Shown here: positions 1 to 64,000 of the stretch, piece after piece | Layout: each line of letters starts with the position of its first letter | How positions within the stretch are numbered: position 1 is the stretch's first letter | NCBI GenBank assembly: GCA_949480205.1 | Contig: CASXXK010000002.1 | Location: 1,017 to 65,016, forward strand | Length of the DNA: 64,000 nt | Direction: 5' to 3' | From: an uncultured Candidatus Saccharibacteria bacterium | Lineage (GTDB): Bacteria; Patescibacteriota; Saccharimonadia; Saccharimonadales; Saccharimonadaceae | The notes under the pieces: generated by a model | What the model was told of the DNA's origin: nothing | Database searches by the model: none | Seen by the model: only the letters and a program-made list of their open reading frames with translations | Position numbers and translations under genes: made by a program

Positions 1-1848
1 GCCAAGTTTAAGGTCACAGGTAACTTTCTTACCACTGATAAAACTGAACTTTCCGCCACTCTAGACCACACTTTTGAAACAGAGAAAACTGCCCAAAATT
101 ATCTGGAAAAAGTCGCTAGCGCCAATTTTGCCGTTGCCGATATCATTACTACTCCAGGCGTGCGCCGCCCCGCACCACCATTCACCACTGCTTCCATGCA
201 GATTGAGGCCAACTCACGCCTGGGTTTTTCTACTCGTACCACAATGACCGCCGCTCAAGCACTCTATCAAGCCGGTCTCATCACTTATCACCGCACTGAT
301 AGCCTCAACCTTTCCAAACAAGCTATTGCCCAAACTGCTAGCTTTGTGGAAGAGCATTACGGCAAAGAATATTTGCAAGTGCGTAACTTCAAGACCAAAT
401 CTGCTGGCGCCCAAGAAGCGCACGAGGCCATTCGCCCCACTCATATCGAACAGGAAGTCGCCGGCAAGAATGATTACGAGCGTAAACTATATAAATTGAT
501 CCGCAATCGTACCCTCGCCACCCAAATGGCTGAGGCTAAAACCGAAAAAACCACTGTCAAAATTATCAATGATGTCGAAAAAAAGCACCTTTTCGAAGCT
601 AAAGGCGAAGTAATTGTCTTTGATGGCTTTCTCAAGGTTACTGGTCGCACCAAAGAAGACGAGCTGCCCGCATTATCCGTTGATGACGCCCTAAAAGCCA
701 CCAAAATCACTGCTCGTCAAAGTTTCGCCAAACCACCAGCTCGTTATACCGAAGGTTCGCTAGTCAAAAAACTAGAGGAGCTAGGCATTGGTCGGCCGTC
801 TACCTATGCCTCCATCATGCAAGCCATTCAGTCACGCGGCTACGTCATCAAGGGCGAATCCGAAGGCGAGCCTCGCGATGTAATTCAGCTCACCCTAGAA
901 AAAGGGAAGGTCAAACGCGAAACCGTCACCGAAAAAACCGGCTCCACTAAGGGCAAGCTTATTCCTACACCTATTGGTGAACTCCTGGCCGGATTCCTTA
1001 CTGACAACTTTAATGATATTGTCGACTATCAATTTACCGCCAATATCGAAGAGGATCTAGACAAAATCGCCGAGCACCAGCTTGAACGCGTCCAGATGCT
1101 CCGTGACTTCTATGGTCCATTCCAAAAAACCGTACTCAAGTCTGACGACGCCGCCCGCTACAATAACGCTAGGGAATTAGGCAAGCATCCCAAGACTGGA
1201 CAGCCAATTTATGCCAAGATTGGCCGTAATGGTGGGTTCATTCAACTCGGAGATAACGAAAAATCCACCGGCGAAAAACCGCGTTTTGCTCCTCTTCCTA
1301 AGGGAATGACTGAAAAAACCGTGACTTTGGAAGCGGCGCTCAAACAGCTCGACCTCCCAGCACTCCCCCGCGAGCTCGGGACAGCCAAAGATGGCGCTAC
1401 CATTATTGCCTCCAGTGGTCCCTTTGGTCCTTATCTCAAAGCCGGCAAATACAATATCCAACTCAAGAACCACGACCCCTATACTATTGACTTTAAGACC
1501 GCCGAAAAGCTCTATCAAGAAAAAATCGACTCAATTTATGCAGATTGGGGCGATATCATGATTATCAACGGAGCTTACGGGCCATATATTAAGGGACCCG
1601 GGCGCTTCAACAACGTCAAAATCCCCCAAGAACAAGATCCTAAAAAGATCACCCTTGAAGAAGCCAAAGCAATGCTTGAAGCCAAAAAATCCGGCGGACA
1701 GGGACGTTTCGGACGCAAAACCGCCAGCAAAGGCGTAAAAAAAGCTACCAGCAGCGCCAAAAAGGGCACTAAAAAATCAACTAGCCGTACCACCAAGGTC
1801 AAAACCAAAACCACCTCAAAGGCCACCAAAAGCCCTAAAAAGGCCTAG
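1..1848 (+). CDS. topA: DNA topoisomerase I (5'-truncated by window edge)
   Basis: Frame is open from base 1. Type IA motifs AQALYQAGLITYHRTDS, QEAHEAIRPT and GIGRPSTYA; C-terminal GxxGPY repeats and Lys-rich tail. Confidence 0.97.
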   Translation, partial: AKFKVTGNFLTTDKTELSATLDHTFETEKTAQNYLEKVASANFAVADIITTPGVRRPAPPFTTASMQIEANSRLGFSTRTTMTAAQALYQAGLITYHRTDSLNLSKQAIAQTASFVEEHYGKEYLQVRNFKTKSAGAQEAHEAIRPTHIEQEVAGKNDYERKLYKLIRNRTLATQMAEAKTEKTTVKIINDVEKKHLFEAKGEVIVFDGFLKVTGRTKEDELPALSVDDALKATKITARQSFAKPPARYTEGSLVKKLEELGIGRPSTYASIMQAIQSRGYVIKGESEGEPRDVIQLTLEKGKVKRETVTEKTGSTKGKLIPTPIGELLAGFLTDNFNDIVDYQFTANIEEDLDKIAEHQLERVQMLRDFYGPFQKTVLKSDDAARYNNARELGKHPKTGQPIYAKIGRNGGFIQLGDNEKSTGEKPRFAPLPKGMTEKTVTLEAALKQLDLPALPRELGTAKDGATIIASSGPFGPYLKAGKYNIQLKNHDPYTIDFKTAEKLYQEKIDSIYADWGDIMIINGAYGPYIKGPGRFNNVKIPQEQDPKKITLEEAKAMLEAKKSGGQGRFGRKTASKGVKKATSSAKKGTKKSTSRTTKVKTKTTSKATKSPKKA

Positions 1849-1927
1849 ATTTTCGCATAATTTTTCCACATTTTAGGCAAAAAAGTGATATAATAGCCCT
1901 AGAAAGCCAATAAATTTCAAAAATCTA

Positions 1928-1956
1928 TTGACGCTAATACGAAAATATGCTATCAT
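1928..1956 (+). promoter_or_regulatory. sigma70 promoter
   Basis: TTGACG-17bp-TATCAT with an extended TG, upstream of the 2016 ORF. Confidence 0.6.
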
Positions 1957-2015
1957 AAAATTAAATGAATTAATATTAACTATTACATAGGGTGAAGGGG
2001 AACGAAGGGAATCGG

Positions 2016-3053
2016 ATGGATCAGCACACCAGCACTATCGAAAACGCCATTAAGGGTAGTCTAGACATTATTGAGCAAGATCGCGAACGCGAAATCATCT
2101 CACGCCGTTTTGGCTTGTCCGGGCAAAAAGAAACACTTGAGCAAATTGGTGAATTATTAAATATTACTCGCGAACGCGTACGCCAACTTGAGAAAGCTAT
2201 TCTCGTACGTCTCCGCATTGGTGCCGAGGAAGACCAAATTCAAGACCTCGCCGCCGCCGAAAAGCTTATTATTCGTAATCTTACTGAATTAGGTCGAGTC
2301 GCCCGCACATCCGATCTTGCCGAGCGCCTCTATGGTCACAAAGCTAGTGCTGCCGAACGCGCCAAGCTCACCTTCATTGCTGCGATTTCCAATAATCTTA
2401 CCGCTTTAGACGAAAACGACCTCTACTACGCCGCTATTGGTATTGCTGAATACGGTGATGCCAAGACCGTCCACGCCCGTGTTGACGAAGTTGTAGATGT
2501 CATCAAGAAGCACAAAGAACCAATGACTATCGACCAGCTTGACGCAGCGCTTAATTATGAGCACCCTGACCACATTCGGGCTGTAGCTTCCATTTCCAAG
2601 CTTCTCGCCTCACTTAATGGTCTTTGGGGTTTAGCCAAATGGCCTACCGTCAACCCACGCAACATTCGTGACAAAATCTTTGTAGTGCTTGAAACCAAGA
2701 AGGAACCAATGCACTTCTCCGACATCGCTGACGCTATTTCTAAGTCGGAATTCCGTCGCAAGAATGTTACCATCCAAGCTATTCACAACGAACTTATTAA
2801 GGATTCTCGCTTTATTCTAATTGGTCGTGGTATCTACGCTCTCAGCTCTTGGGGCTATGCCAAGGGGACTGTCGCTGATATTATTACCAATATTCTCAAA
2901 GAAGCCGGCGAACCGCTCACGCGCGAGGAAATCGTCAAGCGCGTCTTGCGAGCTCGCAAGGTCAAAGAGACTACCGTCTTGCTCAACCTACAAAACAAGC
3001 AACTCTTTTCCAAGGTTGATAAAGACTCTTACACTCTCGCGCCAGCAGAATAA
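2016..3053 (+). CDS. Sigma70 region-4 HTH plus HARE-HTH/RNAP-delta-like winged-helix protein (conserved in CPR)
   Basis: N-terminal RREIISRRFGL..ETLEQIGELLNITRERVRQLE is sigma r4; C-terminal wHTH repeats (EPMHFSDI..FILIGRGIYAL). ATG 2016 is preferred over GTG 1992. Confidence 0.8.
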   Translation: MDQHTSTIENAIKGSLDIIEQDREREIISRRFGLSGQKETLEQIGELLNITRERVRQLEKAILVRLRIGAEEDQIQDLAAAEKLIIRNLTELGRVARTSDLAERLYGHKASAAERAKLTFIAAISNNLTALDENDLYYAAIGIAEYGDAKTVHARVDEVVDVIKKHKEPMTIDQLDAALNYEHPDHIRAVASISKLLASLNGLWGLAKWPTVNPRNIRDKIFVVLETKKEPMHFSDIADAISKSEFRRKNVTIQAIHNELIKDSRFILIGRGIYALSSWGYAKGTVADIITNILKEAGEPLTREEIVKRVLRARKVKETTVLLNLQNKQLFSKVDKDSYTLAPAE

Positions 3054-3069
3054 TTCTATGATATAACAA

Positions 3070-3110
3070 GAAGTCGAGCGAAAATGCGCTTGCGCAATTT
3101 TCCGAGACGC
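3070..3110. repeat. Short palindromic element/terminator
   Basis: gaaaatgcgcttgcgcaattttc hairpin with a GCTTGC centre, like other palindromes in the window. Confidence 0.45.
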
Positions 3111-3148
3111 CGCAGTTATTTCTACGAAGTATGATATAATAAGCGTAT

Positions 3149-6085
3149 ATGTTTACGCAAATTATTCAATTCATCATACAGCCGATTGTTTGGATACCTA
3201 TTGTTGCGCTTCTGGTCTTTTTAGGCTACCGCAACTACAAGAAACTTAATCGTCTCAAGGTGCTTAATGTTGATTCTGTGCTCTTGATGCTCGAAATCCC
3301 CCGCACCAATGATAAAAAGGAGCTTGCGGCCGAACAACTTTTTGCAAGTTTGCATGGTATCTTGCGTGACAAAGCCGAATTGAAGAATTCTGGCGGGGTG
3401 CAGGAACATCTTAGCTTTGAAATTGTCTCCACTGGTGGACAAATTCGTTTTTATGTTTGGGTGCCAAAAATCCTCCAGAATTTCGTTGAAGGTCAAATCT
3501 ATGCTCAATACCCCACGGTGCAAATCTACAAAATGCCCGACGATTACGTCGATGACCGAGCCAAATATCCAGTAGTTTACTCAGCTGAACTGACTCTCAC
3601 CGAAAACGAAGCCCTTCCTATCAAAACCTTCGAAAACTTTGAGGTCGACCCACTAGCCGGCATCACTGGTACCCTAGCCAAACTCAATCCCGATAATTCC
3701 GAAGAACTTTGGATTCAAATTCTTACGCGTCCCATTGCCGACGATTGGCGCAAAACCACCACCGACAAGTGGATTCGTAAAATCAAATCTGGACGCAAAT
3801 TTTTTGGCGGTAGCAGTTCGGGCATTGATTGGACTTGGATTATCGAGATCTTAGGCGCATTTTTCCGCCCACCCACCGGTGGAACAAATGGCGACAAAGC
3901 TCCAGAGCTTTCTGAGCGCGACAAGACACGCATCGCCAAAGCCGAAGAAAAGGCCACCAAGCTCGGTTACGAAGTCAAAATTCGCCTAGCTTACCTCGGT
4001 AATGACCAGACCAACGCTAAACTCAACATGCAGGCCCTAGTCGGTACGTTCAAACAATACAATTCCACCAACCTTAATGGTTTTCGCCTTACTGGCGGCA
4101 GCTTCAAGCCGGAAGATCTCGACGAATACAAACTACGCCATTTCCAAGACCGTGGCTTCATTCTTAATGTTTCAGAGCTGGCTTCAGTTTATCACTTGCC
4201 CCACACGTCCGTGGAAACACCGAATATCGTCTGGGCAAGCTCCAAGACCGCTGAACCACCCGCTAAACTCCCGCTCATCACTGGCGACCCCGCTCATGAC
4301 GAGAATATCTCCGCCTTTGGTCTCACCAATTTCCGCGGAATCAACCATCAATTTGGTATGCTTCGTCGCGACCGCTCACGCCATGTATATATTATTGGTC
4401 AAACCGGCGCTGGCAAATCTGGTATGCTTGAGCTTTTTGCCCTATCTGACGTTTTCTACAACCAGGGTTATTGCATTATCGACCCGCACGGCGATTTCGC
4501 CATCAACAACCTCCGTTTCGTCCCAGAAAGTCGCATTAACGATGTAATTTACTTCAATCCGGCTGATACCGCATATCCTGTAGCCTTCAACCCACTTGAA
4601 GTTAGTGACCCGAGTCGCAAACCAAACATTTGCTCCGAAGTCATCGGCGTGCTCAAGCGTATGTTTGGCGACTCTTGGGGCCCACGCCTCGAGCATATCT
4701 TGCGTCACACTATTCTTGCCTTGCTCGACCGCCCCGAAGCCACTTTGCTTGACATCTCTCGTCTATTAACCGACAAGGATTTCCGCAAGGAAACACTTGA
4801 TTATTGTACCGACGTCACAGTTCTACAATTCTGGAAACACGAATTTGGCCAATGGAATGAAAAACAGGTCAACGAAAGTATCGCTCCAGTGCTCAACAAG
4901 GTAGGCGCTTTTACCGCCAACCCCATCATTCGTAATATCATCGGTCAGCCCAAATCTAGTTTTGACGTACGTAAAATCATGGACGAAGGTAAAATTCTCG
5001 TCGTCAACCTCTCTAAGGGCTTGATCGGCGAAGACAATGCTAGTATTCTCGGCGCCTTCTTGGTAACTAAGGTCCAGCTCGCCGCCATGAGCCGCTCCGA
5101 CATTCCCGATGTCGCTGATCGTCGCCCATTCTATCTCTATGTCGACGAATTCCAAAACTTCGCCACTGATTCTTTCGCTGTCATCCTCTCTGAGGCGCGC
5201 AAATACGGTCTCAATCTCACTGTCGCCAACCAATACACTTCCCAGATGACCGAATCCGTTCGTGATGCTGTCTTCGGTAACGTCGGTACCACCATCAGTT
5301 TCCGCGTGTCAGCCGATGATGCTCCCGTCCTCGCCAAACAATTCGAGCCCACCTTCGAAGCTGCCGACTTGCTGCAGCTCAACAACCGTCACTTCGTCAT
5401 ATCAATGATTATCAACGGCGAAAAAGTCCCGGCTTTCTCCGCTACCACCCTTGCCCTCCCCACGACACCACAGGATAACTTTGACAAAATTGTCGAAATT
5501 TCTCGTCAAGGGTATGCTCGTCCACGCTCAGAGGTTGAAAACGAAATCCGTGCTACGATCGAACAGTCCGAAAAATACAAGAAGGAGCTTTCCGACAGTG
5601 GTCGCGCCGCTGGCAGCGCAAACATCGAAAACCAAGTCAATAATAGCTATACTGTTCGCCCCAGCGACTTCGCCGTACGCCCAGCGGGGAATTACGGTCA
5701 AAATTCCGCAAAAACCGTACAAAAACCGAACTTTCAGTATGTTCCCACTCCTCAAAACGACTTTCGCAAGCTCAAAATGTCACCCAATGCCGCCGAAGGC
5801 AAAGAGCGCATGGGGCTCAAAGATTTAGGCCAATTAGTCCAGCAAGCTGCCCAAAACAGCTCAAATAAGCCCCAAGAAAGCGAAAAACCACAAATTATCC
5901 TTCCAGAGGCAGGGAATCAGGCTATCGAAAAACCTAAAAAATCGAATTTTGGCCCTAAGAGCCATCAGAAGCGGCCTTTCAACAAAAACCGCATAAATAG
6001 CAAGGACTCTGCCAAAAAGCCGCGAAATAGGCCTGCTGGAGCCTCTCAAAGCAATCCTGATGCTGAAATCAGTATCCAACATTAG
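3149..6085 (+). CDS. VirD4/TraG/HerA-like (type IV coupling) ATPase with N-terminal TM
   Basis: Walker A GQTGAGKS, Walker B YLYVDEFQNF, SEARKYGLNLTVANQY, AVFGNVGT. Confidence 0.85.
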   Translation: MFTQIIQFIIQPIVWIPIVALLVFLGYRNYKKLNRLKVLNVDSVLLMLEIPRTNDKKELAAEQLFASLHGILRDKAELKNSGGVQEHLSFEIVSTGGQIRFYVWVPKILQNFVEGQIYAQYPTVQIYKMPDDYVDDRAKYPVVYSAELTLTENEALPIKTFENFEVDPLAGITGTLAKLNPDNSEELWIQILTRPIADDWRKTTTDKWIRKIKSGRKFFGGSSSGIDWTWIIEILGAFFRPPTGGTNGDKAPELSERDKTRIAKAEEKATKLGYEVKIRLAYLGNDQTNAKLNMQALVGTFKQYNSTNLNGFRLTGGSFKPEDLDEYKLRHFQDRGFILNVSELASVYHLPHTSVETPNIVWASSKTAEPPAKLPLITGDPAHDENISAFGLTNFRGINHQFGMLRRDRSRHVYIIGQTGAGKSGMLELFALSDVFYNQGYCIIDPHGDFAINNLRFVPESRINDVIYFNPADTAYPVAFNPLEVSDPSRKPNICSEVIGVLKRMFGDSWGPRLEHILRHTILALLDRPEATLLDISRLLTDKDFRKETLDYCTDVTVLQFWKHEFGQWNEKQVNESIAPVLNKVGAFTANPIIRNIIGQPKSSFDVRKIMDEGKILVVNLSKGLIGEDNASILGAFLVTKVQLAAMSRSDIPDVADRRPFYLYVDEFQNFATDSFAVILSEARKYGLNLTVANQYTSQMTESVRDAVFGNVGTTISFRVSADDAPVLAKQFEPTFEAADLLQLNNRHFVISMIINGEKVPAFSATTLALPTTPQDNFDKIVEISRQGYARPRSEVENEIRATIEQSEKYKKELSDSGRAAGSANIENQVNNSYTVRPSDFAVRPAGNYGQNSAKTVQKPNFQYVPTPQNDFRKLKMSPNAAEGKERMGLKDLGQLVQQAAQNSSNKPQESEKPQIILPEAGNQAIEKPKKSNFGPKSHQKRPFNKNRINSKDSAKKPRNRPAGASQSNPDAEISIQH

Positions 6086-6740
6086 ATAAAGGGGAATCGT
6101 GCACCAGGACAGACCCTGGTACAGTTTTGTTCTTCCATCATTCCCTCTATTCTACCCCTGTTCTACCTCTGTTGAGATTACAAGGGAATTAGCCCTTAAT
6201 GATAGTCGTCCATCGCACAAACCCCTCTTTTTCGTATTCTCTACTTCCCTCCAGATCGCCTGTTTTTGGACTGCCGCAAGAATACAAGCATAAAGACTTT
6301 GAATAATCATTCAAAGCATGCTTCATGAAAGAATATAACATGATTCTATTTGTAGAACGACAACCGGGGAATTACAGATTCAAAACCGCCAATACCCCAA
6401 AAGATACTGCAAAAATCAAACCCAAAAGACGCATGAACACCCGTCTTTTTAGCATAAACGTAATGTCGCACAATACATCTTTTGCGACAAGCATAAGCGA
6501 TTTACCCCTATAATAGCATACTTATAGAGGCCACCCTATAAACCCGCTGGCGTCGCCCCGACCGCTGCCATTTTTTCAAATTTTTCTAAATTCCCTCATT
6601 TTTAAGTGAAAAATTCGTAAACATCGTCAATCAACGCACCCGCCCACCAACTCATTTCAAAACCAACTTTACATCATCCCCAAAAATAGAACAAAACCCG
6701 AACAAAAAGCAGAGAACGACAGTCTACGCAAACCCATCAA

Positions 6741-6770
6741 AAATGCCCTGCAAACTTCGCAGGGCATTTC
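6741..6770 (-). terminator. Intrinsic terminator
   Basis: aaatgccctgc-aaacttc-gcagggcattt just after the stop of 6775..8082. Confidence 0.75.
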
Positions 6771-6774
6771 ATCC

Positions 6775-8082
6775 TCAGGGATCCACACCTACCAAATCAA
6801 CACCTATTGCAATATAAAACCGTCCATCATCGGGCAACTGAGCAATTATTTCCCCGCCCAGCAGCTGGCTCACAACATTACGCTCAAAACGTGAATCGAA
6901 CCTGCCCTCTGTTGGCATTACTATCATGCCTAAATTTTCCGAAGAAAATGCTTCATCCGTACCGCTTGGGCTCCAAATCGAGAGCGGAGTTGTAGGATAG
7001 GGCATCAAAGTGCCGATCATTCCCTCGTTCTCTAAGAGCAACGTATTGAGTACGAGATCAGTATAACTCTCCTCAACATGACCCAAATTATCCGGCAAAT
7101 TCGGCAGTGTCACTCCAATTCCGCAGCCCGGAGCATCGTGGTAGTTATACCAAGTCACTTTCAGGCCATATTTTTGGGCATATTCCCTGGCCCACGTTGG
7201 TAGATTAATTTCCGCCACCAAATAAACCGTCCCGTCACACAGAATCGATTCCGGCCTCATATAGTCCTCTTTCAGACAATCGTTCAAGGCCCACGACGCC
7301 GAAGTCGTATCACGAGCATCGGAATACACCTGAGAGATCCCCCTTAAACGCAGCGTAATCGGATTCTCCGCACGTTCTTCGGCTTCACTCTGCTGTTCCG
7401 TTGACACCTCCGCTTTAATTCGATAGCTCACGAAATATTCATAGATCTCAAGCTGCTGGCTTGGCGTCAATAAATACTCCAAAGTTTGCCGCTTTTGCCG
7501 TTCATTCTCATTCCAGATCATCATTTCAGGCAATAACTCTACATGGACATCGCCACTTTGCCAAATTTGGTAAGTCCCCGGCACGTAACTCAAATATAGG
7601 TTATCTGCCGTTGTAGTAATTGTAAACTCATGACGCAATAAAGCCGAACCGTCAGCGAACACTTCAACCGCCAGCGCCGAACTCTTACCACTTTCTGCCC
7701 ACAACGGACATTCCAGCATAAAATCCAGCTGTCGCCCCATAATCGCATCACTTTGTGTGGATAGCAAAATCCTTGCCGTCACTTCATACTCTTTCCCCGC
7801 CGTCAGCTGCGAAATCGGCAGACTATGTGTGTTCTCGGTATCGGAAACCTCATAGACTCCCAAAATATCCGCTTCCAACTGCACGTCCGGCAACTCCACC
7901 GTTGTTTCATTGGACACATCTGTCGGTTCAATTGCTGCGGCTACAGTCTCATTCGACATGCTCCATGGTGTAATTCCCTCGTCAGCTTTGGCGATAAAAT
8001 TTATCGGCTCTGACGATAAATTACAGCCACTCAAACAGAACATCAAACCGCTTGCCACTATTGCAATATGCCATTTTTTCAT
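6775..8082 (-). CDS. Hypothetical acidic lipoprotein (accessory)
   Basis: Signal peptide with lipobox LSGC, SD GGAGG, own promoter and terminator. Confidence 0.75.
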   Translation of the reverse strand: MKKWHIAIVASGLMFCLSGCNLSSEPINFIAKADEGITPWSMSNETVAAAIEPTDVSNETTVELPDVQLEADILGVYEVSDTENTHSLPISQLTAGKEYEVTARILLSTQSDAIMGRQLDFMLECPLWAESGKSSALAVEVFADGSALLRHEFTITTTADNLYLSYVPGTYQIWQSGDVHVELLPEMMIWNENERQKRQTLEYLLTPSQQLEIYEYFVSYRIKAEVSTEQQSEAEERAENPITLRLRGISQVYSDARDTTSASWALNDCLKEDYMRPESILCDGTVYLVAEINLPTWAREYAQKYGLKVTWYNYHDAPGCGIGVTLPNLPDNLGHVEESYTDLVLNTLLLENEGMIGTLMPYPTTPLSIWSPSGTDEAFSSENLGMIVMPTEGRFDSRFERNVVSQLLGGEIIAQLPDDGRFYIAIGVDLVGVDP

Positions 8083-8162
8083 CTTAATTCCCTCCCTTTA
8101 TTCAATTTGGCATTTCCCTGTTAACAATACTATCGCGGCACCAAAATTAGCCCCGTACTACC

Positions 8163-8191
8163 ATTATAGCACACATTAGCAAAAAAGTCAA
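8163..8191 (-). promoter_or_regulatory. Accessory-type strong sigma70 promoter
   Basis: TTGACTtttttgctaatgtgtgcTATAAT (17-bp spacer). Confidence 0.8.
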
Positions 8192-8199
8192 TATACCCC

Positions 8200-8736
8200 C
8201 TATTTGTAGTAAGCTTTCCCCTCTATACGCACGTCAACATACTCTGGATGCAAATCTTTTTCGGCCAAATATCGCGTCATCCGCTCAATATCCTCTGCCG
8301 TCACCGCAGCACTACGATCAATATCCACCTTATAATAGGCTTCCTGCCCCTCGATGTCCACATACAACGCCCGAATCATGCCAGTCGGTAAAGTAACTTT
8401 CTTCACAGTCAACCCCAAAGCCTGCAAATCCTGTTCCAAATCTGCGATATAAGTCTGTACCCGACTTGAAATTTGCCCGCGTCGGTCTTCATCTACAATT
8501 TCCGCCTTTACTTGATAACTCTCCGTTACATTTTCAACATTCGTCGCAGGACCAATCGCCAATTCTTTCATACCTAGATAAAAGGCTAATCCCAGAATCA
8601 ACAGCATCAAAGCCACCACCAAAATCGAAGTCGTTTGTCGCCGATGCGCCTTTTTGCGCGCCTGCATACGTTCTGACTCGGATTCCACCCGCTCACGCTC
8701 AGCCACAATCGTCTGGCCAGCGCGCATGCGTTTCAT
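8200..8736 (-). CDS. ftsQ: FtsQ/DivIB-like cell division protein (short)
   Basis: Follows murG; basic N-terminus, one TM, C-terminal EYVDVR motif; start chosen just after the murG stop. Confidence 0.55.
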   Translation of the reverse strand: MKRMRAGQTIVAERERVESESERMQARKKAHRRQTTSILVVALMLLILGLAFYLGMKELAIGPATNVENVTESYQVKAEIVDEDRRGQISSRVQTYIADLEQDLQALGLTVKKVTLPTGMIRALYVDIEGQEAYYKVDIDRSAAVTAEDIERMTRYLAEKDLHPEYVDVRIEGKAYYK

Positions 8737-8737
8737 C

Positions 8738-10012
8738 TTACTCTTGTTTCTCATCCTGACCCACCTGTTTAGCTTTCTTCGGCGCACCCTCCTCGCCAAC
8801 TCGTAAAACAATTTCCGCTAAGCTCTTTGCCGCATCTGGTTTCGCTTCGGCATGCAATTTTTCTGCCAAAGTTGCTCGCTCCTTAGGCGAACGCACCAAA
8901 TGCCGCACTTCTTCCAACAAAACCCCCGGCTGCTGTTGCATACGCTCATCTGTCACCATCACTACTGCACCTTTATCCTGCAATCGTTCGGCATTCTTAG
9001 CTTGATGTCCGCCCGGTAAACGTTCAAATGGCACCAAAATCACCGCTTTGCCTAAAGCCGCCAATTCCGCAATTGTTGTCGCACCGGCCCGACTCACTAC
9101 CACGTCAGCCGCACCCATAAGTTCATGCATCGCCGAATTAAACTCCCACATCCGGAAATTCGACTGCAGCTTGGCCTTGTCCCACTCTTCATACTTTTTC
9201 AATTCCACCATGTCTTCGTAGTGCTTGCGCCCTGCCACCAAGCCCACGCTAGTGAATTTCAGCATTTCTGGCAAAATTTCTTTCATAGCGTTATCAATAT
9301 TCAACGACCCCTGGCTACCACCAGTCACCACCACTAACGGCCGTTCTGGATCAAAACCAAAAGCCTTCTTTAAGTTCTTCTGTTGTGCTTCGCTCACCAT
9401 CTTGAACTCGGCTGCCACCGGAATGCCCACTTGTGTATAATCCGTCACCCCCTTTAGCTCACTCCAGCCTGTCGCAACCACTGCCGCACGTTTCATCAAG
9501 AGGCGATTTGCTAATCCCGGCACTGCATCCGATTCGTGCACAATGTAAGGAATCTTAAACAAACGTGCCACCAAACCTACTGGCAAACCCACGAACCCAC
9601 CTTTTAGAAAAATTACATCTGGACGCTTCCCTGGCAATAATAATCGCCAAAAACTCTGCACGAAACCAGCCACAAATCCCACGAAACCAGTAATATTCCC
9701 CCAAACAAGATCTCTCAGCGTAATACCAATATAGACAAAATAATCTTTAAACTTCCAGCCCACATAGCGATGGAATTTCCCCGCCCAAAGCTTACGCACA
9801 CGGATGTATGGTTGCTTGCGGCTAGTTTCCTGCACGCTCGAACCCCAACTCACGCCAATTTCTGTTGTAATTTTTACAACATTCTTGTAATATTTTCGGT
9901 CCGTCCAAAATTCCACGCGTGTACGAGGCTTCTTTTCCAGTATTTCCCGAATTACCGCTACTGCTGGCGTAATATGTCCACCAGAACCACCGCCTACTAC
10001 CAAAACCTTCAT
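8738..10012 (-). CDS. murG: Lipid I GlcNAc transferase MurG
   Basis: GGGSGGHITP, HESDAVPGLAN, GGSQGS, SRAGATTIAE. Confidence 0.95.
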   Translation of the reverse strand: MKVLVVGGGSGGHITPAVAVIREILEKKPRTRVEFWTDRKYYKNVVKITTEIGVSWGSSVQETSRKQPYIRVRKLWAGKFHRYVGWKFKDYFVYIGITLRDLVWGNITGFVGFVAGFVQSFWRLLLPGKRPDVIFLKGGFVGLPVGLVARLFKIPYIVHESDAVPGLANRLLMKRAAVVATGWSELKGVTDYTQVGIPVAAEFKMVSEAQQKNLKKAFGFDPERPLVVVTGGSQGSLNIDNAMKEILPEMLKFTSVGLVAGRKHYEDMVELKKYEEWDKAKLQSNFRMWEFNSAMHELMGAADVVVSRAGATTIAELAALGKAVILVPFERLPGGHQAKNAERLQDKGAVVMVTDERMQQQPGVLLEEVRHLVRSPKERATLAEKLHAEAKPDAAKSLAEIVLRVGEEGAPKKAKQVGQDEKQE

Positions 10013-11220
10013 TAGCCTAATCTCCCGTTCATATTCCTCTGCCTCCGACTCACGTTTTCTACCCGCTTTGTAACTTTTTCACTTCTAGGTTCCCTACTAG
10101 TATAGCACGAAAGCTGCAAGGCCAGCCCTAACGCCACTGCCGTGAACATCATACTCGTACCACCATAGCTCAGGAGCGGCAACGTAATCCCGGTCAACGG
10201 CAGCAAACCAGTCATTGCGGCAATATTTACCACCACATGCGCCGTAATCCAAGCAAAAATCCCCACTACGACTAATTCTTGCTCATCGTCATGCAGAAAA
10301 TTCGCCGTGCGCAGTAACCGCAGCAATAAAGTTGTAAAACAAGCCACAATTGCCAATAATCCCACAAAACCAAATGTCTCACCAATCACTGCGAACACTG
10401 AGTCGTTAATCGACTCCGGCAAGTACCCTGTGGCCTGAACGCTATTACCTGGACCCACACCCATCAACCCGCCACTACCAATCGCGATCATAGCATTTTC
10501 GATATGATATGAATCACTCGATTCTTCGCTGCTAAACGTCAACAAACGCTCAATCCGATGCGGTGATGACACGATTGCCAAAATTCCAGCAACCAAAATT
10601 ACTCCCAAAGTCATCATGAAATAACGCAATTTCACACCACTCATAAAAAGCATTCCCAGAATAATCGCCATCAACGTTACACCAGTGCCTAAATCCCGCT
10701 GAATCACCACTACAAACAGCAATGATAGCCCACAAACAATCACAAATGGCAACCAAAAATCCGACCAGCTTTCTAGCTTCCCCTCTTTTTTGCGCTCCGC
10801 CATCAAACCAGCTAAATACAAAATCAAACCCAACTTCAACACTTCTGCTGGTTGGAAACTCAATAGAGTGCCCAAGTTGAACCAGCGACAAGCCCCCAGC
10901 TCACACTTGGCCAAGCCACTACCAGCCAAAGCCAACAATGCCAAAGCTCCACACATCACCAAACCCAAAATCAGAATCGCCTTACCAAATTTTCGGATAA
11001 AACTATATGGCATTCTAAACGCCAAAATCAATGCCAACAACGACACCAAAACACATGCCACCTGATGGAAGAAAAAGGAATTCTCGCCCACATTTGAGCC
11101 ATAAGCCGCATTTACCACATTTGCCCGCATCGGACCAATAGCATAAATCATAATCAAACCGATGCCAAGCAATACTACGGTCAAAACACCAATAATTCGA
11201 TCACTTTTATGTTTACGCAT
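10012..11220 (-). CDS. ftsW: SEDS peptidoglycan polymerase FtsW
   Basis: Multi-TM; RW, FQPAE, LPESINDSVF, PLTGITLPLLSYGGTS. Confidence 0.93.
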   Translation of the reverse strand: MRKHKSDRIIGVLTVVLLGIGLIMIYAIGPMRANVVNAAYGSNVGENSFFFHQVACVLVSLLALILAFRMPYSFIRKFGKAILILGLVMCGALALLALAGSGLAKCELGACRWFNLGTLLSFQPAEVLKLGLILYLAGLMAERKKEGKLESWSDFWLPFVIVCGLSLLFVVVIQRDLGTGVTLMAIILGMLFMSGVKLRYFMMTLGVILVAGILAIVSSPHRIERLLTFSSEESSDSYHIENAMIAIGSGGLMGVGPGNSVQATGYLPESINDSVFAVIGETFGFVGLLAIVACFTTLLLRLLRTANFLHDDEQELVVVGIFAWITAHVVVNIAAMTGLLPLTGITLPLLSYGGTSMMFTAVALGLALQLSCYTSREPRSEKVTKRVENVSRRQRNMNGRLG

Positions 11221-11235
11221 TACTTCTGCCCACCT

Positions 11236-12264
11236 TTAGATAATTCCCCCTTGAACCGCCAAGAACACACCAACCAAGGCAAAAACCCCTGCAATCACCC
11301 AAAACCGCATCACAATCTTAGCCTCACCCCAACCTTTAGCTTCTAGATGATGGTGAATCGGCGCCGAAATTAATAATTTCTTATGAAACACTTTCTTCCA
11401 AAAAATCTGTATCAAGCTCGAACCCGCCTCTACAACAAATAGAAACCCAATAATCGGCAATAAGAAAAACGCATTTGTCATCATAGCCACCACACCAAGT
11501 CCCGCACCAATTGCAAACGACCCCACATCCCCCATCATAAACCTCGCTGGTGGCACATTGAACCAGATATATGATAGCAGCCAACCAACCACCGTCAAGC
11601 AAAAGCCAGTCAACATCCAATTCCCTTGAAAAAGCGCAATCACAGCATAAGCTCCATAAGCCAACATCGCCAGACCACCCGCCAAACCGTCTAATCCATC
11701 CGAAATATTTACCGCATTCGACGTTGCTACCACAGCAAACGTAAAAATCACAATCATCCCCACTACACCCACTTCAATGTCACCCATAAACGGCACCATA
11801 ATGTCCGTCCAACCCAACTTCACCGCAAACCACCAGCCCAAAACTGCACCAATCGCAGTAATCATCGCAAACTTCACTGGCGCGCGCAAACCAGCTGCTC
11901 CCTTCCCGCTACCAAAGACGTTAATCAAATCATCAATCAACCCCACAATACTGCCACCCACAAACCCTGCCAAAGGTAGCCAAGTCTGCTCACGATTAAG
12001 ATTACAAATCCAGGTTACGATTAATACCGTTATTACACCAATAATCCCTGCCATGGTCGGAAAATGCCGCGCCATTTTCTTGGCATGCAACTTCGTCATC
12101 ACCGGCAAAGCCTCACCGGTCACTGTAGTCTTTTTTTGTTTTTTCCAAAACTTATATTTATAGGCAAAATAGGTGTAAATCGGTGTCAAAAAAGTCGCCA
12201 AAAAGAAGGCCGCCAAAGCCAATATCAAGCCATAAAATGCTTCGTTATTTAGAGTATCAGCCAT
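11236..12264 (-). CDS. mraY: Phospho-N-acetylmuramoyl-pentapeptide transferase
   Basis: PTMAG, GLIDD, NAVNISDGLDGL, FMMGDVGS, APIHHH. Confidence 0.96.
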   Translation of the reverse strand: MADTLNNEAFYGLILALAAFFLATFLTPIYTYFAYKYKFWKKQKKTTVTGEALPVMTKLHAKKMARHFPTMAGIIGVITVLIVTWICNLNREQTWLPLAGFVGGSIVGLIDDLINVFGSGKGAAGLRAPVKFAMITAIGAVLGWWFAVKLGWTDIMVPFMGDIEVGVVGMIVIFTFAVVATSNAVNISDGLDGLAGGLAMLAYGAYAVIALFQGNWMLTGFCLTVVGWLLSYIWFNVPPARFMMGDVGSFAIGAGLGVVAMMTNAFFLLPIIGFLFVVEAGSSLIQIFWKKVFHKKLLISAPIHHHLEAKGWGEAKIVMRFWVIAGVFALVGVFLAVQGGII

Positions 12265-12289
12265 ATACCACCATTATAACACAATCTCC

Positions 12290-12512
12290 CCATGTCTAAT
12301 ACAGTACTAAGGCAGCGGAGGGAGAAAGCGAACCAACGTTCGCTGGGACCATATGATGGGTTGACGCCTGAAGCACCAAATGCAAGACTATAACCACTGG
12401 GGACTGCTGTACCATCGCTGCGAGTAGATGTACCTCGTGACGGCCACCAATAACCGTTAGCGCCAGCATACCAAGCTTTGCCGTCGTAGAGACTAAGACG
12501 TCCGCTGCGCAC
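12290..12512 (-). other. Orphan FISUMP/CLec variable-region cassette A
   Basis: Open frame VRSG...GYWWPS...YSLAF...VNPS...RWFAFSLRCL; no full-length gene upstream. Confidence 0.75.
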
Positions 12513-12567
12513 GAAAATTTTATCGAAATGAGTAATAGTAGGGATTGTCCTACCGAGGATAGCGAAC

Positions 12568-12770
12568 AGAAGAAATGCTTGCATTTCTTCTTGAGTGACG
12601 CAGGTAGCAAGACTTTCACTAAAAAGTCTTGCTACAGCCCCTTGTTTGTGCGAGAATGGGATTAACTAAATGATTAGTTATCGTTCACGCTTGCGGACGA
12701 TAACTTTTTTGTTGCGCCTTTTGACGAAGCTAAATCGAACCATAGGATTCGCTCTAACTTCAAGGCGTAA
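12568..12770. repeat. Cluster of palindromes between the two cassettes
   Basis: agaagaaatgcttgcatttcttct; gtagcaagacttt..aaagtcttgctac; agttatcgt..acgataact; ttgcgcctt..aaggcgtaa. Confidence 0.7.
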
Positions 12771-12903
12771 ACGCCAAAGTAGTACTACCATAGCCAACCT
12801 CCTTTCCCCAGATGCTACTGATATAAATGTCAATTTGCTATTACTCTATCTCCAGCATATAACAAATTTTCTCAAATTAACAAGCATATCCGATAATAAA
12901 GTA

Positions 12904-13111
12904 GTGCGCAGCGGGTATTTTACTCTTGCTCATGTTGAGGGTGTCTTCGGACTTGCTGGCTTCCACGGGTATAACTGGTCGTCTCATAGTTCTTCAACCA
13001 ATACTCACACCTATGCACTAAGTATTAATAATACCGCTATTTACTCATCAGGTGCCAACAACCGTTACTACGGTTTCTCCCTCCGCTGCCTTAGTACTGT
13101 ATTAGACATGG
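12904..13111 (+). other. Orphan FISUMP/CLec variable-region cassette B
   Basis: Open frame VRSG...GYNWSS...YALSI...NNRYYGFSLRCL. Confidence 0.75.
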
Positions 13112-13119
13112 AGAGATCA

Positions 13120-14853
13120 CTACACTCCTGCCGGCTTAACTTTCAAGTAATCCTGCACGTAAGCATTCAGCGCATTAAACACCAGCAATGCTTGCGCCTC
13201 ACCCCCCGCCGTCTTACCATCCTCCCATACGCGTGTCATAATCAAATACTGCGGCAATTCCCCCTCCGTACCACCAAAACCAATGTACGTCGCCACCGTC
13301 TCATCAAACGAATATTCCCCATTCTTAATCACCTGTGCCGTACCAGTCTTACCTCCAATGTGATATCCTGCTTTATCCACACCATTCGTCCGTTGCGCCC
13401 GCCGAGTGTTGTACAGCATCTCTCGCATCGCCGCACTGGTTTCCTGTGTCACTGTCCTCCGCACCACCTTCCGTGGCGTCGTATCTACCACCTCGCCGTC
13501 TTTCAAGACTCCCTTTACGATTGTCGGTGTATAAAACTCTCCTCCATTAATCACAGAAGCAAACGCTGCCGCCACTTGAAGCATCGTCACCTGCATATTT
13601 TGACCAAAAGTCATGTTGGCATAAGTCGAATCTATCCCATAAATGCTTGCATTTGGCTCGTACACAATTCCCGTGGCCTCAAATAACTCAATTCCAGTTG
13701 CTTGCCCCAACCCAAAACGATCATGATAATAATCATATAACCGTTCTCGCCCTTGCGCATTGATATCTGTCTCGCTGCCACCCAGCCAACGCAGCACCTG
13801 CGTCGACCCAGTGTTCAACGACCAATTCAGCGCTGTCTGCATGTTCACCGTACCCAACAAGTCCGTCCGCTGAGTCGAGTTTTTAATTGGCCAATTATCC
13901 ACGTAGGTAACATTTTCATTCACAAAGGTCGACTCGGCCGTCATTACGCCATATTCCATACCTGCTGCAAACGCAAACGTCTTGCAAACACTTGCCGGCT
14001 CGTATGGGTCTTCCACCACATGGTTTACATAATCTGCTGCACTCCTCACATTACCAAAATCCGCCGGATCATATCCTGGCACATTAGCCATTGCTAGAAT
14101 TTCGCCATTATTTGGATTCATCACTAAAGCACTAATATTTTCATAACCAAGCTTCTCGGCTTGTTCTGTCAAAATTTTCTCTACTCCGTGTTGCAAGTTC
14201 CGGTCTACCGTCAACACTACATCGTCACCGTCTTCTGCTGGCACCTTGACATTCTCATCACCAATCGAAAGTGCAACGTTATTTACGTCTTTCACAGTTT
14301 TCAAGATACCATCCTTGCCTGTCAATTTTCCGTTCAACGCACCTTCCACGCCGTATTGACCCACGCCATCAGCATTCACAAAGCCCAGCAACGTGGCAGC
14401 CAAATCCCCCTCAGGATATACTCGTTTAGTACTAGCCTGAAGCCAAACCCCATCAACTTCAGCTTCAGCAATCTGCTCCGCCGCTTTACGCTCCACGTTT
14501 TTCCCCACAATATAGTACCTGAGCGCCCGGTTCGCAAACACATCGTCCCACTCCGCCGTGCGTTTCTCGCCCAAAATTGGTGTCAATTTTTCCTTAGCCT
14601 CCTCCGGATCAGTTAACATCGGATCTACAATTACCGTATAAACCGTCGCGTTCATCACTACCGCCACCGGCTCATCACCATCCATCATATAAATCTCACC
14701 GCGCTCCGCCCGCAAAGTATATTGCATCATCTGTTGCGCTGCCGCCCGTTCTACCCAATAGTCGTGTTGCACGATCTGAATAAAAAACAACCGCGCCACG
14801 ATCACTGCCATCACAGCCAATACGCCAAACTTGAGGAATTTATTCCTGCTCAT
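13120..14853 (-). CDS. ftsI: Class B penicillin-binding protein (FtsI/PBP3)
   Basis: RGEIY, RVYP, GQYGVE, SxxK (SVCK), SLN, KTGTAQ; dcw context. Confidence 0.92.
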   Translation of the reverse strand: MSRNKFLKFGVLAVMAVIVARLFFIQIVQHDYWVERAAAQQMMQYTLRAERGEIYMMDGDEPVAVVMNATVYTVIVDPMLTDPEEAKEKLTPILGEKRTAEWDDVFANRALRYYIVGKNVERKAAEQIAEAEVDGVWLQASTKRVYPEGDLAATLLGFVNADGVGQYGVEGALNGKLTGKDGILKTVKDVNNVALSIGDENVKVPAEDGDDVVLTVDRNLQHGVEKILTEQAEKLGYENISALVMNPNNGEILAMANVPGYDPADFGNVRSAADYVNHVVEDPYEPASVCKTFAFAAGMEYGVMTAESTFVNENVTYVDNWPIKNSTQRTDLLGTVNMQTALNWSLNTGSTQVLRWLGGSETDINAQGRERLYDYYHDRFGLGQATGIELFEATGIVYEPNASIYGIDSTYANMTFGQNMQVTMLQVAAAFASVINGGEFYTPTIVKGVLKDGEVVDTTPRKVVRRTVTQETSAAMREMLYNTRRAQRTNGVDKAGYHIGGKTGTAQVIKNGEYSFDETVATYIGFGGTEGELPQYLIMTRVWEDGKTAGGEAQALLVFNALNAYVQDYLKVKPAGV

Positions 14854-14872
14854 GGCTATATTCTAACACATC

Positions 14873-14901
14873 TTGACAAAATAAACTACTTGTGCTAAAC
14901 T
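14873..14901 (+). promoter_or_regulatory. sigma70 promoter
   Basis: TTGACA-17-TAAACT with an extended TG. Confidence 0.6.
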
Positions 14902-15071
14902 AGAATCAACCCACATCTCATGGGATGGTTTTTGAGTACAAAAAACTACTACTTCTTCCTACCATATTGTCATTTTCATTTAATTATTTCTTCCCTCCTG
15001 TCCATTCGGGGGGGGGGTACAATGATTGTAGAGATTCTATCTATCAAAAAATAATCTAGGGGGTAAAAATC

Positions 15072-15425
15072 ATGAGACGAATCTTGAACTTCATTATTAC
15101 TGGTTTTATTCTATGGATAGCTTCCAATTTCTTTCAACCTTATGTCCAAATTGACAGCCTTGGCACGCTCATTTTGGCAACATTTCTCATTTGGATAATT
15201 GAAGCCATCATCGTTGGTATCTGTCTACTCCTACTCGCTGTTGCGGCTGCTACGGAGAGTTGGCTCCTCATCATCGTCTGCTTGGGGATTGCGCTCTTTA
15301 TTGATATTATCGCTTTTAGCATACTCAGTGCAAAGCTGCCCGGATTCGCAGTCAATGGCTTCTGGACCAAAGCCGTCCTTTCATTATGCTGCTCCGTATT
15401 AACCATTAGCAAACCCAAAAAATAA
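15072..15425 (+). CDS. Four-TM phage-holin family 4 / YvlD-like membrane protein
   Basis: Hydrophobic pattern plus ..LPGFAVNGFWTKAVLSL motif; own promoter and a downstream hairpin at 15439-15465. Confidence 0.7.
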   Translation: MRRILNFIITGFILWIASNFFQPYVQIDSLGTLILATFLIWIIEAIIVGICLLLLAVAAATESWLLIIVCLGIALFIDIIAFSILSAKLPGFAVNGFWTKAVLSLCCSVLTISKPKK

Positions 15426-15481
15426 AACCATCAAAAACGGCCTCATCAATAAACAAGATGGGGCCACGTTTTCCTTCTAAC

Positions 15482-15835
15482 CTATTCTGTCACAAACCCA
15501 CTATTGCTTGCGGTTTCCATATTATTTGCCACTTCACTGTTTTCCGTAGCCGCAATTGAAGTCAAACGCGCCTTTTCCACAGCCAGATCCTCTTTGCGTG
15601 CTTCAAGCTCAGCAATTTCATCATCAATCGCCGAAAGTTCGTAGTCATAGTTCGTGGCTTGTGTTCCCTGCGCCACATAAATCAAACCTACGATCAAAAC
15701 CAACATCCCCACAATCATCGTATTCGAAATCGTACCAAGCGATTTCGACTTATGTCGCACTGTATTCTGGTTCCGCGACCAACTCGTCGACATCGTCGTT
15801 CCACGCCTTGTCGTATAAGTTGCTTGTGGTCTCAT
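15482..15835 (-). CDS. ftsL: FtsL-like cell division protein
   Basis: Lies between rsmH and ftsI; one TM followed by a coiled coil; SD GAGG before ATG 15835. Confidence 0.65.
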   Translation of the reverse strand: MRPQATYTTRRGTTMSTSWSRNQNTVRHKSKSLGTISNTMIVGMLVLIVGLIYVAQGTQATNYDYELSAIDDEIAELEARKEDLAVEKARLTSIAATENSEVANNMETASNSGFVTE

Positions 15836-16057
15836 TAGTTTATTTCCTCGCTGTTTTTGTTTAATAATTAATAAAAATTTCAATCTTAGACCGGAGAGGA
15901 GCGCTAGCTAGAGCTATAAGTAGCTAAACGACTCTCCGGGAAGGTCATGTATATTGGGTAAACACTTCACACTCTTGGTTAACTCTAACCATTTTGGTGA
16001 GCCTTGCGGCCCATAACGGGCTTCAAAAATCTTCCAAACTCCGCCCGAAAGTTTTGC

Positions 16058-16208
16058 TTAAACCGCGGGGTCGTCTACTCGTTGCGCTTTTCGGAATATC
16101 AACAGGGTTGAAGTCCAGAGATATGCTATAAGTCCGTAGGACAGCATATCGAAGACTTCACCCGCCATTCCGAACAAGCGCACGGGCAGACTTGCCTACC
16201 GTTTTAGC
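16058..16208. repeat. Long palindromic element, homologous to the priA insert
   Basis: Nested inverted repeats around gtccGTAggac; 52/64 nt identical to 59565-59628. Confidence 0.85.
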
Positions 16209-16272
16209 GGAAGTGAACTTGCACTTTTTGCGCGCGAGAACGATTGCTGGTTACAATGATTTGACGTGGCAT
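16204..16272 (-). CDS. 22-aa small ORF MPRQIIVTSNRSRAQKVQVHFR
   Basis: Strong SD AAGGAGG 7 nt before the ATG, directly downstream of rsmH. Confidence 0.5.
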   Translation of the reverse strand: MPRQIIVTSNRSRAQKVQVHFR

Positions 16273-16410
16273 ATTTTTGCCTCCTTTTTATATTTTGTTT
16301 TTATTTTTACCAATACCAAAAACTCAGATAGCAAAATTTCGCTTTCACTCTTACCTCGCGGAATCTCGCTCGCTTCCCTGCTTCAGCCGACAGAAATCTA
16401 GCTCCACACT

Positions 16411-17286
16411 CTACTTCTTTTTGGCTGCGCGCAGTTTAGCGCTCCTCGCTCTTGGGTTGATAAACAACTCCTCATTTTCCGCAGTTATTGGTTTCTTGGT
16501 CAACACTTCTAGCGGCGATTCCTCGCCCAGGCTACTTTCAGCCTTCAGAAAATCTTTTACCAATCGGTCTTCTAGACTATGAAATGTAATCATGGCCACT
16601 CTGCCACCCGGTCGCAAAAGCTTCGGGATCAACGGCAAAGTCCGCTCAATCTCACCTAGTTCATCATTCACGGCAATCCGAATCGCCTGGAATGTTCGCG
16701 TTGCGGGATGCACTCGGCCTCCTCGGCCAAATTTTGCCAAAGTTTCACCCAACTGCTTGGTCGAAGTCCATGGTCTCCCATGCACAATCGTCCGCGCAAT
16801 CAACTTCGCAAATCCTGGTTTTTCCTCGCCATATCGTTCTAGTATGTCTACAATTTCGCTTTCTCGCCATTTATTCACTATCACACTAGCATTCAAATCC
16901 TGCGTTTGGTCCATTCTCATGTCCAACGGACCATCTTTGGCAAAGGAAAATCCCCGCTCCGCCCTGTCTAGCTGCGGAGAAGAAACTCCAAAATCCATTA
17001 ATATCATATCGAAACAGTTTCCACACTCAATTTCCTGTAGCACCGCACTATAAAAATCTTGATGTCGCAACTTCACAGGAGAATTCGCAAACTTCCCCTG
17101 CAATACTTTGATTGCATTTTCATCTCGATCCACCAGGACCGTATCTTTATAATTCTGTGTTACATCCAAAATTCTACTCGCATGTCCTGCGTACCCCGCC
17201 GTGAGATCCATATATGATTCCCCGGGCTTCGGTTGCAAAACCTCAAGCACTTCCGATAATAATACAGGTTGATGAAGTTCTTCCAT
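16411..17286 (-). CDS. rsmH: 16S rRNA m4C1402 methyltransferase
   Basis: HQPVLL, DFGVSSPQLD, PLDMRMD, FQAIRIAVNDE, FHSLEDR, NPRARSAKLR. Confidence 0.96.
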   Translation of the reverse strand: MEELHQPVLLSEVLEVLQPKPGESYMDLTAGYAGHASRILDVTQNYKDTVLVDRDENAIKVLQGKFANSPVKLRHQDFYSAVLQEIECGNCFDMILMDFGVSSPQLDRAERGFSFAKDGPLDMRMDQTQDLNASVIVNKWRESEIVDILERYGEEKPGFAKLIARTIVHGRPWTSTKQLGETLAKFGRGGRVHPATRTFQAIRIAVNDELGEIERTLPLIPKLLRPGGRVAMITFHSLEDRLVKDFLKAESSLGEESPLEVLTKKPITAENEELFINPRARSAKLRAAKKK

Positions 17287-17783
17287 GTGTATATTATACA
17301 CTCTTTGTTTGAGACCGTTCAACTAGAAATTTCCGCGTTTTTGTCTTTGCGTAAAATTTTTGTTTGTTAGTTACACTGTTATCTACCACAAACGCTGTAC
17401 CGAAGTACACCATATCTGTGGCCGTTGAGAGACTTAAAGTGTAAAAGTGGGTTGACCAACATCAAAGATGAAAGTCATAGAGTTAATTGGGAGGTGTTTG
17501 TTTGGAAGTGCATATTGGATTCGGTGTCGCGTATCCCAAACGCGCGCAAAAACTCCTAGTTGGTCGATCTCAAACGCTGTTAAATTACTATTTTATTTGT
17601 GGCAATCCCTCGCTCACATTGCATTTTCTACTTTTAATTATGTTTATCTTTGTAGTTTTTTGCTGTGTTTGTGTGGGTGTTCGTCCACTGATTTAAGTTT
17701 ACCCGACTTTTTTAAAAAACGCAAGCGGTTTTTCGCAAGATTTTTTAGGCAAAACCACTTTTTGGCTTTGATTCCCTGTTCTT

Positions 17784-17830
17784 TTTTCCACAATGTGGAA
17801 AAGTCAACTATTTTCGCTGAGTTTTCCACA
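17784..17830. promoter_or_regulatory. Three DnaA-box-like 9-mers
   Basis: TTTTCCACA at 17784 and 17822, TGTGGAAAA at 17794 (1 mismatch to TTATCCACA). Confidence 0.45.
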
Positions 17831-17846
17831 GTCCAGAAAAAAATTC

Positions 17847-17868
17847 GGGAGCCGCGACAACGGCTCCC
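17847..17868 (-). terminator. Intrinsic terminator
   Basis: gggagccg-cgacaa-cggctccc followed by a T-run on the minus strand. Confidence 0.7.
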
Positions 17869-17877
17869 TTCATCAAA

Positions 17878-18681
17878 TTACTCAAAATCATCCTCCGGAT
17901 TACGCTTTGTCCCGTAACGCTCCATTCCCCGCGGCTCCAGCCTGATGCTCTGCGATGCTTTCTGGCGATTTTTCAGCCCGTTCTCGTCGACACCAAAAGT
18001 CTTCACCAGCGACCTCGGCAGAATCCGCAAATACAGCGGTAAGTTCCGCGGTCTGGGTTCGGCCAATCTGCCGCCATTGCTTTTGAAGGATATATATAAA
18101 ACCATCCACAACAAAAGCATTACAACAAACGGCACGAGGACTACGCTCCCAAACAATGCGCCAATCATTATGCTGATAGTTAGCGTGTTCAGCGTCAGTC
18201 GACTAGCGGCATCAGGAAACAATCCCGTAAATCCGGCCTGCTGTTTTTTCGCTCCGGGTTTTCCATCTTCCTCGATGGACTTTTTCCAAAGCATCCTTTC
18301 GATGATTGTAGCGGCTATGAACCCTATCAGACTGATTATAGTCCGAATCAGCCACTGGATATACCTTTCGGCTGTCGAGTACCGCCAGTAGCGCTCACTA
18401 ATCCTGAAAACACTGGCTACTCCAGTATAAAGCACCTCAACCGGACCCCATATCTCCCTCTGGAGATATGTTTTCAAGCCCTTCTGCCTCGCAGACTGAT
18501 CAGAACTGTCATTGGCGGTTGTCTGAGGGATATCCGCCAAACCAAGATTCTGGCTCGCCTCAATCTCACCGGCAACCCGTACTTCTCTTACCATGAAAAT
18601 GCTTGTGACAAACACCAAACACAAAGCCACCATCGTTGCCATCATGAAAGATCTCCAAAACTTAACTTTTGTCATTTTCAT
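17878..18681 (-). CDS. Hypothetical membrane protein (accessory)
   Basis: Several TM segments; SD AGGAGG before ATG 18681. Confidence 0.7.
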   Translation of the reverse strand: MKMTKVKFWRSFMMATMVALCLVFVTSIFMVREVRVAGEIEASQNLGLADIPQTTANDSSDQSARQKGLKTYLQREIWGPVEVLYTGVASVFRISERYWRYSTAERYIQWLIRTIISLIGFIAATIIERMLWKKSIEEDGKPGAKKQQAGFTGLFPDAASRLTLNTLTISIMIGALFGSVVLVPFVVMLLLWMVLYISFKSNGGRLAEPRPRNLPLYLRILPRSLVKTFGVDENGLKNRQKASQSIRLEPRGMERYGTKRNPEDDFE

Positions 18682-18848
18682 CTCCTCCTTTTTTCCTTCT
18701 CTTTCTCTTGACAAAAGAACACAAAAGCACGCTTAATTTGAGTATTTTATTAAGGTGCTTTGGGGCCTGCAAAATTTGCCCCACTCTCAGTTATTGACGA
18801 GATAATCTAGTTGCAGTATGTCGCTTTTAGTTACCTAGTCATACTTCC

Positions 18849-18877
18849 ATTGTAGCACACTTTATCAAAAAAGTCAA
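18849..18877 (-). promoter_or_regulatory. Accessory-type strong sigma70 promoter
   Basis: TTGACTtttttgataaagtgtgcTACAAT; 18841-18878 is 36/38 identical to 46801-46838. Confidence 0.8.
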
Positions 18878-18931
18878 TGGTAATACCATTAAAAAGTTAT
18901 GCTATAATAGAACAAAATAAGCGAGGTAATT

Positions 18932-19966
18932 ATGGATTCATCCGAACAGCCAGAGGCAGCTTCCCCTGCCACCACAGCAACAACAAACGCAAGCAACACT
19001 TTTGACGTTTTTCACTGGGCTAACGAAATCGACGAAATCAAAAACAACGTCTCGGTTGAGCTTTTCCTCTTCAACAAAAACTACACGCCTTATCGTGTAC
19101 GCTATTCCGAGAGTCTCACTAATAGCGTCAAGGCACTCTTCATGCAAGAGGCTACCGGTTATATTATCAAAGAAGCCGACAAAGGCCTAGAATGTCGCGA
19201 ATACGAGAAATCCGACGGCGAAGACAAAGTAATTTATCGTACCAATCTAAGCAATGTCGGCCGCGCTGAGACCCTCATTCATTTAATTGAACATGAGTAC
19301 CGCGACATCGATTCTATGAGTGATCACCTTGATGAATTCAAAAAAATCAAGGGTATCATTGCTCGCTTCACCTACCCCGGAGCTGAAGGTGGCAGCAAGA
19401 CATTCTACATCGCCAAAGGCATCTCGGCCAGTGCCGCACTCAAGGGCGGATCATCCTGGGAACTCAACGGCGAAGGTTTTGAACCTTTCTCTGCTGAAGT
19501 TGCACTCAAAGTCCCTGACGACAACCAAGTTGCCATCGTCGAAGACACCGTTATCATCTTCAATCAAACCAAATTCGAAAATCTCTTCCAGTATGACTAC
19601 AAATCCCAAGTCATCGCCGACACTAAGGCTAAAGAGCTCACCGACAAATACAAACTCTCCTTTGCTGAAGGTCTAACTTTGAACGGGTTGCTGCAGGATA
19701 AGAAACCACTAGTGAAGAAATTGCAATCACTTGATATCGCCGAGGAGATGCCCCAAGATAAATTAATCGACTATGCCGACGACATGCAGCTTGAGCTGAT
19801 GACTGATGACGATGGTTCTATCATCATCATGGACGACAAAGACCTCACTATGTTTGTCAATCTGCTGGCCGAAGATTATTATATCTCCCCAGTGAACGGG
19901 CGACGCTACGAGATTAAATCCAAGAAACTCCTGTCTGAACCAGAAGGCGAACCTCCACGAGGATAG
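18932..19966 (+). CDS. DUF4868 / Kiwa KwaB-like protein
   Basis: Recalled family motifs IFNQTKFENLFQY and FVNLLAEDYYISPVNGRRYEIKSKK. Confidence 0.65.
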   Translation: MDSSEQPEAASPATTATTNASNTFDVFHWANEIDEIKNNVSVELFLFNKNYTPYRVRYSESLTNSVKALFMQEATGYIIKEADKGLECREYEKSDGEDKVIYRTNLSNVGRAETLIHLIEHEYRDIDSMSDHLDEFKKIKGIIARFTYPGAEGGSKTFYIAKGISASAALKGGSSWELNGEGFEPFSAEVALKVPDDNQVAIVEDTVIIFNQTKFENLFQYDYKSQVIADTKAKELTDKYKLSFAEGLTLNGLLQDKKPLVKKLQSLDIAEEMPQDKLIDYADDMQLELMTDDDGSIIIMDDKDLTMFVNLLAEDYYISPVNGRRYEIKSKKLLSEPEGEPPRG

Positions 19967-19992
19967 TAGGCCTCCAAAACTATTGGCAGTTC

Positions 19993-20157
19993 TGGTTGCG
20001 AGATGTTTTCAGACCCGACTTCCTCGCGTCCGATTCTAAAGCCAGAATCTCCGGCTCTGCCGTCGCAAAAGTTCCGCGAGCCTTCGCGCTGACTTTTGCT
20101 AGATTCTGGCTTTTTCATCGGGCTCGTCGCTATGGGTCTGGAAACATCTCACAACCA
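19993..20157. repeat. Long palindromic element
   Basis: gagatgttttcagaccc / gggtctggaaacatctc outer arms; aaagccagaatct / agattctggcttt inner arms. Confidence 0.85.
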
Positions 20158-20215
20158 CAATGGGCATTCGTTTGTATTGGTTTTTTCTACACTATTTACA
20201 AAAGCGCAGGACGGC

Positions 20216-20361
20216 TAATCCTGTGTCGGGACCAGGCACAAGTGCTTTTCTCAGACCCGTCGCGACCAACGGGGAGCGCTTTAAGCGCAGCTCCACCCGT
20301 AACGACGGGCTGGAGCAAGCGGTCTGAGAAAAAACTTGAGACTGGTAGACGACACGGGTTA
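20216..20361. repeat. Long palindromic element
   Basis: ttttctcagacc / ggtctgagaaaa arms; cctgtgtcg / cgacacggg outer arms. Confidence 0.8.
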
Positions 20362-20367
20362 ACTTTT

Positions 20368-20943
20368 CTAACGCTGCGGCAAATAATATGGCTGCAGCAC
20401 ATTCCCTGCCAAAAGTTCGGCATAAGTCTGCATCATAAAAGTTTCCAGCCCCAGCAGTTGCAAAGTCTCAAACAACGTTACACGCACCGCATCAACCGGC
20501 ACGGTTTCGTCAGCTATCTCCACCTCCAACTTCAAAAACGCACCATCAATCCCCTCTACCGTGTCTAAGTACAGCACTGTATGCCCATCCAGCTGCAAAG
20601 TCTGACGCTGTCGGCTCACATTCGCCGCCTCACGGTAGCCCAGCTGCTTAATCATCTCAATTGTCTCAGCATAATCCCCCACCGTCGTCATATGCACAAA
20701 ATCCAAGCCACTATCTTCAATGTGTCGCTTCAAATATAAATAATATGTTGCCGGCTCATCCGTCTGTGCTACCTCTGTACGCAAAATCAAACGCGCTTGA
20801 TTTGTCCCAGGACGAAAATCATTTGGCCAATAAATTCGCTCAGTCTGCCACACCGCCGGCGAAAACTCCATACCAATATTAGCTACTTTTTTCTCCAACT
20901 TTGCTCGATCCGGCACTTGGCTTTTTAGCACAATCTTCTTCAT
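20368..20943 (-). CDS. CYTH-domain (CyaB-like) protein
   Basis: Degenerate ExExK N-terminus, LILR, KRH, LYLDTVEGIDGAFLKLEVE, C-terminal TYAELL. Confidence 0.75.
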   Translation of the reverse strand: MKKIVLKSQVPDRAKLEKKVANIGMEFSPAVWQTERIYWPNDFRPGTNQARLILRTEVAQTDEPATYYLYLKRHIEDSGLDFVHMTTVGDYAETIEMIKQLGYREAANVSRQRQTLQLDGHTVLYLDTVEGIDGAFLKLEVEIADETVPVDAVRVTLFETLQLLGLETFMMQTYAELLAGNVLQPYYLPQR

Positions 20944-20970
20944 ACTCTTATTATAACACTAACAAGAACA

Positions 20971-21000
20971 GCCCGATAGTCACAAAACCGACTATCGGGC
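20971..21000 (-). terminator. Intrinsic terminator
   Basis: gcccgatagtc..gactatcgggc after upp. Confidence 0.7.
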
Positions 21001-21022
21001 CTTACTTTTGCCACGTGGCAAA

Positions 21023-21769
21023 CTACTTCGTACCATCGAGTCTGTCGCCCATATCGCCTGCGCCTGGAACGATATAATAATTTTCATTCAAGCCTTTATC
21101 CACTACGCCAAGATACAAATCAACGTCCGGATGTTCCCGTCGTAGCACTTCGATTCCCTCCCACACCGAAAAGATACAGGCGAAATGAATCTTCTTACAC
21201 CCATACTCCTTCAATAATCGAATTGCCTCAGCCGCCGACCAGCCAGTCGCCAACATCGGATCCAAAATAAAGGCCTCTCGCTCCGGCATATCCTCCGGCA
21301 TTTTATGAAAATACACCACCGGATGCTCAATGTCGTCCGGATTACGATGCATACCGATGGTTCCCACTTTGGCTGACGGCATCATCATGTCCAGTACAGC
21401 GTCCACCATCGTATCGCCCGCCCGCAGGATCTTCACAAGAACCAGCTTTTTACCTGACAGTTCCGGCGCCTCAGTTTTCTCTAACGGGGTCTTTACCGTG
21501 ATTGTCTGCAAAGGCAAATTACGTGTCATTTCATAAAAAATTAACGTTGCGATCTCGCGCACCAACTCCCGCATATCACGCTTTCCGGTCTCAGCCTTCC
21601 GCGCCAGCGTAATCTTATGTTGAATTACTGGGTGCATCATCACATGAATCATCGGATCTTTCCGAATCTTCGCCATCGTCTCAGCCGCCACCGGCATCCT
21701 TATGCCATTGCGCCCCCATACAAAAGCCTCCATGCCTTTCTCGGTCGGATAAAAATCATCAGCTCCCAT
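21023..21769 (-). CDS. upp: Uracil phosphoribosyltransferase with N-terminal extension
   Basis: HPVIQHK, ILRAG, DPMLATG, YIVPGAGDMGDR; SD GGAGG. Confidence 0.92.
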   Translation of the reverse strand: MGADDFYPTEKGMEAFVWGRNGIRMPVAAETMAKIRKDPMIHVMMHPVIQHKITLARKAETGKRDMRELVREIATLIFYEMTRNLPLQTITVKTPLEKTEAPELSGKKLVLVKILRAGDTMVDAVLDMMMPSAKVGTIGMHRNPDDIEHPVVYFHKMPEDMPEREAFILDPMLATGWSAAEAIRLLKEYGCKKIHFACIFSVWEGIEVLRREHPDVDLYLGVVDKGLNENYYIVPGAGDMGDRLDGTK

Positions 21770-21934
21770 AACACTTCCTCCTGCGTATGCGCGCCCGCCC
21801 AAATTTAGCCAAACTGGGGTAACTATTGGTACATCTTAAATTACTGCTTCATCCCCTATTCAGCCATTGAGACTAATTTATCACAAATACAAGAAAAATC
21901 AAACTAGAGCTCAATCTAGCAGAGCCATGTCTAC

Positions 21935-21963
21935 ATACTAGCACACCATAAGCTTTTTGTCAA
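21935..21963 (-). promoter_or_regulatory. sigma70 promoter of the upp unit
   Basis: TTGACA-17-TAGTAT with gtgtgc extended element. Confidence 0.6.
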
Positions 21964-22027
21964 CACTTATGCTTGCCTTATCAAATTCGCTTTGCTAGAA
22001 TAAAAACAAATTAACTGGAGTGTAAGT

Positions 22028-22858
22028 ATGTTGGGACGTCTTTCCCTAATCGGTGCAATGGTATTAACCTTAAGCGTGAACCTTATCGGCACAAACAATG
22101 CCTCTGCTGCTACCAATCCCACCTCCGTCAACGACACCACACGCCCCAGTTTATCGGAATTGCAGTCTGCCGTTCTGCGTCTTGAGTCGCTTGGTGATTA
22201 TCAAACCTATTTTGGGCCCCACTCCAGCGCTACCTTCGACAATAAAGTTCCCCACTACCAAGAATATCTCTATCTTTACAACCTCGTACACTCCGTCCAA
22301 ACTTTGATTAATCATTACGACGATACGACCTACCTCGTTAATCATCGGATTTCTGACCAAACTTTTCAAGATGCACTAATCGAAATGCAGCACGCTTATC
22401 GCGGTTGCAGCCTCATTTTAGGTCTCAACCGCGATAGCACTAGTGCTAAAACTGAAACCACAGTCACGCCAAGCACAGATAGCGCTACTCAACCCACCAA
22501 AGCTCCAGCCAAAACCAAAGCAGAAGCCGCTACGATCACAAACAACACGTCAGCCAAGGCCACCGCTACGACTAATACTTCTAGCAATTCTGCCGGTGTC
22601 ACCGCCGAAGTTGTTAAAGCCGATGCTCCATCAGAAACTACTCAAACTCCAACCACCACACCAGAAGCTGACGCAGAGCCAACAGCTGATACCAACGACA
22701 TCGAAGTCCCCGCTACTGGTTCTCTTACCAACCGTCAAGTTTCTTGGCCGGCTCTCATCGCCGTCGTAGTGACAGCTGCTGCCGTAGCCTCCATCATCAT
22801 CGCCGTCATTATTCGCCGCGAACCACGTCGCGCTCCATCAGCTCGCCGTCGCCGCTAA
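22028..22858 (+). CDS. Secreted Thr/Ala-rich surface protein with sortase-like signal
   Basis: Signal peptide; VPATG + TM + Arg-rich tail. Confidence 0.75.
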   Translation: MLGRLSLIGAMVLTLSVNLIGTNNASAATNPTSVNDTTRPSLSELQSAVLRLESLGDYQTYFGPHSSATFDNKVPHYQEYLYLYNLVHSVQTLINHYDDTTYLVNHRISDQTFQDALIEMQHAYRGCSLILGLNRDSTSAKTETTVTPSTDSATQPTKAPAKTKAEAATITNNTSAKATATTNTSSNSAGVTAEVVKADAPSETTQTPTTTPEADAEPTADTNDIEVPATGSLTNRQVSWPALIAVVVTAAAVASIIIAVIIRREPRRAPSARRRR

Positions 22859-22867
22859 TTGCTGAAC

Positions 22868-23284
22868 TCAGAGCCTTTCGCCTTGTCGAGCCCGATTAGC
22901 CCATTCATCGGCCAACTCATTCTCAGCCGTGCCAACGTGCCCCCGCACCCATACCAGCTCAACTGGATTCTCCTGGTACAAGGCATACAATTTCTGTACT
23001 AAATCCAAATTCGCGATTTCACCCGACTTCTTACGCCAGCCATTTCGCGCCCAGCCTGGCGCCCATTTTGTTAAGACATTAATCCAAAACTCCGAATCGC
23101 TATGAATCTCACACGGCTCACCCGCCGCGTATTCAATCGCCGCAATCATTGCCCGACCTTCCATACGAATATTCGTCGTCTGTGGCTCCTGTCCCAATGC
23201 CACTGGCTTCCCCTTCTCCAACACCGCAAATCCCCCTGGCCCTGGATTAGGGCTAGCACTACCATCAGTCCACAAAACTTTCAT
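22868..23284 (-). CDS. rnhA: Ribonuclease HI
   Basis: TDGSASPNPGPGG, TTNIRME, SDSE, WVRGH, NELAD. Confidence 0.95.
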   Translation of the reverse strand: MKVLWTDGSASPNPGPGGFAVLEKGKPVALGQEPQTTNIRMEGRAMIAAIEYAAGEPCEIHSDSEFWINVLTKWAPGWARNGWRKKSGEIANLDLVQKLYALYQENPVELVWVRGHVGTAENELADEWANRARQGERL

Positions 23285-23414
23285 CTTCCTCCTTCATTTT
23301 CCCCATTATAGCATGTATGTTATAATGGGCGGGTGAATTCTCACAAAAATTCAGGCTCTTTTGAAATTTGTTTTTGTCTCAACGGAGCCAATCATGTCCT
23401 AAGGAGGTTCTACC

Positions 23415-24338
23415 ATGAAACCATTAAATTATTGCGCAAATACACCTCAGAAAATCGCTGCACTAGCAGCTTGCACTCCAGACGATGTCCAGCAGTACCT
23501 ACAGCTCTGCTTAGAAATTTCCGCAACACATACCGCACATAACGTTCTGGCATTTCCTTACGATTTTTCTGTCAACCCCTATGCCGTGTTTTACCACTGG
23601 CTCGAACAAGCCAAATTCCAAATTCATCCCGAATTTAGTACGGAGGAAATCTCACAATTGCGGCATTTAGCCACGCTTAGCGTTAAGGAATTCCGTAGCC
23701 AAAAAGTCGATTCCCGACAGCTGTTCCAGTCCAATCCACCCAGTACTAATCCCTTTTTACTCAACTTCAGCCAAATTTATGCGCTTCATTTAGCATTAGA
23801 CAGCTTGCATGTTTACAATTTTTACTTAGAAAATTATATTCATGAAAGCCGTCACTTGCGCGCTGCCATCCATAATGATCAGCAACGTTCAGAAAGCTCT
23901 CCCTTGCAACACTGGCATCGCAGGTTTGCTCGTCGCAGTGCTGCCGAAAGTAATTATAACTTCTATGTCCGCAGCATTCTTCTACGTGAAGCCGTCGATG
24001 ATGGGCTCACACCTTTTATGCATCAAATGCATTATAGCTACGAGCATCCCTTCCGACATTACCATCCGGTACTAAAATCGGTAACCTGTATTAACGCCAT
24101 CGAAGCTTTCTTGGAAAATCAGAAACTCGCTAAGAAATTAAAACGTTACCGTTATTACCATTTCTTGCAACCCACGACAGCTGAGCAAAAGTTCTTCCAC
24201 GAATTACGCAATGAGCACATTGATTTTACACATCAAGAATTACTGACGGCAGGCTCAGAAAAACTCTATACTGCCGTCGAATTGGACGGCAAACTTAGCC
24301 AACACGTTGCGACAATTCTGCAGCATCACGCAGTTTAA
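23415..24338 (+). CDS. Hypothetical protein (accessory)
   Basis: 307-aa ORF, SD AAGGAGG, terminator hairpin at 24353-24379. Confidence 0.75.
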   Translation: MKPLNYCANTPQKIAALAACTPDDVQQYLQLCLEISATHTAHNVLAFPYDFSVNPYAVFYHWLEQAKFQIHPEFSTEEISQLRHLATLSVKEFRSQKVDSRQLFQSNPPSTNPFLLNFSQIYALHLALDSLHVYNFYLENYIHESRHLRAAIHNDQQRSESSPLQHWHRRFARRSAAESNYNFYVRSILLREAVDDGLTPFMHQMHYSYEHPFRHYHPVLKSVTCINAIEAFLENQKLAKKLKRYRYYHFLQPTTAEQKFFHELRNEHIDFTHQELLTAGSEKLYTAVELDGKLSQHVATILQHHAV

Positions 24339-24457
24339 CAAATTTCACCTCAAAGTGTCCATCAAATCGATGGACACTTATTTTTCTATCTTTAGTTATC
24401 TACTATTACCTCAAAAACGCTCTGAGTTCTCATCAGCTTACCACTATACTATCACAC

Positions 24458-25051
24458 TTATGCTATTTTGTCAATAATCTCGTCCACAATCCCGTAGGCT
24501 TTCGCCTCTTCGGCGCTCATCCAGTTATCTCGGTCCATATCCTTCTCTACTTGCTTCAAGTCTTTACCGGTATTCTGCGCAAAAATCTCCGCCAAACGCT
24601 TCTTCAGGAATAATCCTTCACGCAGTTCAATCTCTTGATCCGTCATCTTCCCTGGCGTGCCACCGGAACTTGGCTGATGAATCATAATCCGTGAGTTTGG
24701 CAACACAAACCGTTTACCCTTAGCGCCACAGCTAAGTAACATTGCCCCCATCGAAGCTTGCAAACCAATCCCAATCGTCTGCACATCTGGACGAATATAA
24801 TTCATCGTGTCAATAATCGCCAAACCATCATAAACTGAGCCACCAGGAGAGTTGATATAGAGTTTGATATCACGCTTAGGGTCTTCGCTCGCCAAGAATA
24901 ATAGCTGCGCCACAACCAAATTTGCCGTCTCGGGCGTCACTTGGTCACCCAAGAACACAATTCGTTCTTTCAACAAGCGCGAATAAATATCAAACGCGCG
25001 CTCACCTTTATTGGTTTCCTCCACTACGGTTGGTACTAGATAATTCTTCAT
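24458..25051 (-). CDS. clpP: ATP-dependent Clp protease proteolytic subunit
   Basis: [28 protein letters not shown]. Confidence 0.97.
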
Positions 25052-25062
25052 ATTTTCCTTTC

Positions 25063-26043
25063 TTACTTTATCGTTTCAACTAACTTAACATTTGAATTCA
25101 TAGCGTTGCTGAGCTCACCCAATTGCGCTCGACGTTCCCGATAATCCTGCACCCGCTGATTGTTTTCAGCAATTTTCGCATTCAATTCGGTTCGCATATT
25201 TTCTAACGCCGTTCGCTCAGCCAACAATGCACTGCGTCGTCGCGTAAATTCAGCTTCCGTACTAAAACAATTCGCCGTCGCAGCACACTGGTTAAATTGG
25301 TCAATTCGCACATCCAAGTCTGCTAAATCTTGCAAATAAGACTCTCGCTCCGCCTCAATCTGCTGGCCAATTATGTCAATTTTTTCTACCAGCTCGTCCA
25401 TCTCTAGCTGCAAAGCCAAAAATGGGGCTTCGTAATCCTGATAAAACTGCACAATCTGTGCACGGTTACGAAAATATTTGGCATAATGCGCTTCTAGTTC
25501 CTCCGGTAAATCTGCCAACTTCGTACCGGCGCGTGTATACATTTCCTCAATCTTGTCAGCTTCGTCATATACTTCCAATTCACTATCAAACCATTCGCGA
25601 CGATCCTGATACAGTTGCTGCAACCACTCCGACACCTGATTACGCTCTCGCTTCCCCATGCGTTCCCATGCCGCATGCAACAATTCATGCGCTGCCGTTA
25701 CTTTATTGGCCGACTCTAGCTGGGACATTTGAATTTCGTAGATATATATCTTACCATCGGTATAACAACCCAGCAAAGAAACTTCAGCATCATGACTATT
25801 GCAATGTTCATTAAAATCGTCACTACTCTCCACCAATGGTTGCGTCGCCCGAAAAATTCGTCGCCCATCATCCGTCAAATCCAGATCTGCTTCAATCATC
25901 GCCACATTCAAGGCTGGCTCATATCCCCAACCTTTCAACGTATCCAGCAGCCAGGTTGATTGCAAAATCCCATACACCGCCAAACACAATACTGCCACCC
26001 CTACCCAAGCGTAGATCTGCCAAAAGGTTTTGGGCTTACTCAT
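25063..26043 (-). CDS. Membrane-anchored HExxH zincin-like protein with coiled-coil tail
   Basis: N-terminal [18 protein letters not shown]; C-terminal heptads. Confidence 0.7.
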
Positions 26044-28522
26044 GCACCACCTTGAAAGTTAGTTTACGCTGACCAGATTTATTACTCTTGCTCAAACCTA
26101 CCGCCGCAATGTCGCCTGGTTGCAGCTCGCCCTCAATAATCTGTTCCGCAATCAAAGACTCTACTTCGTCTTCAATTACGCGTCTGAGCGGCCGCGCACC
26201 GTTTTTCGGGTCATAACCCTTGTCAATCAAGTATTTCTTAACCTCTGGCGTAATCTTGAGCCCCAATTTCTTGGCCGCTAAGCGTTTACGCAACTCTTCC
26301 AAGAGGTTGTCAAAAATCCGCTCCACATTATCGTGCGTCAACGGATGAAAAACGATAATACTGTCCAAACGATTAATCAGCTCTGGCTTCATTACCTTTT
26401 TCAGCTCGCGCATCGCCGTTTCTTTACTCTCTTCGTATTCTTCGTTTAGCTCACGCTTCTGCTGTGAATCTTTGGCCACAAATCCCAATTCGCTTTCACG
26501 ATACATCTCACCCGCGCCTAGGTTGGAGGTCAAAATCACCACCGCATTATTAAACTTCACCTTATTTCCCTGTCCATCGGTCAAAACGCCATCTTCTAGG
26601 ATTTGCAACAGCATATTAAAAACATCTGGATGCGCCTTTTCAATCTCATCAAATAGAATCACACTGTATGGCCGACGGCGCACAGCTTCAGTCAACTTGC
26701 CGCCATCTTCGTACCCCACATAACCCGCCGGAGCACCCACCAAGCGCGAAACATTATGTTTCTCCCCAAACTCACTCATGTCAATCTTAATCAAAGCATT
26801 TTCCCCACCAAATACCTCACGTGCAATCACGCGTGCCAACTCCGTCTTACCTACGCCGGTTGGCCCCATAAAGAGGAATGAGCCAATTGGCCGATTAGGA
26901 TTGGCAATCCCGCTCCGTCCGCGCCGAATCGCCCGCGATACCACGGTAATCGCTTCGTTCTGACCAATCACTGCCTTTTTCAAATGATCTTCTAGCTTGC
27001 TCAATAGCTGCAATTCCGAACCATGCACCTTTGACACTGGAATACCAGTTTTCAAGCTCACCGCCAAAGCCAAATCATCCTCTGCCAGCACTGGCATTTT
27101 CTCGACGCCTTTTTTCTTGTATTTCTTCAGTTCGGCTTTCAACTGTTCAGCTTTAGTCTTACACAGCGCCGCTGCCTCAAAATCCTCTTTTTCGGCCATT
27201 TCCGCCATTTTGTCCTCGGCATCCTTCAACTGCACCCGCAACTTTTTATATTCCGAACCGCCGTTCTTATCTGCCGCCACTTTAGCAATCGCTGCCGCTT
27301 CATCAATCACGTCAATCACCTTGTCAGGCATAAACCGATCATTAATATATCGTCCCGACATATTAATCGCCACTTCCAGCATCTCATCTGGAATTTCTAC
27401 GCCATGGTGCTTCTCGTAATGACCTTTCACCCCCTTAAGAATCTTAAAAGTCACCTCTGGACTCGGCTCTTCCACCATCACCGTCTGGAAACGGCGGCTC
27501 AAGGCCTTATCTTTCTCGATATTCTTGCGATACTCATCCAAGGTTGTCGCACCAATCAATTGCAACTGCCCACGCGCCAAAGCTGGCTTAAGAATATTTG
27601 CCGCATCCATCGAACCCTCACCCGCGCCTGCACCGGTCAACAAATGCAGCTCGTCAATGAACAGAATCACATCATCGTTCTCTACTGCCTCGTCAATCAC
27701 GCCTTTAATGCGTTCCTCAAATTCACCCCGAAATTTAGTGCCCGCCACCATCGTCGACAGGTCCACTTGAATAATCCGCTTACCAATCAATACGCCCGGT
27801 ACGTCATTTTTGACCATGCGTTCAGCCAAACCTTCCACAATGGCAGTTTTACCTACACCAGCTTCACCAATCAACACCGGATTAGACTTGGTACGGCGAC
27901 TCAAAACTGTCACTACACGTTCAATTTCGCGCTCACGCCCAATCACCGTGTCCAACTTATCCTCTTTAGCTAACTCCGTCAAATCCGTGCCAAACCGCTT
28001 CAACCACTTGAGTGGTGTCTTTTTGAATTCTTTTTTCTTCCTCTGATTTTGTTCACGCTGCACCCGCGTATCAATCTCAGCCTCTAGTGCTTTCATCACG
28101 TCATCATGCTCTACGCCTAACTTCTGCAACAATACTGCACCTCGCGAGTTTGGCTGCGTCAACAAGGCATACAATAAATATTCTGTGCCAATTGCGCTCA
28201 CATTACGCTCGGTAGCAAAATGCCCCGCCATCCGAATCGTGAGTACTGCCGACTCTGACAACGACATCATCGCCATTGGCGAATCTGTATTAACCTCCGT
28301 CGCCTCTTGCCCCAAAGCTTTCTCAGCCTTTTCCAAATCCACACCAAACCGGCCCAGAATTCGTGCTCCAGTCGACATATCCTGCGCCAAAATTCCCAGC
28401 AGAATATGCTCAGTCCCCATATAACCGCCGTTATACTTCTTACTGAACATATCGGCTTTTTGCAAAGCAAAACGCGCATTTTCCGACAATTTATTCATCA
28501 TTTCACTAAAATCATTATCCAT
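26036..28522 (-). CDS. clpC: ClpC/ClpB-family AAA+ chaperone
   Basis: Clp-N repeats, [11 protein letters not shown]-like linker, [19 protein letters not shown](A) loop. Confidence 0.93.
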
Positions 28523-28542
28523 AGTACCTCTATTGTACTCGA

Positions 28543-28569
28543 TTAGCACTCACATGTCAACAGTGCTAA
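28543..28569. promoter_or_regulatory. CIRCE (HrcA operator) overlapping the clpC promoter
   Basis: TTAGCACTC-N9-CAGTGCTAA (1 mismatch); covers the -35 TTGACA at 28555-28560, with -10 TACAAT at 28532-28537. Confidence 0.85.
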
Positions 28570-28584
28570 AAACCACTTTCCTTA

Positions 28585-28613
28585 TTGACTTTTTCAGCAA
28601 TCTATGATACAAT
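28585..28613 (+). promoter_or_regulatory. Accessory-type strong sigma70 promoter
   Basis: TTGACTttttcagcaatctatgaTACAAT. Confidence 0.8.
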
Positions 28614-28762
28614 AGAAGTATGGGCAGCAATACCCTTAGTTCTTTAAGTTTTAGAGTGATTTTGTCTGCCAAATAAGTACCCCCCCCCCAGCAGAAATTT
28701 TCTACTGAGAGTGGGCTATTTTATGTCACTGTCAACCAGCACCCACAAAGGAGATCATTATC

Positions 28763-29323
28763 ATGATAACCAAGACTATCTTTTTTGAACCCGCAATCAC
28801 GCATTGCGAACACAACTCATCCGAAAGCGGCAGGACGCTGGAAGAAGTTATTCGCAATATCCGTCACCAACCCTATGAAATCGTAGCCATCTTCGATGCT
28901 TGCGGAAATAAAATCTGCGAACACACCAATCATCAGGAAGAATATACCGCTTTTGCTATTCCTGAGCAATGGGCATCGGCCGCCAGTCTCATGGTACACA
29001 ACCATTTAGTTGACGGTACGTTTTCACCTCAAGATTTAGTCAGCAATGCGATGACCAACGTCTGCATTAGCATCATTGCATCACCATCCTGCAACTTCTA
29101 TCTTTTCAGGCCTCTCACCGGCTGGCCGGATACAATCGGAGAAATAGCCGAAGAATACGACACCATTACACAATTATTACAGCGTAATCCGCATCACGAC
29201 TATAACTTCGAGACCGCCCGTCACCTCGCTTTGCTCAAGGTTACCCAACACTATGGGATAAAATATCGGGTTGAAGCTATCAACGGGACCACCTTGCCAG
29301 ACGCATTTTCTGTCAGCGCCTAA
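28763..29323 (+). CDS. JAB/MPN-like metalloenzyme (phage-type), accessory
   Basis: N-terminal E (YE) and HNHxxxxxFSxxD motif; terminator at 29330-29359. Confidence 0.55.
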   Translation: MITKTIFFEPAITHCEHNSSESGRTLEEVIRNIRHQPYEIVAIFDACGNKICEHTNHQEEYTAFAIPEQWASAASLMVHNHLVDGTFSPQDLVSNAMTNVCISIIASPSCNFYLFRPLTGWPDTIGEIAEEYDTITQLLQRNPHHDYNFETARHLALLKVTQHYGIKYRVEAINGTTLPDAFSVSA

Positions 29324-29380
29324 TCACTCTAAGTCCACTAGCCTCAGTTAGTGGACTTATTTTTATAGTATAATAGAACA

Positions 29381-30157
29381 ATGAATCCCAAAATCGGCAT
29401 TTTTGACTCTGGCAGCGGCGGATTATCTACTCTGGCTGCCATTCGCGAACTATTACCTAATGCCGAATACTATTATATCGGCGACGTCGCGCACTGCCCT
29501 TACGGGACCAAAACCCCCACAGAATTACTCGAAATTACTTCTTCCGTCGTCTCTCGACTCCAAGAATGGGGCGCTACAATTGTCGTAATTGCCTGCAATA
29601 CCGCCACCACTCGTTGCATTCACCAGTTACGCCAGCGCTTCCCTAACATCACTTTCGTCGGCACCGAACCTGCACTTAAAGTCGCTCATGACAATAGTTT
29701 TCATCATCCCCTACTATTATGTACGCCAGCCACTGCGCGCGCAAAATCCGTGCAACGCTTAATTCACCAAAACTATCCCGATTCTCCGCTCTTTATTGGA
29801 GATAACTCACCTTTTTCAGATACTCAACCAAACAAGGCCAATCAGGTGACAATCTTGCCTTGCGTTGGGCTAGCTGACACCATCGAAAACGCACTCACAA
29901 ATCCAAAAGAAATCCAATTAGCATCTGGCGATACTTTACCAGATTTTTCTATACCAGATTCCGCTGAACCAATCATCAACGCCAAGTTACAGGCACTCTT
30001 TAACGAATTACCCAATCAGCAATTCGACTGCGTAGTTTTGGGATGCACACATTATGTTCTTATTGCCAATCTCATCCAAAAATTCTTCCCTACCGTCAAA
30101 CTAATTGATGGCAATGCCGGCGTGGCCCGATACGTCGCCAAATTTTTGCATAACTAG
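29381..30157 (+). CDS. murI: Glutamate racemase
   Basis: IGIFDSGSGG, PYG, IACNTA, LGCTHY. Confidence 0.95.
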   Translation: MNPKIGIFDSGSGGLSTLAAIRELLPNAEYYYIGDVAHCPYGTKTPTELLEITSSVVSRLQEWGATIVVIACNTATTRCIHQLRQRFPNITFVGTEPALKVAHDNSFHHPLLLCTPATARAKSVQRLIHQNYPDSPLFIGDNSPFSDTQPNKANQVTILPCVGLADTIENALTNPKEIQLASGDTLPDFSIPDSAEPIINAKLQALFNELPNQQFDCVVLGCTHYVLIANLIQKFFPTVKLIDGNAGVARYVAKFLHN

Positions 30158-30259
30158 ACTAACCAAAAACATCCCCGTTACGCATTTTATTTCGCTTATG
30201 CTATAATCGAATTGTAATTTTTGTACATTACAATCTTCATCAAGAAAGAGGTGCTAGCT

Positions 30260-31279
30260 ATGAAAAGAAAAATGTTTTCCTACAGTATCCTAATTCTCGT
30301 TTTACTTTTCACTTGTAGTCTCGCAATCATCGGTTATGCCAATGTTTCTCATCTCAACCACGTCCAAGCTATTAGCTGCTATCTCCCCGCCGAGACCTTA
30401 CTTGATACCATCGCCGAAGAGTTGGATGTTTCGCCACAGGCTAACGACCTCGTTGAGGCTGGCATTCTTACTCCGTACGACCAATACATCCTTGAGTCCA
30501 ATGCGCCATTTTCCTTCTGTGACACCTTACAAATCCTTCTGCCAGTTTTTGGCATTTACCCCTATCCCGCCGAAATTGCTTACCCCGATTTTATGCCGTC
30601 TCAACCACTAAAATCCCCAGAGGCGCTTAATACTTGGGCTACCGCTGTTGACTATGGTATTGTTAGTCCACAGGATAACCCCAATCAGGCCACTACGGTC
30701 GCCGATTTCCAGAAATTCCTCTCTTACCTTCGTTCCCATAGCTTCACACCATCTCTCCCCGTTCAAACTAACTGTCCTTATATTAATCCTGACATGGAGT
30801 GGGATATTGTAACCTTTCGCGGTCGTAATTCCTTGCTTTCAGCATGGGAGCTCATCCCAGATTCTTGGCGCAAAGATTATATGGCAAATTCTTGGCAAAT
30901 CGTTTTTACCGTGACTACGCCCGCTTCAAATGGTGAACAGTTCAACGATGCCGCTGGTTTTATCGATTACATCGCACAAACCATCAACCTCGGAAACGAA
31001 CATCCTCAAGTCACTCTTCACGAATTCACGCATTACGCCGCTTACCGTGCCAATTGGCTTACCAACCGCTTAACGCCAGCATACACCGCCTAGGCTGATA
31101 TAGTTGAATCTTTCCTTGGAAGCTATTCACAAAGTAACCCCCGTGAATATCTTGCAGAATTTGTGAGTTATTGGTTATTAAACCCCAATCAGCAAACCAG
31201 GCTCAAGCAACTCGCTCCAGAAACAAGCTGCCTCACCATTGAACTTATTGAGCACTTCCCCGAACTCCTGTCTGCCTAA
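30260..31279 (+). pseudogene. Secreted ATLF/PPEP-like Zn peptidase interrupted by an in-frame TAG at 31091
   Basis: HEFTH before the stop; the same frame continues SYSQSNPREYLAEFVSYW..LKQLAPET to TAA 31279. Confidence 0.75.
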
Positions 31280-31349
31280 TCCAGCACTCTCTTCTCGCAA
31301 CTTCCCAAAAAGGACGCCAAAAGCGTCCTTTTTCAATGCATATAGTATG

Positions 31350-33518
31350 TTATACGCGGTTAATCACCGGAATCACAATCGGTGTATGCCCGGTCGCATC
31401 AAACAGGATATGAGTCACGTCTTCTTTAATCTCTTCCTTAAACGCCTTCATATCATCGCCAGTCAACTTTTCTGTCCGCACTCGCAGATAATGCCGAATC
31501 TTCGCCACCAATTCTTCTGAGTTATCCAAATAGATAAACGCACGGCTCACAATATCTGGAGTTTTCACTAAGCGATTATTTTTCTTACTCAGTGTCAGCA
31601 CAATCACAAAGATGCCCTCACGCGAGATATGGATCCGATCCTTCACCACTGCCTCGTGCACTGGCTTATCTGCATCGTCAAACAACTTGTTGCCCACCGG
31701 AATCCGACCATTTTTACGAATCTTCTTGTCTGGCGTCAACTCAATCACGTCACCGTCATCCGCCACCAAAATCCGATCATGCGCAATCCCAATCACATTT
31801 TCCGCCATTTCAGCATTGTGCTCCAACATATAGAATTCACCGTGATATGGCAAATAGTTTAGTGGCTTAGTACGCTCCAAAAAGTCCACGTGATCTTCAT
31901 AATAAGCATGTCCCGAAAGATGCAATGGTCCCAGATTCGTAATATGAGTTTTACCATTCTGCATCACCTGAGCGCCTTCACGCAACAAGCCATCCACTAC
32001 CCCCACCACATGCGGCTCGTTACCCGGAATCGGGTTACTCGAAAAGACAATCACATCGCTAGCCTTAATCTTGATGTATTTATGCGCACCTGTCACCATT
32101 CGGTTCAGCACAGCATTCATCTCACCCTGCGACCCAGTACATACCACCGTAATTTTATCATCGGGCAACTTCACGATGTCTTCCATTTTCATAATGGTGT
32201 TCTTAGGAATTTTAATCGCACCAGCGCGCAAAGCCACCTCAATGTTATTAATCATCGAGAAGCCGGCGAAAGCCACTTTGCGCCCGCGTTTTGCCGCCTC
32301 ATTCAAAATCAATTCAATTCGCTTAATCTGACTCGAGAAACAACTTACAATCACCCGCCCGTTCGCATAATGATCCATCACGCGACCCAAATTCTCGCCC
32401 ACGTCATATTCCGAATGCGGATGCCGCCCTGGAGAGTCAATATTTGTACTCTCATTCAACATTAAGGCAATACCTTCCTTCTTCACAATTTCGTCAATCC
32501 GCTCGTAGTCGGTCTGTGTACCCAAAGGATTATTTTCATGTCGCCAGTCGCCTGAGAGATACACCACGCCATTTGGCGTCCGCACTACAATTGCCGCATT
32601 CCCCGGAATTGAGTGCAAGGTGTGGATAAATTCAATACTAAGATGCTCACTTACCTTAATCTGTTCATGCTTAAATGGGTCCGTTGGCTGATAATTCAGC
32701 TCCGGCACGTCATCAAGTTCCGACATCTGCTTTTGAATCATACCAATCGTAAACGGCGTAGCATAAATCGGCGTCAGCGGATTAAACTTAGGCAACAAAT
32801 GTCGACACGCCCCAATGTGATCCAAGTGTGCATGCGTAAAACAAATCGCTTTAACCTTATCTTTATTGTCTTCTAGATATTGAATATCCGGCACCATATA
32901 GTTGACACCTGGATAATCCGCACCGGCAAACAATGACCCCATATCTACCAAGACGATTTCGCCCTTATATTCAATAATCGTCATATTTTTGCCAATACCA
33001 AACTCACCCACGCCACCCATCGGGATAATACGTACCGCCTCTGGGTCCGAGCGTGCTGCTTTGAGTTGCGCGGCCGTCACCTGTACGCCATTATAGCCAT
33101 TATAACGACTTTTGTTGACTGGAATCCCAATGATATGCTGCGTTGCCTGCGCATTCACATCTTGTGACAGCATCCGCTGATGGTGCACCATTTCCCCCTT
33201 ACGCACCGAAACACCCAAGCCGGCCTTCTTATTTTGCGCCGCAGAGGCTGTTTTTTGCCCCTTAGCACCGCTTTTTGGTTGAGGTGCCTTACCACCGCCC
33301 TTTCTTTGTGCAGAACCCTTAGAAAGCTTGTCCGTGGCTCTAGCAGCCACTTTGGCATGATTCTTCTTCACCAAAGCGGCATCCTTACCACCCTCCGCAA
33401 AATTTGAGTTAAACCGCCGATTCTGCGCCTCCTCAAACTGTTTTTTGATATCCGGTAAGCGTTCATCACGCATTTTCATCAAGCGTGCACGACGCTCACT
33501 TTCTTGCTTATTAACCAT
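31350..33518 (-). CDS. rnj: Ribonuclease J with long basic N-terminal extension
   Basis: GGVGEFGIGKN, THAHLDHIG, HSIP, GSQGE, HLSGH. Confidence 0.95.
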   Translation of the reverse strand: MVNKQESERRARLMKMRDERLPDIKKQFEEAQNRRFNSNFAEGGKDAALVKKNHAKVAARATDKLSKGSAQRKGGGKAPQPKSGAKGQKTASAAQNKKAGLGVSVRKGEMVHHQRMLSQDVNAQATQHIIGIPVNKSRYNGYNGVQVTAAQLKAARSDPEAVRIIPMGGVGEFGIGKNMTIIEYKGEIVLVDMGSLFAGADYPGVNYMVPDIQYLEDNKDKVKAICFTHAHLDHIGACRHLLPKFNPLTPIYATPFTIGMIQKQMSELDDVPELNYQPTDPFKHEQIKVSEHLSIEFIHTLHSIPGNAAIVVRTPNGVVYLSGDWRHENNPLGTQTDYERIDEIVKKEGIALMLNESTNIDSPGRHPHSEYDVGENLGRVMDHYANGRVIVSCFSSQIKRIELILNEAAKRGRKVAFAGFSMINNIEVALRAGAIKIPKNTIMKMEDIVKLPDDKITVVCTGSQGEMNAVLNRMVTGAHKYIKIKASDVIVFSSNPIPGNEPHVVGVVDGLLREGAQVMQNGKTHITNLGPLHLSGHAYYEDHVDFLERTKPLNYLPYHGEFYMLEHNAEMAENVIGIAHDRILVADDGDVIELTPDKKIRKNGRIPVGNKLFDDADKPVHEAVVKDRIHISREGIFVIVLTLSKKNNRLVKTPDIVSRAFIYLDNSEELVAKIRHYLRVRTEKLTGDDMKAFKEEIKEDVTHILFDATGHTPIVIPVINRV

Positions 33519-33623
33519 ATTTCCTTTTCCGTTAATTTAACCCCCGAAGTTCTTCTAGATACCTCTATTATAGCAAAAATCCGCCAAATCACAAGGTTTT
33601 TCTGCCAAAATCCGCTTTATCTA

Positions 33624-33652
33624 TTGACTTTTTGGCAAATCTATGATACAAT
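33624..33652 (+). promoter_or_regulatory. Accessory-type strong sigma70 promoter
   Basis: TTGACTttttggcaaatctatgaTACAAT, near-identical to 28585. Confidence 0.8.
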
Positions 33653-33723
33653 AGAAAGAGTAGTTAACGATTTTACCCCCATTACGCACCTTAATAATTC
33701 GCCATCGAAAGGAGAACTTCGCG

Positions 33724-34374
33724 ATGAAGAAAATTAGCTATTTTTGGAACAAAATCATCGACTCTATTTTTGCCTGCATTTCTATCATTCTTGCGCTCAT
33801 TTTGATCCTCTTCTGCACATATCCGCTGTCTATCATATTTAGTTGGATAATCAACGATAATCAAGAAATCGGCCTTACCGCAGTCTACTTCAATACAATG
33901 TTGGTCTTAATCATCATCAATCTCGCTATATACATAGCAACTCATACTCCAAGTCTATTAATCAAAATTATCTTAGAGTGTGATAACGACGAGGATCTTG
34001 CTAATTATCCTATTTTCTACCACTTAGCTTACCTCAACCCACAAGCCCAATCCCACCAACAAATCCTCAAAGCAATACCAACTCACAAGAAAGCTTATAT
34101 GGTTGGTATCATTTTTACCTATAACGAAATCAGGCAGATGTTTGACTACATGAAGGCTAATCGCTCCAAATATTATGAAGTCCCCAAAGGCTTCCTCCTG
34201 CCCGATGGCGTTTCCGCGTTGCAGCCGCGAATTTTTCTCCGCGATGCCCGCGAAATCTTCTCCCAAATGAGAGTTGGTCAGTCTGTAGTGTTAGTCTACA
34301 CCTTCTATCATCCGCGCCAGTCACAAATCCGGCGTCATGACGAAGTTATACTAATCACTGCCCATCTCAACTAA
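33724..34374 (+). CDS. Hypothetical membrane protein (accessory)
   Basis: Two N-terminal TMs, SD AAGGAG, hairpin at 34393-34411. Confidence 0.7.
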   Translation: MKKISYFWNKIIDSIFACISIILALILILFCTYPLSIIFSWIINDNQEIGLTAVYFNTMLVLIIINLAIYIATHTPSLLIKIILECDNDEDLANYPIFYHLAYLNPQAQSHQQILKAIPTHKKAYMVGIIFTYNEIRQMFDYMKANRSKYYEVPKGFLLPDGVSALQPRIFLRDAREIFSQMRVGQSVVLVYTFYHPRQSQIRRHDEVILITAHLN

Positions 34375-34417
34375 AATGTGCGTTAGCTACTAACCCCGGC
34401 CAGGCCGGGGTAATTTT

Positions 34418-35266
34418 TTAGAATTTTTCTAACAACGCCCTAAATTCTTCGTCATTCTTCGCACTAAACGTCACACTACGCCCACGCACGCGCACTTCAG
34501 CATCATATTTCTTACACAACTTAGCCTCTTCTTTCATGTAAGGCACATTTTTGGTTGCCACCACAGCGCTCTTCTTTTTGTGATCCGCAATGTAGCGCTC
34601 CACTCGCCGTGCCGACCAACCTTCTTCGATCATCTTGGGTAAAATTTCGTGCACTATCTCTGGGTCCGCCGAAATCAATGGACGCATCGGACCTTCCATC
34701 AAGTTATGCTCTTGCATCGCTTTCTTGGCTTCTTCAGGCAATTTTAGGAGCCGCATCGTATTCACGATGCTTCCAGCGCTCTTCCCCACGCGCTTTGCAA
34801 TTTCTTCATTGGAAAGATTAAACTGATTTTTGAGCTTGGCATAACCCGTCGCAATCTCAATCGCATTCAAGTCTACCCGCTGCATATTTTCAATCAAAGC
34901 CAGCTCTAGCTTATTCTGTGCATCCATCGTACGCACAATCGCCGGAATTTTTGTGAGTCCGGCCAATTTTGACGCTCGCCACCGCCGTTCACCCGCCACA
35001 ATCTGGTATTTATCCCCCACCTTCACCACCATAATTGGCGACATCACCCCATGTTCTTTGATTGAAGCCGCCAGTTCTTCTAGACTCTCTTTAGTGAAAT
35101 TCTTCCGTGGCTGCTCTTCATCGCGCACCACCTCGTCCAAATCCAACTCCACCAGCTGGCTCATCTTAGCATCTTCTTGGCTTGTCGGGTCGAACGCCTC
35201 TTCTACCAAATCTGTTGGAATCAGGCTCTCAAAGCCTCGTCCCAGCCCCATTGCTTTTCTTGCCAT
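34418..35266 (-). CDS. parB: ParB/Spo0J partition protein
   Basis: GLGRGF, QPRK, IVAGERRWRA, ENMQRVDL, HTH. Confidence 0.95.
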   Translation of the reverse strand: MARKAMGLGRGFESLIPTDLVEEAFDPTSQEDAKMSQLVELDLDEVVRDEEQPRKNFTKESLEELAASIKEHGVMSPIMVVKVGDKYQIVAGERRWRASKLAGLTKIPAIVRTMDAQNKLELALIENMQRVDLNAIEIATGYAKLKNQFNLSNEEIAKRVGKSAGSIVNTMRLLKLPEEAKKAMQEHNLMEGPMRPLISADPEIVHEILPKMIEEGWSARRVERYIADHKKKSAVVATKNVPYMKEEAKLCKKYDAEVRVRGRSVTFSAKNDEEFRALLEKF

Positions 35267-36033
35267 TAATTCCCTGTCCTTTCCTCGACTTCCCGCGCGA
35301 AGTCTTTATAGGCCTTAGCCCCTTTACTAAACTTATCATATGCCCCCACCGGCACCCCGTGGCTCGGCGCCTCAGCCACGCGCACATTCCGCGGAATACT
35401 CGTCCGGAACACTTTTTCTTTGAAATATTTTTTCACCTCCGCCAACACCTCTGCTGACAGTGAAGTCCGCTTGTCATACATCGTCGCAAGCACACCCAAC
35501 AACTTCAAATCTGGGTTCATGGCCTTCTTGACCATTGCCATACTCTCTAGCAACTGCGCCACACCTTCTAGTGCGTAGAATTCCGTCTGTACTGGCAATA
35601 CTAAATAATCCGCCGCAATCATACCATTCACTGTCAGAAGTGACAAACTCGGTGGCGAATCAATAATCACATAGTCATAATCATCCGCTACAGTCGCAAT
35701 TGCCTTCTTCAGCACGGCAAATTTTTGTTTCATACCGGCCATCTCCACTTCAGCATTAGCCAATTGTGGCGTCGTCGGTGCCAAATCAAAGTTTTTAAAC
35801 GCCGTGCGTTGAATAATATCCTTAAATTTCGCTGCGCCCAGCATGACCTCTGTCATACTCATCTCAAGTCCGGTTTTGTCCAACCCCAACCCGCTCGAAG
35901 CATTTCCTTGCGGGTCCACATCCACCAGCAACACCCGAAACTTATCTTTTGCCAAGAAATACGCCAAGTTTACCGACGTTGTCGTCTTGCCGACACCACC
36001 CTTTTGGTTCGTAATACAAATCACCTTAGCCAT
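35266..36033 (-). CDS. parA: ParA/Soj ATPase
   Basis: NQKGGVGKTT, DPQGNAS, IDSPPSL, IPRNVRVAEAPSHG. Confidence 0.96.
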   Translation of the reverse strand: MAKVICITNQKGGVGKTTTSVNLAYFLAKDKFRVLLVDVDPQGNASSGLGLDKTGLEMSMTEVMLGAAKFKDIIQRTAFKNFDLAPTTPQLANAEVEMAGMKQKFAVLKKAIATVADDYDYVIIDSPPSLSLLTVNGMIAADYLVLPVQTEFYALEGVAQLLESMAMVKKAMNPDLKLLGVLATMYDKRTSLSAEVLAEVKKYFKEKVFRTSIPRNVRVAEAPSHGVPVGAYDKFSKGAKAYKDFAREVEERTGN

Positions 36034-36058
36034 AACTACTTTCAATTATATCACAAGT

Positions 36059-37726
36059 CTAGTGCAAATAATACACCCCACACGTATTAACCCCCTGGAC
36101 ATAATCCACTTGATCTAATCCTGTCGCCTGCCGTACAGCTGTCAGCGCTTTTTCTTGATCTTGACTCGTACTTATAAAAACAAACAGCCCACGACTCAAA
36201 TCTTTATTAACAAGAATCTCTTTTACGTCTTGCGCTGTTGGATTTAGCAAATCCAATGCTAAATAAGATTCCCGAGCTTCCGCAAACGGCAAAATATTAT
36301 CCAAAAATCGATTATTTTCGGTAGTGATAAAATATAAGATTGGTGCTTCTGGATTCTCGGTCACTGCTGTCATCACGGCTTGACGATCACGATATAACAA
36401 CTCCATACGCATCCACCCCAAACCAATCTGCACTGGCGCTGCCAGTAAAGTTACCAACACGACCGCCGTCATTACGATGTTACACCACTTTTCTATCAGA
36501 ATATCCTTCAATACACAATACAACCCATAAAATGCCAACGCAAAGATCAGCCCACACACCGGCATAATATAGCGCAACTCCATGTATGGCGAAGCCACCG
36601 CTGCCAGCACAAAATATACCACCGTCGGCCACAGCACTAAGTTTAATACTTGTAGCTGCGCCCGTGGCGCTTTGTAAATTGTCTTCGAATTCGGTGACAC
36701 TCTCAAAATCGAATCCCTCGCTGCGCTCGGGCCGTGATTTTGACCCGTGTCAGCCGCCAGATAATTCTCAAACAACTTGTAAAGCACCACCATCACAACT
36801 ACCAATATCAAAAGGATTAGCGCACGATGGAACACATTATAATCTGCAATCAATAAGTATTCCCACAGATGCTCAAACAACACTGGCAAGTTGACCAAAT
36901 TGTTTAGCACGCCTTGTCCACGATAACCAAAAAACATATGTTGTAGAATATGCGGCCAGATTATTAGCACCAACGCTCCAGCAATCGCCAAACTGCCCAG
37001 ATATTTTGCCAAATCCCGCCAATTCTTCTGCCTCACATCTTGCACCATCACCACCAAAGCCAATCCCATCAAAAAGAACAAATAATAATATTGCGTCAAC
37101 ACGCCCAATACCGCCACCACACCAATCGCGGCATACCAGCCCATTCCGGGGTTCGCCTGTTCCCGCCACTTCAAGTGTAACCACAACGTCGCAAGCACCA
37201 TCAACTCCAGCAAAGCATACATTCGAATATAGACCACAGTGCTTACACCGGCTACCGTCAATCCTGCCGCCAACGCCAGCGCCAGTGCCTTCCGCTCAGT
37301 ATTCTTTTCCTTCGTCAACAGTTTGCACAAAATCAAATACAAAAACACTGTACATCCCGCCATAATCACGATGTTCAAAATTATCCCCGGCCATTTAGAA
37401 AATTGCCCCGGCGTTAACTCCATCACTCCGCGCAATAATAAGTAATACAACGGTGGATGAACGTCATTTTTCTGATTTTCATACACTGGCCGCCAATCAC
37501 CCTGGTCTTTTTCTTGCACCGCCAGATAATCTTGATAATATTCGCTCGTATGCCAAGTATTATAAAAATCCGCATTCGCCGTAATATCGATTTTATCATA
37601 CTGTGCCAAAGCTAGCGAATATGCCTCATCCATATGGATATAAGCTTTATTAGCACCTGCCACTAAATAAACTGTTGTTTGCACAACAATAGCCAGCACC
37701 AGACCTAACTTTATCCTCCGCGTCAT
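36059..37726 (-). CDS. GT-C (PMT-like) membrane glycosyltransferase
   Basis: DEAYS, DVHPPLYY, RMY, ERY-like motifs, many TMs. Confidence 0.8.
   Translation of the reverse strand: MTRRIKLGLVLAIVVQTTVYLVAGANKAYIHMDEAYSLALAQYDKIDITANADFYNTWHTSEYYQDYLAVQEKDQGDWRPVYENQKNDVHPPLYYLLLRGVMELTPGQFSKWPGIILNIVIMAGCTVFLYLILCKLLTKEKNTERKALALALAAGLTVAGVSTVVYIRMYALLELMVLATLWLHLKWREQANPGMGWYAAIGVVAVLGVLTQYYYLFFLMGLALVVMVQDVRQKNWRDLAKYLGSLAIAGALVLIIWPHILQHMFFGYRGQGVLNNLVNLPVLFEHLWEYLLIADYNVFHRALILLILVVVMVVLYKLFENYLAADTGQNHGPSAARDSILRVSPNSKTIYKAPRAQLQVLNLVLWPTVVYFVLAAVASPYMELRYIMPVCGLIFALAFYGLYCVLKDILIEKWCNIVMTAVVLVTLLAAPVQIGLGWMRMELLYRDRQAVMTAVTENPEAPILYFITTENNRFLDNILPFAEARESYLALDLLNPTAQDVKEILVNKDLSRGLFVFISTSQDQEKALTAVRQATGLDQVDYVQGVNTCGVYYLH
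36669..36785. repeat. Palindromic element in-frame within the GT-C gene
   Basis: tgacac..tcaaaatc / gattttga..gtgtca arms around ccctcgctgcgctcggg. Confidence 0.7.
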
Positions 37727-37777
37727 TAAGTTAATTATATCATAGGCCTGCGGCCTAGAAATAATTGCGTCGCTTCA

Positions 37778-37803
37778 GAAAAATTATGCAAGCATAATTT
37801 TTC
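37778..37803. repeat. Short palindrome
   Basis: gaaaaattatgc-aa-gcataatttttc. Confidence 0.7.
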
Positions 37804-37840
37804 GTTCAGGCTCCTGATTATATCATGTGCATAGCATCTA

Positions 37841-37960
37841 GGAATATTTCTCTCGGAACTAGTGCTAGGAAAGAGTGAGCACCGCAAAGGAGACGTACTT
37901 AGCGTACGTCTCCTGCGAAGCGGAACTCTTGACAACGCAATAGTCCGAGAGAAATATTCC
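37841..37960. repeat. 120-bp palindromic element abutting the rplU stop
   Basis: 17-bp perfect terminal IR ggaatatttctctcgga; inner aggagacgtac/gtacgtctcct. Confidence 0.9.
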
Positions 37961-38269
37961 TTATCCAATCTTTTCGATTTGAATCAAACTATACTTCTGG
38001 CGATGTCCAGTCTCTTTGTGGACACGTTTCTTGGAGTGGTAGCGAATCACGCGGATTTTATCTCCAGCAACCTTCTCTTCTACCACTTTTGCCGAAACTT
38101 TTACGCCCTTCACTTCTGGCGCACCAACACTAACTTTGTCGCCATCGATTACAAGCAAAGCACCAGTTTCGAGCTCTTTTGTGCCTGCCGGGAGGAGGTC
38201 CACCCGTAGGGTCTCTTTCTCTTCGACTAGGTATTGCTTCCCGCCGATGAGTACAACTGCTTTCTTCAT
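37961..38269 (-). CDS. rplU: 50S ribosomal protein L21
   Basis: GGKQY, VGAP, GHRQ. Confidence 0.95.
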   Translation of the reverse strand: MKKAVVLIGGKQYLVEEKETLRVDLLPAGTKELETGALLVIDGDKVSVGAPEVKGVKVSAKVVEEKVAGDKIRVIRYHSKKRVHKETGHRQKYSLIQIEKIG

Positions 38270-38332
38270 AATTTTCCCTTAAAATTATTATCTTTCGTCA
38301 TTTTAGCATACTTTTACACAAAAGACAAGCCA

Positions 38333-38393
38333 AAAGATAGGGATATTCACATCCCTATCTTTCTATTGTATCACAGCTTATCTAAAAAGTCAA
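38333..38393 (-). promoter_or_regulatory. Accessory-type promoter immediately followed by a terminator (no ORF)
   Basis: TTGACT-17-TACAAT (38365-38393), then aaagatagggat-gtgaat-atccctatctttt. Confidence 0.7.
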
Positions 38394-38405
38394 TACTATT
38401 TATGC

Positions 38406-39326
38406 TTATTTCTTGCCCTTAGCACGTTTTGTCACCTTTTTCACGGCTTTATGTGTCTTGTACCAATAGAATCCGCCCGCCGCAATCGCTAGTACTACTA
38501 CCACTGCTAGCATTACTTCAGCCGGACCAGTCGTCGGCAGCTCCTCCGGCACTTCCGGATTTGGTGTTGGCTCTGGGGTAGGTTCTGGTTCTGGTTCCGG
38601 ATCCGGAGTAGGATCTGGGTCTGGGGTGGGCTCTGGTTCGGGTTCGGGATCTGGATCCACTGCTACACCGGTCGTATGGATTCGATAATATACTTGCCCG
38701 GCATATTCATCACAACCTGGCACCAAACCGTTCAAATTATTAGTACCCAGCAATACACCCTCGTTCGTAAACAAAGCTTTGCTCAATAAAGTCCCGTCTG
38801 TTTTCTTCTGATTCCTAATCACTGCCGACCCCTCGATGTAGCTCAAAGTTACCGCTTCCCTTGCCGTGATATAAGCCTCATCCCACACCGTTGCCGGGTC
38901 AGTATTAGAAGTAGTAATTACACCATCAATCTTACCACGTTCGCCTTTATCAAGCTTTTCTGGGAAGAAAGACATCATCCGCACATTTTCTGCAAAACCC
39001 ACTCGATTATGTGCCGTATCGTTAAACGTCGCTGAAGCATCATTATGGTAATAAATCATCACGATATAATCTTTATCGGGCTCCACAATCAGCTCGCTTG
39101 TGAAGGGTTTACCCGAATCCACCTCGGCAATCCGCACAAAATCCCGCTCATCACCAATCGCAGCATTATCCGTAATAGAGTTGAACACCGCCTTCTCGGC
39201 TGGCTTCGCCATGGTATAAGTTGGGCGTTCTGGGCCCCAAGCATTGGCCGCAACTCCATTTAGCGCCAGACCTAGCGACATCACCGCGGCCGCCACCCCC
39301 AGTAACCATTGTTTTGTTTTTTTCAT
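38406..39326 (-). CDS. LPXTG-anchored surface protein with Pro/Glu stalk
   Basis: Signal peptide, (PE/PD/PT)n repeats, LPTTG + TM + Lys tail. Confidence 0.85.
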   Translation of the reverse strand: MKKTKQWLLGVAAAVMSLGLALNGVAANAWGPERPTYTMAKPAEKAVFNSITDNAAIGDERDFVRIAEVDSGKPFTSELIVEPDKDYIVMIYYHNDASATFNDTAHNRVGFAENVRMMSFFPEKLDKGERGKIDGVITTSNTDPATVWDEAYITAREAVTLSYIEGSAVIRNQKKTDGTLLSKALFTNEGVLLGTNNLNGLVPGCDEYAGQVYYRIHTTGVAVDPDPEPEPEPTPDPDPTPDPEPEPEPTPEPTPNPEVPEELPTTGPAEVMLAVVVVLAIAAGGFYWYKTHKAVKKVTKRAKGKK

Positions 39327-39342
39327 ATTTGTCTCCTTATTT

Positions 39343-41235
39343 TTATAATGCGTCGGCATAGTCCGATTCCGTATAAGTCTGCTGCGCTGGCGGAGTCCCT
39401 ACCCCTTCTGCTGGACCGCCTTCCGCTTCACCAGACGCCGCCTCAGCCTCATTTTGTGACACTTGTTCGCCTTGTGGTTCCTGTATGTCTTGACGTTGTT
39501 CTAGTGGATTTCCCGTTACCGCACCTACTGGCGTTGTAATGCCACTTTCTACCTCTACGGTACCCTTTTCGTCAGTGACACTCGTAACTTGACCATTCTC
39601 ATCCGCTGTTACCGTTGTGCCGTCGTTCACTACATAACCTGGCACGTATTCACCACCTTGCCCTGGTACCACCGTAGCTTCTGGTACCACATTCGGAGTT
39701 TGAGTAACGGGGTTATTGACGCCCTCTTCCTGCAGGTTATCTTGCACGTTTTGTATCAATTTATCAGCGTCTTTTGGCTTCACTTGCTCATCCGGCACAA
39801 TAGGAATAGTCGGAACCTCAGGAGTCTCAGGGGTTTTAGGGGTCTCAGGAGTTTTAGGAGTTTCAGGAGTCCCTTTCTGCTCATCAGAACTATTATCGTC
39901 TTCTAAGACTGGGAGATCCCGCTTAATTTCTTCATTAGTAATTTTATTAATCACCACAACTGGTCCAGTCAGTTGTCCACCACAACCCATATTGCCAGTA
40001 GCGCCAGTTACACCGCCGTCGCCACCAGCAGTACCTCCAGCACTATCTTCATGTGTCACCCACATCGTCACCTGGATCGCCGCATCACGCTCAATACGAG
40101 GCTGTCCTACCAAGGTTGCATTATCAACATTGATTCCACCGCCACCTTTGGCCATCTCATACATCGTCCAATCTGTACCAGTGCGTTCGTTCACCTCAAA
40201 TTCTGTCGTCTCCGCTTTCAAAGCCACATACATTGCACCCAAAACTTTTTCATCCGTATCGCCACCTTCAGTACGTACCCAATTCCATACCGCCTGCGCC
40301 CGTTCGCCATAGCTCGGGATGTTTCGAATCTCCTCTGGCACATTCAAAGCTTCCATAGCTGGTTCTAAGACTGAAATATATGACGCCGCTACGGCCGGGT
40401 TATTAGCAAACTTCGTCATCATTTCATCAATATATAAGCTCCGATCCCCGTTCTGTAGAGCCATCGTAGCTTCTTCACTAATCCCAGTGCCAAATGCTAG
40501 CTTACTCGACTTATTTGCAATGTCATTATAATCGCTCCAGTTAGCCTCAACTCCATTTTCAGAAACTTCATAACCCTCGCCAGTGTCCAACCATCGCTCT
40601 TGTGCTGCTTCGCCAATCTCTGCCAAATCATAGTTCTCATAATTTGCATTTTCGTATTCCGCATCCAGAATCGACGCTTCTTCCTCCAAAGTCTCGGGTA
40701 TAATGCCGTCCTCTGGGTCAGCAATCTTAATCGCATCGCCCGCGTTTTCAATCGGAGCTGGATTTGCCAATGCTATATTACTACCATCACGCGAAAGCGC
40801 CCGCGCACCAAAGAAGATCGCTCCAACAACAACTACCATTGCAGTACCCCTCAAAAATATCTTTAACCTTCTTTTTAGCTTCTCACGTTTTTCTTGCAGC
40901 AAAAGCTCCCCCTCAGAATTCTCAACTTGTCCCGCTCGCGCGCTCATCGCATCCAGCAATGTCGAAAAATCATCCCCAGGCTGATATTCTTGCAATAACT
41001 GCTCTTTGGTTTCTGGTGACAAGTCGGCGGCTTCTACTAGCCGACCAAAAGCTTCAGGTGTGCGATTTTCTTCACGCTCACCTAATTTACGAATTGATTC
41101 CGAAACTCTGTTTAACGTTTCGGAATCAATATTATATTGCTCCGTCTCATCAATCGCAGCTCGCCCCAATTTCTGATTCAAATCTCTTGAATTTTCCGCA
41201 ACTTCGCCACCGCCAAGCTTGTTATGATTCCTCAT
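39343..41235 (-). CDS. Acidic single-TM hypothetical protein with PETPKT repeats
   Basis: 630-aa ORF, TM near residues 125-145, tandem TPETPK repeats. Confidence 0.75.
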   Translation of the reverse strand: MRNHNKLGGGEVAENSRDLNQKLGRAAIDETEQYNIDSETLNRVSESIRKLGEREENRTPEAFGRLVEAADLSPETKEQLLQEYQPGDDFSTLLDAMSARAGQVENSEGELLLQEKREKLKRRLKIFLRGTAMVVVVGAIFFGARALSRDGSNIALANPAPIENAGDAIKIADPEDGIIPETLEEEASILDAEYENANYENYDLAEIGEAAQERWLDTGEGYEVSENGVEANWSDYNDIANKSSKLAFGTGISEEATMALQNGDRSLYIDEMMTKFANNPAVAASYISVLEPAMEALNVPEEIRNIPSYGERAQAVWNWVRTEGGDTDEKVLGAMYVALKAETTEFEVNERTGTDWTMYEMAKGGGGINVDNATLVGQPRIERDAAIQVTMWVTHEDSAGGTAGGDGGVTGATGNMGCGGQLTGPVVVINKITNEEIKRDLPVLEDDNSSDEQKGTPETPKTPETPKTPETPEVPTIPIVPDEQVKPKDADKLIQNVQDNLQEEGVNNPVTQTPNVVPEATVVPGQGGEYVPGYVVNDGTTVTADENGQVTSVTDEKGTVEVESGITTPVGAVTGNPLEQRQDIQEPQGEQVSQNEAEAASGEAEGGPAEGVGTPPAQQTYTESDYADAL

Positions 41236-41531
41236 TACTCCTGCCCTTCCTGTTCTGCCACCAATTCTTGCTCAATCTCAGTCAAAGCTTTTTCCATCAA
41301 TGGTTTATAATCTACGCCTGCCGTCAAGAAAAACTGCTGAACTTCGATATCCGACATTCCACTTTCCGAACGCCGATTCAACTCTTCTAACTGTTCCAGT
41401 GACAACACATCCAACAAAACATCTTTTAGCCGATCTTCCACCAACGCATACAGTTCCTCCTGTTCGTCTGGCGCAATCGTTGTTCCCACCTGTTTTTCTA
41501 CAAACTGTTTAATAATATTTGTTTCTGGCAT
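41235..41531 (-). CDS. Divergent DUF5663-like protein
   Basis: Resembles 63424..63717 (E.R...L..L+.EQ+.E). Confidence 0.55.
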   Translation of the reverse strand: MPETNIIKQFVEKQVGTTIAPDEQEELYALVEDRLKDVLLDVLSLEQLEELNRRSESGMSDIEVQQFFLTAGVDYKPLMEKALTEIEQELVAEQEGQE

Positions 41532-41587
41532 GAAATACCTTTCTACATGACTTCTTTGCTTCAGTCTAGCACAAGCTTTTTGCTACG

Positions 41588-42865
41588 TCAAACATCTTGC
41601 CCGTTTAACATTGCCGCTATCACAGCTTCCAGCCCCGAATAGTCAACCATCCCTGCCTGCGTTTCGGCTTCTTTAGCTTGTTCCTTCTCGGCACTTCCAC
41701 CGCGCCGCGTCAAACGCTCACGTATTCTACCAAACCGTTGTTTGATTTGCGTTTTTCGCAATTCTCGTTGTTCCTTACGGACCTCCGCTTCCGTTGGCAA
41801 AATCGGATCAAGCTCATCAAATCTCCCCGGTCTCGATTCTCTCGCCAGCTGCCTCATTCCTGCTCGATATTCGCGATCAGCCTGCTCCTGTGTACGAGTT
41901 ACTCTTTGTGACGAAACTACTTCTTCGGCCGCTGCCGCTTGCGCAATTTCTTCGTCAGTACCGGCATTATCGCCGAATAATGTCTCAAAATCTGTCTGAG
42001 CAAGCTTCCGCTCTTCCTGCTCCGTCGCCTCAACCTCCGCCAAAGCCTGCATCATCTGCTCGCCCAATTCTGGAGTCATATATTTCATCGCCCGCTCAAT
42101 CGCTGCCCGCCGCACCTTCGCTTCAGTCTCATAAGTTTCGCTCGTCACGTCCAACTTTTCCACCCCAAGGGCAATCTTTTCACCCGGTTTTTCGGTTTCA
42201 TTTACTTCTGGCTGTTCAAGAACTTCCTCTGCTGTCCTAGGTGGTACTGGCTGAGCCTGATTCCCCATTTGTAAATTCTGCACCAGAGTAAACTTCCGCT
42301 TCGCTTCATCCAACTCACCCTGAATTTCCGCCAAACGTCCCGCCTTTAAGCGTTTCTCTGCTTCCACCTTATCCTGTTGTAATAAATCACGCGTTTGTAC
42401 CACAATACTTGCCCGCTCTGCCATTAAATCACCAGTTAACTGGTCAATCAGCGCCTGCTGATTACGTAAAAACTCCTCTGGCGTTTTATCTTGTAGTAAC
42501 TCCGCCAATTCCTTCTGCGCTTTCATGTAACCTTTTTCGACACCCACCAAGTGAAAATCTTGCTGCAATTCCAAAATTTCTTCCGCAAAGGCCTTGGGGT
42601 CCGTCTGCGCTAAGTCATACAAGTTCTTTATCGACTCTGCGCTCATCTGGTTACCATAACGATCAGCGCTAGCATCCACCACCTGCGCAATTGCTTCCCC
42701 AGCAGCTTTTTCGTCAGTCATCTCCGCCGTCTCAGCCACCCCTTCACCCTGTGCCCGCTCAGTATCAACCGCGTTCAAAACTTTTTGCCCCGCACCACGA
42801 AATTCCGCACGTGTTGCCTCGCTATTTCGGTCATGTTCACCAGCTTTTAGATTCTCACCTGTCAT
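41588..42865 (-). CDS. Acidic coiled-coil hypothetical protein
   Basis: 425-aa ORF, SD GGAGG. Confidence 0.75.
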   Translation of the reverse strand: MTGENLKAGEHDRNSEATRAEFRGAGQKVLNAVDTERAQGEGVAETAEMTDEKAAGEAIAQVVDASADRYGNQMSAESIKNLYDLAQTDPKAFAEEILELQQDFHLVGVEKGYMKAQKELAELLQDKTPEEFLRNQQALIDQLTGDLMAERASIVVQTRDLLQQDKVEAEKRLKAGRLAEIQGELDEAKRKFTLVQNLQMGNQAQPVPPRTAEEVLEQPEVNETEKPGEKIALGVEKLDVTSETYETEAKVRRAAIERAMKYMTPELGEQMMQALAEVEATEQEERKLAQTDFETLFGDNAGTDEEIAQAAAAEEVVSSQRVTRTQEQADREYRAGMRQLARESRPGRFDELDPILPTEAEVRKEQRELRKTQIKQRFGRIRERLTRRGGSAEKEQAKEAETQAGMVDYSGLEAVIAAMLNGQDV

Positions 42866-42918
42866 TTACGCACCTCCCACATAACTTTTCTTAAATTTAT
42901 CATAAACAGTTTCATCCA

Positions 42919-44703
42919 TCAACCTTCCAGTACTTCTTGAGACGGAAACGAAACAATTCTATCAGTATCATCCGGTGGAATTTCATCCCGCACCACCTTC
43001 TCCACATATCGAGTCGCCGACAAAATCTTGTCCAACAGCTCATTATAAGCCATTTGTTTCATCTGAGACTCCCGCAGCGACTCTTTCAAGTTATCGCGCT
43101 TTCGCTCCGCAATATCACCGTCAACACCTTCCAGTTTGGCTAATTCTTCAGCTACTGCCTTCAAATTTTTAGCCTCGTCATTAATACCGTTCGCTACCCG
43201 CTGCTGAAAAGCCTGCAGAAATTCCAATTTCACTTCTGGCGGCTGCTCACGCTGCATAACTCCCTGCGAGTATAAGCCCTCCAGCGCAAGTTCACCCCGA
43301 CGATACATTTCCGAATCGCCCACTTCTACTCTGTCAGGAGTTAAACCTAAATCTTTCTGACGCCTGCCTTCCTCAATATCTTCAGCCGACGCTTCATAAC
43401 GTGCCCGGATATTCACCAAAAGCACCGCCATCTCATCCAGCATTCGTGCCATCTCCGCCTTGGCTGGGTCGTAATCCTCCAACAAAGCAATTTGCGCTTC
43501 CAATACTTGAGTTAACTTTTGCACCGAATTAATCGTAGTTTCCATCATCGACGTTTCGTCTACGATTTCCGAATCATCAGCCGGCCCCTGGTCAATAACC
43601 TCTCCCTGCGCTTGAACCACTAACTCGTCCTTTGCTGCCTTCGGCGACACAGCCTGCAAAGTCTGTTTCACGCGATCCTGAAACAGACGCTTCGCCGTCA
43701 ACGGTTGTGGGCTATATACAATCTCCACCTCATCATCGCGCAGTTTGTACAATGCCGGAACTGCCTTCTCCACTTTTGGATGCTCTGCATCATACTTCGC
43801 ATCTGCCACCAACTGTTTTTCACGCTCAGCACCTTGCTTGGTATAAGCCTGCAAACGCCGATAATACTCATCTGCCCCCTCTTCCGACCGCCGCGGGTAC
43901 TTGTCTAGTAGAGCCGTCATATCCAGTTTACGTGGAGTATCCGCCACCCGCCATGCAATTTGTTCATCCTCGGTCAGCTCATCACCATTTGCTCCAGCAC
44001 GTAGCCCTTCATTCTGATGGTAAAATTGTTCCAAAATCTGTCGCATACCATAATAAGTTTCGTGCATCAACTTCGACTCAAAATCCTTCGGCAAAACTCG
44101 TTCCCCTTTGCGATTCACTTTCGCCGCACCTAGCCTCTGCGCTTCCTTTTCGGCTAAATCTCGCAAGACCACTTTTGTCGCCAATCCTGCACGCTCTTCA
44201 ATCCCCGCCCGACTCAGCTCCGGTAACTGCTCTCGCAAGTATTTCTTCGCTCCATCCAGCAACACTTCAATCTTTGGCGATTCGTTAATCGGAATACCTG
44301 TCTCTATCCACTGTTCATCCACCAAATCTTGCCAATACTTATCCAAAGGTTGTTTCATGGTTTCTAACCAAGCATCCAACTCTTCGCGGCTCTCATGTAA
44401 CGTGTCCGCAACCTCACCTTCAGCTTTAGTCTCATTCTCTATATCCGAATCAGCCACTAACCCTTCAGCTACCCGCTCAGCCTCCAATACCTGCGTCACC
44501 TTTTCCCCCAGTGTCTGCATCTTACCTGCATTTCCTGAGTTTAATTCAGTCTCTGCCTCCGGCTGCGCCGCCGCAGTCTCGCCCTCAGAGTTAGGCTTGT
44601 TACGTTTCTGTGCAACTTCACTCGCCAAGCGCGCCACCTTGTCCCAATACTGCTCCGTATCGTACACGCTCCCACCACCTTGCTCATGCGAATTCATTGC
44701 CAA
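42919..44703 (-). CDS. Acidic helical hypothetical protein
   Basis: 594-aa ORF, SD GAGGTG; start is TTG 44703 or ATG 44697. Confidence 0.75.
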   Translation of the reverse strand: MAMNSHEQGGGSVYDTEQYWDKVARLASEVAQKRNKPNSEGETAAAQPEAETELNSGNAGKMQTLGEKVTQVLEAERVAEGLVADSDIENETKAEGEVADTLHESREELDAWLETMKQPLDKYWQDLVDEQWIETGIPINESPKIEVLLDGAKKYLREQLPELSRAGIEERAGLATKVVLRDLAEKEAQRLGAAKVNRKGERVLPKDFESKLMHETYYGMRQILEQFYHQNEGLRAGANGDELTEDEQIAWRVADTPRKLDMTALLDKYPRRSEEGADEYYRRLQAYTKQGAEREKQLVADAKYDAEHPKVEKAVPALYKLRDDEVEIVYSPQPLTAKRLFQDRVKQTLQAVSPKAAKDELVVQAQGEVIDQGPADDSEIVDETSMMETTINSVQKLTQVLEAQIALLEDYDPAKAEMARMLDEMAVLLVNIRARYEASAEDIEEGRRQKDLGLTPDRVEVGDSEMYRRGELALEGLYSQGVMQREQPPEVKLEFLQAFQQRVANGINDEAKNLKAVAEELAKLEGVDGDIAERKRDNLKESLRESQMKQMAYNELLDKILSATRYVEKVVRDEIPPDDTDRIVSFPSQEVLEG

Positions 44704-44847
44704 GTATCACCTCTTAGTATTATCCTTATACCTATTCTAGCACTCGCCAGTCAAAAACACAACCAATTTATAAAACCCGAACTTAAGTTCGGGTTTTATA
44801 GCTCGATCGTTACAACGAGTAATCTATCTTATAAATCTTCCTTTCTA

Positions 44848-45102
44848 TTACGCTACCTTCATATTAAACGCTTCGAAAATCTTTGCACCAATACTCGCCC
44901 TCTTAATTCTATCCAAAGCCTCCTTACTTGGTTCTTCTGGCGACTCATATTGTGCTTCATTCTCGTCCGTCTCGCCCATAAATCGTAATGAGTTCCACGT
45001 CTCGGCGTCATCTGTCCGATCTTTAGTTTCAATTGTACTAAAGTCGATAATGTTATTCTTTACATTGGTATCTCCTTGGTTAGTGTTGATTTTTTCGCTC
45101 AT
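44848..45102 (-). CDS. Small acidic hypothetical protein
   Basis: SD AAGGA, promoter TTGACA-17-TAACAT at 45221-45249, hairpin at 44770-44799. Confidence 0.6.
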   Translation of the reverse strand: MSEKINTNQGDTNVKNNIIDFSTIETKDRTDDAETWNSLRFMGETDENEAQYESPEEPSKEALDRIKRASIGAKIFEAFNMKVA

Positions 45103-45383
45103 GGCTTTTCCTTTTTGTATTATTTTTGGTGTTTGCCTTGGCTTACACTCTGGCCTTAGCGTTGATTTTATGGTTAGATATTGTTTGTTTATAGTTTTTA
45201 TTTATTATCTAACTGTCTTTATGTTAGCACACATGCTTCAAAATGTCAATACTTTTTATGCTTTATTTTTGCCAAAAGTGCAAAATTCCCTAATCCCACA
45301 CCTGTTTTAAGCATAAAAAATCCCTCCAACTCGTAATGAGCCGGAGGGCTTTCCTAACTGTTCTTCCGGTAGGTCCGGCATTT

Positions 45384-46658
45384 TTACGCTTTACGAGTTG
45401 CGAACTGCTTGCTACTAAAAAACGCAAAAAGGCTACTTCCATGAGGAATATCATCATAATCATAGTCATAATCCTCACGCTGCTTCACTTTCAGACGTTC
45501 AAGCTCAGCGTTGAACCTGTCAGCACTCCGCACTTCATCATAACGAAAATGCGACGCCTGCTTCACTTCCCCACCCTTCAAAACAGTAATTATCGCTTCT
45601 TCCGATTGCAAATCTACCTCTACCGTCTTGCCGAAGCGCTTCGCGGGCATGGTTTGCACCAGCACACCATAAACATCCTTAATGGTAATCTTGACGTTTT
45701 CCCGCAAAATTTCCCGGAAACCATCCGCGCGCCGCGAGCACGCTTTCAGCTCCTGTCTCTGCTCCCGCAACTGACTCAGCATACTGGTAAACTTTTCCAA
45801 CGTACCTTCTGTCAGGCGCTCGGATTCACCATTGAAGATGAAATTCTCGTTCTCAGCATCCAGCCCCAAACGAGGCAGTTCGGTGCCCTGCATTGTAGCC
45901 AGCGCTTCTGTCACCAAAGCGAATTCTTCCACCACCGCCGCAGCACTCGCCTGCAGCTCCGGCAGTTTTTTGCTCCGCCGACGCTCAGCATCCGCCAATG
46001 CATCCAACATCTGTTGACATGTATCCCGGAATTTCTGAGCGTTTGCTTCATAAAACGCTTCATCGGTGATATCATTCTCATCTTCCAGCCCTCGAAAAAC
46101 GCTCCGGTAGCCCACCGGGACCATGAAATACACACTCTCGGTAGTTTTCCAAATACCCAGAGCATCATGCTTCAACGCATCCCAGCGTAAACGGTTAGCA
46201 TCTGCCAGTGGCTGACGCACCAGCCACTGGGTCGCCTTGCAAGGCGGAGTTAGCTCCAGGGCACGCATACTGAGAAAATCCCAGTCACTGCACATCAACT
46301 CAGACATCAACTTCTTATCCACTTCTTCACAAATGTCTTCCATGTCTTTCGGCGCATCAGAACCAAAATTACTCATCGGCTTTACCCACCATACGGTGGC
46401 CGCCTCCGATAATCCCAATTCCATGCTCTTCAACATCCCTCGACACAGCACCGGTTCATACGGGTTCAAATCGACAATCTTCTCCCCGTCGTGATCCATA
46501 CGAAAATGATCCGTGTTAGTATACAGAATCAGCGATTCTGCCGGTGTCTTTCCCTTGATATAGGGTGACCCAAAACGATGTTTCGTTCCAAAACACGGTC
46601 TCCCAGTGAATAATACCATCTCGTCATTCGTCGGTCTCTTCATACACATAACAATCAC
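45384..46658 (-). CDS. Hypothetical protein (accessory)
   Basis: 424-aa ORF (start may be ATG 46649); hairpin at 45322-45349 after the stop. Confidence 0.75.
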   Translation of the reverse strand: MIVMCMKRPTNDEMVLFTGRPCFGTKHRFGSPYIKGKTPAESLILYTNTDHFRMDHDGEKIVDLNPYEPVLCRGMLKSMELGLSEAATVWWVKPMSNFGSDAPKDMEDICEEVDKKLMSELMCSDWDFLSMRALELTPPCKATQWLVRQPLADANRLRWDALKHDALGIWKTTESVYFMVPVGYRSVFRGLEDENDITDEAFYEANAQKFRDTCQQMLDALADAERRRSKKLPELQASAAAVVEEFALVTEALATMQGTELPRLGLDAENENFIFNGESERLTEGTLEKFTSMLSQLREQRQELKACSRRADGFREILRENVKITIKDVYGVLVQTMPAKRFGKTVEVDLQSEEAIITVLKGGEVKQASHFRYDEVRSADRFNAELERLKVKQREDYDYDYDDIPHGSSLFAFFSSKQFATRKA

Positions 46659-46808
46659 CTTTTCCTTTCTCTGCTTTTTCTGTCAATATGTTTCAATCTT
46701 CTGTGCCACTGAGTTACATGCATCAAAATTTGCCTAAAACCTACTTTACAGCTAGTTTTTAAGCTTCTTGAGGTAGTCTGCGTTCCTTCGCAAAGCCCTC
46801 ATGCTTCC

Positions 46809-46837
46809 ATTGTAGCACACTTTAGCAAAAAAGTCAA
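46809..46837 (-). promoter_or_regulatory. Accessory-type strong sigma70 promoter
   Basis: TTGACTtttttgctaaagtgtgcTACAAT. Confidence 0.8.
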
Positions 46838-46943
46838 TATCTAAACCATAATTCACGCAAGTAAAAGGCTCTCTTACAGAGAGCCTCATTCGTGGTAGAG
46901 CTTGTACTAAATCGTAATAATGTTATGACTAAGAATGTTATAG

Positions 46944-47558
46944 TCACAGGCCAGCGGCAATTTTTTCCTGTTCCAGCACCTGACGCCAAGAAACGTCCAC
47001 CAATTCCATCAAGAACACTATAAACAAATAGCCAATCAGCCCATACAAGAAAGTAGTTGCACCATAGAACACCATTACCGCATGAAAAATTGCCGGCACA
47101 TCGCCCGCCGCGTAAACGCATACCAGCAACATTACCCATGTCACCAGCATCAGCAACAGCACCGCCAATACCTCGTACGACAACCTAGCCCGACCAATCT
47201 GGCGATACTTGCCGATTTCCCGGTAGCGTTCAGTACTAATGTAGATACGCATCACAAACCCAACCAGCACGCCGGCGAGCACTACCAACCCAGGGCGCCA
47301 CGACGGCACCAGTAGTTGTATCGTACAGCCGGTAGCCAACTTGACAATTTGTCCAACGACAGTGTCATAAAAGGTAAACATTGCCAAAGACACTGCAACG
47401 AGAATTATCAAGCAACCCTGCAAACGCCAATATCGTCGCTTGGCCCGGTTTTTCACGGAGGTATATAACGCCGCTTCCCGTGCCATTTGCACAATTGCCT
47501 CCCGTTCTTCTGTGCTCATCTCTGTTTCCAGTACTGCCATTTCAGTCTTTTCTGTCAT
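46944..47558 (-). CDS. Four-TM hypothetical membrane protein (accessory)
   Basis: SD AGGAGG; terminator aggctctcttacagagagcct at 46866-46886. Confidence 0.7.
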   Translation of the reverse strand: MTEKTEMAVLETEMSTEEREAIVQMAREAALYTSVKNRAKRRYWRLQGCLIILVAVSLAMFTFYDTVVGQIVKLATGCTIQLLVPSWRPGLVVLAGVLVGFVMRIYISTERYREIGKYRQIGRARLSYEVLAVLLLMLVTWVMLLVCVYAAGDVPAIFHAVMVFYGATTFLYGLIGYLFIVFLMELVDVSWRQVLEQEKIAAGL

Positions 47559-47725
47559 TTTTCTCCTCCTACAAGATGTTTATCTTACCCAACATTGGGT
47601 AAGATTTCTGTGTACAGAACTTAGCTTCTACCTCAATTCTAACGTAACGAGGCACCAGCTAAGCTTGGGTTTTTACGAAACTCGCCAAAAATCAGCAAAG
47701 CCGTCAAAAACCGCCCCATACCACC

Positions 47726-47754
47726 ATTATATCACACCTTATCAGAAAAGTCAA
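47726..47754 (-). promoter_or_regulatory. Accessory-type strong sigma70 promoter
   Basis: TTGACTtttctgataaggtgtgaTATAAT, just after the ileS stop. Confidence 0.8.
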
Positions 47755-47765
47755 TGATAGCCAGT

Positions 47766-50700
47766 TTAAGCCTTTTCCAAGCTAAGCATTACATTTTCAC
47801 CCGCCACCTTGGCAATTTCATCGTAAGCGTAGTTCCCTTCTTTACCAAGGTCGGTCGCCAAAACTTCATTCATCACCGTCTCACGCCACTCAGCTGGCAC
47901 TTCACAGTTCAGGCTCAACTTGATTCGATCGTCCACCTGCAAACCAGCTTTCTTGCGTGCCGCCTGCACCGCCCGAATCAACTCACGCACAAAGCCTTCG
48001 CGTGCCAATTCCTCGGTAATATTCTTATCTAGCCAAGACTCTGCACCGTTCTCCACCGTCTTCACATTCACCTCATCGCGCACAATTTCCTCGCCCCATT
48101 CTGGCAACTTCTCACCCGCATAAACAAACTTCGCTAGCGGCTGGCGCACCTTAATCTGCGCCTCGGTATCCGATTTTTGCATCCGCAGCGCCAAGCCCTC
48201 ATTAATCACCTCACGCACGCGCGCCATTTGGTCTAGAATTTCTTGATCAATCTCACCTGACTCAGTCCAGTCCGTCAAATGTACCGAGTTCTCTGGGTCG
48301 CCATCAGCCACCACGTTCTGCCACAGTTCCTCCGCCAAGAACGGCGTGAATGGTGCCAAAACTTGCGCCAACTTCAACAAGACCTTCCACAAAGTCCAAT
48401 ATGCCTCAGCTTTATCCGCATCGTCTTCACTCTTCCAGAAGCGCCGACGCGACCGCCGCACAAACCAGTTGGAAAGATCGTCCACAAACGGCAATACTCC
48501 CGCAAGTGCCTTCGGAATATTATATTCTTCCATGCCGGCCGTCACATCACGCTTCAGCTCGTGTAAGCGCGCAATAATCCACTTGTCCAGAGGATTCTTG
48601 AGCTCGCCCGCCCAGTGACCGTCGTCAGGGCTTTCCCAACCGTCCACACTAGCATAAGTCACAAAGAAATCATAAACATTCCAAATCATCGCCAATTTGC
48701 GTTGCACATCACTTACGTCTTTATCGGTTAAAACGAAATCTTCACCCGACAGCACTGGGCTCGAAAGCAACAAGAAACGTAGCGCATCTGCCGAATACTG
48801 ATCCATCAAAACATTCGGATCGGTGTAATTTCCAAGAGATTTACTCATCTTGCGGCCATCGTTACCGGCCAATGTGCCCGTGGTGATTACGTTTTTGAAA
48901 GCATTGAGCTCTTTGCCAGGTGTTGTGACTGCTTCCTGGCCGAACGCCCCAATACTTGCCAAAGCGGTATTCACCGTATGAACATAATAGAACCACGCAC
49001 GTACTTGGCCAACATATTCCACAATAAAGTCCGCTGGATAATTCCGCTCAAACTTTTCCTTGTTTTCAAACGGATAGTGCAGCTGCGCAAACGGCATCGA
49101 CCCCGACTCAAACCAGCAATCCAAGACCTTCTCGATGCGTTTGAAATGATCCTTTTGCGCATCTGCAGATAAGTTCTCACCTTTTGCGAGTCCGGCGAGC
49201 CTCTCCTCATCTAAAGAATCGGACCCGGCTCGGCCGAGTGATGACTCGCGACAAGGCGAGACCTTGCCTTCAGAATCTACGTACGCATCAAATTCAATCT
49301 CATCCACCCAAGGCCTGTGATAGTCTTTCAGCCGTTTTCCGCTCCACCGCTCTAGCTCATCGTATCCGCCCATTACCACAACCGCCCCAGTTTTTTCGCC
49401 CTTCCAGACCGGCATTGCCGTTGCCCAGAAGCGATCGCGACTCAGATTCCAATCTGGCGCCTGCTCGATATTCTTTTCAAACCGTCCATGCTTGAGATAT
49501 TCTGGGAACCAGTTAATGTTCTCATTTTGAGCAATCATTAGAGGTTTTTGTCCTTGCACGTCAAAGAACCAGCTCGGGAATGCTCGGTACATAATCCGCT
49601 GCTTCGACCGCGGGTTAAACGGATATTCGTGCTTAATATATTCAATCTTCCAGACAATCCCCTTTTCTTCAAGGCATTTCGCGATAAATTTATTCCCCGC
49701 CCAGATTTCAATACCTCGTTCATCCGTATCGCGCACACCTAGCTCGTGCAGCTTATCCGCTGCCTCTGGCAAATAATAGCCATATTCGTCCAATATATCA
49801 ATACAAGGCACGCCGCTTTCTCGACCCAGATTATAGTCGTCTTCGCCATACGCTGGCGCAATATGCACAATCCCCGTACCATCCACATCCGAAACGAACT
49901 CTGCCGCCCACACCTTATAAACATTATCATCCTTCGCTGGATAATAATTCTTCTCAAACTTTTTCCATTCCGTCAACTTCTGCTCATCTTTTGTCTCTAA
50001 TGCATAATACCTAATCCCCACCAATTCGCTACCTTTTATGCAATTGATAATAATCTGGTATCGTCTATCAGCCATTACTTGCGCTAGCTTATTCTTGGCC
50101 AAAACGACAAAATCATTTGTTTCTTTTTCTCGAATTACACAATAATCTAATCCTGGATTTACCGCCAACGCCATATTCGCCGGCAATGTCCATGGAGTAG
50201 TCGTCCAAGACATAAAATAAGCGTGCAACCCAGTATCACGTTTCACCTCTACTCGCTCGCTACCTCCTAAGCACCATTGTTCTAAGATTTCTTCATGACG
50301 CTTCTTATATTCATCAAAAAGCCGATTCCAAAAATCTGCATTTTTAGGACGAAGTGACCCACGCGCAATTTCAAACTTCACATATGCCGATGGGTCCGTC
50401 ACCGTCTGATAGGCATCATTATCCATCGTCACTTCTGACTTCGACACTGGTGTGGCAAACTTCGTATCATACATCAACACCTTAGCACCTTCGTAAATCT
50501 TCCTCTTCCCATACAAAGTCTTGAACGCCCACCAAACACTTTCCATGAAATCCTTATCCATGGTGCGGTACGCCCCCTTAAAATCCACCCAGCGCCCAAT
50601 TCGATCAATCGTTCCCTCCCAAGTCTCCGAATTTGCCACCATACTTTCGCGCGCCTTGAGAATATAATCTTCCAAACTCCATTTAGTACCGATTTCGCGC

Positions 50701-51014
50701 CGGTCCGTGATACCTAGCTGCTTCTCGACAAAATTCTCTGCCGGCAAACCATGACAATCCCAACCCCAGCGACGCTCCACGCGCTTACCGCGCATTGTCC
50801 AAAACCGTGGCACTGCATCCTTCACGATACTTGAAAGCAGGGTACCATGATGTGGCATACCCGTAATAAACGGAGGGCCATCATAAAACACATAAGAATC
50901 ATCTTCCGGACGTTGCTCCACGGATTTCTCAAAAGTCTTGTTCTTTTTCCACCATTCCACCAGCGCTGGCTCATATTCACTAGCTCGCCGCCTTTGCCCT
51001 GCTTTGTATTTCAT
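47766..51014 (-). CDS. ileS: Isoleucine--tRNA ligase (type 2)
   Basis: DGPPF, HHGT (HIGH), GWDCHGLP, WTTTPWTLP, KMSKS. Confidence 0.96.
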   Translation of the reverse strand: MKYKAGQRRRASEYEPALVEWWKKNKTFEKSVEQRPEDDSYVFYDGPPFITGMPHHGTLLSSIVKDAVPRFWTMRGKRVERRWGWDCHGLPAENFVEKQLGITDRREIGTKWSLEDYILKARESMVANSETWEGTIDRIGRWVDFKGAYRTMDKDFMESVWWAFKTLYGKRKIYEGAKVLMYDTKFATPVSKSEVTMDNDAYQTVTDPSAYVKFEIARGSLRPKNADFWNRLFDEYKKRHEEILEQWCLGGSERVEVKRDTGLHAYFMSWTTTPWTLPANMALAVNPGLDYCVIREKETNDFVVLAKNKLAQVMADRRYQIIINCIKGSELVGIRYYALETKDEQKLTEWKKFEKNYYPAKDDNVYKVWAAEFVSDVDGTGIVHIAPAYGEDDYNLGRESGVPCIDILDEYGYYLPEAADKLHELGVRDTDERGIEIWAGNKFIAKCLEEKGIVWKIEYIKHEYPFNPRSKQRIMYRAFPSWFFDVQGQKPLMIAQNENINWFPEYLKHGRFEKNIEQAPDWNLSRDRFWATAMPVWKGEKTGAVVVMGGYDELERWSGKRLKDYHRPWVDEIEFDAYVDSEGKVSPCRESSLGRAGSDSLDEERLAGLAKGENLSADAQKDHFKRIEKVLDCWFESGSMPFAQLHYPFENKEKFERNYPADFIVEYVGQVRAWFYYVHTVNTALASIGAFGQEAVTTPGKELNAFKNVITTGTLAGNDGRKMSKSLGNYTDPNVLMDQYSADALRFLLLSSPVLSGEDFVLTDKDVSDVQRKLAMIWNVYDFFVTYASVDGWESPDDGHWAGELKNPLDKWIIARLHELKRDVTAGMEEYNIPKALAGVLPFVDDLSNWFVRRSRRRFWKSEDDADKAEAYWTLWKVLLKLAQVLAPFTPFLAEELWQNVVADGDPENSVHLTDWTESGEIDQEILDQMARVREVINEGLALRMQKSDTEAQIKVRQPLAKFVYAGEKLPEWGEEIVRDEVNVKTVENGAESWLDKNITEELAREGFVRELIRAVQAARKKAGLQVDDRIKLSLNCEVPAEWRETVMNEVLATDLGKEGNYAYDEIAKVAGENVMLSLEKA
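49162..49274. repeat. Palindromic element in-frame within ileS
   Basis: tctcaccttttgcgagtc / gactcgcgacaaggcgaga arms. Confidence 0.7.
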
Positions 51015-51030
51015 AATGCTCCTTTGTATT

Positions 51031-51207
51031 AATAAAAATCCCGTCGGTTCTTACGACTATAAATCGTTAGAACCCAACGGGCGGTACCATCTAACTTCTT
51101 AGCTAAAAACTAAGCTCTTATTTCATCCTTCTCGCAGACTCACGGGCAATTCTACTAGGGTTTTCCTGTTCTTTCGCCGGCTCGCGGGTGATAACCGCTC
51201 AAACGCC
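51031..51207 (-). ncRNA. ileS T-box riboswitch
   Basis: AUC specifier (51190-51192), AGUA/GAA stem II, antiterminator UUAGA-UGGUACC-GCCC/GGGU-UCUAA, overlapping terminator with U tract. Confidence 0.88.
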
Positions 51208-51279
51208 TTGTCACAATTATAACATAGTTTGCCCTAAAACAGGCAAATTCAAAAGCTTCACCCCAGAAGCGTAAGCCCA

Positions 51280-51308
51280 TTGACTTTTTATATATTCTAT
51301 GCTACAAT
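51280..51308 (+). promoter_or_regulatory. Accessory-type strong sigma70 promoter
   Basis: TTGACTttttatatattctatgcTACAAT. Confidence 0.8.
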
Positions 51309-51389
51309 AAGGATAATGGCACCCAGTGCCTTGGTTTCACATGCCTAACAGGCACCAAAAACTGCTCTTTAATAGAAAGGAAAACGCTT

Positions 51390-52163
51390 ATGGACAACAT
51401 CACTAATGTTACCCTAGCTCTGCGCAAACGCCGTACGAGCTTCCCCGATCCCAGTCAGCGACTCTATTGGCACGATAATGCGCACACTCGCGCCGCTCGA
51501 CGCCAAGCCGCTTTTGCGCGTTGGGTAGATTCATTTCGCTCGGACTTCTATGTCTTTCACCGCGTCACCGGCGTGCACGAATTCAAAACAAACTCTCGAG
51601 TACAAATCAAGTTGTATCTGATGCCCTGCCTACTGGCCAAAGGCGACCCTACAGTTTATCCCATTTTTGAAAAGGAATTCATACTTTATGCCTATATCAA
51701 TAAAGTTGTCCCCTACGAAGACAACGAATGGATCTCTGTATACGCCACCGCTGGACGGCTCCAGAGGCAAAAAATTGGCACACATTTTCCGGAACCGTAT
51801 TACTGGCACGCCGAAGAGATTTTGGGCAAGGTTCCTTTTCCGGTTTCCGTACGCGCTCGTGGTGCCGACAAAGACACACCTGAACTCGACTCCGTCTCAG
51901 CACTGAGGTTCTACAGCTTTCACCTACGTTTCCATCCCTCCACTACCTACGAAAAACGTTATGGTATTATCGACCAGATGTGGGATTCAGAAGGACACGA
52001 GCTCAAACTGAGCCTACCTCCGGCCATCGAACCCTTAACCGAAATAACTACAACTTGCACCAGCCCCCAATCAAAACTTATCGAAGACTTCAATTCCTTT
52101 CTAAAATCACGAAAGCCTAACGCTTTATCAATTCTGCCTGAAGCGTTAGGCTCCAAAGACTAG
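51390..52163 (+). CDS. Hypothetical protein (accessory)
   Basis: SD AAGGA; terminator aaagactaggcgcgcctagtctttt overlapping the stop. Confidence 0.7.
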   Translation: MDNITNVTLALRKRRTSFPDPSQRLYWHDNAHTRAARRQAAFARWVDSFRSDFYVFHRVTGVHEFKTNSRVQIKLYLMPCLLAKGDPTVYPIFEKEFILYAYINKVVPYEDNEWISVYATAGRLQRQKIGTHFPEPYYWHAEEILGKVPFPVSVRARGADKDTPELDSVSALRFYSFHLRFHPSTTYEKRYGIIDQMWDSEGHELKLSLPPAIEPLTEITTTCTSPQSKLIEDFNSFLKSRKPNALSILPEALGSKD

Positions 52164-52180
52164 GCGCGCCTAGTCTTTTT

Positions 52181-52444
52181 CTATTGCAGCACCCAATAGT
52201 TTACTTCATCAAAAGTTGGCAACATCTCGCCCCGCCACAAAGCTAAAACACCACCGTCATTATCAATAGCGATGATTGTGGGGTATTCAACAATATCATA
52301 AGCCCGACACAAGCTTTCACCTTCAATAGAATCCGGATCAATGCTTTCAATTTCTACTCCCGTACGACGTTCAAATTCCGTCAGCCATTCTTCCACCGTT
52401 CGGCCATAATCACTAGCCCGACGCCAAACACATACTACTCGCAT
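52181..52444 (-). CDS. Thioredoxin-fold protein lacking CxxC
   Basis: YDIVEYPTIIA (cis-Pro motif); overlaps the nrdR stop. Confidence 0.65.
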   Translation of the reverse strand: MRVVCVWRRASDYGRTVEEWLTEFERRTGVEIESIDPDSIEGESLCRAYDIVEYPTIIAIDNDGGVLALWRGEMLPTFDEVNYWVLQ

Positions 52445-52896
52445 ATTCCACACCCTTTCCCTCTCCGTTCCCGGAGAATTCTTTCAAAATCGTCTAATGT
52501 TGTAAATTTCAAAAACACGCTAGCGAAACGTACATAAGCCACCTCGTTGCGCTCCGCCAGGACATCTAGTACCGCGTTACCAACTTGTTCTGACGTTGCC
52601 TCATCTTCGGTACACTGGCGGAGATGGTTCTCGACTTGGTTCACGACCTCCTCTACTTCCAACTCAGAATTCATAAACTTACCTACACTACGCCGCACTG
52701 AATTAATCAACTTATCCCGGTCGAACACCTCACGATTGCCGCTACGCTTGCGCACAAACAACTGTGGCAATTCAATCCGCTCGTAGGTCGTGAACCGATG
52801 ACCGTCGGCGCTCACGCGCCGACGGCGAATCGTGGTGCCATCATCAGTTTCCCGGCTCTCGAGCACTTTACTATCACCAATTCTCGGAGTCGTCAT
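52435..52896 (-). CDS. nrdR: Transcriptional repressor NrdR (Cys-less zinc ribbon)
   Basis: SKVLESR, IRRRR, RFTTYE, ATP cone, VAYVRFASV. Confidence 0.92.
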   Translation of the reverse strand: MTTPRIGDSKVLESRETDDGTTIRRRRVSADGHRFTTYERIELPQLFVRKRSGNREVFDRDKLINSVRRSVGKFMNSELEVEEVVNQVENHLRQCTEDEATSEQVGNAVLDVLAERNEVAYVRFASVFLKFTTLDDFERILRERRGKGCGICE

Positions 52897-52902
52897 TTTG
52901 TA

Positions 52903-54201
52903 TTACTCCTTACCTTTTCCGCGTAAGCGGTCACGTAAACTGGGCGGCACGTCCAAATCGTCTTCACTCTCAGTCCGAATTGAGTCCCACATATTAGAAC
53001 GGTCTTGAGCTGTAAAATCTGCACTGACCGGCTCGGTCGGCTGATTATTCGCCGGCTGCGGCGTGTTTACCGTTGTACTCTGACCAGCGCCATAACTGCC
53101 ATAGTTACTACCATAATTATTATATCCGCCACTATAACTAGTAGTATTAGAATTCATTTCTACAACGTTGCTTTGTGGCATGACATCAGCTACAGTCTGC
53201 GTTGCCATAGTCTGACGATCTGCAGCCTCGCGTTCTGCGTCTAATTTTCGATAATATTCCGAATCAAAGCCAGTCGCCACCACCGTCACCACAATCTCAT
53301 CTTCCAACTCTGGACGAATACTGGCACCGAAAATAATATTGGCATCTGGAGCCACCGCCGCAGTAATCACCTCAGCTGCATCTTGCACTTCGCTCATTGC
53401 CATATCGTATCCACCAGCCACCGAGAAGAGCACACCACGAGCACCATCAATCTTCACCTCAATCAATGGGCTTTCAATTGCCTGCTGAGCTGCCAAAACT
53501 GCACGATTATCACCGCTTGCCCGACCAATGCCCATCAAAGCCGAGCCAGCGTTCTTCATCACTGCCTTGACGTCGGCAAAGTCGAGGTTAATCAAACTAT
53601 GCTCGGTGATCAACTCCGAAATTCCTTGCACGCCCTGACGCAAAACGTCGTCCGCAATCTTAAATGTCTCCAAAAGCGGCGTCCGCGGGTCAATCGTCTG
53701 CAATAAGCGGTCATTTGGAATTGTAATCAAAGCATCAACATTCTTGGACAAGTTCTCAATTGCAGAATCGGCATTCTCACGTCGTTTAGCCCCTTCAAAA
53801 GTAAACGGTTTTGTGGCCACACCTACCGTCAAAATATCACGATTGCGAGCTTCCTCAGCTACAATTGGACCGGCACCAGAACCAGTACCGCCACCAGCAC
53901 CGAGGGTAATGAAGGCCATATCGGCACCCTCCAAGGCCTTACCAATTGCCTCGCGGGCACTCTCAGCCGCATCACGGCCTTTTTCTGGATCACCACCGGC
54001 TCCCAAGCCACGACCAATATGAACCTTGGTCTCAGCCGTGGAATGATGTAAAGCCTGAGCATCGGTATTCACCGCTACAAACTCCACACCAGACAAACCG
54101 ACTTCTTTCATTCGATTAATTGCTGCATTGCCTGCGCCACCTACACCGACAACCTTAATACTTGCTGAACTCTCTACCTCTGTTGGCTTAATCTCAGGCA
54201 T
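52903..54201 (-). CDS. ftsZ: Cell division protein FtsZ
   Basis: GVGGAGNAA, GGGTGSG, NLDFAD, C-terminal LDVPPSLR. Confidence 0.98.
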   Translation of the reverse strand: MPEIKPTEVESSASIKVVGVGGAGNAAINRMKEVGLSGVEFVAVNTDAQALHHSTAETKVHIGRGLGAGGDPEKGRDAAESAREAIGKALEGADMAFITLGAGGGTGSGAGPIVAEEARNRDILTVGVATKPFTFEGAKRRENADSAIENLSKNVDALITIPNDRLLQTIDPRTPLLETFKIADDVLRQGVQGISELITEHSLINLDFADVKAVMKNAGSALMGIGRASGDNRAVLAAQQAIESPLIEVKIDGARGVLFSVAGGYDMAMSEVQDAAEVITAAVAPDANIIFGASIRPELEDEIVVTVVATGFDSEYYRKLDAEREAADRQTMATQTVADVMPQSNVVEMNSNTTSYSGGYNNYGSNYGSYGAGQSTTVNTPQPANNQPTEPVSADFTAQDRSNMWDSIRTESEDDLDVPPSLRDRLRGKGKE

Positions 54202-54265
54202 AGTTTTCGTACCTCGCTTATCCTCTCTTTTCTTCCTCTAGTATACCATACATCTACTAGTTTTA

Positions 54266-55489
54266 TTAAAATTTACTCAAGAAACGCTTAAACGCACCTG
54301 GTTTCTTATCTTTTTTAGATTTACCACGCGGTTTTTTACCCTGACCAGCCATTCCTCCGTCCAAAGATGCCAGCATCAAGCCCACCGCCGTAGCATATTC
54401 AGGCTTGCCCAATACATCTGTCATACCAGAAAGTCCAGTCGGTACACCAATCTTGACTGACGTCTGCAAAACTTCGCGAACAAATTTATCAATATCGCGC
54501 ATCTTAGCTCCGCCACCAGTCAACACTACTCCTTCCGGCAAACGCTGCTCATAATGTGCCTTTTTCAACTCCTTACGTACCAAATCCAAAATTTCTTCAA
54601 TCCGCGCCTGCACTACTTCGTCAATCTGACTACGTTCAAACCTTAGTTCTTTACCACGCCAACGAATCACTACGGGAGCATCTACTGAACCAAAACTACC
54701 CGTCGCAAACCGACGTTTAATCTCCTCCGCCACCTCAGTATCAATAGCCAACATTACCGCCAAATCATTGGTAATGTTGTTTGAACCCACTGGTACTACG
54801 CCGATGTACTGCAAGTCGTTCTCTTCATAAACCGCTACACCCGTCGTTGCAGCACCAATATCTACCACCGCTACGCCATTCTCACGCTGGCGTTCAGTTA
54901 ACACCGCACGCGCTGCCGCCTCGACACTCGGAATCACCTGCTCCGCCGTAACGTTGGCCTGATCAGCCGTCTTGCGCAAATTCTCATAATTCGGCGTCAT
55001 GGTTGACACCACATTAGCCTTCATCTCCAATCGCGAGCCAGTCATCCCTAACGGATCTTTGATTCCGCCTTGGCCATCCAAGATAAACTGCAGAGGAATC
55101 ACCTTCAACACGGCTTGATTAGCTGGAATCCGCCCCTGCAGAGCTACATCCTCAACCCGTGCTAGATCACTATCGGTAATTTCGTGCTCCATGCCGCCCA
55201 CAGCAATCATTCCCTCTGTGCGCGTCGACACAATCTGTGCGCCGTTGATGGAAATCGTAGCGCTATTCACCTCGTGGCCACTCATACGTTCAGCTTCGCC
55301 CAAAGCGCGATCTATCGCCTGTGCTGGACCAGATAAATTGGCTACTACACCACGTCGCATACCGGAATTTAGCACCTCAGCATAGCCAATCACATTCAAA
55401 GCACCCCCATGCGTTACGCTGGCCACCACTGTGCGCACATTATTTGTGCCCACATCTAGACCAACTGCGTAGCGTGAAATTTCATCCAT
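54266..55489 (-). CDS. ftsA: Cell division protein FtsA
   Basis: GLDVGT, DIGAATT, VLTGGGA, YATAVGL, amphipathic tail. Confidence 0.95.
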   Translation of the reverse strand: MDEISRYAVGLDVGTNNVRTVVASVTHGGALNVIGYAEVLNSGMRRGVVANLSGPAQAIDRALGEAERMSGHEVNSATISINGAQIVSTRTEGMIAVGGMEHEITDSDLARVEDVALQGRIPANQAVLKVIPLQFILDGQGGIKDPLGMTGSRLEMKANVVSTMTPNYENLRKTADQANVTAEQVIPSVEAAARAVLTERQRENGVAVVDIGAATTGVAVYEENDLQYIGVVPVGSNNITNDLAVMLAIDTEVAEEIKRRFATGSFGSVDAPVVIRWRGKELRFERSQIDEVVQARIEEILDLVRKELKKAHYEQRLPEGVVLTGGGAKMRDIDKFVREVLQTSVKIGVPTGLSGMTDVLGKPEYATAVGLMLASLDGGMAGQGKKPRGKSKKDKKPGAFKRFLSKF

Positions 55490-55539
55490 AAGCTCATTAT
55501 AGCGTAATTCCCAGAAATTACAACCGTCAAAATCTACAG

Positions 55540-56325
55540 TTAATCTGGCAAAGTCAAAACTTCACATCCATCTTCGGTTACCAAAATCGTGTGCTCACAG
55601 TGACAGCCAATCGAACCATCCTTCATTTTTACCGTCCAGTTACTATCCCTATCCACATAATTGGCTGGCTTGCCTAGGCATGACATTGGCTCAATACAAA
55701 TCGTATCCCCCGCCTTCAAAGTATAACCATGACCACGTGCGCCATAATTCGGCACATCTGGCTTCATGTGCATCTCTTTACCAATACCATGACCGATATA
55801 ATTTTCAATCACACCCAACTTACCTTGCCGCAGCACCTTTTCTACAGCGTAACCGATATCGCCAATCTTAGCTCCTGCGCGTACCACATCAATCCCCTCC
55901 CATAGCGAACGCTCTGTCGTTTTAATCATCTGTTTCACAGCCGGCGAGCCCGTTCCACCAACCAACATCGTAAAGGCTGAATCAGTATAATAGCCATCGT
56001 AAAGAATGTCTAGATCAAAGCTTACTTTATCGCCTTCCTCAAGTGGCTCGTCGGTTGGCGCACCGTGCACCAGCTCATCATTTACGGAGATACAAATTGC
56101 CCCCGGAAAACTCTCTTCCAGATAATCATAGGCTACTTTTGCCCCACGCTTCACGATCTCCGCTCGTACCCAAGCATCAATTTCCTTCCCCGTCATACCT
56201 GGCTGTACATATTCTTTCAAATCGCGCAATAAATTGCCTAAAATCTTTCCGCCCGTCCGCATTGCAGCGATTTTCTGCGCCAAATCTTCATTATTTAGAC
56301 ACTTGTGTTCAATTTTTTTATTCAT
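55540..56325 (-). CDS. map: Methionine aminopeptidase
   Basis: CISVNDELVHG, D..D, GHGIG, IEP, HCEHTI. Confidence 0.96.
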   Translation of the reverse strand: MNKKIEHKCLNNEDLAQKIAAMRTGGKILGNLLRDLKEYVQPGMTGKEIDAWVRAEIVKRGAKVAYDYLEESFPGAICISVNDELVHGAPTDEPLEEGDKVSFDLDILYDGYYTDSAFTMLVGGTGSPAVKQMIKTTERSLWEGIDVVRAGAKIGDIGYAVEKVLRQGKLGVIENYIGHGIGKEMHMKPDVPNYGARGHGYTLKAGDTICIEPMSCLGKPANYVDRDSNWTVKMKDGSIGCHCEHTILVTEDGCEVLTLPD

Positions 56326-56860
56326 TTTTTGCCTCTGTTATTGCTTGATTAATTCGCATTTTGACTTCCTCTATCGTCCCTAATCCATCAATATCTTTAA
56401 TCTTAACGCCTTTTGCTTGCAAAATCTGACAAACTGAATAAATATTTTGTTCAACTATTCGGAATCTCTCTGTTATTGCCTCCAAACTCTGATCGTCAGC
56501 CCTACCTCGCAGCATCATCCGATGAATTAACTCGTCTTTTGGTACAATAATCCGAATCACCACTTCAACTCTGTCGGCTACATTCTCCGCAATCCATTCT
56601 GCCTGATCCGTTGTGCGCGGGTAGCCGTCCACCACTGCATCCTTGCCCGAAGCAAATACCTCCGCCATCGCCTGGCCCATCAATGGAATTGTAATTGTAT
56701 CTGGCACCAACTCACCCTGTCGCTGCAATTCGTGCACCGCTTCATCTGGCGTATCACGCAGCACTTGCCCGGCTGACAGCCATACCCTGCCAGTCTCCTC
56801 AGCCAACATTTGCCCCTGTGTACTTTTACCTGACCCCGCTAAACCCATAAGTATAATCAT
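56318..56860 (-). CDS. adk: Adenylate kinase (short, no LID)
   Basis: GLAGSGKSTQ, GELVPD, DGYPR, RGRADD; true start at ATG 56860. Confidence 0.9.
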   Translation of the reverse strand: MIILMGLAGSGKSTQGQMLAEETGRVWLSAGQVLRDTPDEAVHELQRQGELVPDTITIPLMGQAMAEVFASGKDAVVDGYPRTTDQAEWIAENVADRVEVVIRIIVPKDELIHRMMLRGRADDQSLEAITERFRIVEQNIYSVCQILQAKGVKIKDIDGLGTIEEVKMRINQAITEAKNE

Positions 56861-56923
56861 GTTTCTATTATACATCAAAAGAGGGTTGCATAATAGAGAT
56901 ATATTTGATATAATGTCCCTAGT

Positions 56924-57142
56924 ATGGCAATCAAAGTTACACGTAAAGATCAGAACGAGGCTAATGAAAACCTCATTCGTCGCTTCAATCGTAAGGTTTT
57001 GCAGAGTGGTATTATGCCTCTCAAGAAGTCGCAAATGCGCTTCTCGAAGCCAATTTCGAAGCGTGAACGCCGCAGCAAGGCTATCATCCGCGAAATTCGT
57101 CGCGCCGAGAAAGCCGAACGCATGCGCCTTGGGCTGAAATAG
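56924..57142 (+). CDS. rpsU: 30S ribosomal protein S21
   Basis: ENLIRRFNRKV, FSKP..RR. Confidence 0.85.
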   Translation: MAIKVTRKDQNEANENLIRRFNRKVLQSGIMPLKKSQMRFSKPISKRERRSKAIIREIRRAEKAERMRLGLK

Positions 57143-57145
57143 TAA

Positions 57146-57173
57146 AAATAACCTCGCAAGAGGTTATTTTTTA
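57146..57173. terminator. Bidirectional terminator
   Basis: aaaataacctc-gcaa-gaggttatttt. Confidence 0.8.
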
Positions 57174-57184
57174 TTGCATTAATA

Positions 57185-58813
57185 CTATATTACTGCCAAC
57201 TTTACGATTCTTCCCTCCACGCTACGCAATCCCCGAAACTCATTCTCACCCAAAGTAATCCAGGCATTAATTGTTTCCCCACCCCGTAACTTCAGATACT
57301 CTTCTGGCGCGTAAAATTGGATCAACTTAAGGCTTTTGCCATTTTGATCCCATACCGTCAAACGCAAATGTTTGCCGTCTGCCCCTAGTTTAGCCGCTTC
57401 GATTACGCGCACTTCCGGCAACAAGAAAATCGGCTCTTCGTTACCAACACCATAAGGCTCTAACTTCTGCAATTCTGCCACCAACTCTAGAGACAACTGC
57501 TCAAAATCAGCCACAGCTAAATCTTCCTTCACATCCAGGAATCGCTCCTGATTTTTGAGCTGCAAACCGTCATAATATGCGTTGATTGCTCGCCGAAAAT
57601 CAGCAATTTTGTCTTTTGCCACCCTTAGGCCGCAGGCTTCGGCGTGGCCGCCACCAGAAATAATATAGTCTTTGCAAACCATCAACGCCTCTGCCAAATT
57701 AAATTCGCCGAAGCTGCGGCCGGAACCTTTATATCCCTCGCCGGTTTCGGCGAGCACAATGGCGGGGCGGTGATATTGCTCTACTAGCTTACCCGCCACA
57801 ATGCCCAAAATGCCTTCATGCCAATCTCCGCATTCTACCATCACCGCCCCGCCATCCACGCCGCGGGTCGCAATCTCTTTCAGCGCTGCCTGCTGCTGCG
57901 TTTTGCGAGCCTTATTCAAATTCTCCAACTGCAATGCCAACGCCGCCGCCTGTGGCCGGCTCTCTGCCAGCAGCAGTTGCAGCGCCAACTCTGCACTTTC
58001 CATGCGACCCGCGGCGTTCAGACGCGGCCCAACCTGAAACCCCACAGCTTCGCTGTTCATTTTCTTCATCCCCGCGGCCAGCATCAGCTCCTTCAACCCC
58101 GCGCGCCGCGTCTTTTCCAAAACCTTAAACCCATAATAGCACAATCGCCGATTCTCCCCCCGGAGCCGCATACTATCACACACCGTACCAATCAATACAA
58201 GATCCAATAACCATTTCTCTTGCCCCTCCGGAACCATCCCCGCCCGCACCAATGCCTGAGCTAATTTGAATACCACCCCCACTCCAGCCAGGTCTCGCAG
58301 CTGGCGAATACTCTCTTCGCCAGCTCCAAAATCTCGTCGCTTGGGATTAATCACGGCAATAGCATTAGGCAAAGTATCCGCGCATTCATGGTGATCTGTA
58401 ATGATCACATCCACGCCAACAGTATTCAACTGTTCTACAATCTCGTGATTACGGCTGCCGCAGTCTACCGTCATCACCAACTTCCCCTCTGTTTCTACGG
58501 CTCGTTGTACAACTTTTGTACTCATACCATACCCATCCGTAAACCGGTTAGGCAACATAATTTCGATATTTTTTGCCGGAACCCCCGCTAAGACCAAAGC
58601 ATCATGCAACACCGTACTCGCCGTCACACCATCGGCGTCGTAATCTCCGTAGATGATGATTTTCTCGCCCCCTTCAACTGCCTGACGAATTCTCTCTACA
58701 GCCTCCTTAATATCCGGAAGCGTCTCCGCGTCCACACACTCCTCATATTTTGGGTTCAAAAAACCTGGCTCTACCTCCCGCACCCGCAGTAGTTCTTCAA
58801 ATAGCGCGCTCAC
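57185..58813 (-). CDS. recJ: ssDNA exonuclease RecJ
   Basis: GDYDADG, DCG, TDHH, PRLNAAGR, GSGRS, GGHAEACG. Confidence 0.95.
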   Translation of the reverse strand: MSALFEELLRVREVEPGFLNPKYEECVDAETLPDIKEAVERIRQAVEGGEKIIIYGDYDADGVTASTVLHDALVLAGVPAKNIEIMLPNRFTDGYGMSTKVVQRAVETEGKLVMTVDCGSRNHEIVEQLNTVGVDVIITDHHECADTLPNAIAVINPKRRDFGAGEESIRQLRDLAGVGVVFKLAQALVRAGMVPEGQEKWLLDLVLIGTVCDSMRLRGENRRLCYYGFKVLEKTRRAGLKELMLAAGMKKMNSEAVGFQVGPRLNAAGRMESAELALQLLLAESRPQAAALALQLENLNKARKTQQQAALKEIATRGVDGGAVMVECGDWHEGILGIVAGKLVEQYHRPAIVLAETGEGYKGSGRSFGEFNLAEALMVCKDYIISGGGHAEACGLRVAKDKIADFRRAINAYYDGLQLKNQERFLDVKEDLAVADFEQLSLELVAELQKLEPYGVGNEEPIFLLPEVRVIEAAKLGADGKHLRLTVWDQNGKSLKLIQFYAPEEYLKLRGGETINAWITLGENEFRGLRSVEGRIVKLAVI

Positions 58814-59109
58814 CCCAGAGACTTATCGGCTTTGTTAGTTTTTGACATCTGCTGAGACTTAATCACCATGCTTTGCAGCTCCTTGAGCAGTGGGAATTGC
58901 TTATTCATCTGATAAATCTTGGTGTTGCCTTTCTGCGTTACCAGCAAAAAACCACCCCGCTCTAACCTCTGTAACTCACGTTGAATATTGCCTGGATCTT
59001 CCTTAATCAACTTTGACAACGCACGCACATGTGTCTTAAAATCTGGATACTTTGCAAAAACCACCACAATCTTGCGCCGCACTCGTGATGTAATGAAGAT
59101 ATCTAACAT
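58810..59109 (-). CDS. Winged-helix (ArsR/MarR-like) protein
   Basis: HVRALSKLIKEDPGNIQRELQRLE..G HTH and wing. Confidence 0.75.
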   Translation of the reverse strand: MLDIFITSRVRRKIVVVFAKYPDFKTHVRALSKLIKEDPGNIQRELQRLERGGFLLVTQKGNTKIYQMNKQFPLLKELQSMVIKSQQMSKTNKADKSLG

Positions 59110-59189
59110 TTTACCTCTCCTCTGCCCCTATTATACGCCTTTGTTGTGAATTTTACAAACCCCAAATTGCCGTATGCTATAATATCCAC

Positions 59190-61289
59190 ATGTACTACGA
59201 GGTGATACCGACAGAAGTCTTTCGGGAAAATGGCAGCACATTGACCTATCAGTCCGACCAAAAGCTCCTCCCTGGGCAAGTGGTTTTGATACCGCTCGGG
59301 CGGCGAACCGTAACCGGAATTGTCCTCAGACGGGTCCAGAAGGCTAAATTTGCCACCAAACCCATCAACCGCCTTATCACAGCCACCCCAATCCCCAAAC
59401 ACCTCTTGGCGGCCGCTAGATGGCTCTCTGGTTACTATCTCTCTCCGCTTCCGGCTTGCGCCAACCTCATCCTCCCCGCCGGTCTTACCGCTAGAGGAGC
59501 GATTCGCTCTGCCGATGTGAATACGAGTAATAATGAACCCACCTCTAGTGCGTGCGTCAGTATAAACAGGGCCGAAGTTCAGAGACGTGTTACAAGTCCG
59601 CAGGACAACACGTCGAAAACTTCACCCGTCACTGACAAGCACACTAGAGGTGGAGCTAATATTGGTTTGAGTCCATATCAACAGGGGAAGTTACCGATCA
59701 TAGAACTCAATACCGCCCAGCAAAAGGCCCTTAAGACCCTCCAGGAAGCCCCAGGAGCTACTCGTTTACTCAGAGGCGTTACTGGTAGCGGTAAAACCAA
59801 TATCTACCTCAAAATGGCTGCTAATACCCTCAAACAACAAAAATCAGTTATTATTTTGGTTCCAGAAATCGCCCTCACTAGCCAACTAGTAAAAATTTTT
59901 GAACAAACCTTTGGTAATCTCGTCACACTCATCCATTCCAATCAGGCCATGACCGAACGGCGAAAAACCTGGCTCACCTTACTCGAAGAAACCTATGAAC
60001 GCCACCCATCGGCGCCGCAAATTATCATTGGGCCAAGATCAGCCCTACTCTCCCCGGTTGGTAACTTAGGTCTAATTATCATCGACGAAGCCCACGAAAG
60101 TGCCTATTATCAAGAAAATTCGCCCCGATATTCAGCTCTGCGCCTAGCTAGTTTTATCGCTCACCAGCTCAAAATCCCCTGCGTTGCCGGCACTGCCACT
60201 CCCAATATCGTCGATTATCATCTAGCCAAAACCTACAATTCTCTCATTGAACTCTCACAAAAGGCTAAAACTACTGCAATTGACCCAGAAATTACCATCG
60301 TCGACCTCAAAGATCGTGCCAATTTTCTAAAAAATCGTTATTTTTCCAATCAATTACTCACCAAAATTAGCGAAAACCTGCAAAACCACCACCAAACCCT
60401 AATTTTTCACAACCGTCGTGGTTCTTCCCCACTTACTATCTGTGAAGAATGCGGTTGGCAAGCCCTCTGCCCCGAATGCTACCTCCCAATGACTCTGCAC
60501 GCCGACGGTTACCTTCTCACCTGCCATATCTGTGGTCACGAAGAAAAAGTTCCATCATCTTGCCCCAATTGTCACCATCCCAACATCATCCATAAGGGTT
60601 TTGGTACCAAACTCCTGGAAACTGAACTTAGTCGACTATTCCCTAATGCCAAAATTATGCGATTTGATGGCGACAATAAAAAAGACACCGATCTTGCACA
60701 CCTCTATCAATCCGTCAAAGCCGGCGAAATCGATATCCTGATTGGCACTCAAACCCTAGCCCGAGGATTAGATTTGCCACATCTGGCCACCGTTGGTATC
60801 GTTCAAGCCGACGCCGGGCTAGCTCTACCTGATTTTGCCGCCGAAGAACGCAGTTTTGAGCTCTTGGCCCAAGTTATCGGGCGCGTTGGACGTGGACATC
60901 TGGACACCGCCAACGTCGTCGTCCAAACTTATCAACCCGACCACCCAGTTATTCAAACCGCTCTCAAAGCTGATTTTTCCAACTTTGCCCAATATCTCCT
61001 TAAAAAACGCCACACCCAGCAATTACCACCTTTTACCTATCTTGCCCGTCTCACTATCACTTACAAAACCGAAAAAACCACCCTCGCCAAAATCCAGCAA
61101 GCCCACCACGCCCTCAGTCAAATCCCCGACATCCAGGTTTCGCCACCCATGCCCGCCTTTCACGAACGCGGAAACCGCGGGTTTACCTGGCAGCTCATCA
61201 TCAAGTCAACTTCGCGATCCGCACTACAAAAATCCCTCATGCCTTTCCAGAAATTCCGCATCGAACTCGACCCACCATCATTGCTCTAA
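59190..61289 (+). CDS. priA: Primosomal protein N'
   Basis: GVTGSGKT, DEAH, NRRG, four CxxC, GTQ, QVIGRVGR. Confidence 0.95.
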   Translation: MYYEVIPTEVFRENGSTLTYQSDQKLLPGQVVLIPLGRRTVTGIVLRRVQKAKFATKPINRLITATPIPKHLLAAARWLSGYYLSPLPACANLILPAGLTARGAIRSADVNTSNNEPTSSACVSINRAEVQRRVTSPQDNTSKTSPVTDKHTRGGANIGLSPYQQGKLPIIELNTAQQKALKTLQEAPGATRLLRGVTGSGKTNIYLKMAANTLKQQKSVIILVPEIALTSQLVKIFEQTFGNLVTLIHSNQAMTERRKTWLTLLEETYERHPSAPQIIIGPRSALLSPVGNLGLIIIDEAHESAYYQENSPRYSALRLASFIAHQLKIPCVAGTATPNIVDYHLAKTYNSLIELSQKAKTTAIDPEITIVDLKDRANFLKNRYFSNQLLTKISENLQNHHQTLIFHNRRGSSPLTICEECGWQALCPECYLPMTLHADGYLLTCHICGHEEKVPSSCPNCHHPNIIHKGFGTKLLETELSRLFPNAKIMRFDGDNKKDTDLAHLYQSVKAGEIDILIGTQTLARGLDLPHLATVGIVQADAGLALPDFAAEERSFELLAQVIGRVGRGHLDTANVVVQTYQPDHPVIQTALKADFSNFAQYLLKKRHTQQLPPFTYLARLTITYKTEKTTLAKIQQAHHALSQIPDIQVSPPMPAFHERGNRGFTWQLIIKSTSRSALQKSLMPFQKFRIELDPPSLL
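59539..59653. repeat. Palindromic element in-frame within priA
   Basis: ccacctctagtg / cactagaggtgg terminal IR; core homologous to 16101-16164. Confidence 0.88.
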
Positions 61290-61373
61290 TAAAAAACGAG
61301 GGCTCGGCCTCGCTCCGAAAGGAACCAAGTCGCCCTCATCTACCACGAATTATAGCACATATTGCAACCCAAA

Positions 61374-61763
61374 TCAATGCTTTTTTATCTCTAGCAGTTG
61401 ATTACTTTTCGTAATAATCAGCATGACCTTCAGTCTTTTAGACATTCGGAACTTAGTTTGAATAGTGCTACTCACTTTTTTCTCATCTCCTTTTACTCTA
61501 CGTAAATCAATTATCAAGTTTGGTGATTGCTTCGCAGCATATTTTAACCGCTTCATTAAGGTGTTTATATTAGCAGATTCTGGGGATTTCATTTCCCAAG
61601 TTTTACCATACAAAATTATATCGGCATTTTTCCTCCCCACAGTATAACTCGGCACAATCAATTCCACGTCATTACCTCGCTCCAAAAAGAAGTCCACCGT
61701 TAGCCTTTCATGCGGTTGTAGGTATACGCCGTTATCAGTTAAAACACCTCTTGATTTTATCAT
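61374..61763 (-). CDS. Stand-alone CdiA-C-like PD-(D/E)xK nuclease domain
   Basis: PHE..., KNAD, WEMKSP, AAKQS, IIDL pattern recalled from CdiA_C tRNase-like proteins. Confidence 0.6.
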   Translation of the reverse strand: MIKSRGVLTDNGVYLQPHERLTVDFFLERGNDVELIVPSYTVGRKNADIILYGKTWEMKSPESANINTLMKRLKYAAKQSPNLIIDLRRVKGDEKKVSSTIQTKFRMSKRLKVMLIITKSNQLLEIKKH

Positions 61764-61845
61764 GCCAAGCATTGTAACATATTTTGAACACTTTTACCTA
61801 CCACAAGCATCTTCTTTGGGTAATTTTGTGCTATAATATATAGAT

Positions 61846-62424
61846 ATGAGAGAGATTATCACCACCCCCGATCCACGTTTACGACAGAAATCTACCAAAG
61901 TCAACCATATCACCGACGAAACTCACGAAATCATCGCTGATATGGTACGGCTCTCGCTGGATTGGGAAAAAGCTCATCCTTACGAGCTTTCTGCTGCCAT
62001 GGCCGCACCCCAGATGGGCGTCAATCAGCGCATCATTATCGTGCGTGATGATTTTGACGACAAAAAGAATAATTCTTTCACTGCTTTGATTAATCCCGAA
62101 GTCATCAAGACCGAAGGCAAAAACATTAAAGAACACGAAGGCTGCCTTTCTGTACCCGAAATTTACGGTTTGGTTGGCCGTCCACACAGGGTAAAAATCA
62201 AAGCTCAGCTAGAAGATGGCACTGATGTGCGGATTAAGGCTGATGGTTATCTGGCTCGCACCCTTCTACACGAAATCGATCACCTTGACGGCATTCTCTT
62301 TATCGACCATATCCGCGACGACCACGATGCATTTTATCGTCTAGACGATAAAGGCGATCTCCAGCCAGTCAACTACGACGCAGAAATCAAAAACAACACC
62401 AACCTATTCCCCGAGGAAGATTAG
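61846..62424 (+). CDS. def: Peptide deformylase
   Basis: AAPQMG, EGCLSV, HEIDHLDG. Confidence 0.96.
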   Translation: MREIITTPDPRLRQKSTKVNHITDETHEIIADMVRLSLDWEKAHPYELSAAMAAPQMGVNQRIIIVRDDFDDKKNNSFTALINPEVIKTEGKNIKEHEGCLSVPEIYGLVGRPHRVKIKAQLEDGTDVRIKADGYLARTLLHEIDHLDGILFIDHIRDDHDAFYRLDDKGDLQPVNYDAEIKNNTNLFPEED

Positions 62425-62425
62425 T

Positions 62426-63367
62426 ATGTGTTCCGCATCTGCCTTATCTTCTCGGGTGACGTGTCGCTCGTGCCCGTCTTCACGGGACTCGCGCACTGCA
62501 TGCTCGGCAGCAGCCTCCGCACCCACCCTTAAAGATAAGGCAGACACGAAGCACCAGATAATCTTCTTCGGCAATGGGCCTTTGGCTGATTTTACCCTTG
62601 AAGTCTTACAGCGGCACTGCGAAATTATCTTTCATGCCCGCACCAAAGACGACTTAGCCACCGCCGTTGCGCTTAAACAGCAAAATCCCGCCGCTTTTGG
62701 CGTCCTCGCCTCATTTGGCGTTATGATTAAAAACGATGTCCTTGAGGCCTTTGCTCCCGAAGGTATCCTCAACCTCCACCCATCACTTTTGCCCAAATAT
62801 CGGGGTGCTTCACCTATTGAAACTGCCATCCTCGCTGGTGACACCGATTTTAGCTATTCAATCATGCGCTTGGTCAAAGCAATGGACGCCGGTCCAATTT
62901 ATCACCAAGACACACTATCGCATTTGCCCCTCAATAAAACCGAAATCTACCGCGCTCTCGCCACTGCTGGTGCTGAGTGGCTAGTAGATCATCTCGCACA
63001 AATTCGCGAAATGACTCCTACTCTGCAGGACAACACAGCAGCCACCTTCACCACCAAACTCAGCAAGGCTGATTCCCTCCTGCACCCAGAGTCCCACACT
63101 GCCGCCGAAATTTTTCGCCAAATCGTCGCCTACCAAGGATTCCCAAAGCCCAAATACGAATTTTATGGCAAAGCCTGCATCATCTTGGATGCTCACCTCG
63201 TCAATACCGACGACATCATTTGTGACCCATCCCTAGCACCAGAGCTCAGTACTCCTTTGATGCTCAAATGCGCCGACCGTAATTTTGTCGCCATTGATCG
63301 CCTCCAGCCCGAAGGTAAAAAGCCAATGGACACCAAATCCTTCATTAACGGCTACGCCCGCGCATGA
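62426..63367 (+). CDS. fmt: Methionyl-tRNA formyltransferase with element-derived N-terminal extension
   Basis: IIFFG, NLHPSLLPKYRGASP, MDAGPI, QPEGKKPM; follows def. Confidence 0.9.
   Translation: MCSASALSSRVTCRSCPSSRDSRTACSAAASAPTLKDKADTKHQIIFFGNGPLADFTLEVLQRHCEIIFHARTKDDLATAVALKQQNPAAFGVLASFGVMIKNDVLEAFAPEGILNLHPSLLPKYRGASPIETAILAGDTDFSYSIMRLVKAMDAGPIYHQDTLSHLPLNKTEIYRALATAGAEWLVDHLAQIREMTPTLQDNTAATFTTKLSKADSLLHPESHTAAEIFRQIVAYQGFPKPKYEFYGKACIILDAHLVNTDDIICDPSLAPELSTPLMLKCADRNFVAIDRLQPEGKKPMDTKSFINGYARA
62428..62553. repeat. Palindromic element in-frame at the fmt 5' end
   Basis: 13-bp perfect IR tctgccttatctt (62438) / aagataaggcaga (62532). Confidence 0.8.
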
Positions 63368-63423
63368 CAAAATAGAGCCCGAAAGCCCTTATGCTTTTAT
63401 CTTAGCACACATTACAAAATTTG

Positions 63424-63717
63424 TCAAGCTAAAATCTGTTGACGATTTTGCATCAATTCTTGCTTAAAATTCGCAAAAACCTGCATCACCTCTTCCCGAA
63501 AGTTCGGGGCATTTTGATTCAACCAAGAAGCCACTTCTGCCGTATCTTCAATCTGGCTAAACTCCGCCATCTGTTCTGGAGTCAAACCAGCACTAATCTG
63601 CTGTCCTACGCGAACTTCCAACTCTTCTGTAGCTTGCTCCATGAAAGCCTGTTTCTCTGCTGCCGGCATCTCTCCCAGCCCTACTTCCGCCATAAATTCT
63701 TCGTTAATCAATGCCAT
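63424..63717 (-). CDS. DUF5663-family protein
   Basis: GL..MP..EK..F.....ELEVRVG......LT.EQM.EF; WL..N.PNF. Confidence 0.75.
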   Translation of the reverse strand: MALINEEFMAEVGLGEMPAAEKQAFMEQATEELEVRVGQQISAGLTPEQMAEFSQIEDTAEVASWLNQNAPNFREEVMQVFANFKQELMQNRQQILA

Positions 63718-63791
63718 AGTTTCTCCTTCCCTCCATTATAACATGGTATAATAAACATAAGCACAAAAAACTCCGGGGAATTTACATTCAA

Positions 63792-64000
63792 ATGACAAAA
63801 CCTCCATCGATTAAGACTGCCGAAATTGACAAATACGCCAATCTCGACCTACATCAACTCGAAACCGCCCTTAAAGCTATCCAACAAGAACCTCCCTCTT
63901 CCGCCAATAAAGCCACGGCGCGTGCAGTCCGCCAAGCTATCCGCCAGCGTCAACGTATTATTAAAGCACAAGTCATGGAATTTGAGCAGGCTAACGACCA
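63792..64000 (+). CDS. Hypothetical protein, 3'-truncated by window edge
   Basis: Open frame from ATG 63792 (MTKPPSIKTAEIDKY...) to the window end. Confidence 0.5.
   Translation, partial: MTKPPSIKTAEIDKYANLDLHQLETALKAIQQEPPSSANKATARAVRQAIRQRQRIIKAQVMEFEQAND

Follow-up and report, generated by a model that had tools for sequence, protein, structure and literature searches.

A candidate library of silent variable cassettes, with dispersed template genes and a DGR-type reverse transcriptase, in a Saccharibacteria genome

Introduction

Dispersed, truncated donors with conserved flanks and a variable core are known from the msp2 pseudogenes of Anaplasma, from pilS of Neisseria and from the tprK donors of Treponema, and we know of no retroelement that feeds any of them. 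In shufflons, C-terminal segments of a surface protein can be swapped. Diversity-generating retroelements (DGRs), with that of the Bordetella phage BPP-1 as the prototype and with Treponema-type systems with remote targets and a CPR clade as further examples, have a reverse transcriptase (RT) of the DGR clade, an accessory protein of the Avd fold, an AAY-rich template (TR) with an upstream:downstream duplex, and a C-terminal variable region in which change is biased toward adenines; a DNA hairpin just 3' of the variable repeat is one more of their features. The vls system of Borrelia has one expressed gene and many silent cassettes between short constant repeats, from which segments are copied; it is described as having 15 silent cassettes, 17-bp repeats and one-way transfer that needs RuvAB and not RecA (PMC2779866).

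The DNA analysed here is a stretch of 64,000 nt (the window) in an 855-kb Saccharibacteria assembly, G000, whose contigs are called C1, C2, C3 and so on; the sequencing runs that contain this DNA are mostly from mouse gut. The system found in it resembles DGRs in its RT, its Avd-fold accessory protein, its AAY-rich TRs with their duplex, the C-terminal position of its variable region and the adenine bias of its changes; RT, accessory protein, TR and target are all present at the level of the system, and the TRs would be transcribed and reverse-transcribed. It differs from them in that no TR lies beside the RT, ten stand-alone TRs with different scaffolds being present instead, and in that about 84 variable regions lie outside genes and depart from the adenine-only pattern. 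With vls it shares the single expressed gene, the many silent cassettes between short constant repeats and the segmental copying, whereas its cassettes occupy single or paired intergenic slots that are dispersed and turn over between species, and they are read here as DGR-derived; that conversion takes place is what we infer for them. Unlike shufflons, the system has no clustered invertible segments and no adjacent recombinase, and its cassettes face outward, with exact duplicates among them. The open-access literature yielded no description of gene-less cassette libraries or of dispersed TR genes in Saccharibacteria; supplementary DGR catalogues may list such loci.

Results

The cassette pair between ftsI and mraY

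An earlier note, made from the letters of the window, had pointed to two back-to-back variable segments (A and B, Table 1) with identical ends and divergent middles. A and B share the 11-mer at which they start and the 38-mer at which they end, and the middles, 174 nt in A and 159 nt in B, are indeed divergent. The richness in NNY codons was also borne out (41/57 in A and 42/52 in B vs 153/343 in mraY and 235/578 in ftsI). The absence of a convincing start holds for the gene body, none being found, but there is an in-frame ATG 24 codons upstream of A, and B lies within a 338-codon frame antisense to ftsI. Both look incidental, because an exact twin of A on C3 (see below) has other upstream DNA. 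Cassette B gives a weak match to Pfam Fib_succ_major (E 0.05), positions 12853-12902 of the spacer resemble, at 94%, a portion of another pair's spacer (C1:18583-18849), and an Rfam search of window positions 12100-13300 returned no family.

Table 1. Features of the cassette pair, its flanks and the RT locus (window positions unless a contig is named)
Feature	Position	Strand	Remarks
Silent cassette A	12290..12512	-	223 nt; variable tip VRSG...FSLRCLSTVLDM, without gene body
5' anchor of A (VRSG codons)	12502..12512	-	found in every cassette, in each of the 10 TRs and in the full-length gene
3' constant block of A	12290..12327	-	the full-length gene has the LSTVLDM part as its tail, which TRs lack
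Spacer between A and B	12513..12903	.	391 nt, several hairpins
Silent cassette B	12904..13111	+	208 nt; nearest TR is C1+59120
3' constant block of B	13074..13111	+	ends 8 nt short of the ftsI stop codon
TATAAT box ahead of mraY	12273..12278	-	
mraY	11236..12264	-	flank
ftsI-type penicillin-binding protein gene	13120..14853	-	flank
DGR accessory gene	63792..64000	+	331 aa; start of the gene, runs past the window; overlaps the RT gene start
DGR-type RT gene	G000:C2:65796-67010		starts 780 nt beyond the window end; found by tblastn

Cassettes across the genome and in relatives

A 19-mer of the 3' anchor, searched with up to 2 mismatches, has 84 copies across G000 and none in three shuffled genomes, so that the copies are not due to chance and the 38-mer, for which the earlier note had proposed a genome search, belongs to a genome-wide family. 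The 5' anchor lies 150-230 nt upstream in 67 of the 84, and 16 are cut by contig ends. The cassettes are spread over at least 21 contigs, make up about 2% of the assembly and are all intergenic, with no copy within a long ORF. All 67 two-anchor cassettes begin at the same codon; upstream of them the frame stays open for a median of 9 codons, with an ATG in 8/67. Back-to-back pairs number 26 by count, and this orientation is found in 25 of 33 close cassette neighbours.

Relatives carry the family too, with 75 anchor matches in G093 and 73 in G088, and with at least 150, at least 122 and at least 81 profile matches in G053, G070 and G097, respectively; among the 150 matches listed, the open frames are short except for one 620-aa gene. 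Each of the latter three lineages has a cassette tail of its own, which in G070 is the end of that genome's full-length gene, and 60 of 65 cassettes in G093 have a GGT variant of the tail.

Several arrangements were noted besides. The two cassettes at C5:29708-30131 lack a spacer, being fused where the 5' anchor has its palindromic centre. Spacers of pairs fall into classes of 14-16, 84 and about 120-128 nt (for example C1:135109-135194, C19:5766-5894 and C3:33731-33852; also C2 near 67550), the longer ones hold perfect hairpins that are found away from cassettes as well, and some spacers contain a small gene (C9:6014-7165, C10:5619-6228). Tandem cassettes, in which a tail abuts the next 5' anchor, occur in G097 (L183, L195), G070 (L175, L190) and G053 (L182), and in G097 the word TACTAG stands in the cassette tail and just ahead of some cassettes. 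An ORF family of about 130 aa with a motif that by eye is nuclease-like (window 61374-61772, minus strand; C1:5249-5635; C7:38745-39143) turns up repeatedly close to TRs, to cassettes and to the target gene. Within the same genus, G067 has about 40 long FISUMP-like genes (L075, L079, L082, L086, L089, L092), paralogue expansion being an alternative strategy there.

The target gene

One FISUMP-like gene was found in G000, on C20, where the contig breaks off just before the tip; its orthologues in G088 and G093 likewise run off their contigs before the tip, and the tip of the target is missing from the G000 assembly. P0004 agrees with the C20 gene at each of the 468 residues assembled there, and its end reads PLYF-VRSG...LRCLSTVLDM, so that a full-length FISUMP-type gene with both anchors, as the earlier note had suggested looking for, does exist. 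The target scores 41.2 bits against TIGR02145, just below the cut-off of 41.65, and its variable region is at the C-terminus in P0004 and its alleles. The N-terminus of the protein has a basic start and a hydrophobic stretch. The protein is likely to be surface-exposed, and target and cassettes would belong to an adhesin.

Ahead of the anchor, the 5 members of the P0004 cluster have at least 99.2% identity; their tips are of 4 different kinds. Compared by eye at the protein level, the 4 tips resemble patchworks of TR families; P0125, for example, has a tip whose first part is like TR C6+19322 and whose second part is like TR C1+59120. The homologous gene of L159 and the RT are convergently oriented, and the tip of that gene lies between stretches that correspond to the ends of C20 and C2. 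In Logan contigs from four runs, the final 55-75 nt of the G000 target gene (L012:2828-2903, the end of C20) are preceded by several other 5' sequences, and the summed contig depth rises several-fold; further expressed genes may share the constant region.

The reverse transcriptase and its partner

The statement that the window contains no RT is correct for the window itself, but the accessory gene begins inside it and the RT gene follows shortly after its end (Table 1), so that the DGR RT and the predicted Avd-fold partner sought by the earlier note are both present. The RT has 404 aa and scores 37 bits against RVT_1 (cut-off 29.6); a Pfam RVT_1 search of G000 matched only an unrelated RT on C8 and missed it. 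It is 40-54% identical to RTs of the genus with adenine-only TR/target pairs and is nested among them, in a clade of 25 rows with SH-aLRT 99 (quick tree of 44 rows, none dropped). Within this clade, TR/target mismatches at A vs other positions are 20/56 vs 0/132 in L039, 21/60 vs 0/120 in L037, 14/46 vs 0/110 in L038 and 20/52 vs 0/127 in L164. For L031 there are 30/172 non-A mismatches, and its local alignment may have entered the flanks.

The accessory protein found no match in sequence searches of the ESM Atlas, Pfam or the PDB. Residues 188-321 of its predicted model (pLDDT 84.9) align with Bordetella Avd (4dwl) with Z 14.5 and an rmsd of 1.9 over 106 aligned residues, a score of the kind that four-helix bundles easily reach; the position of the gene supports the identity as Avd. 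Its N-terminal domain is MutS-like by eye. The RT on C8 (C8:26001-27506, 501 aa), at the edge of a polysaccharide locus and with a relative in G073, is probably of a defence type.

Dispersed template genes

Ten stand-alone, AAY-rich TR genes are dispersed in G000, none of them beside the RT. Nine have 7-13 AAY codons each vs a mean of 3.5 in cassettes. They share a leader of about 200-250 nt and a tail, distinct from that of the cassettes, and 7 of the 10 lie near tRNA genes (cassettes, 17/68). An Rfam search of the ten loci matched no family besides the neighbouring tRNAs. The helices of the leader show compensatory change in 20 of 42 flank pairs, a level reached in none of 500 shuffles; related sequences can beat a shuffle control, and slid partners score far lower. 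A 9-bp helix that joins leader and tail is nearly invariant, so covariation tells little about it; it resembles the upstream:downstream duplex of the Bordetella RNA (bioRxiv 10.1101/2023.10.23.563531). Boxes resembling -10 elements stand ahead of the 8 leaders that were correctly located. The TR compared with one RNA run, X19, has no coverage there, which speaks neither for nor against its transcription.

The same leader lies directly behind the RT in L160, L161 and L164. Its motif was counted 10 times in G000, 12 in G093, 8 in G088 and 5 in G070, with any match in 15 of 121 genomes; the exact TR-tail pattern was found in none of the 40 relatives of a first draw, and closer relatives surfaced in the draw of 120 genomes. 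From these comparisons it looks as if, in this clade, the TR moved away from the RT and became multiplied. The TRs would be used in trans.

Two further observations concern TR-like sequence. A stretch similar to the TR tail lies about 150-200 nt 3' of the target stop (last 420 nt of C2, reverse strand; L158, L159, L164) and is conserved in relatives, which could mean that the target transcript is itself primed, or could be a relic. In one TR slot (L155:4488, plus strand; L154:4434, minus strand) the core is that of a silent cassette of the same assembly, while L153:911 (plus strand) has another core there; L128:16317 of G088 is listed with the same observation. Cassettes may overwrite TR genes, or the assembly may be chimeric.

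Adenine imprint and selection on the cassettes

A higher mismatch rate at adenines is not in itself specific, since a cassette-cassette control also gives 0.43 vs 0.31, and the direction of change was used instead, with each cassette compared with the TR that gives the fewest total mismatches. Over 65 distinct intact cassettes, changes from TR to cassette at codon positions 1-2 number 960 for A>N vs 521 for N>A, while the controls are symmetric (708/700 between cassettes, 77/67 between TRs); G088 and G093 agree with G000. Divergence from a TR specific to adenine, which the earlier note had proposed as a check, is thus seen as a bias in the aggregate but not as an adenine-only pattern in the pair itself: A differs from its nearest TR at 22/39 A and 53/161 non-A positions, B from C1+59120 at 20/39 and 46/140. 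As canonical DGR variable repeats A and B were rejected, being intergenic, not adenine-only and without a 3' hairpin; the 46-nt cassette tails fold no better than shuffles (z 0.2-0.7). Assigning each cassette over its whole length to one TR was likewise given up, on account of the many non-A mismatches. Adenine-only tracts of at least 30 nt are found in 1/66 cassettes of G000 (controls 0-1), in 0/60 of G093 and in 21/50 of G088 (controls 2). The DGR imprint in G000 is old and diffuse.

Between the cassettes of G000 and the TRs, 52% of non-A third positions differ. The conserved interior residues use all their synonymous codons and the border codons are nearly fixed, and the frame is broken in only 1/67 cassettes, against about 91% that should acquire a stop codon under a crude simulation of neutral change. 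Because they are synonymously saturated and yet almost all open-framed, the cassettes are old and under selection at the protein level. Such selection on silent DNA would be most simply explained if the cassettes were now and then read into protein.

Copying, slot turnover and exchange with the gene

Cassette A, taken as 12284-12517, is identical over 234 nt, including 43 adenines, to the cassette at C3-33731, and the flanks are unrelated. Of 2278 cassette pairs (median identity 55%), 3 reach 99.5% identity or more with flanks that differ, and 16 of 16 cassette pieces at contig ends have a twin. The exact twins point to copying at the DNA level and not to a route by way of the mutagenic RT.

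The ftsI-mraY slot is empty in three of five relatives (G070, G067 and G097), holds two other cassettes with another spacer in G093 and has at least one cassette in G088. In the empty allele the TATAAT box follows the ftsI stop after 5 to about 25 nt, and the pair of G000 sits between the two. Empty alleles, which the earlier note had wanted mapped, thus occur, and two decayed ordinary genes, which it had named as counter-evidence, are not what the relatives have. In tiles of G093 and G088 chosen around cassettes, the cassettes are 49-61% alike at 17 slots shared by G000 and G093 and 0.45-0.65 alike at 14 slots shared by G000 and G088, which is the background level of likeness, while the shared TR slots are mostly conserved (0.83 and 0.91, both in G093; 0.78, 0.82 and one 0.62).

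When 25 full-length tips were compared with 215 elements of three genomes, one tip matched as a whole and one more in part, both in sister species; these matches are at the protein level, across separate assemblies, and carry no direction. P0007 is identical to the G088 gene at 461/465 residues; two silent G088 cassettes each differ from its tip by one residue, and no TR is more than 61% like that tip. In P0133 the last 42 variable residues and the tail are exactly those of the silent cassette L153+427, and the first part is different and TR-like. Five tips from the species of G000 had no match among the G000 cassettes (best 0.73). Some assemblies of the family are chimeric (P0130, with a TR tail at its end; L153-847), so single junctions can be artefacts. 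As DNA, tips of the expressed type have 10/147, 15/159 and 24/138 non-A mismatches with the TRs. Because the expression site is otherwise TR-like, flow from cassette to gene would be the simpler reading of these sequences.

The earlier note had left open whether the segments are silent donor cassettes or captured cDNA or TR-like copies. The first possibility gains from the exact twins, the turnover of slots between species and the matches of tips with cassettes; the second is not supported, as the cassettes have the tail of the target gene and not that of the TRs, and the twins are exact over 43 adenines. Its idea that tips of a surface protein are swapped by way of the anchors would accord with the donor role.

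The 5' anchor, at 11-17 nt, is short for RecA; recA and ruvB are both present in G000. No recombinase specific to cassette-rich genomes stood out among 29 genomes chosen by match count: one common tyrosine recombinase is in 29/29, cassette-rich or poor, and serine-recombinase matches are heterogeneous. A dif-like reading of the anchors was dropped as unsupported.

Discussion

The reading that we prefer, at a probability of roughly two in three, is that the DGR writes the tips and that DNA copying bounded by the anchors stores and returns them, the cassettes being a donor library. New tips of the expressed gene would likely be written by the DGR, with its ten dispersed TRs; tips would likely be stored in intergenic slots by DNA copying that makes no errors and is bounded by the two constant anchors; and stored tips would likely be pasted back into the expressed gene, whole or in part. 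Gene conversion as the route, and the direction of copying, are both what we infer, and the role may be binding to a host bacterium or escape from phage or antibody.

An unlikely course would be that tips are copied from the gene to the slots and among slots and never return, the frames staying open for no other reason than a functional source and fast turnover. That the cassettes carry the lineage's own target tail together with a few bases of 3' flank is consistent with this one-way archive, as are the young, TR-like look of the G088 cassettes and the identity of P0007, which fits either direction. Snapshots of the gene should, however, look TR-like or decay, whereas it is the expressed tips that are TR-like and the cassettes that have diverged and kept their frame and scaffold; P0133, a TR-like 5' half with a cassette-derived 3' part, also argues against it.

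It is very improbable that the cassettes are all DGR targets at ectopic sites, where TR cDNA rewrites them without exchange with the gene. All cassettes have the 5' and 3' homology of the TR and share in the A>N bias, and G088 cassettes have adenine-only tracts and mosaics of several TRs, but the exact 234-nt twins, with their 43 adenines, never passed a mutagenic RT, the adenine-only tracts of G000 and G093 are not above control, the cassette tail is without a hairpin, and protein-level selection would be left unexplained.

A shufflon- or invertron-like mechanism, in which cassettes reach the gene through inversion or reciprocal exchange by a recombinase that acts on the anchors as its sites, would account for the border codons being nearly invariant as DNA, for the back-to-back placing of 25/33 close neighbours, for the C5 pair fused at the palindrome centre and for the different spacers at a shared slot. 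It seems hardly likely all the same: ftsI and mraY still flank the slot in G093, the twins imply copying and not exchange alone, partial sharing of 3' halves occurs, tandem cassettes are many in G097 and G070, and the recombinases found are either present regardless of cassettes or heterogeneous. Remnants left by the decay of ordinary paralogues, or artefacts of assembly, are barely credible, for although G067 has dozens of full-length FISUMP genes and chimeric contigs exist, the same start codon in 67/67, the upstream open frame of median 9 codons, the 73-84 copies in three independent genomes and the slot empty in 3/5 relatives all speak against them.

Within the preferred reading of a DGR-fed donor library, a closed loop can be put forward tentatively, as a possibility that we hold to be doubtful, in which about ten trans-acting TRs invent tips, 70-150 silent slots archive the successful ones, conversion recalls them and archived tips can also overwrite TRs. 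If it were true, the library would reseed the mutator, and about 2% of a minimal genome would be given to generating, storing and recalling tips for one protein.

Standard DGR finders, which need a nearby TR, a coding variable repeat and adenine-only mismatches (PMC8144416, PMC5758913), would miss such a system. The RT apparently serves ten natural TRs in trans with segmental mixing, which bears on the DGR mechanism and on the engineering of multi-template mutators. The system would join mutagenic retrohoming and silent-cassette conversion, each known separately, in a genome of 855 kb, and it offers a concrete candidate for how gut Saccharibacteria may retune their binding to host cells.
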